64,000 bases of DNA from Hamiltosporidium tvaerminnensis FI-OER-3-3 (Eukaryota > Fungi > Microsporidia), in contig CM061255.1 of NCBI GenBank assembly GCA_022605425.2, positions 1-64,000 on the forward strand. The letters are read 5' to 3'. This document shows, in pieces, positions 1 to 64,000 of the stretch. Position 1 is the first letter of the stretch, and the number at the start of each line of letters is the position of its first letter. The notes beneath the pieces were generated by a model. It saw only the letters and a program-made list of their open reading frames with translations, was not told where the DNA came from and did not search any database. Both the position numbers and the translations under genes were made by a program.

Positions 1-390
1 AACCCTAACCCTAACCCTAACCCTAACCCTAACCCTAACCCTAACCCTAACCCTAACCCTAACCCTAACCCTAACCCTAACCCTAACCCTAACCCTAACC
101 CTAACCCTAACCCTAACCCTAACCCTAACCCTAACCCTAACCCTAACCCTAACCCTAACCCTAACCCTAACCCTAACCCTAACCCTAACCCTAACCCTAA
201 CCCTAACCCTAACCCTAACCCTAACCCTAACCCTAACCCTAACCCTAACCCTAACCCTAACCCTAACCCTAACCCTAACCCTAACCCTAACCCTAACCCT
301 AACCCTAACCCTAACCCTAACCCTAACCCTAACCCTAACCCTAACCCTAACCCTAACCCTAACCCTAACCCTAACCCTAACCCTAACCCT
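1..390 (-). repeat. Telomere, (TTAGGG)n on the minus strand; 65 perfect AACCCT units
   Basis: Uninterrupted AACCCT array from base 1 to 390, then an abrupt switch to AT-rich unique sequence. Confidence 0.99.
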
Positions 391-3300
391 TTTCCTAAAC
401 TATAAGTAATTTTAAGCATTGAAAAACATGTTAAGGAATGTAAAATGAATTTTTCTAACTTGAAATTAAATCCAAATGAAGTATGGAAATTCAGGGAGAT
501 TTATTTAAACCATTAGAAAAATAGTAAATAGGTTCGTCGATATCAAATTAATTGGTTTATCGTATAATTTAATGGAGGAAACTCAACCAGGTTATAAAAT
601 AATGTGTATGTAAAGGAAATAAGAATCGGTTTACACTTTCGCTTAATATATATTTATGAAAGTTAAGGAATATTGAATTATTTACTTTATACAATTCAGA
701 AAAAATATTTAATGCTAGCCTAATCTGTGAAAAAAACGTATGAGGAAGATCGGGAAAATTGAAGTATTTTTTCCCAATTTTAATAAAAAATGTCCGAAGT
801 AACTAAGGAAAAGTGCGAAGTAGTGTCCTTGGGATTCACAAAGAAGTATGTAACCTAAAGACAAAGACAGTTGACCTAATTTCGTATATCTAGGTTAAGT
901 CGAAATAAAGGCGGAAAGCTTACTAGTCAAACTTAGTTTCGAAGTTTCTTTTTTGGCTTTCTTCAATTTAAAAGATTCCCTCTGACTTTGTAAAGTCATT
1001 TTACAGTGGCTCTAGCTTTCATAAGGATGTTTATATAGATTAGAAACTAGAAGAGTAACTACTTCACCTTGTAGATCATTTAAAAATACAAAATTAAGAA
1101 ACTACACTTCTTTTTTAAAATTATCGTAAGTAAAATATTTTTATTCTCAAAATACGGAATGTTTTAACTAATTAATAGAAAAATGACTTGTTTTAGTAAT
1201 TTTTTAATTTTAAATATCTTAATATGTTTTTCCTATATCAAAAACCCATATGTGTTTTTAGATTTTTCAGAACACAAAACAAGAATCTAAAGAAATAAAA
1301 ATAAATTCCGATTTTTTTTCTAAAAAGGGAAACAAAATAGTATTTCCCAGGACTACAACACTGTGTCAGTTCTATACAAAATATAAAAGGTGTTTTTGTT
1401 TCTAATCTGAAATGAAAATCTGTATAGTTTCCAAACTTTAGTTATGGACTAATATAGTTTGGAAACTAAACGATATTAAATTCAATATATAGATGATCAA
1501 GATAAATTAAAACTGTGATGTGAATAATAATGGCGTTTTAATAATATTTCAAATGTAATTAAATACAAAATATTTTTTGGTAGAGTTGAATTTAAAGTAC
1601 TATTTTCAGATTCATAAAATGAAAAAATTTATATTTCTTATATGTTATTTTTTTCCATCTTTGTCTTTTAAATATATTTTTTTTTTGCTTAATTCTTCTT
1701 AATATATCTTATGATTACTGTCCCACATAAGAACCTACCTAAACCTATGAAAAAACTAAAGAAAAATTACTTTGTTTTCTTTGTAAAAAAATGACATGAA
1801 CAATTTTTGTGAGATAGTTAAAAAATAGAAATCAAAGCAATAATTGAATTCAGGTGTCTTTATATTTGCTTTAATTTTAGAGTGATTTTTGTGATAGTTT
1901 TAGATGAAAACAACACGTAAAAGCACCTTGAGAAGCTCAGTGCCTTGAAAGATAGAAATGTTTTGAAAAAGAATGAGTTGAAAAAAGAGTTGAGAGAAGT
2001 GATAACACTTTCTAAAATTTATCTTAAAAGAGATTACCACATAAATATATGCCCCGAAACTATATTCTCTTGAAATATTTAAATTTGGATAGCATAATGT
2101 GATAATTCTATTGTAAGATTTTAAATTAAATTACTGGAAAGAAAAAGATTCATTTATCAATTTATTAAATGCTTTTTTTGTTTTATAATTTATTTTTATT
2201 TTTTAATCTAAATTTGTTGAATTTTTTCTGATTTTCATAAAATAATTCTGAATTATGGTGTTCAAATAAAATAATGAATTAAATTTTATATTTCAAACGA
2301 TTATTAATTTTTTTATTGTTTTTAGTTGAATTTTATGCTAAGAAAACTGAAAATTAAATATATTTATTTATCATTTTTGTATATTTTAGTAAAATAAGTA
2401 TTTGTTAAGTAATAAAAATTATAAAAAAGAATAAAGGGAAATTCATCATATTTTTCAAAAAAATAATTTTAAAATCATTCTTGTATCTTAAGCGTTCAAA
2501 AAACAGAATCCTTATATATTTAATTAAAAATTACAAATTTGTTTAATTTTTATTTTATAAAACTACAAAAATCGAGTAGAATAATTATTCTTCCGATCTT
2601 AAGATATGAAGAAGGCTGATATATCCAATGTTTGATTTCCATTGGTAGTTTTGTATGGTATATTCTTATTTTAATTAATTTTAATTTGTGATTAAGTTAT
2701 TTAATAATTTTTCATTCTAAGTATAGCAAAATCCAATAAATTTTAATAAATTATACATTTAATCGTTAGAATAACCCTCACTTTGATTTAATTATATAAA
2801 ATAAATTGATTTATCATTTTAAAAGTGGTATACATATTTTTTAAGTTCTAAATATATTTAGTTTTCTTTTGAATTTCAAAATTTGTTAAAATAATAGAAA
2901 ATAGTAGAAATTAAAAAATGTAATAAAAAAAAAATTAAACTTTATTTAAAATATATCATACATGAATATATAGAATGTCTATATTTACAACAATTGTTAT
3001 ATTTTAAAGATTCATATCGAAATATATTTTTTTATGATTTAATTCGTTGATAAAATGAGACATATGTAAGATTTTATCTAATAATTATAGAACAAAAAAA
3101 AATAAGAACATAAGTTATTTATAAACCTAAAAATTCTACATTGTAAACATCTAAATAAAAGCTTTTTTAAAAAAAAATTAGAAGGTCAATCTTTTTATTC
3201 AAATTTCTGCTTGTACGGATATCATTCGATATTATGAGGTAAAGTATATGTGTGAAAATATTTTAGTTTGTTGTTAATTAAAGTTTTGAGGTAGTAGTAT

Positions 3301-3982
3301 TTCAGTTAGTTGACCTGTACTAAATTTATATTTTTGTATGCGAAAGGCGTTTTATCTGGAAGAAATTGATATAATGTCTAAAATATTCTAATTTATATAG
3401 AAAAATATAAATATAGTTGTTGAAAAAAAATAAAAGAAATTTTAATAAAATTGAACTAGGTTAAGTTAACATAATATTTGGTATAAGATAAATTTAAATA
3501 ATTTTTTCTTCTCTGAGTATTTAAAAGTACGTCTCATAAGGCATTGTTAAAAATATGTACAAGAAAAAGTAGTAATTAAAGCTAATCTTTTATTTAAATA
3601 ACAAATAATATAACATTTAAATAAAGTAAATGTAGTTATACGAAATAATATTTTTAAGTATAATCACAATGCAGGGTAGTCTTGTAATATTTAAGTTCAC
3701 TTATATTTTTCTAAATTTACGTGAAGGGTTTAAAATAATAGTTCTATATATGCTAGTAATAATTTCGAGTAATTTATAATATATTTGATAATTATTGTGA
3801 TCTAAACTACTATTTATGCTTTACTTATGTATAATATGAAATTAAGGTTATTTATAGTTGTTAAAATATTAAATTTGTCTTTTATAGATAAAATTTTATT
3901 ATGTTTTAAATTATTTTACCTTCCATTCGTTTTTTACGTTTAATATTTTATTTTTTTTAATTGTTTATATTAATTTTTTTCG

Positions 3983-4430
3983 ATGACCTGGGACGGTATT
4001 GTGACAAAATACCATAAGACGTATGTTAAGAGACTGCAAATACCCATGAATGTAGAGGCATATATACAATCCATAGTTCTCAAGAAGACAGTCGAAACAA
4101 TTTCTTTTGATCGACGAAGAGGACTTGAGTCTGGTCCAAATGCCGAGGAGAGCTGGGAGAGAGCATCATTAAGTGTTATTTTAGGAGCTGAGGTGCATAA
4201 ACAACCAATACCCCCTTTAAAGCAAGTAGACAACGAGGAAGATGATGTTAAAACGGAAAATACAAAAAATATTTTACCCCTTATTTGGATGGTATAACCA
4301 CAGCAAAGGAACCATCAACTAATACAAATGAAGAGTTTGAGTTCGAGGAAGAAATAGAAGTGGTTAAAATGGTGGAAAGAATTATTTAGAAAAGAGAAAA
4401 ATTTGTTAACCCAGAATTTTATTAAATAAA
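3983..4430 (+). mobile_element. 5'-truncated 3' end of an R4/Dong-like (RLE-type) non-LTR retrotransposon
   Basis: ORF MTWDGIVTKYHK..IPMNVEAYIQSIVLKKTVETISFDRRRG is the post-endonuclease C-terminus typical of these elements. It is collinear with the relics at 8460-9870 and 63102-63470. An acidic tail continues in another frame to TAG 4387-4389. Confidence 0.8.
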
Positions 4431-4779
4431 TTACTAATTTATAGTTAATTTTATGATAAAATTTTTCGCAATTACCATAATTCTAAGCATTTTTTGGGTT
4501 TTTAAATAGGTAATTTGTTTATTTTATTGTTTGAATACAAATATTTTAAAAAATATCTTAAACACTTTTTTAATAAATTTGAGCTCTATGTACATGACAA
4601 ATCATCTTTGTAGTTATAATATCGAATTCATATACATAGAGTAAATACGGTGAGCTTTATAAATATAATTTTGTTTAAATTTAAAGAAGTCTATAATTCT
4701 ATTTTGCAAACAAATTTTTTTAAAATTTCAGTTGATTAAAATTGTAAAAAACTAATTTGAAACCCAATTAGAATTATAT

Positions 4780-5650
4780 ACTTTAAAAAAACATTCTTGC
4801 GCTTCATAAATTCTTACAATCTTTGTTTAAATATTCTTTTTGATGAATTCTCGTGTTTTAGTTGAATTATTTCACAGTGCGCAATTAGATTAAATGGTAA
4901 ATTATCTTGATAATAACGACTCGATTAAAAATTTATTCTTAGGTTTCATAAACTGTGTTTATATTTCATTCAATTGGTTTTCTTCAGTTCACACCAAATG
5001 TATATATTTTTTTTGAAAATTTTAATTAGACTAGAGGTATATAAATTTCCGAATTATTTCTTGACTTTCAAACCTTCTTGAATTTTATTAAACCTTATAT
5101 TTGATTCAATTCTCAATTTTATCAAATTTGTAAAATATACTCATTTAATGAAAATTTATAGAATATGAGTTTTTTATAATAAGTTTTGACTATTAATGAT
5201 GCAGGTATGTCAGTTTTGGGCTTACTAAAATCTATAAAAAGTTTCATACATCTGTTTTGTTTAAAAGATTTTATTTAAAATTAGTTTATAGAGATATGGT
5301 TGAGTATTTTTTTCATTGGTAATTCTTATCAATTTGATTGAGCCATTCCCCCTTTTTTATATTTTGTTTTATTCTAAAATTTATTCTAGGTTTTTTTTTA
5401 TCGGTACTATTATATAAAATTATTCGTTCGATATTTTCTAAAATGAATCCTTAACATTTTCCCTTTGATAAATATTTGAATTATATTAGAGCATAATGTC
5501 TCATGGTTTTGCATTTGACACCTAGTAAGCTCTTTTGCTGCGGATTATATTTCGTCTTGAATAAAGTCTTTTCGAAAGCTTTAAAAAATGATCTGGTTAT
5601 TTGTTTAAGAATTTTATTGGTATTATATATTTATCTTTTCTTATTTACAG
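4780..5650 (-). pseudogene. Degenerate copy or extension of the unnamed subtelomeric family (see 5902-7592)
   Basis: Broken minus-strand frames give KKILNHIS and ELFIDFSKPKTDIPASL, similar to KIMDHIS and NLYSEFTISDIDYPECL in ORF 5902-6336. Confidence 0.4.
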
Positions 5651-5901
5651 ATATAAAGATTCATTCTAAAATAGTTTGCGAAAGTACATTATCAATCCAA
5701 TATAGAAGACCTTATTGAAATAAAATTAATAAAAAAGACCAAAATTAGTATTCCAAGATTGTATATTCGGAAATTAAAAGTATATAGATTTTTTAAAAAC
5801 AAAAAACGATTAGATATAAAAAATTTAGAATTTATTAGAAACCTCGAAAATACCTGTTTATTGATTTAAATCTTAAAATAAATAGATCTTGATCATTTTT
5901 A

Positions 5902-7592
5902 TTACCTGCAATTCTTGTAGATATTTAATCCTAATAAATAAATGTAGAAAATGCAAGAATTAATATTAGAAGATATTTCTTGATGGTCTAAACTCTCAAA
6001 ATTCAAGATCGATAAAGCAATTCTCTGTAAAAAATCTCTTATATCCCGTAAACATTCTGGATAATCAATATCAGAAATTGTAAACTCGCTATACAGATTC
6101 TTTAAACTAATCTCAAAGTTTTTCAATAAATTTTTCTTTGAAATATGATCCATGATTTTGGAAAAACTTGTATATATATCATAAGATTTATTATACTCTT
6201 TTTTTGAAAGTAACGCTAATACATTTCCTATTCTAGAATACAATTCACCACATAAAGATAAAGAATCATCATATATATAATGATAAAGGGGTAAAATAAT
6301 TATACGATAGAATTCATCATCTAATCCCAAAATCACTTTTTTCCTGCCATAAATAAATAAGTAAATTCTAATAAATAAACTGTAATGAATCTTTTCGACA
6401 TAGCAATACCATTCTTAAAACCAAAACATATCTGTATAAGTATTATCTTTAATGGAAGTATTTCCAAACCAATTTTATATTCATAAGAAAGATTTTTGTA
6501 CGCCTCTAATAAATTATCATTTGAAAGATCTCTGAATTTTTTTATTTTTGTTTTAAGATTATCAACTTTGATAAGAAGTACTTCAAAAAGAAATAGAACA
6601 TATAAAAAATATTCTTCCTCAATATGATCAGTTATATTATCTTCAAATAAATGAAAAAATATCATGAACTCATAAAAAATTAAGTGACTTTTATATTTTT
6701 TACTTTCTTCTTTTATATTCTTAAATTTAAACCTAAATAAATTTTCTTGTAATTGCCTTTCTGTGGAAGTTTTTTTATATTGCATTTCGTAAACTCGAAT
6801 TTTTTCCGAACATTCAATTATTTTTCTCAAATCCTTAATATTATCGCCTTCTTTTATATAATTTAATTCTCTGATTAATATTTCTTCACTACTGATTCTT
6901 AAAGAATTATAACTTTGACTTCTGAAATTTTTATCTGAAACAGCTGTAAAAACATTTTGAGCTTGGCCTCGTAAAATCTTTAAATTGTCTTCCAAATTCA
7001 ATTTCCCCTTGATATTTGTAAAAAATGATTTTCTATCATTGCGTATTCTATATATGTAGCTATCAATCGTATCGGTGATATTTTTCAAATAAATTTCATG
7101 TGTATTTATCGCATTTTCATCTATATGATTCTCACGCAAGCTTAATGATAAATCTAAGGGTTTGGATATAAATACTGGTTGGTCAAGCAAGCTTTTTAAA
7201 AAATCGTTTTTTGCGGCTTCTCTAATCTCTGGTTTCTCATCAAATGTATTATCTATTGCTGGATTGATTAGAATCGTACTATCATATTCTTTAACACTGG
7301 ATTTTTGTTTTTTTTCATCTGATTGGAATTTGAATTGCCTCTCCCATAGATCTTTGTGAGATGGATCATTGATATTGTCATTACACTGAAAAACGTATCC
7401 TTCTGACTCATATTTTGTTGTTTTGTTTCCAATGAGCATTTCTTCTTCTGTATTTTTTACTTCCATCATTTCAGCGAGTTCGTTATCATACCATCTGATT
7501 ACAGTATATTCATGCTCTTGTTGTACTCCCAGTTGTCTTGCACAAAAAATATATAAAGTGATTGCACCGAGAAATATCATCATTGTTTGCAT
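5902..7592 (-). CDS. Secreted hypothetical protein of a subtelomeric family, split by one frameshift at about 6337-6342
   Basis: Likely ATG at 7592, with a CCC motif at 7605-7607 and a hydrophobic N-terminus. ORFs 6333-7616 and 5902-6336 join if one A is added to the A6 run. The paralog at 25.4-27.1 kb reads continuously across this junction. Confidence 0.75.
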
Positions 7593-8459
7593 TAATAAGT
7601 TTAAGGGTTTGTGCAAAATTTATCTTCTAAAAACTTTAATAAAGATTTAATTAAATCTTGATCAAAAAAAATAGTGATGTGTGTCAAATCTTTTAATTAA
7701 AATTTTAGTGAATAAATTGTTTTCATGTGAACTTTTCTCTAGTATTTCATTTTTAGACAATCATTGTTCTTCAGACTCTGCACATTTTTTCTGGATGGTA
7801 TCATAAATATATTTATGTTTTAGATATTTAATTTTACCTCGAAATCATAATATATATTTTCTTTTCTTAGTTATTTTTATATTTTTCTTTACTTCATGAT
7901 TGATTCCGAACTTAATCTTCTTCTCTGATTAAAAAAAATAATTTAAATTTTTATACTTTAATAAAGAATGTTCTATTTGTAATTAAATTTATAAGAGAAA
8001 CGCAAATATTTATTTTTAGACCTTTTTTCTTTTTATTTCTGCCAATATTCAACAATTATTTGGAATGGTGATTTTTTGAGTTTATATTTTGTTTGTTACC
8101 AACTGATGTTTGGTGAATAAATTTTTAAATTATATTCAGAAAAATTACAGTTTTTTTATCAAAGAATCACATTATAAGCAAACTTAGACAAAATAAAAAT
8201 TCTCCTAAAATATTTTGATTTTTAAAATATATAAATAGAACTAAAGGAATTGCTTTGAAAAAATATTTTAATTAAAAACTTTGGTTAACAAATTTCCTCT
8301 GTTTTAGTCATTATTTAAACCGCTTATAAAATCATCTTCTCTTCCTAAAATCGACTCTTTGTTTATTTTTGGATTTTCGGCTTTTCCAGTGTGGCTAACC
8401 CATGCTAAAATAGACGATACGTTATTTTTCATATTTACTTACCTAACATGGCTTTCCTC

Positions 8460-9870
8460 GCTATTAATTTGTTTTAAATAAGTTGTAAATGTTTATGAAT
8501 CCTACGCTTATACGGACAATTGATGACGCTTTCATATTGCTCTCTTCGGCATTTAGTCTTTCATCAAGTTTTTTAATCGAACATAAAGATTCTTTCGAAA
8601 GCCTTTTTGGAAAATTTACTACGGAATCATGTCCTAAGTTAATCGATATTGGCAATTTTTTAATATGTACCTTGTAATATTAAATCATAAAGCATCTCAT
8701 ATTGCTATATAAGAACTTATTTCAACCCCGCGCTTATAAAGAGAGCATAACTCATTTTCTAATGAGTCATGTTTCCTAGTTTTTTACTGCTTCAATTTTT
8801 TATGATGAACCTTGTGAAAGAATTTCTATTTAAATGTGTGAAATGCTATTTAAACTTTTGTCTAAAATAAATACATCGGTTCGATTACGTATTTCACCTT
8901 CAATTTATTATGATTTTCCCATTGGTCTTAGCATACTCATTATTAAAAATTATTTTGAATAGTATCTCCAAATCTGTTGTTAAAACCATAAATTATATTT
9001 TTTGTACCCGATGAATATGTAATCATCGTATTAATTCATTATATTGTTTAATATAGTTGTGATCAAGTATTTTTTTTAATATCTTGTCATGAAATATCTT
9101 GTATTACTTCTTACATATGGTATTGACCTATCTTTTCTGATCACATGTTGCATTCCTCTTGTGGATATAACCGAACACTGTTTTATCATGTTTTTTTACA
9201 TTTTATCTCTTTAACTATCTTGAAGAATTATAAAAAGCTGCTAAATCATTATTTCTAGCATTATTTAACTGAGAATGATGTTTTTCGTTTTCTATCGAGA
9301 TATATAAAATAGCCGTTGAATCTTTTCGGATTTTCTGTATTTGTTTCCAAGGCTATCTCGTATTATATTTTGCGAACTATTTTATTTGTACAAGTTTGGA
9401 AGCTTATATATTATTATCTTTTAGGATTTCTGCTTTTATGGTAGAGAATTGGTTCATTGATCTTTTCACGAAAAAATAGGTTGGAAGATCATACTTCGTT
9501 TTTGACTCAACACTAGCTAAGAGCCTAAATTTTCACGGAAAGAGTATAGAACTTTTTTGCATCTTGGTATAGATGTAGTTTATTTTACTAAACTGCACAC
9601 AGAGAATTATATAACTTTAAAGAGTCAGCTTTTCGGGTCTAATAACTCTTATATAATAGTTTATTAAAGATATTCGGTGTGTTATTTACTCATAAATAAA
9701 ATTCTTGTAATCAGTTTTGTGCGAAAAATTTTTCGGTTTCTATCAATTTAAATTTTAATTCCTCCAATGACTAGGATTTGGGATTCCTCTGCTGCCTGGC
9801 ACTTTTAACGAAAAATAATTCTAATCTAAGAGATATTATTCATTCCTCTTTTCATTTTACCAATTCTATT
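8460..9870 (-). mobile_element. Degenerate R4/Dong-like non-LTR retrotransposon (RT thumb, post-CCHC region and RLE endonuclease)
   Basis: Interrupted frames read ISLINYYI, CKKVLYSFRENLG, LDHNYIKQYNELIR*LH, NNEYAK, IRNRTDVFILDK and RKHDSLENELCSLYKRGVEI. These match the order and sequence of the better-preserved copy at 63102 (NEYAE..NRPDIFILD..LANELALIYK). Confidence 0.8.
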
Positions 9871-10519
9871 TCATAAAAAAATAAAAAATCACTTTGTTAC
9901 TAAAATGTATGTTTTTTAACTAAGAATAAAAGTTATAATCACAACTTCTAGTTTGAAACATCTGTATTAGGATATGTTTATAATATTAAAACTATTGAAA
10001 TGAAATAGTTATATATCGCATTTTTTAATTGTCTAGTTTGCAGCGTCTAAAACATTATTGTAAGATATGTGAAATAATTAGACAATCAAATGATATTGAC
10101 CTATTTTCATACACATTTCAAATGCTAAAAAATAAATAAATCAAAACGAATAAATCATTCTATTTATGTTGAGGTGATTTGAGATTTTCCACTTTGTCTA
10201 AATGGCTTGAAATATATTTCGTTTAAAATCGAAATTTTTTTAAACCTTTATTAAATTTTGTTTCAAATTAAGTCGTCTTTGAAATTAAAATTTCAAAAAG
10301 TAAAATACAAATCTATAAAACAGGTGAATTAAATTTTTTTAGTTAAATAATGAAGAAGAGGTGTTTAAATTTGATTAATTTGAATTAAAAATTCAATTTA
10401 TCGTTCATAAATGACCAATGAAAAAAAAAATGGATTATCTAAAAAAGGAAAATTTATTTTTAACAAATAGATATTCTGGAAACATAATATGCTTTTTTAA
10501 TTTATCTCATAAAATTTAA

Positions 10520-11950
10520 AAAAATATCAAACTCATGTTTTTATTAAATTTAATATGTTATGCTACAGCTCTCCTGGAATTTAAATATACTGATATTTCA
10601 GAGGATACAAAACGAAAAATATTGTGCATGTTGTAATTTATTTTAAAATTAATGTTAAATTCGAATGAAAAAAATGTTTTTCTATATTAATCAAGGAGTT
10701 TATACCGCTGGAAGGGAAAAATAGCTAAAATCATAAGTTTTATATGAGAATAATTTAGACAAAATAAATATTTAGACTATCATTCTTTTTTAATATGTTT
10801 TACAACTATTATTTTTTCTATTGTATATGTTGGTAAAACAAAGAATTCAAAGCAAAAAAATATAGACAAAAACTTAATTTAATTTAATTAATTATGTAAA
10901 ATTCTCAGAAAAATACAAAGCATGCAATAATACTACCGAAATTCGAAATTATGCCTAGGATATCACATTTGAAAAAATCAATGGCATTATCATAATAACC
11001 CTGTTTTAGGAAACTGTGCAATTAATCATCTAAGGCGCCGTTCGATATCCAGGATCAACATGACCGTATCGATTGTAAGATACTAAAAAATATGAGATAT
11101 TGAGCAAAGATCCTGTTAATCTTTGTTTTAATGATTAGGTGGACTAAACTATTTATTGCAACATCTGAAACTGTTTTGTTTTTTTTTAACGCCAAAATAT
11201 CGTTTTTATGTCAAAAGATAGGTAAAGGATGGTAATAATGTAAAATTTGAAAAATATGTCATAAAATTAGTGTAAAATTTATAAAAGAATTAACGGGTAC
11301 TTGTGAATTGATAAGAGATTAAATTTATAACGATTTTATATTATCTTGTAAAAAAATGGCTGAATATAATTTAAAATACTTGTTGTAAACATGTTAAAAA
11401 TTGAATCTGGTTTGACAAAATTTATTTTTATATAACTGGCGTTCATTATAATAACAAATTAAGAAATTCAAAAATTTCAATCAAGTTTGAGGAATATTTA
11501 TTAATAAGACGAATTTTATAAGTCTAAAGAGTTTGAATGAATTCTTGAATATAATAACTAAAAATGAATTTCATGATAATTTTTCTTCGGCGCTAGCTTT
11601 AAAAGTATTGTGGTTTAAGGGTCATAAATTCAAAGAAAGAACCGATTTTTAGAATTATTATTGAAATTTATTTTAGCGATGTTTTAAAAAAAAGAATCTG
11701 AAAAAATGAATATTTCGAGAATTTAAAAAAAATGAAAATGTCTTTTATTAGACAGTAAAAACATATCTTGATCAAAGAAATCTATAAAATAATAAAAATT
11801 TAGTTTTGGACCTTTATTTTTATGCCTTTTACTTCAAACTTCGAAATTATGTGAAATCTTATCTTTTTTAAATATTTTAATCAAGAATATTTTTAAAAAC
11901 TTCTTAAACAACTAGATAAAGGAAAAATTAAAAAATAAACAGAAGAATCT
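10520..11950 (+). pseudogene. Possible highly degenerate member of the unnamed subtelomeric family
   Basis: Fragments FIKEL..ILSCKKMAEYNL and ALKVLWF..FKE weakly resemble LIREL..IIECSEKIRVYEM and PLKIILIQ..FKN in the same order. Many stops. Confidence 0.3.
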
Positions 11951-25399: not shown

Positions 25400-27075
25400 T
25401 TTATAAAAAATCTGATATTTTGTTTCAGAATCTAAAATATCAAATTCTTCGATATTTGTTTTAAGTTCTTTTAAAAACTTTTTTAATTGGCAAAGCCACT
25501 ATATTATACAGCCTATTATCCAACCTGTTATCTAGACTACTTTTCAAACTATAGCAATTTTTATACACATCAAAAAGATTTATCAAGCATTTTTAAAGAT
25601 TTTGTATGAAACTTTTTTCTGAAATGTGATCCACTATGTTGTGCAGACAAAGATTAATATCTTGAGATTCAAAATGCTTAAAACCAGAAAGTAATTTTAA
25701 TACATCTTCTACTCTAAGATACAGGTCACCAGATGAAGACAACGAATTATCATATATGTAATAGTAAAGGGGATAAAATAAACGACCAGAATCTTCATCT
25801 AACAAAATATTTAAATTATTTTCTGTCATAAATAAGTAGGTTAATTACAATAAATATAATGTAAAATATCTCTCAAATAAAGAAAGACCATTTTTAAGGC
25901 CCAGATATATATGCATAAGTATTATTTTTATTGGCTGTACATTCAAGACAATTATGCTTTGATAAGAGAAATTTTTATGTGGCTCTGATAAATCATTTTC
26001 TGAAAACTCTATAAATTTTTGTAGCTGTTTTAAAAGTTTATCGTATTTTATAAAAAAATATTCAAAAAGAAATTGAACATAAAAAATATCCCTTTCCTCG
26101 ATCTGATCAGTTATATTATCTGCGTATAAAAAGAAAAATAGAATTAAATCATAAAAAATTGGGTAGCTTTTATATTCTTGAAGCTTGTCTTTGATTTTCT
26201 TAAATACTGAACCTTTTAATACTTTTTAAATTGATCTTTTGTAAAAATGGTATTGATTTCATATTCCCAAATTCTATTCGAAGATTCAATTATATTTTCT
26301 ATTTCATTAATAGTCTCATTTGTGGTTATAAAATCAATTTCCTCTTTTAAGATTTCTATCATATCGGTTTCTGAAAAATTTATAGGTAAATTACTTGAAT
26401 CAACATTGATAGTGTCTAAGGTAATCATTTTTTGAATCTGTTTTTTTAAAACAAGCAAAATTTTTTTTAAATTAGGTTTTTTTTGGTTTTTGCACATAAT
26501 AAAATCATATTGTGTTCAGATTTATATATGTAACTGTCAATTGTATTTATCACATTATTCCAATGGCCAGGATAAGGGGGCATAGGATTTTCTCCAGAAA
26601 AATTTTCAGAACTGCGTATTGATAAATCTATAGTTGCATCTTCTAGCACTGCATCTCCTAGGGGATTTATCAAAGAAATCAGTTCTGTGATTGTTCTATT
26701 ATGTTTTGCCTCTTTTATTTTACTTTTTTTTCCAGAAATTTCTATGGCCTGTGCATAAATTTCTTTTCCACTAGCCTTTCGTTTGCCTGCAAATAATTGG
26801 TGTTGAAACCCGGATGTGCTAGGTATTGATTCAAACGACTTATTTTCATAACTACCATATGAATGATTATAGGTATTTGAACATTCATTTTTTGGATTTA
26901 TATCGTCATTATACATTGCGCCTTTAATATACTCATATTGCCACAATTCTTCGGAACCACCATCATAACAGAGATTTTGTGTACATTCAATATTATCATT
27001 CTCTTCTATTGTTGTTACCTTTGCACAAAAGATGATATAAATCATTGTTCAAAAAATTATTAGTATTCGTGGCAT
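25400..27075 (-). pseudogene. Pseudogene paralog of the 5902-7592 secreted protein
   Basis: Shares IFCA, TIDSYIY, IIE.S..I..YE, IFY....F.L..DNITD.IEE, KIIL..I..G.KNG and PLY.YIYD.SLS..G.LY.R. Several frameshifts and stops. CCC motif before ATG 27075. Confidence 0.85.
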
Positions 27076-29087
27076 TGATAAATTTCTGGGAGTTATCAAA
27101 TTTAAATCTATAAAAAAAATTCATTATTCCAAAATTTGTTTATTCTTTTCTTCTAAAATCGAATATTTCGGTGCAAATTGATATTTTTTTTATATTTCGG
27201 ATTACTTTTTATTCTAATCTTCATGGATGAAATTCATATTCGATTATTTTATATTCTGTAAACATGTTTTTTTACGCTTTTTTTCTAAGAAAAATAAAAA
27301 TTATTTAAAAGCCACATTCTATAGAATAGATTCATGTTTCTTTTGTATTCAATACTATTCAAGACTCAATTTTCTTTTGTATTCGAAAAAATCGTTTATT
27401 TTTTCTTTAATGTTTACATTGCTAGGTCAAATTTACTAAATCTATAATGTCTAAATATCTATACTCGTTGGATTTTCATTCATATAACTTTCGTAATAAA
27501 AAAAACTAGATTTTTATTAACTCTTTTTGGATATTAATGATTTGTTCTCCTTTTTTGAAAATTAAATGTGTTCTAAAAATTTGAAATTCGTTAAAAAAAT
27601 CATTTTAAAAATATTTAAAAAAATACTTGGATTTTAGAAAAGAAATAAATAGCAAATGTTGATTCAGAATTTTTTTTGCATATAAGTTATTTTTTACAAT
27701 TTATTTTCGATTAAATAAGATAAATATATAATAGTTGTATTGCTGTTTATTAACATATAAATTGTGCCTATTATAAATCTTATTTAAATCGGCAGTAATT
27801 ATTTTTTTTTAAATTTAAACATAATGCTAAATATATAATGCGGAAGAAATGAATGGAATTTTTAAGTGTAAGATATTTGTTACGCATTAATCATAAATCT
27901 TATATTTTTAGAATATTCAAATTTTTCAAAAAAATCATAACTTGTGTTATTCTAAGAATCAAGAAAAATATAAAACTTGAAAATAAATTCATATTTTAAC
28001 GTATGTAATCTAATTTTGCCTTGAGTTGAAACGGAATTCCATATAAACAATCGAAATCTTAAAACAATTAATTACAGCTGAAAAATGAAAAATGCATATT
28101 TTATGATGATGTTAAATATACAAAATCCAGATTGTATGTATACATTGATTCTTTGATTAATATTCCGCTCTTTAGGCATATCAACCTTATTTTTTGGTTT
28201 TTTGATGTTTATTTATAACTTTATTTGTCAAATTGCAAACAATCAGATTTTTAATTCTCAAAAATTTAGAAAATCTGAGTTATAGTTATTTTTAGAATTT
28301 AATTTCTTTTAAATCTTATTGCGAATGATTGCCATTAAACAAAAAAGGAAAAATATTGTTATCGCGATGGTTAAAATCTTAAAACACTTATCCAGTTTGC
28401 CAATGAATTTCTAAAAAATGCTTTAAAGCTTTATAATTGCTGTTTGGAAAACGAATTTTCTAACATAATTTTAATAAAAACTCTGTAAATTACCTAAGAC
28501 AATTAACTTTTTTTTGAAAATATCCGGTTAAAGTATTATTTTGCGCAGACATTAGAACATAATTGCTAATATGATATTTATTTCAAACAGATATTTCATC
28601 GACTCGATACCTTATTTTATATTTTGATGTAAAAAAATCTGTTTGAGAAAAATTTTAATTCTATAAAAAGTAAAATTAAAATTATTAGCTAGCAAATATT
28701 ACCTTATCTAACTATTAAATGGATTTTTATAAATTAAACTAAATTTTTAGAAATTATTTCGAAATATTTATTTGATTACTAATATGTTCTGTTATAAACA
28801 CCAATATATTTTAAATGTATTTTTATGGTTTTTGGTTATCAAATTTAAATGAAAGAATGAAACGATTTTAGAATTTATTCTTTTCAATATGATTTATCCT
28901 AAATGTAATCCATGATACGAAATTTAAACCATTATTACTTTATAAAACACAAAAAACATTTAAATAAATATTTATTATCTATAGTAATATAATTGTGAGT
29001 GATAGAGGTGTTTGTTTTTGTTGAGTACGTTTCTTTTAAAAATTTTACTTCTTTTGAAGAAGTAGCAAGTTTATTATTGTTATAATT

Positions 29088-29302
29088 ACATTAACCCTGT
29101 TCTAGGTTATGCATAAATAGCTGCACCCCAAACACTTCATCGGTACCCTATGCGATACCTACATCTCGAAGTATTTCCTCTAAAAGAGGTGTAGGACTTA
29201 ATTAATGGCGATACTGTTGCCCATATTTCGTTAATGTCCGTTGCATGGGGTGTGATCATATGTAGAACTCCACCCTGGCATCCTCCAAGACTATGCAGCA
29301 TT
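29088..29302 (+). ncRNA. Unknown structured non-coding element, copy A
   Basis: GC-enriched island homologous along its length to the reverse complement of 38858-39073. Stems are conserved with compensatory changes and there is no ORF. Confidence 0.65.
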
Positions 29303-29713
29303 CCCACTTACTCTACACATTCCGAATCGAAGTAACTTATGGAAAATATATATATCTCGGTTAGTTACATAGGGTGTACTTAGACACTGAAATGTCATAC
29401 CATCAGGTATAATCTGCTGTGTAGCTTTCCTAGCTTTAAAAAACTTTGTTTTTATAATTACCAACCGCTAAGTCTTCGTACCTGAGTCAGCAAAGCTAGG
29501 TTTCCACGCTTTTACATGTAGTTACCTACAAGTTGCGCGATCCTCGATCTAGTTAGATAAAAACACCACAAAATAGATTTGTAGAAAAATTTTGGTTAAT
29601 CTGTAGACCTTCTCCTCCCCATGCAAATCAAATTGAACAGCCTAAAAAGTAGTGTTGTTTTATTCCTATCAAAAATTTAAAAAATGTATTTCATATAGTA
29701 ATTCATATACTCA

Positions 29714-29954
29714 TTCCCCACCATACCGGGAGCAAAATTTGCTTGGGGTATTCTCTGCTTGTAGTAAGAGGCGACTAAAAGGGACTGGTCTCCCATGTTG
29801 GGGCTGGGCGTAGAGCTAACAACCCACCGTTTAAAACCAACTTGTTAAGAAACTCGAAAAAGTAAAAAAATCTACTGGAAAAAGACTGGTGGGCGGTATT
29901 ACTGTGGGAGGCTAAGGCTCATGCAGGGCTGTAATGCCGAGAATGAATGAATGG
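29714..29954 (+). mobile_element. Short non-autonomous RTE-clade retroelement (5' UTR fused to 3' tail) with a 13-bp target-site duplication
   Basis: TSD attcatatactca (29701-29713) / attcacatactca (29955-29967). RTE-like 5' motifs GTAAGAGGCGACTAA and GGGCTGGGCGTAGAGCTAACAACCC. RTE-like 3' end GAGGCTAAGGC..GGGCTGTAATGCC followed by a (GAAT)3 tail. Confidence 0.82.
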
Positions 29955-30440
29955 ATTCACATACTCAAAAACAAGCAGATAGTCTTTTAGGTGGTTATTA
30001 TCCGACCACCTATAATATACTTATACTTTTAATTAAAATTAATAAACTTTTTTAGATTCTTTTAAAAAACATAGAGTTTATTAATCTATGCTCATAAGGT
30101 TTTATAATTCTATTAATAAATTTATTTCAATAGATACAAATTGATATTATCATTATTAACATAAATTTGTTCATTATTTTTGAAAATATCTAATAATTGC
30201 GGTTTTAAAACATAATTACATTCTAAAATGAGTTTTTTAATTTCCATATGATTCATTTACTATAAATAATTAAATTAAATGTAAATTTGCAATTCGAATT
30301 GTTTATAATTTTATAAAATACTCAATTAGATGTAAATAAACGTTATTTGGTTTGTCCTCATAAAAAAAAACAAATTATATTCTCATTTATATTTGATTGG
30401 ATATAAATATTATAAATTTCCCAAAAAAGGAAAAAAATAA

Positions 30441-31208
30441 ATGTTATTTTTGCTTATTTTAGAAGATACAAAATGTTCATATTTAACCGGTTTTTTAGAA
30501 AATATAACTAAAAACTATCAAGGTATAATAAAAAATCTGCAATTTATCCTACTTATTACTATGGCTTTATTTTTAATGTTGATTGGAATTCGATTTATGA
30601 CCATTTCGTTAGCAATATTACTTGTTTTGTTAGGAGTGTGTACATGTTATGATATCTTGAAAAAGGCTGAATTTGCTTATAATAATGGAAAAAATTTTCT
30701 ATTTATGCCACCAAGTACATATAAAGACTATGTCATATATGCACTAGAAAACCCTCATATTGTTCATCTAATAATTATTGTATTATCACTTGTTTTGGCT
30801 TCAATTATTCTTGCTGTTTTCAGAGGAATATTTGCTCTTTTGTATGGTATTTTACTTATATTTATATACAAAGAGGGTTTTCATATAACAGCTTTTGCAG
30901 AACTTGGAATTCAAAATGAAGTTTTAAGAGGAATAATTTTTGTAGCAATTGCTGTTTTTGGATTTTTTATAATTGCCGTAAAACTTAATGAAGTACTATT
31001 TGCACTTATATTTAGTTTTATGGGTTCTGTATTGCTTTTAATTACGTTAGAAGCGTTTTTAAAGCAAAAATGGGGATATGAGAGTGCTTTTCATGATTTA
31101 CAAAAGAAAGTTTTGCCCGAAATTCGTTCTGATTCACTTCTTATTTTGAGTATTATGATTGCCGTATCTTTTGGTATACAATTAAGTTCTATTATATTCT
31201 CTTTATAG
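30441..31208 (+). CDS. Multi-pass membrane protein, possibly DUF4203/TMEM198-like
   Basis: Intact 255-aa ORF with about 7 hydrophobic segments. The LIG.R and S..GS patterns recall DUF4203; family assignment is tentative. Confidence 0.75.
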   Translation: MLFLLILEDTKCSYLTGFLENITKNYQGIIKNLQFILLITMALFLMLIGIRFMTISLAILLVLLGVCTCYDILKKAEFAYNNGKNFLFMPPSTYKDYVIYALENPHIVHLIIIVLSLVLASIILAVFRGIFALLYGILLIFIYKEGFHITAFAELGIQNEVLRGIIFVAIAVFGFFIIAVKLNEVLFALIFSFMGSVLLLITLEAFLKQKWGYESAFHDLQKKVLPEIRSDSLLILSIMIAVSFGIQLSSIIFSL

Positions 31209-33785
31209 ATATTTTATATTTCTTATTAAAATAAAATCATTGCTTTATAATTTTTATTAAAAAAATCAGATATAACATTTAAATTCGTTTTTTATTAATT
31301 CATTTTACCACAAAAATTTACATTAAAGTACCAAATTATACTATGGATTAGAATTTAATAAATGGTTTTTAAAATTTAGTTTCATGGTTTAGAATCATTG
31401 AACTTTTAAATCCAATATTCTCTTAGTTAAGTATATTTTCCTTCGATTTTTTTATATTTTATTAATTCCAATACAAAAATTTTTAGCTAATTATCAAGAT
31501 AGTATTTGATTAAATTTTATAAAATAGTCTATTTTTACTTTTCCAAGGTATTACATTGTTTAGTAAAAACTGTTTTTTTGTTAATGATAGTAACGAATAT
31601 TTTTTTAACTAATATATCGAGATATATTACTCCATGTATTGATTTTTACAAAAAAAATGTACAAAGTTTAAATTTAATTTTAAATATCTATAAATAATTG
31701 TAATGTTTTTGAAATTACTTAACTATGCACTACCTTTATTAAACAATTCAAAAATTACTAGCCCAAATAGGTCTTAGAGAGGCGGTATAAAATAAACAAA
31801 CTGCTATGTTTCTAAATTTCTCTATATCTTTGTAGGAAATTAAATATTTTTACATTTTACAGAATTAAGTTTTTTTTGCTTTAATTTAGCTGAATGTGAT
31901 AAATAGAGCAAATATTGTATAATTTGCTATTTATTAATCTTTTATAAATTTAGATCTTAAAATAGTCCAAATATATTATCTATTTTTAAATTCTTGGTAA
32001 GATTGGGAAATTTACAGGTATAATTTAAATTTATGAGTATTAAGATACGATACAAAAGCTTTGAAATCTGTCGAATTATATCGAGGATTTAAACACGCAG
32101 AATTTGTCTCTTTCGTATGTAAGAAATATACCTGTATGATTTGCGATCGTTTTTTATTTTTATTCGAACATGTGAAATGTTTTAAATGGCATAAGCTTAT
32201 TATGATCATTTGCTCATTGAATATTTTGGGTTAAAGTTGCATCTTTGGTTCATTAAAGCTTTGATTTCAAATCAAAATATTTTCGATTAACAATGCTCAT
32301 CTTTAACTTTTTGTTCGTGGTTTAATAGAAAAATAAAACCGGCTTAATTTACTTAAAACGCAAACAAAAATATAAATGGTTTATCCATTCATGTTTAACT
32401 TAAAAATGTGTAAATTTTCGCTTTTTATAGTCACCAGGTCTTCTTTTTCATGTCTTTAATGAGAAAGATCATTAAATACCTATGATTTATACACAATGAA
32501 TTTACAAAAGAATAGTTTCAAAAAAAAAAACAAAATTCTCTAGATCGAGTTTAATGAACATATAAAGTATATATTTAGATACAAAAATAAATTCAAACGA
32601 AAATAGAATGTCAGAAATTTTGTCTAAAACAAATATCTACAGCTGAAATTATTCCAATATTAATAAAATTACAAACCTAGTTACTCCTTCCATTCTTTTT
32701 TAACTCTTTCAGAGTCGAAGATGACAAATAAAGGCTTCCAAATGGCTTCTTTTATTTTTTTGAAACTCTGGATTACAGGGTGTTGGCATATATATCTAGT
32801 GTCGTTCGAATCTCACCAAAAAGGTAAATATCAATAAAACAGCATTAAATGTAACCAATGATATTCTATACTATTTTTAAAATCATTGCTGTGTATATTT
32901 CACTTTTAATGTTTCAGATTTAAATTTATAATGCAATCAAACAATATATCTATGAATTCTTTCAATATCTGATAATTTTTAGCGGCATGTTTTTACTTCA
33001 AATGAAATTACTACTCTTATAAAAGAAATATTATAAAATCTAATCTTAAAATAAAAAATATCGTTATAATCTCAAATAGATAATGTCTTGTGCAAAAATA
33101 ACCTAAAAAAGGTTTTAAATCTATAAATTATACTCAATATTAAATTTAATAAATATATTTTCCACTGTAATATAACTATGAAGAGAAATATTAAAAATAA
33201 ACACCTTTCTTATTTCTATTGTCGATTTATCAAGGTTTACAAATATTAAAAATGAGGCTGAAAATAAAGAAAGTGAATGAATATATGCGGTCTTCTAAAA
33301 AATATATACAGTAATTACATTCTAAGGATAATATATAAAAAAAAGAAAATTATAGTTTTTTAACTTTTCTAAATGATTGTGGAAACAATATTGTAGTTTT
33401 TACAAACTAAATACAAAAAACTTGAGTTAAATTTTGAAAATTGAATATATTATAAATTATAATTCAACTATTCGTTAATTTTTTTTTATTAGGATTTTTA
33501 TTTCATTATTTGTTGCAGTAGCTGATTAATAAATGAATGAAATATTTATTTTGGAACAATTTAAAATCAAAAGAAGAATTGTTTCTTTTTTTCTTTAACC
33601 TTAATGTTCATCGAAATATTAGAACATTTCATTTATTGGATATCAATAGAAAATAAATTTATTTTGTTTTAATTAACTGTTTAATTATATTAATCAAATT
33701 ATTTCTCTTCTAAATTAAGAAAAACATAGAAGCATTGCAAATGAAAATTAAATTTTACAAAATCGAAATACGAAACAAGAATTTC

Positions 33786-36062
33786 ATGTTTTGTATGAAA
33801 CTTCTATTTCTAATAATTAGTACAATTAGTGGAAGTAGAAAATTTATTTTATATTTTCATAATAACGAATATTTGAGTATGGAAAATAATAAATGTCAGC
33901 TTAAACTTACCAATTCTATCAATGATGGATATAAATATTATCAGCATGAAGAATGCGAGGGTCGAAATATACTTGAAATTGAAGAGATAGATATATTTCC
34001 ATGTAAATTTGAAGGATATCAAGATAAAAAAAGCAATCCATGTATTTATCTTTAGATAGATACCAAAGTAATAAATTTGAAAGATTTTTTATATTTTATA
34101 AAAAAAATTAAAGAAGATGTCTTTCAAAATGTGAATTTCAGAATTTTTTTTACTGAAATTAAAATATTTGATTGTTTAAAGTTTAAAAATGATAAAAATT
34201 TGTGCAAAATTATAAGAAAGAGTTTAATATCTTTGATAATAAATTTTAAAAATGAAAATTATGATAAAGATTTTCAATATAAATATCATTTTTCATCAAT
34301 TATAGTAAAAAATATTTTAATTGAATTTTTAAAAATTTACTTTTTTAGTAAAAAAGAGTTGGATACGATAAATGCTACAGAAGAAATCAAAAGAGTAATT
34401 GCAAATTTCAATGTACCATTTTTTGAAAAAAATAAAGAATTTATCAAATTTGATTCGAATCTTTTGGTCAAAGTTTGTAAAAAAGCAAAATCTAATTGGG
34501 AATTTGCAACAATTTTAAATTGTATTTTTAAAAAAATTAAAATTAAAAAATTAATTTTAGGAAATATAACCGAAACAAATCATTATATAGAATTACCTTC
34601 ATTTATATTCCGTTCTGTCAAAGAATTATGTTTATTTAAATGTGAAGATTTTAAATTTCTATTTAATGAAAACACCTGTTTAATTTTTGAGCGAATCGAA
34701 ATTATTTATTTAATATTTTGCAAAATCTCATATTTTACAGAAAATATTTTTAAAGATTTGAAATATCTAACTAAAATCAATATTTTATGTTCCGAAAATA
34801 TTAAAAATACAGCCAGAAGCGAAATAGATTTTATTTCAAATGATTTATTGATGGAATTTTACAATGAAATGTCTAATCTATGTGAGATGCATATTTTTAC
34901 TGACATAGTATCAAATAATAAAAAATATGATTTAGGTGTACTTAATGCAGACTCTTTTAATATCACAAAGGAAACACCAATTACTAAATTTGATTTCAAT
35001 GATTTAAAATACCAAATTGATTCATATTATTGGATAACATTTACAATCATGTTCATAACTTTTGATCTTTTTATTTTTAATTATAAAACTTTAGGTTTTC
35101 TTAACATTTATATAGAAAACGTATCTATTGACGGATTGTTCTTTACAAATACACTTATTGTTCAAAATATAAGAAAAATCTTTATAGTTAAATCCATGGT
35201 AGGTCCAAATTTTTTAAAAGATATTTTGTTACTTCCAAAATTAAAAGATATAAATTTCATAAACTGTAAATTCAATTTTACTGAAATTAGAAGTAAATTC
35301 TGTCAAAATAATAGTATAAAACTGTGTAAAATTAAAAATTCAGTATCAAATAATGACCAAGAAATATTAAATTTTATTAAGAAACTAAATAATGTCGAAA
35401 AAATTTCTTTAAAAAACAATGAAAATATAAAATGGTTTGATGAAAACTTTGTATCTAAAAAAAATCAATTTGAAAATCTTTTTAGTTTGATTCACATGAA
35501 TTCTAATTCAACTGAATTTTTACCAAATATTTGTTTATTGAAAAGTATTAGGATACTTTCAATTGGAAAAAAATATAAAGAAGGTTCCTTATCAAAAATA
35601 TTTAACGAAAACGTTTTATTAAAGATTTCTGAATTAAGATTTAAAGAATTTGAAATTGGATCAAAAGATAAATTGGCATTAAGAAATTTTATAGGACTAA
35701 AGTTGTTACACATACATTCTTGTAAGTTTAAATCGTGTTTATTTTCAGATATTTTTGATCAAAAAAAGGAATATTTTATTGAAAAATTATTTTTAAAAAA
35801 ACTTGTTTTAAGAATTCTGGATATTTTTTTTATTTCTAAATTGAAGTATTTAATGAACTTACAAATTGATGTTATGCATATTGAAGATACAAATATTCTT
35901 TTATTTACAATGTCAAGATTTTTATTTCACAACAGTTTAAATATAAATATTCTAACCGCATCAAATTCAAAATCTATATTAAATCTTCTCAAAGAAGAAT
36001 TTAGCAAGGAAAACATTTCAATATATTTCTTTTATAATCTTGATGAATGGTTTGTGTCTTAG
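33786..36062 (+). CDS. Secreted divergent LRR-family protein interrupted by one in-frame TAG (34053-34055)
   Basis: ORFs 33735-34055 and 34077-36062 are in the same frame. Signal-like MFCMKLLFLIISTISG from ATG 33786. Degenerate LRRs (LKDINFINCKF, LKLLHIHSCKF). Confidence 0.75.
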
Positions 36063-37971
36063 TTTAAATATTTCATAGTTAAATATTTCGAAACAAAATT
36101 GACAGTAAAATAAGTTTTAAATATATTTTCTTCAGTTGTTTTCTTTTATCATTCTGTTCGTCAATAAGTGCCAAAGTTTTTATGATTGTAAATAAATTTT
36201 ATTTTATGAAATCTCTTGAACATTTTATTGTCATAATTATATTTTTTTGATTTACATTATACTTTAATAATTTCAGAAAAGACTTTTTGGATTTAAAGTG
36301 TCTTCTAGTAATTCAAATCTTGATGCTTTATATTATTTAAAAAGAATTTGTTTGATCAATTTTTTAGATTACTTTACAAAGTGATTACTTTTTAATTATA
36401 TTATTATCTCAATTAGATAGAAAGCATCTATTCTTTAAGTATTAAAACGATGCGAATAGAGTGATAAATCAATTCAAAAGTTCTAAAAGGAATCTTATAT
36501 GCAGTCAGTATTTATACACAATATATTCTTCTCTAGTTTATCAGAATACTTAAAGGATAAGTATCTATAAAAAACGCATTTCCTAATATCTTCTAATTTA
36601 TATTGTATTAGAAAGAGATATAAAAAAATAAATCACATTTATTCTTTATATATCAATTTGAGTTGAGTAATTTGATTTTTTACTATAAAGCAGACGAAAA
36701 ATATACATTTAAAAATTGAGGAAAATACCAATAGCTTTATAGTGTTTGAATGGTTTAAATAAATAACAATTTTTAAAATATACTTTGAAATAAGCATGCC
36801 AGACATCTTAATAAAATCTATAAATAAACCTCATTTTTGCTACTTAAATATATTTTCTACATCTAGAGTTAATTTTAACTGAATGGATTCTTAGATATTA
36901 GCCATTATATTTGTTATAATTTATATAAACTCATTTTAAGGATAAAAGATAAGTAAAATTATGGTAAAAATCTAATTTAAGCCTTGGAATTAAATATTAA
37001 GTTGGTTTTTAAAACATTCTTAAGCAAAAAATATGTGAATGATTGTTTTTATATTATATAGGAATGTTAGAATCTTTAAAATAATTATTATATTTATTTT
37101 TAAAAATAATGTATATAAGAACAACGACACCTATAAAAAGGGTAAAAATGATACAATCTAGACAATTAAATAAGATCAGCCAAATAAACAAACACAACTT
37201 TTTGTAAACCGACCCGTTATATATAGCCACCATATCTGCATTCGGTCTTTTGTTCTAAAAACAACACCAATATATTCAGATAAATATATTAAAGGAGTAA
37301 ATTTACTAACCATTTGTGTTATATACATTGTTCTGAAGAGAAGTTAACCAAATTAAAATCTATCAATTTAATACGAATGTGTGAAGTTGATTTTAATTTT
37401 ATTTTAGGAATTTTTGGTGGAAAAAAATCAACACAAAATTTTCACTTGTTCCAAGGAGATTTAAGTAAGGAGGAGAAACGGTTTACACAATTTGAAAATT
37501 CTTTTAAGAACTTATTTTGTAATTTTTTATTTAATCAGATTATAAAATAGTAGTTTTCTTTGTAAGTAATAGACACGTAAAACTATATAAACCTAGCCTT
37601 TCTCTCTCGAATTACAATAGATTTCACCTGAGAAATACAAAAAAAAACATTCTCTTTCAAAAATTAAAGAAACTTAAGTAGCAGATTATACCTATTGGTA
37701 TGACATTGTAACATATATGTTAATCAATATAAGTCACTGAGATATTTCATATCCGAATGTCTATTTAATTTGAATTGTGTAGTATAAGCAGAGAACTACT
37801 TCTACTCTTATACAAGACTGTTTCAGCCCCGGCATCACAGCCCATAATACCTATTCGAAGGAAAATTTCATTAGTTACTGGATTTTAATCCATTTCATAC
37901 ATTCTTTTACCTAAAAGCTTTTATTCACAAGTACTTAAAAACTACTTATGATGTATTAGAATAAGATCATC

Positions 37972-38002
37972 TATGTTAAACCTAGAACTGCGTTAATGTC
38001 AT
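37972..38002 (-). repeat. 31-nt exact fragment of the end of structured element copy B
   Basis: tatgttaaacctagaactgcgttaatgtcat is identical to 39043-39073. Confidence 0.9.
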
Positions 38003-38106
38003 AAAAAATATATTTAAGAGCTACTTATTTTAAAAAACATGGGTTATTTAGTAAATAAAATTATAAATCTAATATTCAATAATTCCTTAAATCAATAACA
38101 CAAGCT

Positions 38107-38212
38107 TAATAACTAATAGAACTTCAAAGTCAATTTTAAACCTAATAACTATTAGAACATCAAAGTAATTTTGAACCTAATAACTATTAGAAGTTCAAAG
38201 TAAGTTTTAAAC
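38107..38212. repeat. Tandem repeat, ~35-bp unit x3
   Basis: Consensus taataactattagaacttcaaagtaattttaaacc occurs three times with few mismatches. Confidence 0.85.
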
Positions 38213-38609
38213 ATATGATTCTAACAGTAAAGTAAACAATAAATTACACAATATATCCAATAATATTTCTTATATGCACAATAACCCTTAATTATAAATC
38301 TCTTAATTTAAAATAATTTCTATACTTCTCTAACCCTATATATACTTAACCCTATCCTTAAATAGATTTGTTTACCTTTTTTTCATCAAATTACGTTTAA
38401 TATATTCAATCTCTTATTTAAATTATTAATTTATATTTTCAAATATTTTATCAATAAAGAAACATAATTCTATATTAAATATAAAGGATTAAATATTAAA
38501 TTATACTTCAAGGTTACTCAGTAATATTAATTCTTTATATTTTCATTTATTTTATTTCTCTCTAATTTCATTTTTCTATGTTTTTATTCTTATTTATAAT
38601 TTTGGTAGT

Positions 38610-38860
38610 ACCATATAAATTTTTTTCTAATTATTTCTATTTTTCATAAAATACATTAATTTCCCAAATAATTTTCTAATTTCCATAAAACCATTTGTAA
38701 TTTATAATTTCTCAAATATTTCTTATCAAACCTTTTTTCTAATTTCCCAAATAATTTCTAATTTTCATTGAAGCCTTTCTTCAAAAACTTTTCTATTTTT
38801 CCTAAATAATTTATAATTTCTCAAATATTTTCATATAAACCTTTTTTCTAATTTTCTAAT
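38610..38860. repeat. Degenerate AT-rich minisatellite
   Basis: Recurrent ttttctaatttcccaaataatt and ttataatttctcaaatattt modules. Confidence 0.6.
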
Positions 38861-39073
38861 GCTGCATAGTCTTGAGGGAGCCCGAGGGGCTTCGGCCTTC
38901 GATCAAACTCCATGCAACGAACATTAACGAACTCCGGGCAACTGCCTCGCCTATTAATTAGGTTCTACATACCTGGTAAATGAAAGGCTCTTGGAGTAGG
39001 TATCACAGGAAGTACTGATTGTGTGTTGGGGTAGCGGTCATTTATGTTAAACCTAGAACTGCGTTAATGTCAT
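38858..39073 (-). ncRNA. Unknown structured non-coding element, copy B
   Basis: Sharp GC-rich island in AT-rich repeats. Its reverse complement aligns with 29088-29302 in eight conserved blocks. G-U versus A-C asymmetry favours the minus strand. Confidence 0.65.
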
Positions 39074-40822
39074 GAAAACAAAAATAACTTTTGCCACTGT
39101 TTTAAAAATATGTGATAATTTAAATAAAGTATTTTGATTTTAGTAAATTTTAAAATTTTTTTTCAAAACAGTATGAATATTTTGTACATTTTAAATGTTA
39201 AAATTTAATTTTTCTACTTCTGACAAAACTCACATGGATCAAAATTTATTTTATCAGTAAGCTATACTAATTTAAAGTTTATATTTCTTAGCCATTTTTA
39301 TATTCATATGAGAATTCTCAAAAAATTATGTATATATGACAAGAAATTTTACATAAATATTAAAAAAAAACATTCTAATTTTATAAACAATTAATCAAAA
39401 AGTGATTGTTAAACATAAAAGTAAAATTTATACCGCATTAAATATAGAATAGTTCTTTTTTTTCCTTCAATTTCTCTATTTTATTTTAATTCTATTTTTT
39501 TTGTCAAAGCGAAAAAATATTGATTATAAATTGTCTTTATTATACAAATAAAAGAGGTACTGTACGCAAAATCTTTTCCGAAAGAATTTGTTTACAAAAT
39601 TTTTACTGTTAATAATTTTTAAATTTCGACTTTTTTTTCGGTTCATTGAAACGAAAGATAAATTCTTTAAGACATTCATTTCTTAAAAAAAAAATTTAAG
39701 TTACATTTCATAAGAAAATAAGTTTAATTTATGGAGATTTTATAAATTACTATTTGCTGTTAAAAATTAAAGAAATCAAAATAAATTTTCAAACCGACTG
39801 TAGGAGACAGTTTAAAGATAAAATTAATTTTTAAAGAGTTGGTTTCTATTAAAATTAATTTAGTGACTTAAATTTCAATAGCTTTCATAAATTTATTTTC
39901 TTTAATAATTATAAGAATATTAAAAAAATGTCTGAAAGTCGGATTTAGAAGAAGAAAAGATGGTGGAAAAAGATGCGAAAGAGAATCAATAAAAGTGCAA
40001 AGTGGTTTAACCAAGAAATTCACCAAATAATATCCTTTAAAAAAAGTCTCAACAGTAAATATATTGCTGATTTAAATTTTTTGTTTTAATTTTTCATTAT
40101 GAATACGATTTTGTGTTAAAAGCAAGAATAAAAAGATAAATAATGTACTGATAAATTAAAATATTTGTTAATTTAAATTTCTAAAAAAATTATTGTGCTT
40201 TTTGTTATTTTTATGACGGAACTATTTTTTTAATGATGACTTTTGAAGAAATTTAAATGATCTTTAATGACTTAAATATTCTATTTATTATGAATCTTGA
40301 ATTTATCATGTTTTAAAAACTAAATTTATTCGTTATAATAGGTTTACTTTACGTTTTAATGTGAATTTTAGCCTTCTTTTGCTTTTTGCATCTGTATTTA
40401 ATATTCAACGCTTCACTTTTTATTCTGTTTTAACTCGTGATTCTATTCATTTGATCTAAACTTAGGAACAGTTCGATGTCTTAATATCTATTAATCGTAA
40501 ATTTCTATATGTTTCTGGAAAAATGTAATAAATTTCGAGTAACTGATACAAATCAGCTTTTTCATATAACTCCTTTAGAAAAATATAAAAATAATTTTTT
40601 TTTCATTCGCGTAAATTAAATCATAAATCAAATACAGCAATAAATGATATAATTTATTGCTCAAACGTATTAAATCAATTTACTATTTTATATAACCAAT
40701 AGAAAAAATGATTAATTACAAAAAGAAATCAAATTTCTATTTTTGACAAATAAATATTTAGAAAAAAAATTGTCCCATTTTGGTAAATTATTGAATATAT
40801 AATTCGAAAAAAATTTGATCCC

Positions 40823-42491
40823 ATGTTTTTTTACATTCTCTTTTCTGTAGCAGCATTTCCACCGGATAATGACTTTACTAATCTTTCGGAAGATCCAATA
40901 ACTGGAGACCATATACGTTTAGAAATGCCTTATAACCTGCAAGCCAAGAATACTGAAATAGAAAATTTTATATACCTTTTTTTTTCCCTTGGCACCAAGG
41001 AAAATATGGATGGGTTGATCAGGATTGCAAGTTTTTACTCGAGCGAACTAAAAAAATATACAATCAAAGAAATTCATCCATTTTTAACACATTTTACAAC
41101 TTTTATTTGTTCAATTGTATATTTAAAAAAAAACTACGGAGGCTTCGAAAAATTTAGACCGGATTTTCTCTTCAATTTGATTTCCTTTGGTAAATTCATC
41201 GAAATGTATAAAACAAATGAAGCTACTAAAATGGCAATTACTGATTTATTCGGTAATTCTTTAGATAACTATATTGATTTGAAAAGTGTAGAAATTCGGG
41301 ATTGGGGTAGTCCACCAATTAACCATATATATAATGCGATAAAAGATATGTTTCGACACTTTTTTCCTGGTTTACATCAAAAAAAACGCACATGTTAAGC
41401 ATTTTGTGTATATGTTAAATTTTCGCAAGTTACAGTATCCATTGAGCAGAGGAACCTTTGAATTTTTTTTGTGTTTCTTTTATTCATTGGTGAGATTCAA
41501 AGCATTTGAGGGCGAATATACTGAGAATTGTTCTGTAAAGTATATGTTACCCAGTCGAAAAACCGTGGAAAAAATTAAAGAAGACGTAGCCAAACTAAGC
41601 CGTCTCACACATAACAATAATAATAATCCAGAATATAAAAATATCTTGGAATATATTTTTAAACCGTTCTCTAAAAATATTTTGAAAAAGGAAACCGGAT
41701 TTTTTGAATTATTTGATCATTCCGAAAATTTTTCTTTGAATAATAAACTAGAGGATTCTAAATTCTCGCAAGACTTCGTAGAAGTATTTTGTAATGAAGA
41801 AGAGTTAAATAAAATAAAATTTTTAAATAAATTTATAAAGGAAAAAACAAAAGAAGAATATCATGACTATATTTCTGCTGTAATATGTTTAGAGGCTTTT
41901 AACCTCAAAAGAAATTTTTCGGAAGGAAATGATATTACCAGAGTTATAATGGATATTTTATTTCTTACAGATGTTTTAAAAACGAAATTCGAAGAAATTA
42001 AAACCGCAGAAAATAGAAGAGAATTTAGAAAGATTTTTTTCGAGGCTTTGATAAAAGAATTGGGTAAGCGTGGTATAAAACTTTCACCTGGTACTGAATT
42101 TGATTTTTTAAATGTTATAAAATTGCCAAGAACATCAAGTTTGTTAGAAATGTATTACTTTGCTGAACTCTTCTATGAGAGTGCTTCGAAAAGTTCTTTA
42201 GGGAAATTTTTGCAAGATAAATTAAATGAAAAGCTAAATACAAAGGAAAAAGACTCGGATTTTACAAAAACGAACTATCTTCTATATGTTTTTAACAATG
42301 AAATCTCTGGACTTACGCAGGAGGAACTTAAAAATCTTTTTAGTGCTCAGACACCTGAAACGCCCGTATCAAAGACTACAAATTCAAAAAATTTCGGATT
42401 TGACAAAATATTTTTTTACATAGTTCTGCCGATTTTATGTTTTTGTTTGATTATTATAGGAGCATATTGGTATATCTATATGATGAAGTAA
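40823..42491 (+). CDS. Type I membrane/surface protein (signal peptide plus C-terminal TM), split by one frameshift in an A8 run
   Basis: CCC-ATG start with signal MFFYILFSVAA and C-terminal TM IFFYIVLPILCFCLIIIGAYWYIY. Removing one A at 41379-41386 fuses both ORFs (..LHQKNAHVKHFVYML..). Confidence 0.8.
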
Positions 42492-43329
42492 AATGTATTT
42501 TCATATTTTTTTATTATAATATGGTAATTAGTTTTGAAAAAATAAAAAATGTTTATTACTGTTTTAACACTTTTAACATCTTTACTTACTTACTTATTCC
42601 GTTCTTCTTTTACCTCTCAGTGTTGAGGATGAACAAATGAATGTATTTCAATTGTTTCTTTTAATTAATTGTAACGCTGGATTATAGAGAATCAACCTAT
42701 AGATCTTATTGTGACTTTGATTATTTTAATATCTAAAAGTTTTTTAAAACAAATAATCAATTAACAATATTTTGTGTTAAACTGCTGAGATGTTCTAAAA
42801 TATTTTTACAGGCAAAAAAATTATTTTTCCACTTTAGGAAAGAAATTTTTTAAGTATTAATTTATTTGCTTATAAAAGCATCTTGTCTTAAAAGCGTTTA
42901 AAAATTATTTAATATTGTTACGGGCCATCTAATTTCTTTGATTTTTATACAAACCCTTTTTGTTTTCTAATGGTTTAATAGAACTCGTTATTTTCTATAT
43001 ATTACACCTGAAGCTCATATATTTGACATAAGAACGTAATATTTTTCTAAACTCTATAGACTCGATTTAAAAAACTACTTATATGGTCTTTAGGTTGAAT
43101 TTCCCGCTAAGACAAAGCATTAAAATTTTGACAGGAAAAAAAAATTTTATGTTAACAATAAACAATAAAAAACGCCATAATATAATTGCAAAGTAGACTA
43201 AATGTAATTTATACATTTTATTACGCCACTGAAAGCTGTTATCGTGTTGGTATCATTGTTTTTAACTTAAGCATGTTATTCCTCAAAGTAGCTGTAATTT
43301 TATAAACCAATTATGTCAAAAGAAATCAG

Positions 43330-44240
43330 AAATGCCCTTTCGTTTTTGTATTCATGTCAAACTTTTTTTACCAAGATTTTATCTCCAAAGACAAATCTTT
43401 CGTGTGTATATTAGAATTTCTGCTCTCTTCAACTCGTTCCTTATGTTTTTTAAGTGCTTAGCAACATCGGCAGCAATTTTAGTTTCGTTTTTGAGATTAC
43501 CAGCTATTATGAAGTTGTGGTTGCTACGGGTTAATTTAATTCTGCATGCATATTCGAGGCAATATCTCGGCTTGGTTGTGTACACCCGCATTTTTATAAG
43601 TAAAACTGTACCAAATCTACTTTAATAGAAGGCTGCGTTATACAGGTTTCGTTTTTGTTTGATATGTTTTCAGAAAAGATATTGTTAAAACCTGGTTGTC
43701 TGAAGAAAAGTATAAATTGAGATTTGTTTTTTACACTATGTATTGTTCTGTTAATGAAATAAATAATATTGTTAAGACCAATGAACCAATATTTCTACAC
43801 CTGTTTCTGGCAATTTCTTTCCTAGCTATCTTTTTATGGTCTCATTTACACGTCCATTTTGACCTCGCACTTTTAGATTGTGTGGTTTTCCATTTATAAT
43901 TTTGATGCTGAGTTCGGTTAAAAATGTTTAAGGAAGCGCATTTTTAAACTCTCGGCCGCTTTTTAATTGTATTGCCAATGGAACACCAAAGTTATCAAAT
44001 AAAAATTCAATAAATCCTTTAATAATTCCGAAGTCTTAATTATCATCTTAAAGCACCAGTGTTATTCCTGCATATGTGTCAATTTTATTATGAATCCATC
44101 AATTTTAAGATTTTAAATTAGTGCATCTATAAGCCAACACAATATGCTACTTTTCGGTTTTGAATATGGTGTAAGAATTTCTTTTTCCTGTCTTTTTTTA
44201 CAATTTAAAACATTTGGCATGTGGTTACTGTACATTTCCT
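43330..44240 (-). mobile_element. Degenerate rve (DDE) integrase/transposase, Ginger2/KRBA2-SCAND3-like
   Basis: Minus frames read FLFDNFGVPLAIQLKSGREFKN, LSIKIINGKPHNLKVRGQNGRVNETIKR and IIYFINRTIHSVKNKSQFILFF. These are eroded versions of FG.P..IQSDNG.EF, GRP..PQ.QG..ER.N and N...H....SPF. Confidence 0.85.
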
Positions 44241-45719
44241 TATATATAAAATGAATACTTAGGAAAAAGAAACAAATAATATGAAGGCTTTAAATAAATT
44301 TATACACAGTGTATGTTGTTTAAAGCCGGTATATAGAAATTTGCAATAAATTTTTGCTTTACATACAAACAAACGCAAAAAAAAACAGAAATTAGAAACA
44401 TAAATAAGGATAATTTTTATTTGCAATAAAAAATCCTAATTTTTTTATGAGAAAAAAATGTTAAGAAAGGAGAATAAAAAAATATTGGACGCAACGTAAA
44501 ATAAGAACATCTTAGGAATATTGGAATAAACAGGTTATAAGGATATAGAAATCAAAAGATTATATGAAAAAATAAAGTGTGTTATCAAGATTAAGAATGT
44601 ATAGGAAATAGAAGGGGTTCTATGGACATGGGGAGTTCTTTGGGTCGTGACAAATATTAATACGGTGTTAAATTTTCTGTTTTTATTTGTTGTTCAACTG
44701 ATTTGTATTTAGTAACGTTTTTAATGTTATAATTTTGGGTTTTAATTTACATTTGATTTAGATAAAACCAGTATTGCATTATAAATAGGAAACATACCTG
44801 CTTTTTATTTTATTTGGTTTGCTTTCAGCAATTTTCTACTCTTTGTTTCTTTAATTTGATATTTTAATTGTTGGATATCATGCCATAAATCATACAAATA
44901 AATATTTATATTGTAAAAAGTCGCTCAAATATATTTATAGTCTGATTGAACTAAAGTCGAGCGGTCCAAATATTCTTATATTTGAATTTATTGTCTGTAG
45001 ACCTTAAAACATTGTTTAAATGAACTTTTACTAAGAGTCAAAAAGATATAGGAACCATATTATACATTTTTTTAGCTTTAAAACATAATATAATAGAATG
45101 AACAATGGCTTTTAATGTACTTTTACTAGTACCTCGCCTTCTTTTAATAAATATTTCCTGCTTAAACTGACTATTCTTCTAAGAAAAATACTAATCGCTT
45201 ACAAAATTCTAAAAAATACATTAATGTACCAAGTAGATTGTTTAGAAAAATTATTTTTCGAGGATGCATTTACGATCACGCGAAACAAATTACTCAGAAA
45301 AAATTTAAATAAAACTGTAATGACACTGGTCAAACAGCATATCATAGTATGTAAAACATGCATTAAACCCAACATAATGTAAAGTTGGATTTTTCAGTTG
45401 TAATATAATAACATATAAAATTTTAAAAATTGTACATTCAATATGGTCTACATGAGCGAAAACTTAAAAAATAATGGATATATATTCGTGTAAGTTTAGA
45501 AGCCTGATGAGGAAAGAATTTAAAAGGTGCGTGTTCAGTCTAAATATTTATCTAAAACAATTTTTATTTGACTATAAAAACAACTTTTAAGGATTTGAAT
45601 TACCACGAGTATTTAGATCGTTATATATTTCTTTGTAATTAAATAGTAAAATTGATTCATTTAAAAACATTTTCAAAATCGTAGAATTTCCGCAAGAACC
45701 AAGCTTTTTTTATCATGAA

Positions 45720-46110
45720 AACAAAACGGAATTCACAAAGATGGCGGCATTACAAAGCTAAATTAAAAAAACTAGCTATTCTGCAAGTAAATTTTTATTC
45801 CTGTATTAGGTCGATGTATTTATAAAGCAGGGCAGCGTGGAAAGACTCCAAAGGTTTTTCAAAAAAAAAAGATAAACTAGAATGTAGTGGGTTCTTAATC
45901 ATACAGAATATTTGTAAATATCAGCAATAGTATGTGAAGAAAAAGCTGGGGAACTAATCACCCTTTAATTTCTTATTATATTGTATTTTACAAACACGCT
46001 TGTATATTTAAAACGTAACAGGCTATGTGCTCTACATGGGTACTCAGATCATACAAATATTTTATCCATAACTATGAAACCTGAAAAATCTCATAAATAT
46101 TAACCATGAG
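45720..46110 (+). pseudogene. Possible protein kinase relic
   Basis: Frameshifted fragments resemble subdomains IV-VIb (LNH.., IVCEEK.LG, IH..MKPE). Weak. Confidence 0.25.
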
Positions 46111-49100
46111 CACTGTTTTTTAATTATCATTGCATTATATCACTCGAAGAATTGATTTATATTCCTTTGTATGTTCTGTAACAATGGTTTGTGCCTAAGA
46201 TAAAAGGAATCAAAAAAATTATATTAAGTCGAAAGATAGATAAACCAGCTCCTCTCAAATAAACTGATATAAAAAAAAAATAAAATTGATTCTGAATATA
46301 AGTAAGATTAATTGTGATTACAATTGAAATACTAATTACACATAATAAATTAATTCCATTGGTTAGAAAAATCAAAATATTCCAAACCACCGGTTGGAAA
46401 TTTTGGCTAAATTAATCTATAATTGCCTGTCGAGAATAAGTTTTTGGATCTTCTGCAATGCTTTAAATCTTTTCAAAAATATTTCAATTTTTTAGTTTAT
46501 TTTTACTAGTACTAGGCATCGCTGTAGCATAGTTTTAGTTAAAACCATGTCATGTTTGTAAGATTCTTTATTTCCATCCAAAAAATAATTTCTTTAAATA
46601 ATTTTACACAAGAAAAACTATTGTCTTTTCATATTTCGAATGAATATACATTCACATCCATCTACACAAATATTTGCATTTAATTCATTTAGATTTACCC
46701 AATATCAGAATTTGATTATCCATACTTTTTACGATGTAAAGTGAACTAGTTTTTTTAAAAAATTATTATTTTAATAAATGACTTATGCTTTAAGTAGAAT
46801 TACTAGTTTTTATTATAAATGAATTATATTCATGTTTTAGCGAAAGAAAAAAGGCGATTGCGTTTAAATTAGAGATAAAACGAATTCGAATTGTAAAAGT
46901 ACCTTTACAAGTTTTTTATGTGCCATAAATCATAAACTTTCAGTTTTAATTACATATGTGAATGTAATTAAGGCGAGTATAACAGAGCACATGCTTTTTA
47001 ATGGATTACAAGGACTTTTCCAAGCAGTGATACTATTGGATTTCTTCTTTTAATTTATGTGTACGAATTTTAGCAATGTATATTAGATCACAGAAAGTTT
47101 TAGAAATGAAAAATTATACGAATCGTTTAGCAAGAATCTAATTTTAAGTTTGAATTAACAACTTATACGCTTATTTCTTTTATTTTATTTTTATATTAGA
47201 AATTTTTTTAAATATATTCTTTGTCTAATTTAAACTATACGTTAGAAAATCATTTGGATTCAAAAAAGTTGCACGCTCACATTTCAATTTCTGCCAATTT
47301 AAATGCGTTTTTAATGTAAAAAATACTTTAATCGAGAAAACTCAGCTCAATCCGGATTTATTGCGATTTTGAATAGAGAGAATCTTGTTATAGCAGTTTA
47401 AGCGGAAATTTTATCAATGTATAAAAAGTATTTTTTGCGGATTTGAACCGCAAATTCATGTAATAAACCAATTAAGTGATTCTGTAACCTCAGTTTTTTA
47501 TAGTTTAAAAGAAATTTATGTATTTCTTAAATTTGAATTTTTCAAGATAGACAAATTTAGATTCAGATTCTAAGAAATTATAAGCATACTTCCAGTTATA
47601 ATTAAAAACAAAAATACTAGCAGATTGATATTGATAATTACACGACTAGAAAATCTAGAACTTAACAGAGAAATTAAATAGAAAGTTAAAAGGCAAAATA
47701 TCTGTATATTGTATATGTTTGCGTTTGAGTCTGTTCTTTTAAGATTCAATCTGGATACAGTATATAAAAATCAAATAATCCAGAAATTTCACATTGATCT
47801 TTAATATATAGCCGAAGTTTAAAGTTAAAAGAATATTCCAGATTTCATTATTTTCTTACGAAAGGTATCAAATAACAGTTCTGACACCATAAATAGGAAT
47901 ATTATATCATTAAACGGCCTATATGAGTTATAATAGCGTTAGCCCTATAAATTTGTCACTTTATTTTATTTGCTCCTGATGAAAAGACAATAATGTATAT
48001 TATTGATTTCTTAATACTCAATCATTTCCATTGATATTTAGAATGGGATATCTCCATATTTATGTTTATTTGTAATATATTTTTAAATTTTACTTAAATT
48101 AGTGGTATTCTATTCTTCAAATAGAAAATTGTAAATTTTTCCTTGATACGACTTAAACACTTTTTTGGTTTTAAATGCGATAGATTCGGTTTTTTCCAAA
48201 AACATAGTTTTCAAGTCTCTCATTAAAACAATTAATTGATAAAATGTTTTTTCTTTCAAAAAACTCTTTTTTTCTAAGCAGAATTCTTCATACTCTATAT
48301 TTTTGTATATTTTAAGAAAAAAAATGTTTTCCTAACAAAGATATGTAAGTAAAAAAGTAACCTTTTTTATAATAACTGGCTTATGCATGTAAGTTTAAGT
48401 AAAATTTTGAGAATATTTAAAAATGCATATTGCTTTATTATTGCAGAATATTTTAAATAAATGAACTTTAGTCATTTACTAAGTTTTGGAATCAATAAAC
48501 TAATTGTTTAGATGTAGATTTGTAAACTAGATAGAATCTTTGTCTATACACTCTTCATTTTTAGTGAAATCTCGGGTTTTTGCGTAACAGGCAATCCAAT
48601 CAAATTATAAGAAAAAGTCTGGAAAACCCCACATCGATAAAAGAAAGCTAAACAATAAAAGGTCAAAATTTAGATCGATCTTAAGGATTAAAAAGGCAAA
48701 AAATTCATTTATTCTTCAAAGACTAAAGCTAAATAGTTTATTTTATTCTTTATCTGGCATGCTAAATATGTGAAATCTCTGGTTATTTGCATATATTTTT
48801 TTTTACTTCTTTTACTTGAAAAAATAAATCAGTGATATTTTCTACTATATTAGAGTTTTCTGTGAAATAGTAAATTAAGTTTAAATTAGAATCACCGAGA
48901 AAAATGTACTGATTTCATACTATTACTTGTTAAAATATCATATTTATTAGATTTTGAAGAGCTATGCAGTACTCATTTACTTATTTATTTCAAAACTTTC
49001 TTTAGATATGTTTTAGATTTTAAAAATCAAAAGCTTTTGATTTATTGAAAAATAATCAGAAAATTTAGAATTCCTATTGTATATCCAATGGATTAAATCT

Positions 49101-50677
49101 TCGAAGAATGTTTTTTCCATTCAATTAAATTAAAAAAATATAAATTCTCATAGAAATCACTATTTGAATAACAAATTTGTGTTAAATTCTATAACTAACC
49201 AACTTCTCGGTGCTAGAGTCTTTGGAGAGCTCGTGCCGCTTTTTTCAATTATATTATGACTTTTTAAATATCCCCGAACTTTATTTAAAACGATATATTA
49301 TTGAAACTATTTTTCTTTGCTTGAATTTATTTTTAAATTAGGTTTTAAAAACGTAAAAAAATGACATATAAATATAATAACACCAATTGGATTTGTTTTT
49401 GAAAACGCTGAAAATAAGATTTAAAACATTATTGCGCTATGATTACCTTAAATTTTCGTATAAAACTTGTTTAATTTATAGAAAGATTAAGGTTCACAAT
49501 GTTTTTGGTTCTTTGACGTAATTTGTACAAGAAGAAGGTCATAAAATAGTAAACTTTGTTTACAAATAAGTTTTAAGTCGTTTGGGTAACAAATGTGAAA
49601 TCACAGCCGAAGTTATATGTAACTGATATGTAAAAACATAGAAATAAAACCTTGTTTATATTCAATATGAAAACTTGGCGCAGGGTGGATAAGAAGAGGT
49701 TTTAAAGCAAAAAAACAAGTAATATGATATAAACATTAGCATGACATCTAAATATCTAGATTAATAAATGTAAGTATTCTTAGCATATCTTGGCTGGTGT
49801 TAAATCGGTTCAGAAAATCTAGAGTGAGAAGCAAGGCAGCTTAATATGCGAACTCAATGTAGGTTAAATCTTCTGCTCCACATCAGGCAATTGATATTAA
49901 CAACATGGAACTACTCAAACATTATATTAACTCTACACATCTTTTCGCAGGAAAACTAGGGAATATAGGTATCTTATGGTCCGCCGATGTAATCAAGGAT
50001 CGGGTATCTATTGAAAAACCGGCTGCATTTATGTCCTAAAACAAGAAATTATGAATTGTTATTAAGAGAGATCTGATATTTATTCAGAAAAAAGTATAAA
50101 ATATTAAAACTATTGAATTTGTTTATTTTTGGCTAAATTAAAAACCATTGATTTCGATATGTTTCCTGGTTTACTAGTTTTCTATTATATTCAAGTTACT
50201 GATTACTGTTCTATTGTTTTGAATTTTTAAAGTTACTTTTTCTGGGTTACCTTGAATATATATCTCAGATTGTTATATTGAATTTATAGCTGTTTCAAAA
50301 AAAATGTTTGGAATATATTAAATATTATGGTTATATATCTAGTTTTCCGTAAAAACATTTTTACGGTGAGTAAATATAAAATGTCTGTAAAAAATAGTGA
50401 GGCACGAAAATTTTTTTTGATTAATTAATGCCAAAATTAAATTAAATATTTACTATTTATTTGATTATTTCTAAATTTCTGATAAATACGGAGATATTGC
50501 TTTTAAAATATATAATTTTTACGATATAAAAAGTTTTTTATCAGTTTTTATAATATAAATTCAATTTCTAAGAACGTCTGTTTTTCTATATTAATTTAAT
50601 ATTTCATTAAGAAATTTTAATTTAATTTAACTGATTAATATTTTTATAATACAAAGATCTAAAATTTTAGAAAAAAA

Positions 50678-52003
50678 ATGCATTTATCCGTTATAATTTC
50701 TTTCTGTATTTGCTCAGCTAATATTAAAACAGATAAAAAATCGGAAAAATTTAATCTGACGCTAGTAGAAAAACAATACTTGGATGAAAAAGAAAATAAT
50801 TTGGATTTCATGATTGAAGATCCAAAACTACTGTGTCCTAGGAATACATCAACTCCTAAAATTTCACCTGCAACATCTGAATGTAGCAGAGAGTCAAGTT
50901 ATTTAGATTCTATCAACAGACCTGTAAAATCACCTAAAAAAAATATAAAAAACATAGAAAGAAGAAGATCTTTACGTAGCATTCCAAAGACTAACATCGA
51001 ACCAACACTTATTTCTTCCAATGATGAAAAGAGTGATTATGATGCCCGACATCCTACAAGAAATATTCGCAAACGTAGATTCCTTTCGATCAGAACACCC
51101 GAAAAATTCAATAATAGAACTACAAGATTGAAAGAAAATGCGACATATAATTTAATGGATAGTATTTTGCGAAGGAAAGAGAAAAAGACAAAAAAAGCGA
51201 AATGTTTAGGTATAAATTTTGAACCAATGACACACGGCTTAGAAAATAAAAACGCCATGAGAAATGCGACAGAAATTCCTGTGCCAATTACTGAAAATGA
51301 GATTAAGCTTCTCAAAAAGAACAAATTTGCTTCTCATTTGTTTGAATTAACACATAGCACACCTTCGGACACTACTTACTATTCATGTAAAGAAGAAGAT
51401 AAGACTACATCAAGTGAAATACCAAAATCCAAAACCCTATGCTATTTTAATGAGTCAGATGTCTTAAAAAATAAAATTAAAGAATTTTTATATGAATTTA
51501 TAAATACTCTGATTTCTTACTATAAAGAAACAAATTTAAACAACCTCGTTGTAGTCGCGCTTCAATCGATGCGAAATTCTGATTTATTTAGCGAAGCCGA
51601 ATGTAATATATATGAAATTGAATTAAAAGCCAAAGTTATAACAAATCAATGTGAAAATAACGAATCAAATTATGATTTCTCTGAAAATAGTTTAGATTAT
51701 CTAAAAAATTTAGATGAACTTGAAGAAATAAACGAACATGGAATTTTGAAAACCCTTCCTCAAAATTCATCTTCTATTTTAAATCATTCCACTGCTTATA
51801 ATAATAATTCGAGTTATAATTCAACAAAAAATTGTCAAAAATCAGCTTCAAAAATTACTAGAAGAGAAGATTTTAAGCAAACATTTAAAATGAAAATAAA
51901 AAAAATCTTCCACAACTCTAAAATAATTATCGCCACAATTATTTTATCTGTTATAGTCTTGATTTTAATTTTCGTAAAATATTATAAACTTTTAGTAGAA
52001 TAG
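50678..52003 (+). CDS. Hypothetical protein with signal peptide and C-terminal TM anchor
   Basis: Intact 441-aa ORF. N-terminal MHLSVIISFCICSA, a basic/Ser-rich disordered middle and C-terminal IIIATIILSVIVLILIFV. Confidence 0.85.
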   Translation: MHLSVIISFCICSANIKTDKKSEKFNLTLVEKQYLDEKENNLDFMIEDPKLLCPRNTSTPKISPATSECSRESSYLDSINRPVKSPKKNIKNIERRRSLRSIPKTNIEPTLISSNDEKSDYDARHPTRNIRKRRFLSIRTPEKFNNRTTRLKENATYNLMDSILRRKEKKTKKAKCLGINFEPMTHGLENKNAMRNATEIPVPITENEIKLLKKNKFASHLFELTHSTPSDTTYYSCKEEDKTTSSEIPKSKTLCYFNESDVLKNKIKEFLYEFINTLISYYKETNLNNLVVVALQSMRNSDLFSEAECNIYEIELKAKVITNQCENNESNYDFSENSLDYLKNLDELEEINEHGILKTLPQNSSSILNHSTAYNNNSSYNSTKNCQKSASKITRREDFKQTFKMKIKKIFHNSKIIIATIILSVIVLILIFVKYYKLLVE

Positions 52004-53399
52004 AAAATTTTTCATTTTAAGATTTCATAAAAATATTTACAAAGCAGAAACATAAAACAAAAATTGTTAATAATTAAAATTTCTTTCATTTCTGTTTCCA
52101 TACCTTTGAGAAATTTTATGTTTCCAAGAACAATATAGATGTTAATTAATTTTAGAGTTGATATAAATTTTATCTTTAGTTAAAATCAGAGGTAATTTTA
52201 AAGAATATAATTTTAAATTGATAATTCCTTTTACAAGATCATTATTTCTTTCTTATTTACAAATTATGGTACGGGAATCTTGAAAACACATTTCTTAAGT
52301 TTAATCATTAAAATTCTGTAATATACCCTAAATTTCTTCTATAAATATTGTTATTATTTAACTCGAATATATTTACTATACATTATTTTCATAAATTAGG
52401 ATATTTAATTTAATTGAGAAAGATAATTATAAATTAAATAAATTTAATTTATTAATAATTAGTTAATATAATGAAACATAGATTATTTAGTTGGTTATTT
52501 GCAATATTGGTTTTATTCTGCAAAATCTTCTCTTATATTATTCCAATATTAAATATTCTTACTTATAAAATATCACGTATAATAAATATTTGATGCCTTT
52601 TTAAGTAATTCGCTCTATACTCTCTAAGAACCCCATCTAAGTTATTAATATATCTCACATAAGGCAAAATCCCATTACTTCTTTTTTTTTAATCCATTTA
52701 TTTCTATATTTAGACTATAAATCAAAATTATTTTTTATCCGTTTTTTACAACTCGTAGAACTAAAAATATATCTAAAAATCCAAATATAAAGAAAAAACT
52801 AAATATGTAAATAGAATGAATAGAAAAACAATCTAAAAGTAGAAGTTTTAAAATAATTTATTTATAGTAAAATATTACCTAAAACGAAATTCAAATTTAT
52901 TCAATCTAAATTCAAAAAATGAATTGAATTATTCGAAAACTGTAAATTATATGATTTAATTGTTCTAATATTTAAAATTGTACTTCTTAAAAGAATAAAT
53001 ATATCGTTTTAAAATCAAAGTAAAGATGAAAGTTATAAGCATTAGAATTACAATATTATAGTTTACTAAGACTAACAAGATGAAAAATTAACTATTCAAT
53101 CCATCATATCAACCATTAAAAAAAATATTATAAATTTCTTTAATTCTCAAAATATAAAATATTCTTTAAATTTTCAAAAGTAAAATTACTATTGAATAAG
53201 ATTTTGATAAACTTTTATTTTAAACATTAGAAAACAAATAAATTTTTAAATTTTCTGATTTAATAAACTTTCATTGTATTGAATAATTAAATTTTATATT
53301 TAAAATTTCTTTTTTTTTTTAACAAATTCAACTTCTTATTGTTCATTTCATTTCTTTTATCATCTAAAGAAATATTATAAGACTACCCCTTTAAATATA

Positions 53400-53975
53400 A
53401 TGATGCCTCCTCCTCCTCCTGTTAATGAGGAACTAATGAGAAAATTTCAATTTATTTTAGATAATCCATCACCACAAACAATAAAATCTTCTTTTCTTAT
53501 GAATTCATACATACGTATGAATATGATATATATGAGTCCTATCTCATTGGGAAGATTTAAATATAGAATGGAGAGTTTGGGATTACAAAGTATTCAAGTA
53601 AATTTACACGGTTTAAATTTTATTTTTAATGGATTTAATGTATTTTTCCGTGGTTCATTAAAAATAATGGGAAGTGTATTAGGAAATGAAAAAATGCAAG
53701 GAAATGAGAAAATAATAGAAAATGGTAAAATATTAGAAAACAATAAAATGTTAGGAAACAGTAAAATATTTTGTGTTGAGTTAGATTTTGAACCACATGT
53801 TACTAACAGAGAAGGTCATAAGATTTTAGTAGAGATTGAAAAGTATTTAAAAGGATGCGACACTATTTTTTTTATGACTTACTTTAGTGACATAGACAGT
53901 GAAATTTTGCATAATCCTTTATCTTCTGGTGTTAATTTTTTGTATAGAAGAATTAACAGAAGAGAGAATTCATAA
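53400..53975 (+). CDS. Hypothetical protein (191 aa) with an internal hexapeptide repeat
   Basis: ATG preceded by CCCC. Intact ORF in otherwise stop-rich DNA. Five 18-nt repeats at 53676-53765. Confidence 0.75.
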   Translation: MMPPPPPVNEELMRKFQFILDNPSPQTIKSSFLMNSYIRMNMIYMSPISLGRFKYRMESLGLQSIQVNLHGLNFIFNGFNVFFRGSLKIMGSVLGNEKMQGNEKIIENGKILENNKMLGNSKIFCVELDFEPHVTNREGHKILVEIEKYLKGCDTIFFMTYFSDIDSEILHNPLSSGVNFLYRRINRRENS

Positions 53976-56314
53976 TATTTGAGAATATAACAATTAAGTG
54001 TAATATCTTAAATTCTTTTTATTTTATATTTTTTGATTCTATTTATATTTTTATATTTTATTTGATTTACTAAAAAATATTTTCCAAATTATTTTTTAAT
54101 ATACCCGATTTACTAAAGTTTAGCCGTTAATTTGGTAGAAAACAAACTTTTTTATACATTCTCAAGAAAAAAAATTTCGAAAACAATCTTAAACTTTAAA
54201 ATCAAAGTTATAGATTCCTAAACTGTTCAATAAGAATTTTTTAGTCTCACCTGGTCTGTTTCTCGTAATTTTTTTTGGTTCTTCGTTTGCAAATTATTAT
54301 CCGCTTTGTGCAAGTTACTAAAAACTTGAGCTTTATTAATCAGCAAATTTCTCTTCTTTTTTTAATTTTACTTCTGATTTTAAGAGCTTCAGCTCGGTTT
54401 TAATGTTATATCGCCTCACCTAACGCCTATTTTTATTCAATTATGTCTTTTTTACCGAAGAAATTTATTGTTGTGCAGTGTTTTATTTGTCTAAAAACAC
54501 TGTTCTTTTAACTATATGCTGTATTATTTAATTTATTTATCTATAAATTCATACACATTTCAATAAAAATCAGTTGATTTAATCGAGTATAAACTTCCAC
54601 GAACCTATTCAAGCAAAATTATTTTGTGAAATTACTGTTGAGAATATGAATAATTACACATAAGAAAACCAAAATACCATCAATCTTATCCTAAAATTTT
54701 TATACAACATTAAACTTCTTCAAAAAAACTCAAGCCGGCGATCTAATTTGTTTTTAAAATAAAAACGTTAGAATAATTAAAATATATAAATGTATCATAT
54801 TCTTCTTAATAAATACCAAAATCAGGAAACAATTTTAACAATATTTATTTCAAATATTTTTTTGAACCAATAGAATCATTTTAATTGTTTGGTGTTCAAT
54901 TCTACTCACTATTATTGGTTCTGTAAGATTTATGAACAAATAGAAAGAGAACATATCCTAATTGAAGCACTCTTATTGGTGTCTTATAGTCTTTTAACCA
55001 ATTAAACATTTCGAGGTGAGTCGTCGTCGGGACATTACTGATTTGATTTATTAAATTATTTTTCTGTTTTAATAAAATTTGACAAATAACTCTCTTATAT
55101 ATATTATATCACAATTGTTTTCATTGATCTTAAACGTTTACGCATAAAAAACCGGGAACAAGTAATTTTAGTGTTGGTTTTTAAGTTAATTTGTGCATAT
55201 GAGCAAGTATGTAGTACAGTGAGAATAATTTTTAGTTGTTAATCCATATTTCTTGCATTATTTTCCTAATCTTATTCTCCTCCTGTTTATATGAAATTTA
55301 ATCCTGCCTCTAATCTTATTTGATTTAACTAAATTGTTCCAATAAATTTATTTTTTTATTATTTCGATTATACCACGCTCATTCTTTTATTTTTTATGAT
55401 ATTATTTTAAAATATTATTTTTATCGTATAATGAAATATTTAAAACCGAATTTATAAATGAGACTTAACTTGTTTTTTACAAACTTTATTTTCTTAATTA
55501 TTAGATTTCGATACCTTAAAGAAATTAATTTTAAAATAAATAATTTTAACAGTATACTTCTTATACCCATTCTTACATCTAGTTTTATATCCATTCATAT
55601 ATCTAGTCTTATTTATAGTTTATTCCAATTAAGAGAAAAAAATTTGAAATTTAATGACTTGTTTGTCCCTTAATTGTTTTTTGAACACAACCATTTATTT
55701 TTAAGGTAAATTAATGAAAAAAAATTACATTTAGGCTGGTTTAGGCACTCCTTATTATTTTTTGACACACAATCGCCAATTATTGTACCAACCTTCTCTT
55801 CTTCCCCTCAAAAATAGTTATATACCGTATATCTCGTATATAAAAAAAATATTAAGATAATTTGGGCAAATTAGTCGCAAATGGTTGATAAAGGAATATC
55901 ACACACATATTTCCTTAATATTCCATTCCTTTAATTTTCTTTATTTTCCTCATTTTGTATTTCTTTAATATTCTATTTCTTTTAATATTCTAAAACCTTT
56001 CTAACTTTATAATTTTTCTTTATTTTATAAAATTTATTTTCCGTTTCCATATTTAACTTAAAAAAGCCTTTTATTAGTGCAAGATGGGTTTTATTACTAT
56101 TCTCTACCTTTAAAATTATAATTATTCTTATTCTACAAATTTATATATTTCTTATCTCTAAAAATCAATAAAAAAATTGAAAATACCATAAATTCAAACC
56201 ATTCTCTTAAAAATTTCAAAAAAATCCATAGAAAACATTTAAAAACAAAACACAATTTAACTTATAAATCCAATTAATTCCTTAAATACTTAGATTACAA
56301 TACTTCATACATTT

Positions 56315-56610
56315 CTACCCAATTCTTTCCTTATTAATTACCACCTCTTAAAACCACACACGGCTTTCCAAATAATTCTATATACACCTACCCAATTCTT
56401 TCCTTATTAATTACCACCTCTTAAAACCACACACGGCTTTCCAAATAATTCTATATACACCTACCCAATTCTTTCCTTATTAATTACCACCTCTTAAAAC
56501 CACACACGGCTTTCCAAATAATTCTATATACACCTACCACCTAATTCTTTCCTTATTAATTACCACCTCTTAAAACAACACACTTCTTTCCAAATACTTC
56601 TATATACTCC
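56315..56610. repeat. Tandem repeat, 73-bp unit, about 4 copies
   Basis: acccaattctttccttattaattaccacctcttaaaacc... starts at 56317, 56390, 56463 and (diverged) about 56539. Confidence 0.95.
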
Positions 56611-56877
56611 TATATGATAGTTGATTAACGATATCGCATGTATTATAAACACAGTATAATCTTTCTAAAATAAACATTTCTTTTAATTTGTAAGGGTGTC
56701 TCTCTCCCAAAGAATTTATTTATGCAATAAAAAAAAAATAAGTAAATTAAGAGAAAGAAAGAATTAGAATAATAAACTGATAGTAATTAGGATATAACTG
56801 ATAGTAAAGTAATTAGTAATTAGTAATTAGTCAGTAATAATAAGTAATATTTATAAAGATATAGTAAAATAAGCAAC

Positions 56878-57122
56878 AAACTTCTACAAAACTAATGCAA
56901 AACTATTACAAAAAGAATACAAAACTATTACAAAAAGAATACAAAATAATACAAAATTAATACAAACTAATACAAAATAATACAAAAAGAATACAAACTA
57001 TTACAAAATAATACAAAATAATACAAAAAGAATACAAAACTATTACAAAAAGAATACAAAATAATACAAAATTAATACAAAAAGAATACAAAACTTCTAC
57101 AAAATAATACAAAAAGAATAAT
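56878..57122. repeat. (AATACAAAA)-type degenerate microsatellite in the 3' flank of the E2 gene
   Basis: About 20 variants of (aa)tacaaaa(ag/ct/t) immediately past the stop codon at 57127. Confidence 0.9.
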
Positions 57123-57126
57123 AAAT

Positions 57127-57654
57127 TTATTCTTCGATAGACTCTTGTTTCGCTAAATTTCTAACAATACGTTTATATTCTTCAATATTATTATTAAACA
57201 TCTTAGAAGCATCTACATTAGCAGGTGAAGATGTATTAGGTTCATTGAGTAAAGAAACTACAGAATGAACTATTGTTCTTATACCGTGTACAGGTGTCCA
57301 TTTTTCATCTGCTTTCATATATGAAGTAGGGTCATCATCTGCCATATGAAGTATACTGATACAAACCTTTCCATCTGAATAAATATTTGGATGAAACATT
57401 TTAGAAATGAATTTCATTTTAGGAGGTTGTATGGGATATTCAGGGTGAAATTCTATTAAAGCGTGGAGAAGACAACCTTCATATAAAGTATCTTTTTGTC
57501 CTTGTATGTATATATCCCAGTGGCTGTAATCTTTTATATCTTCTTGTTTTCTAGGCATTGCTATGAATCCAAGTGTGTGGAAGTCATTTTTTAGGTTTTT
57601 TTCTTCTGCCATCAGTCTTCTTAAAGCTGTGTCGTTTAGTTTTTTGGATGCCAT
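57127..57654 (-). CDS. UBC7: Ubiquitin-conjugating enzyme E2, Ubc7/UBE2G family
   Basis: ALRRLMAE N-terminus, YP..PP, FHPNIY.DGKVCISILH with the catalytic Cys, the acidic loop insertion (ADDDPTSY..DEKW) and EPN..SPANVDA. Confidence 0.92.
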   Translation of the reverse strand: MASKKLNDTALRRLMAEEKNLKNDFHTLGFIAMPRKQEDIKDYSHWDIYIQGQKDTLYEGCLLHALIEFHPEYPIQPPKMKFISKMFHPNIYSDGKVCISILHMADDDPTSYMKADEKWTPVHGIRTIVHSVVSLLNEPNTSSPANVDASKMFNNNIEEYKRIVRNLAKQESIEE

Positions 57655-57671
57655 GGGTTTTTGTTTGGGAA

Positions 57672-58165
57672 AGGGTGTTTATAAATAATTAAAGGGATAT
57701 AGGGTGTTAGGGATATAGGGATATAGGGATATAGGGTGTTTATAAATCATTAAAGGGTTAGAATAAGGGATATAGGGTGTTGGGGTGTTAGGGTGTTAGT
57801 AAACAGGTATACAAATAAGAGGGTGTTAGGTAAGAAAAGAAATAGATATATAGGAGAGGTTAAACAATACATTTAATAAATAAAGGGGTGTTAAACAATA
57901 CATTTGATAAATAAAGGGGTGTTACTATTGGTATTTATAAATAAAGGGGTGTTAGTAATAGTATTAATAAATAAAGGGGTGTTAGTAATAGTATAATAAA
58001 TAAAGGGGTATTAAGCAATAATATCATTAAATAAAGGGGTGTTAGTATTACTTAATAAAAAAGGGGTGTTAGTATTAGTATTTATAAATAAAGGGGTGTT
58101 AGTATTAGTATTGATAAATAAAGGGGTGTTGGTAATACACTGGTTGATTAAAGGGGTGTTAATAT
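57672..58165 (+). repeat. G-rich telomere-like arrays: (GGGATATA/GGGTGTTA)n, then a ~30-bp AATAAATAAAGGGGTGTTAGTA unit x10
   Basis: GGGG tracts at 57885, 57916, 57946, 57976, 58005, 58036, 58063, 58093, 58123 and 58153. Confidence 0.92.
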
Positions 58166-58379
58166 GAATACTAATACTACTTATAAAAATATGTATTAAT
58201 ACCCTTTATTACCAATAAGTATTAAATACTAAAATAACCCTAATAATACATGTTAATTATAACCTTTAAAAATCTAATAAAATAACCCTTTATTATAACT
58301 AAGCCTATAAGTGTTATTACAACACACTCTTTATAAATAACACTCTTCTATTCCTTATTACTAGTGTTATTTATTAGTA

Positions 58380-58687
58380 GTATGATTAACACCCTGTTAT
58401 TTATTAGTACATGATTAACACCCTGTTATCTACTAGTAATAATACTAACACCCTCTTATCTACTAGTAAATATACTAACACCCTCTACCATATTACCTTT
58501 ATAATAACACCCTTTAACTACACTACCTCCCTTTACTAACACCCCTTTAACTACACTACCTCTCCTTACTAACACCCTTTAACTACACTACCTCCCTTTA
58601 CTAACACCCCTTTAACTACACTACCTCCCTTTACTAACACCCTTTAACTACATACCTCCCTTTACTAACACCCCTTAACTACACTAC
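58380..58687 (-). repeat. C-rich TAACACCC arrays, including a ~33-bp unit x5 abutting the GlnRS stop
   Basis: taactacactacctccctttactaacacccctt starts at about 58515, 58548, 58580, 58613 and 58645. Confidence 0.92.
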
Positions 58688-61144
58688 ATTCCTTAATCCT
58701 ACTGTTAAGTTAAACACATACCTCCCTTTACTAACATCACTCTCCTCATCCAAACAGAAATAACCAACCCTCATAAATTGAAACTTATCCTCTATTTTAA
58801 CACCCTTTAAATCCTCTATTCTTATTTTACCTTTAAATATATTTAACCCTCCATTCTCATAATCATACATTCTTATTTCTACTTCTTTATATTCTTCTTC
58901 CTTAACCCAATGGACATACTTCTTAGCCTTACACAGGCACTTCTCAACAACAAGACAGGGGGTGTTATTAGTATATGTGTTAGGGTTAGTGTTAGGGTTA
59001 GTGTTAGGGTTAGGGTTAGGGTTAGTATTACTTATATCCTTAGTATTACTTATATCCTTAGTATTACTAATACTTAGATTACTTATAGTATTACTTATAT
59101 TATCATTATTACTAACACTCCCCTCACTATCCTCACACTCTATCATACCTTTGTATTTTATTGTACAGTAACCATACAATCCCATACACCTGTCCTTAGA
59201 CAATCTATAAAAATTACTTCCTCCTTCTAAATTAAAGTCTTTATTTTCTATGAAACATATTTCTGAGTTAGAGGGTGTTATAGTATAACCAAGAAGGGAA
59301 GAGGCTTTATCATAAAGGGTATTGTTATTAGATAGATTGTTAACAGGGTGTTGTTCTATATGGTTGTTAATAACACCCTGTTGTTTATTAGTACTGTTAT
59401 TAACACCCTTTTGATTATGTATACTGTCTTTAACACCCTGTTGTTTATTAATACTATCATTAACACCCTCTAATTCATTACTCTTATCATTAACACCCTC
59501 CAACCTACTATCACTAACACTCTCCAACCTACTATCACTAACACCCTCCAACCTACTATCATTATCACCCCCCTCTAACACACCCTTATCAACTATCAGT
59601 ACCTTTAACCCTTCTACTACACACATAACCTTCTTACAAATAACACTCAATTCTTCTCTTACAATCCTTTCAAATAATTTCTTATCAATAACAGTATAAG
59701 AGTAAGTAAGACCACACTGTTTAACAAATCTATTAATACTTTCTTTAGTAACACCTCTTCTTCTTAACCCACATATAGTAAATAACCTAGGATCATCCCA
59801 TTTATTATACTTTATACTTAAATCAGTTAATTTTCTTTTACTAAGAATAACACCTTTAATATTTAACCTATTAAATTCCCATTGAAAAGGTTTAAATAAA
59901 TTTAATTCATTTAAAACCCAATAATAGACATTTCTTCTTATAAAGAATTCTCTACTACAAAAACTATGGGTTATATTTTCTATAGAGTCACATATACAAT
60001 GGGTGTAATCATAGGAAGGATATACGTTATATTTATATTTTGTTCTGTAATGACTAACACCCTTTATTATACGGTATGCTACTAAGTCATACATTAAAGG
60101 GTCTGTAGAGTTTAAATCCATTTTTAGTCTTAAACAAGCACTTCCTTCTTTCCATTTACCTTCTATCATTTCCTTAAATAACACCCTATTGGTTTCAATA
60201 GGTCTATCTCTAAAGGGTGAGGGTGTAGGTTTACTAATAGAGGGGTTAGTATTAGGGTTAAGGTTGAGGTTGGGGTTAGTATTAGGGTTAGGGTTAGTAT
60301 TAGGGTTAGGATTAGTAGGGTGTTGTTTGGTAGAATTGGTATTAACACCCTGTTGTTTACTTGATAGATTGTTAACACCCTTATAATTATCAGTACTGTT
60401 ATTAACAGGGTTATAATTACTAGCCTTATCATTAACACCCTGTTGTTTACTTGATAGATTGTTAACACCCTGTTGTTTATTACTACTGTTACTAACAGGG
60501 TTATAATTACCACTACCTATATCACCCTCTAATATATCATTATTACCCTCCACTCCCTCTAATATATCCCTATCATTATCACCCTCTAACATACTATAAC
60601 CTACTCTCCTCCCTTGTCTCATTGTTTCTAAGTCTAAGTGACACACATATGCCTTTCCCTTATCAATAAGCTTAAAAGCATAATCTATAAGAATATCAAA
60701 ATAATCACTAGCATATGTTATTTTAAAAGGTTTAAATCCTAACCATTCTACATCTTTAACAATACTTTTATAAAATTCTTCTTTTTCATTTCTAGGATTC
60801 GTATCATCAAATCTTAAATAAGTAACACCGTTATTTATAAGAGAATATTCAAAACTAAGATTTATTGCTTTTGCATGTCCTAAGTGTAAATAACCGTTGG
60901 GTTCTGGAGGGAATCTTGTTACTGTTAAGGCAGGAGAAGAAGAGAGGTGAGTTGATAGGACAGAAGGGGTGTTTATTGTGTGGTGTATGTTATTAAGCTT
61001 AGAGACTTCACCGATTGAGAGCCAGTTACTGTCAACGTGTGGGTTATGTGGGTTGGATGGATTATGTTTATGTAGGTTGGAGGGATTGTCTCCTAATGGT
61101 TTTTCTCCTATTGGTTTGTCTTTTGTTTTATTTTTGTTTGTCAT
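58679..61144 (-). CDS. GLN4: Glutaminyl-tRNA synthetase with three large low-complexity in-frame insertions
   Basis: TRFPPEPNGYLHLGHAKA (HIGH), LRFDDTNP, YPSYDYTHC..DSIENITHS.C..EF, QWEF.RLN, LSKRKL (KMSKS equivalent), WDDPRLFT..GLRRRG and FQFMRVGYF. Confidence 0.96.
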   Translation of the reverse strand: MTNKNKTKDKPIGEKPLGDNPSNLHKHNPSNPHNPHVDSNWLSIGEVSKLNNIHHTINTPSVLSTHLSSSPALTVTRFPPEPNGYLHLGHAKAINLSFEYSLINNGVTYLRFDDTNPRNEKEEFYKSIVKDVEWLGFKPFKITYASDYFDILIDYAFKLIDKGKAYVCHLDLETMRQGRRVGYSMLEGDNDRDILEGVEGNNDILEGDIGSGNYNPVSNSSNKQQGVNNLSSKQQGVNDKASNYNPVNNSTDNYKGVNNLSSKQQGVNTNSTKQHPTNPNPNTNPNPNTNPNLNLNPNTNPSISKPTPSPFRDRPIETNRVLFKEMIEGKWKEGSACLRLKMDLNSTDPLMYDLVAYRIIKGVSHYRTKYKYNVYPSYDYTHCICDSIENITHSFCSREFFIRRNVYYWVLNELNLFKPFQWEFNRLNIKGVILSKRKLTDLSIKYNKWDDPRLFTICGLRRRGVTKESINRFVKQCGLTYSYTVIDKKLFERIVREELSVICKKVMCVVEGLKVLIVDKGVLEGGDNDSRLEGVSDSRLESVSDSRLEGVNDKSNELEGVNDSINKQQGVKDSIHNQKGVNNSTNKQQGVINNHIEQHPVNNLSNNNTLYDKASSLLGYTITPSNSEICFIENKDFNLEGGSNFYRLSKDRCMGLYGYCTIKYKGMIECEDSEGSVSNNDNISNTISNLSISNTKDISNTKDISNTNPNPNPNTNPNTNPNTYTNNTPCLVVEKCLCKAKKYVHWVKEEEYKEVEIRMYDYENGGLNIFKGKIRIEDLKGVKIEDKFQFMRVGYFCLDEESDVSKGRYVFNLTVGLRNVV

Positions 61145-61164
61145 TTCTTAGGGTGTCTTGTATC

Positions 61165-61581
61165 TAAGAAATAAGAAGGAAATGATAAGAAGGAAATGAT
61201 AAGAAGGAAGAGATAAGATAGAAGAGAGAGGAAGGGAGAGATAGGTATATTAGTTAACACCCTTTAATTATCTGTATTGTTATTTTCACCCTTTAATTAT
61301 ATGTATTGTTATTAACACCCTTTAATCATACTACTTATATTTAACACCTTTTAATCATACTACTTATATTTAACACCCTTTTAATTAATATATCTATATA
61401 CTTCCACCCTTTACAGCAGTACTCCAGTATACTAACACCCCCTTCTATTACATCTATACCCTTATAACCATAACCACTATATCTAACACCCCTTTATCTC
61501 ACTCTACTGCATTATCAATTCCCCCTATTGTTACATCCATACCCCTATAACCCTAACCACTATATCTAACACCCCTTTATC
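61165..61581. repeat. Repeat-filled intergenic spacer (AAGAAGGAAATGAT units, TAACACCC units and an 83-bp duplication of the DMC1 3' end)
   Basis: Direct inspection; tcactctactgcattatc occurs at both 61499 and 61582. Confidence 0.85.
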
Positions 61582-62610
61582 TCACTCTACTGCATTATCT
61601 ATTCCCCCTACTGTTATAGCATAAACAGCCTCTGCCTCAGGAACATCAGGTGAGTCATAAATCTTTGCTACTCTTGTCTCTCCTCTTCCTTTTCTTAAAT
61701 AAATCCTTGTTGTACTAGCATGTGCTAAGACATGACCACCTATTGGTTTCTTAGGATCTGCAACAAAAGAAAGGGTGGCTGAAGGATCTGCCATCATCTG
61801 GTTGGTAATAAAAACCGCCAAATTATATTCTTCACTGATACGTAGAAGTCTACTTAAAAAAGTATTTAATTTCTGTTGTCTTTCTCCCAACTCTCCTCTT
61901 CCAACAAAATCTGTTCTAAACAAAGAAATTACAGAATCTACGATCAATAGTTTGAATTTGTTTGGTTCTTCAATAAATTTATTTGTCAAATGTATCAATA
62001 AATCATTTTGATGTTCTGAGTTGTGTGCTCGTGCATAAATTACATTTTCCAAGGCTTGTTCTGGGTTTAAATCGTATCTAATTGCTATTTCTTTAAGTCT
62101 TTCTGGTCTGAAAGTTCCTTCTGTGTCTATGAATGCAGCTTTGTATGTGGAATTGAGTAGTTGTACGGTTACACAGAGTGTGTGAGAAAGTTGTGTTTTT
62201 CCTGTTCTAAATTCTCCAAATACTTCTGTTATAGCCATAGTTTGTATACCGCCGTTTAAAAGGGTGTCAAAATCTGACGATCCGGTGGATATTTTAAGGA
62301 CTTGTTCTCTTCGACAGTTAAATTGAGAGGCTGTCATAAATGAGGTGGTAGGTGTTAAAGAAGAGTCAAAGAATTTATGGACCGCTTCTTTCATTTTATC
62401 TACTTTTGTTTCACTCATACCTTTGATTTTTATAAGATTACGACGAGTGTGCATTGTTAGTCCTTTCAGTGTACAGATGCCTGCTTGTTTTAGTTTAAGG
62501 ATGTCTTGACTTGCAATACCAAAGTTTGACAGGTCATCGATTGGGTGTAAGGTTTCTTCTTCTGAGTCTTTCATCTGCTCTGAAAGAATTGTTTGTTCTG
62601 TTTCAATCAT
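61582..62610 (-). CDS. DMC1: Meiotic recombinase DMC1
   Basis: Walker A GEFRTGKTQLSHTLCVT and Walker B LLIVDS. LFRTDF.GRGEL.ERQQKL, NQM.ADP.A..SF.ADPKKPIGGHVLAHASTTR and DSPD.PE are DMC1-type rather than RAD51-type residues. Confidence 0.95.
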   Translation of the reverse strand: MIETEQTILSEQMKDSEEETLHPIDDLSNFGIASQDILKLKQAGICTLKGLTMHTRRNLIKIKGMSETKVDKMKEAVHKFFDSSLTPTTSFMTASQFNCRREQVLKISTGSSDFDTLLNGGIQTMAITEVFGEFRTGKTQLSHTLCVTVQLLNSTYKAAFIDTEGTFRPERLKEIAIRYDLNPEQALENVIYARAHNSEHQNDLLIHLTNKFIEEPNKFKLLIVDSVISLFRTDFVGRGELGERQQKLNTFLSRLLRISEEYNLAVFITNQMMADPSATLSFVADPKKPIGGHVLAHASTTRIYLRKGRGETRVAKIYDSPDVPEAEAVYAITVGGIDNAVE

Positions 62611-63101
62611 GCGAATTTAAATTTTACATTTATTTATACTTTTATGCATAAACGCATAAATAAATATTTTGCTAAAAAAAAAGTGTTATTAGGTAGTGAA
62701 GAGTTGATGTGGGTAATTCTAGGGATTTAAGGGTTGTATTGGGTAATTCTAGGGAGTGAAGGGTGTATTGGTATTAGGATTGTTAAGTTATAGTCTTTAT
62801 ATATTGTATTAGAAACATAAGCATTTATTAGAAATATAAGTATTTAGATTTATGTTTTTAATAAATATTAGAATCTAGATATTTAATTTTAAGTTAATTA
62901 TAAGGTTTGGATTATAAGTAATTTATAGGTATTTAATTATAAGGTTTCGACTATAAATATTTAAATATAAAACGTTATTATATGTTAGGTTAGGTTAGAG
63001 TATATAATATGATTTATAATTAATTTAATAAAAAACCTTAAATCTTAAACCTTAAAATTTAAAATTTAAAAATAAATTATTTTAGCCCTTGTATTTGCAT
63101 A

Positions 63102-63470
63102 AAGGAAATTATTGAGAATGAGTATGCAGAGATAAGAGTGGACACCAGAATAAAAACTCATGTTAAAATTTGGAATAATAGACCCGATATATTTATTTTA
63201 GATAGGAAGATTAGTAAGATTATACTTATTGACTTTCTAATTTGTAAGGTTGTATTTGAATTTTAAAAATACACGAATTAAGAAATATTTAGCTAATGAG
63301 TTAGCTCTTATTTATAAAAGTAGTATTAATTTAATTCTTGTATGCGATAGGTTCGTAACTTATTGATTTATTATGTACCCTGATATACTCTTTATACGGT
63401 AAAAAAATATAGAAATGAGTATTCATTTCAGATAATATTTTTTAATCTAAAAAGAGGATTTGGTTAAGAT
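63102..63470 (+). mobile_element. R4/Dong-like RLE endonuclease fragment
   Basis: EIIENEYAEIRVDTRIKTHVKIWNNRPDIFILDRKISKIILID (PD..D/E core), then KYLANELALIYK and IIFFNLKRG in shifted frames. Confidence 0.85.
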
Positions 63471-63769
63471 TAATGATTAGATTAGATAAATGCATAAAAT
63501 TATTGATGCTTAATGTGGAAAATACATCGTATTTTCCATTTATTAAGTCTTTATTTAATTAGGAAGAAGGTGCAACCAAAAAAATATTTTTAGACTTTAA
63601 TTGTTAAGGAAATAACCAAAATCAAAGCAAGGACTCAAAATATAAAAAATTCAAAAAAAAGAGAAAATATAAAATAAACTTAAGAGGTATAAAGCTTTAA
63701 TTTATTTTTAATTGAGGGCTTATTACTAATATATGCTAGACATAAGTTTATTCCTTGTAGGTATATTTA

Positions 63770-63905
63770 CATTTAAAATATATTCATTACTACCTTGTAT
63801 TTTATTTAAAATATATTTATTTTTAGTTTGTATTTTATTTGAAAGATATTCATTATTAGTTTGTATTTTATTTGAACGATTTTCATTATTACTTTGTATT
63901 TTATT
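63770..63905. repeat. Tandem repeat, 33-bp unit, about 4 copies
   Basis: ttgtattttatttgaaagatattcattattagt and its variants. Confidence 0.85.
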
Positions 63906-64000
63906 AATTTCTGACTTGTCAATACTAGTTTTTCTGGTCTAATCTCTTTGTTTTAAAGTTTTACTTTTAAAATAAACCAATTATAATTACATGTAATTAC

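Follow-up and report, generated by a model that had tools for sequence, protein, structure and literature searches.

A stem-forming 215-nt stretch near a chromosome end of Hamiltosporidium tvaerminnensis is very probably the 5′ part of a dispersed SINE-like retroposon

Introduction

Near one chromosome end of the microsporidian Hamiltosporidium tvaerminnensis, two stretches of about 215 nt (copies A and B) lie on opposite strands and can be drawn with the same set of helices, which raises the question of whether they represent a novel family of structured RNAs or owe their likeness to something else. The first of these answers had been given by a reading of the 64,000-nt stretch of DNA that carries both copies (hereafter the window), made from the letters alone; this sequence-only reading had also named a ribozyme, a retroelement-terminal RNA and a mobile non-coding RNA as fallbacks.

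Genome expansion by mobile elements is the main question asked of H. tvaerminnensis. Its published assembly comprises 17 contigs and 21.64 Mb, with TTAGGG telomeres, and contains 39.56% interspersed repeats, of which 25.45% are unclassified 'other' (PMC10542269). Short interspersed elements (SINEs) are not mentioned in two surveys of microsporidian mobile elements (PMC7313128 and PMC4202319), and our literature search on microsporidian SINEs and other non-autonomous elements found no description of a family such as the one reported here.

Results

A 729-nt element present in hundreds of copies

The two copies indeed align from end to end, with ~80% identity between positions 29088-29302 of the window (copy A, forward strand) and 39073-38858 (copy B, reverse strand). 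The limits of the 215-nt stretch did not hold, however: similarity starts ~58 nt further upstream in both copies and, in copy A as well as in hundreds of other copies, runs on to 729 nt. The original 3′ limit is an artefact, because copy B is truncated at that point. Nor are there only two copies, as had been thought, since the genome carries ~790. When all 21,638,905 bases of the 17 contigs were searched with copy A and its short flanks, 783 first-look candidates were returned, and all 40 of the matches that were scored had E < 1e-55. A 26-nt head motif (up to 3 mismatches allowed) matched the genome 791 times and a reversed control not once, while a 14-nt tail motif (up to 1 mismatch) gave 256 matches, against 4 in the control.

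Column conservation in an alignment of 27 loci of the main family falls sharply at both edges of the element. Its 5′ end, (A/C)TTTATTTAAAAGTATCACATC..., that is, (A/C)TTTATTT..., is situated ~58-65 nt upstream of the start of the 215-nt stretch, and its 3′ end, ...GGTTATCCTCCCTCCACC, ~450 nt downstream of the end of that stretch, which thus occupies element positions ~59-275. None of the 27 main-family loci is truncated, and their identity to one reference copy is 94-100%. Eight further heads without a match to the tail motif proved to be full length too (8/8, ~729 nt, 88-96% alike), so that these apparent heads without tails have tails that differ from the motif at more than one position. In total, 35 of the 35 main-family copies inspected are full length and 88-100% alike, and every full-length copy keeps the AT-rich leader of 58-65 nt upstream of the head. 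The element has no open reading frame, with stop codons throughout all six frames, and it lacks a poly(A) or simple-repeat tail; runs of five to six T residues are found inside it at positions ~22, ~421 and ~700. Most copies are young. With ~790 copies of 729 nt, the family is estimated to make up ~0.5-0.58 Mb, or 2-3% of the genome.

The part that is best conserved across copies A, B, C and D (copies C and D being diverged members described below) is AATGTCATACCAAYAGGTATAAYCTGCT, a small ATACC/GGTAT hairpin at element positions ~360-400, found at window positions 29385-29420 in copy A and 37715-37680 in copy C; its conservation exceeds that of most of the head.

Insertion signature

Direct repeats of 11-24 bp, as expected of target-site duplications, flank about 20 of the 27 main-family copies. 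For comparison, the longest repeat in mismatched pairs of flanks averaged 6.8, with a 95th percentile of 9. Insertion is exact at the 3′ junction, the downstream repeat beginning 0-1 nt past ...CCACC, whereas the 5′ junction is ragged, with 0-12 extra bases between the upstream repeat and the start of the element. Target-primed reverse transcription by the enzyme of a long interspersed element (LINE) characteristically leaves duplications of variable length together with a 3′ junction that is exact and a 5′ junction that is ragged, and this combination therefore points to LINE-driven retroposition. The polarity of the junctions also identifies the RNA strand, which is the one on which the 215-nt stretch was read; the strand call made earlier from G-U pairs thus agrees with the duplications. 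Altogether, the 729-nt unit is very probably a non-autonomous, SINE-like non-LTR retroposon without an open reading frame, and the 215-nt stretch is its 5′ third.

Three dead copies in the window

The window begins with telomere repeats, (CCCTAA)n, about 65 of them at positions 1-390, and therefore represents a chromosome end, with copy A ~29 kb away from it. The copies in the window are listed in Table 1 along with other features discussed here.

Table 1. Coordinates of the retroposon copies and associated features
Feature	Position	Strand	Description
Copy A	window 29030..30010	+	complete, old, diverged retroposon copy, 76% identical to the main family
GC-rich head of copy A (the 215-nt stretch)	window 29088..29302	+	element ~59-275
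Nested small retroelement	window 29714..29954	+	another family, ~241 bp; from sequence reading and the BLAST gap in copy A
Copy C	window 37361..38060	-	near full length, strongly decayed toward A/T; 3′ limit approximate
Copy B	window 38858..39130	-	leader and head (first ~275 nt) of a main-family copy; ~90% identity to the family
Triplicated segment (L001-L003)	window 27560-30810; G000:C10:689609-692859; G000:C17:894685-897933		surroundings of copy A
Tail-sharing L091	G000:C1:516300-517230		unrelated to L092 and L093
Tail-sharing L092	G000:C1:1133300-1134250		unrelated to L091 and L093
Tail-sharing L093	G000:C1:151200-152150		unrelated to L091 and L092

In a BLAST comparison with a main-family copy (the element at L019), copy A matched in two pieces, 29040-29718 (element 11-690) and 29956-30014 (element 674-732). 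The gap between them is filled by a small retroelement that ends in GAATGAATGAATGG, with (GAAT/AATG) repeats, and is flanked by its own 13-bp target-site duplication, ATTCAYATACTCA, at 29701-29713 and 29955-29967; it was inserted later than copy A. Around copy A itself no target-site duplication is recognisable. Its neighbourhood, at least 3.25 kb including the nested element, occurs three times in the genome with 96-97.5% identity. This triplicated segment is a segmental duplication, possibly a subtelomeric one, so that 'type A' represents one old insertion that was carried along by the duplication.

Copy B corresponds to element positions 2-275 (BLAST match at 39128-38858). Nothing of the element is left beyond position ~275, where an AT-rich minisatellite, with tandem repeats at 38698-38854, has taken the place of the 3′ side. 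Copy B is adjoined by copy C, which was matched in two pieces (38059-37969 and 37751-37410) and has a GC content of 26%, compared with 42% in the young ones. In copy C the majority of the proposed stems no longer hold: 19 of 35 proposed pairs can still be formed, which is no better than when its changes are placed at random. Compared with the young family, substitutions are biased from GC to AT by 2:1 in copy A and in copy D, another diverged member from elsewhere in the genome, and by 3:1 in copy C, the GC content going from 42% in the young family to 36%, 38% and 26% in copies A, D and C, respectively. Such a bias is expected for decaying copies. None of copies A, B and C is a gene; they are dead insertions, each of a different age.

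The 800 nt between copies B and C are occupied by AT-rich minisatellites at 38107-38212, 38527-38587 and 38698-38854, with periods of 35, 25 and 55, respectively. Elsewhere in the window, 4 kb from the telomere, positions 3989-4286 on the forward strand match the 3′ coding end of an abundant LINE (the L047 type) at 99%.

Base-pairing in the 5′ head

The helices on which the proposal of a structured RNA had been built are indeed present. All 36 proposed pairs can form in copy A, the six helices as listed pair in 99.3% of cells across 23 distinct family members, and most of them emerge when copy B alone is folded with RNAfold. What found no support is their conservation beyond that of the sequence: 27 of the 36 pairs are invariant, and the RNAalifold covariation term amounts to only -0.36 kcal/mol. 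A single pair (1/36) changes on both sides, and it does so in the decayed copy B. This is the change of ATCG/CGAT to ATCA/TGAT that had been taken for compensatory. It is private to copy B, while the majority of the family has ATCG/CGAT, as copy A does, and both of its changes are transitions at CpG sites, in a copy that has diverged from the family sequence by ~10% through decay. Because selection cannot act on a dead copy, this double change is not evidence of selection. In the larger alignment covariation was not significant, an outcome that the sequence-only reading had itself listed as a refutation, the score being 0.020 versus 0.018 for shuffled data, in an alignment that amounts to ~3 independent lineages and has low power.

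A fold of the ~220-nt head may nevertheless have been under selection, with six helices closed by ACAUUAAC/GUUAAUGU and followed by the GUUGCAUGG/CUAUGCAGC stem, and it might have served the master copies as promoter architecture, in RNA stability or in the formation of a ribonucleoprotein (RNP); it would refine the retroposon explanation, not replace it. Two results argue for it. When the alignment columns were shuffled 300 times, the consensus fold of lineages A and B was better than that of 297 of the shuffles (z = -2.4, compared with -1.3 on the opposite strand). The other comes from copy D (L017:3252-2580), an independent, diverged, full-length copy that is 79.5% identical in the head and was not used in deriving the structure: the duplex stability of its six helices is -35.9 kcal/mol, versus -20.0 ± 6.0 kcal/mol when its own substitutions are placed at random (P = 0.004), and in its closing stem, read by eye, 7 of 8 pairs are formable despite 5-6 changes. 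On the other hand, the number of pairs retained by copy D under a strict column alignment is 28 of 36, with 26.4 in the null (P = 0.32). Single-sequence folding gave copy A a z-score of -1.55 and copy B one of -1.92; the opposite strand of A gave -1.43. When the minimum-energy helices of the young family alone were taken instead, copies A and D paired no better than chance, in the head as well as in the body (P = 0.11-0.99). Between copy A and the main family, several stretches of the body are about as similar as the head is, and conserved blocks of sequence, for example protein or promoter sites, would yield an equal retention of pairs. The evidence for a fold of the 5′ head is thus weak, and we consider a selected fold possible but unproven, and on balance doubtful.

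A shared tail and the search for a partner LINE

Several sequences that are otherwise unrelated (L091-L093, L048, L018 and L021) end on the 3′ side in a match of 77-79% identity to the last 105-150 nt of the element. In particular, the 'tails without heads' on contig 1 are other elements that have only their last ~110-150 nt in common with the family. The mutually unrelated L091, L092 and L093 are probably further non-autonomous families that use the same reverse transcriptase. A 187-aa open frame upstream of the L091 tail had no match among the LINE loci that were compared.

The genome contains 466 reverse-transcriptase candidates, which include RTE-like LINEs with endonuclease and reverse-transcriptase domains, LINEs with open reading frames of ~1,250-1,290 aa, and gypsy elements. 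None of 30 reverse-transcriptase loci carries the tail of the element in the right orientation (0/30); it is absent from the 3′ ends of the RTE-like LINEs and from the three most abundant LINE families, all of which end in ...AACCCAGAATTTTATTAAATAA. The 5′ head was compared with the 5′ end of one LINE, which begins at its ATG and has no leader in common with the element. Among the LINE families sampled, no autonomous partner was found.

The abundant LINEs of the L058, L047 and L052 types have a terminus of their own in common, ...TTAACCCAGAATTTTATTAAATAA, as seen in the 3′ ends at L065-L082, and each of these 3′ ends returned more than 900 first-look candidates. This suggests a common 3′ recognition module in the three families.

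On contigs 5 and 12, the tail motif is situated 1.7-1.9 kb upstream of reverse-transcriptase domains. The motif on contig 5 was considered as a LINE leader and rejected, as it belongs to a neighbouring full element, with 170 nt of unrelated spacer before the LINE. The composite of a full retroposon, the 170-nt spacer and an L058-type LINE is repeated several times within G000:C5:630000-687000 (L063 and L064), where tail motifs are located at 632169, 654868, 661600, 680051 and 686788 and a spacing of 6.7 kb occurs twice.

Discussion

Alternative identities of the element

A stand-alone family of structured non-coding RNA genes of ~215 nt, with copies A and B as paralogous genes, would account for a stretch that is richer in GC than its surroundings, allows stems to be drawn in both copies and matches no known family. 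This last point of the sequence-only reading was borne out: Rfam, whose families include the HDV-like, hammerhead and twister ribozymes, snRNA, SRP and RNase P/MRP, gave no match at the gathering score anywhere in the 64-kb window, and with E-values up to 10 copies A and B and the whole young element found only chance-level matches to unrelated families, the best at 12-16 bits against thresholds of 37-94, while ARAGORN detected no tRNA-like sequence in the window. Yet homology continues beyond the supposed gene, by 58 nt on the upstream side and, in copy A and in 35 of 35 full-length copies, by 450 nt on the downstream side; the target-site duplications bound the 729-nt unit rather than the 215 nt; and copy B has accumulated ~10% private changes, while copy C has lost the stems. 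Genes of this kind are accordingly highly improbable, and the novel 215-nt RNA family gives way to the 5′ part of a 729-nt dispersed retroposon, a result for which the fallbacks of a retroelement-terminal RNA and a mobile non-coding RNA were essentially right. The third fallback fares no better than the RNA genes. Since several non-LTR retrotransposons carry an HDV-like ribozyme at the 5′ end, the head, a compact multi-helix domain, might be expected to house a self-cleaving ribozyme of the HDV-like, hammerhead or a similar type that trims the transcript. However, no ribozyme family scores at E up to 10 on either strand of the head or of the whole element, and no conserved catalytic-core motif was recognised. 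Moreover, 5′ cleavage at position ~60 would strip off the leader before reverse transcription, but the AT-rich leader upstream of the fold is kept in every full-length copy, which makes a ribozyme very unlikely.

The dispersed unit as a whole could also be a solo LTR of an LTR retrotransposon, or a MITE or other DNA transposon. A length of 729 nt is typical of LTRs, gypsy-type elements exist in this genome (for example at L041), and a few copies of the element adjoin reverse-transcriptase genes. Its ends, (A/C)TTTATTT... and ...CTCCACC, are nevertheless without the TG...CA of LTRs; there are no terminal inverted repeats, the two ends not being reverse complements of each other; and the duplications vary from 11 to 24 bp, being neither 4-6 bp nor of any fixed length. 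The adjacency to a LINE on contig 5 goes back to a single composite unit that was locally duplicated, and by a rough estimate the number of adjacencies to reverse-transcriptase genes is consistent with chance. By its termini and duplications, both the solo LTR and the MITE were excluded, and we regard such an origin as extremely improbable.

Proposed mode of mobility

For the SINE-like retroposon, the following mechanism is proposed. A few master copies would be transcribed on the strand on which the 215-nt stretch was read, more likely by RNA polymerase II than by RNA polymerase III, as the T5-T6 runs would hinder the latter across 729 nt. The 5′ ~280 nt, made up of the AT-rich leader and the GC-rich head, would carry what master copies need at the 5′ end, possibly a promoter within the element, a fold that makes the RNA more stable or allows its packaging, or both. 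At the other end, a small GUGG...CCAC hairpin terminates the last ~110 nt, a stretch that may be recognised by the reverse transcriptase of some LINE, and this enzyme would then use the RNA of the element as a template for target-primed reverse transcription at nicks in AT-rich DNA. For an element without a poly(A) or simple-repeat tail, recognition of the 3′ end is the likely mode, and it is in line with the recurrence of the last 105-150 nt at the ends of unrelated sequences.

Comparison with known retroposons

SINEs of the stringent type share their 3′ tail with a partner LINE, as do UnaSINE1 and UnaL2 of the eel and a tortoise Pol III SINE and CR1. Like them, the element is short, non-coding and non-autonomous, exists in hundreds of dispersed copies with variable target-site duplications, and does without poly(A), having instead a conserved 3′ module with a small hairpin that is also present on other elements of the same genome. 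Unlike them, it has no detected head derived from tRNA, 5S or 7SL RNA and no A and B boxes, its internal T5-T6 runs argue against RNA polymerase III, it is 729 nt long, and none of the LINE 3′ ends sampled carries the same tail. With Rfam and ARAGORN, no head derived from tRNA, 5S, 7SL or snRNA was detected, so that the head is not detectably descended from a Pol III gene. The 729-nt element is therefore not a textbook SINE, and it is also longer than most SINEs.

Further parallels may be seen in EhSINE1/2 of Entamoeba histolytica, a protist whose genome is AT-rich as well, and RIME/NARTc of trypanosomatids, which are non-coding retroposons of 260-650 nt and the non-autonomous partners of EhLINE, ingi and L1Tc, mobilised in trans by these LINEs. 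The element resembles them in being non-coding and present in hundreds of copies without a classical Pol III-gene head. Whereas they share 5′ and/or 3′ sequence with their LINE, neither the head nor the tail of the element matches any LINE sampled here.

Significance

The family appears to have been neither described nor classified so far, as judged without the repeat library itself, and in the published assembly it is probably masked already, under an unknown family of RepeatModeler. A class can now be assigned to a repeat that ranks among the largest unclassified ones of this large-genome microsporidian, and a false lead is removed, the stretch being neither a new ribozyme nor an RNA gene family. 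The family should be masked whenever real non-coding RNAs are sought in this genome. Recently active, non-coding and dependent on a LINE, with an unusual head and without an obvious partner, the retroposon should be useful for microsporidian transposon biology.

If a six-helix domain was truly selected, it would represent a new kind of retroposon 5′ module, either a promoter or an RNP scaffold. Similarly, the tail might turn out to be a module common to several non-autonomous families, and the LINE that serves it one that is rare in this genome or has died out there. That all of this holds together, making this the first SINE-like family to be characterised in Microsporidia, with a head not taken from a Pol III gene, a selected six-helix 5′ domain and a shared tail served by such a LINE, seems unlikely to us.

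One minor observation concerns the ends of the element and of the LINEs. In one subfamily (5′ junctions L024, L026 and L029), the retroposon starts with AGAATATTTATTTGGAAATA, which is similar to the LINE terminus AGAATTTTATTAAATA, and at L025 the 16-bp duplication of the element is exactly equal to that terminus. The likeness of AGAATATTTATTTGGAAATA and AGAATTTTATTAAATA could be due to chance in AT-rich DNA, or else to template switching or a target preference.
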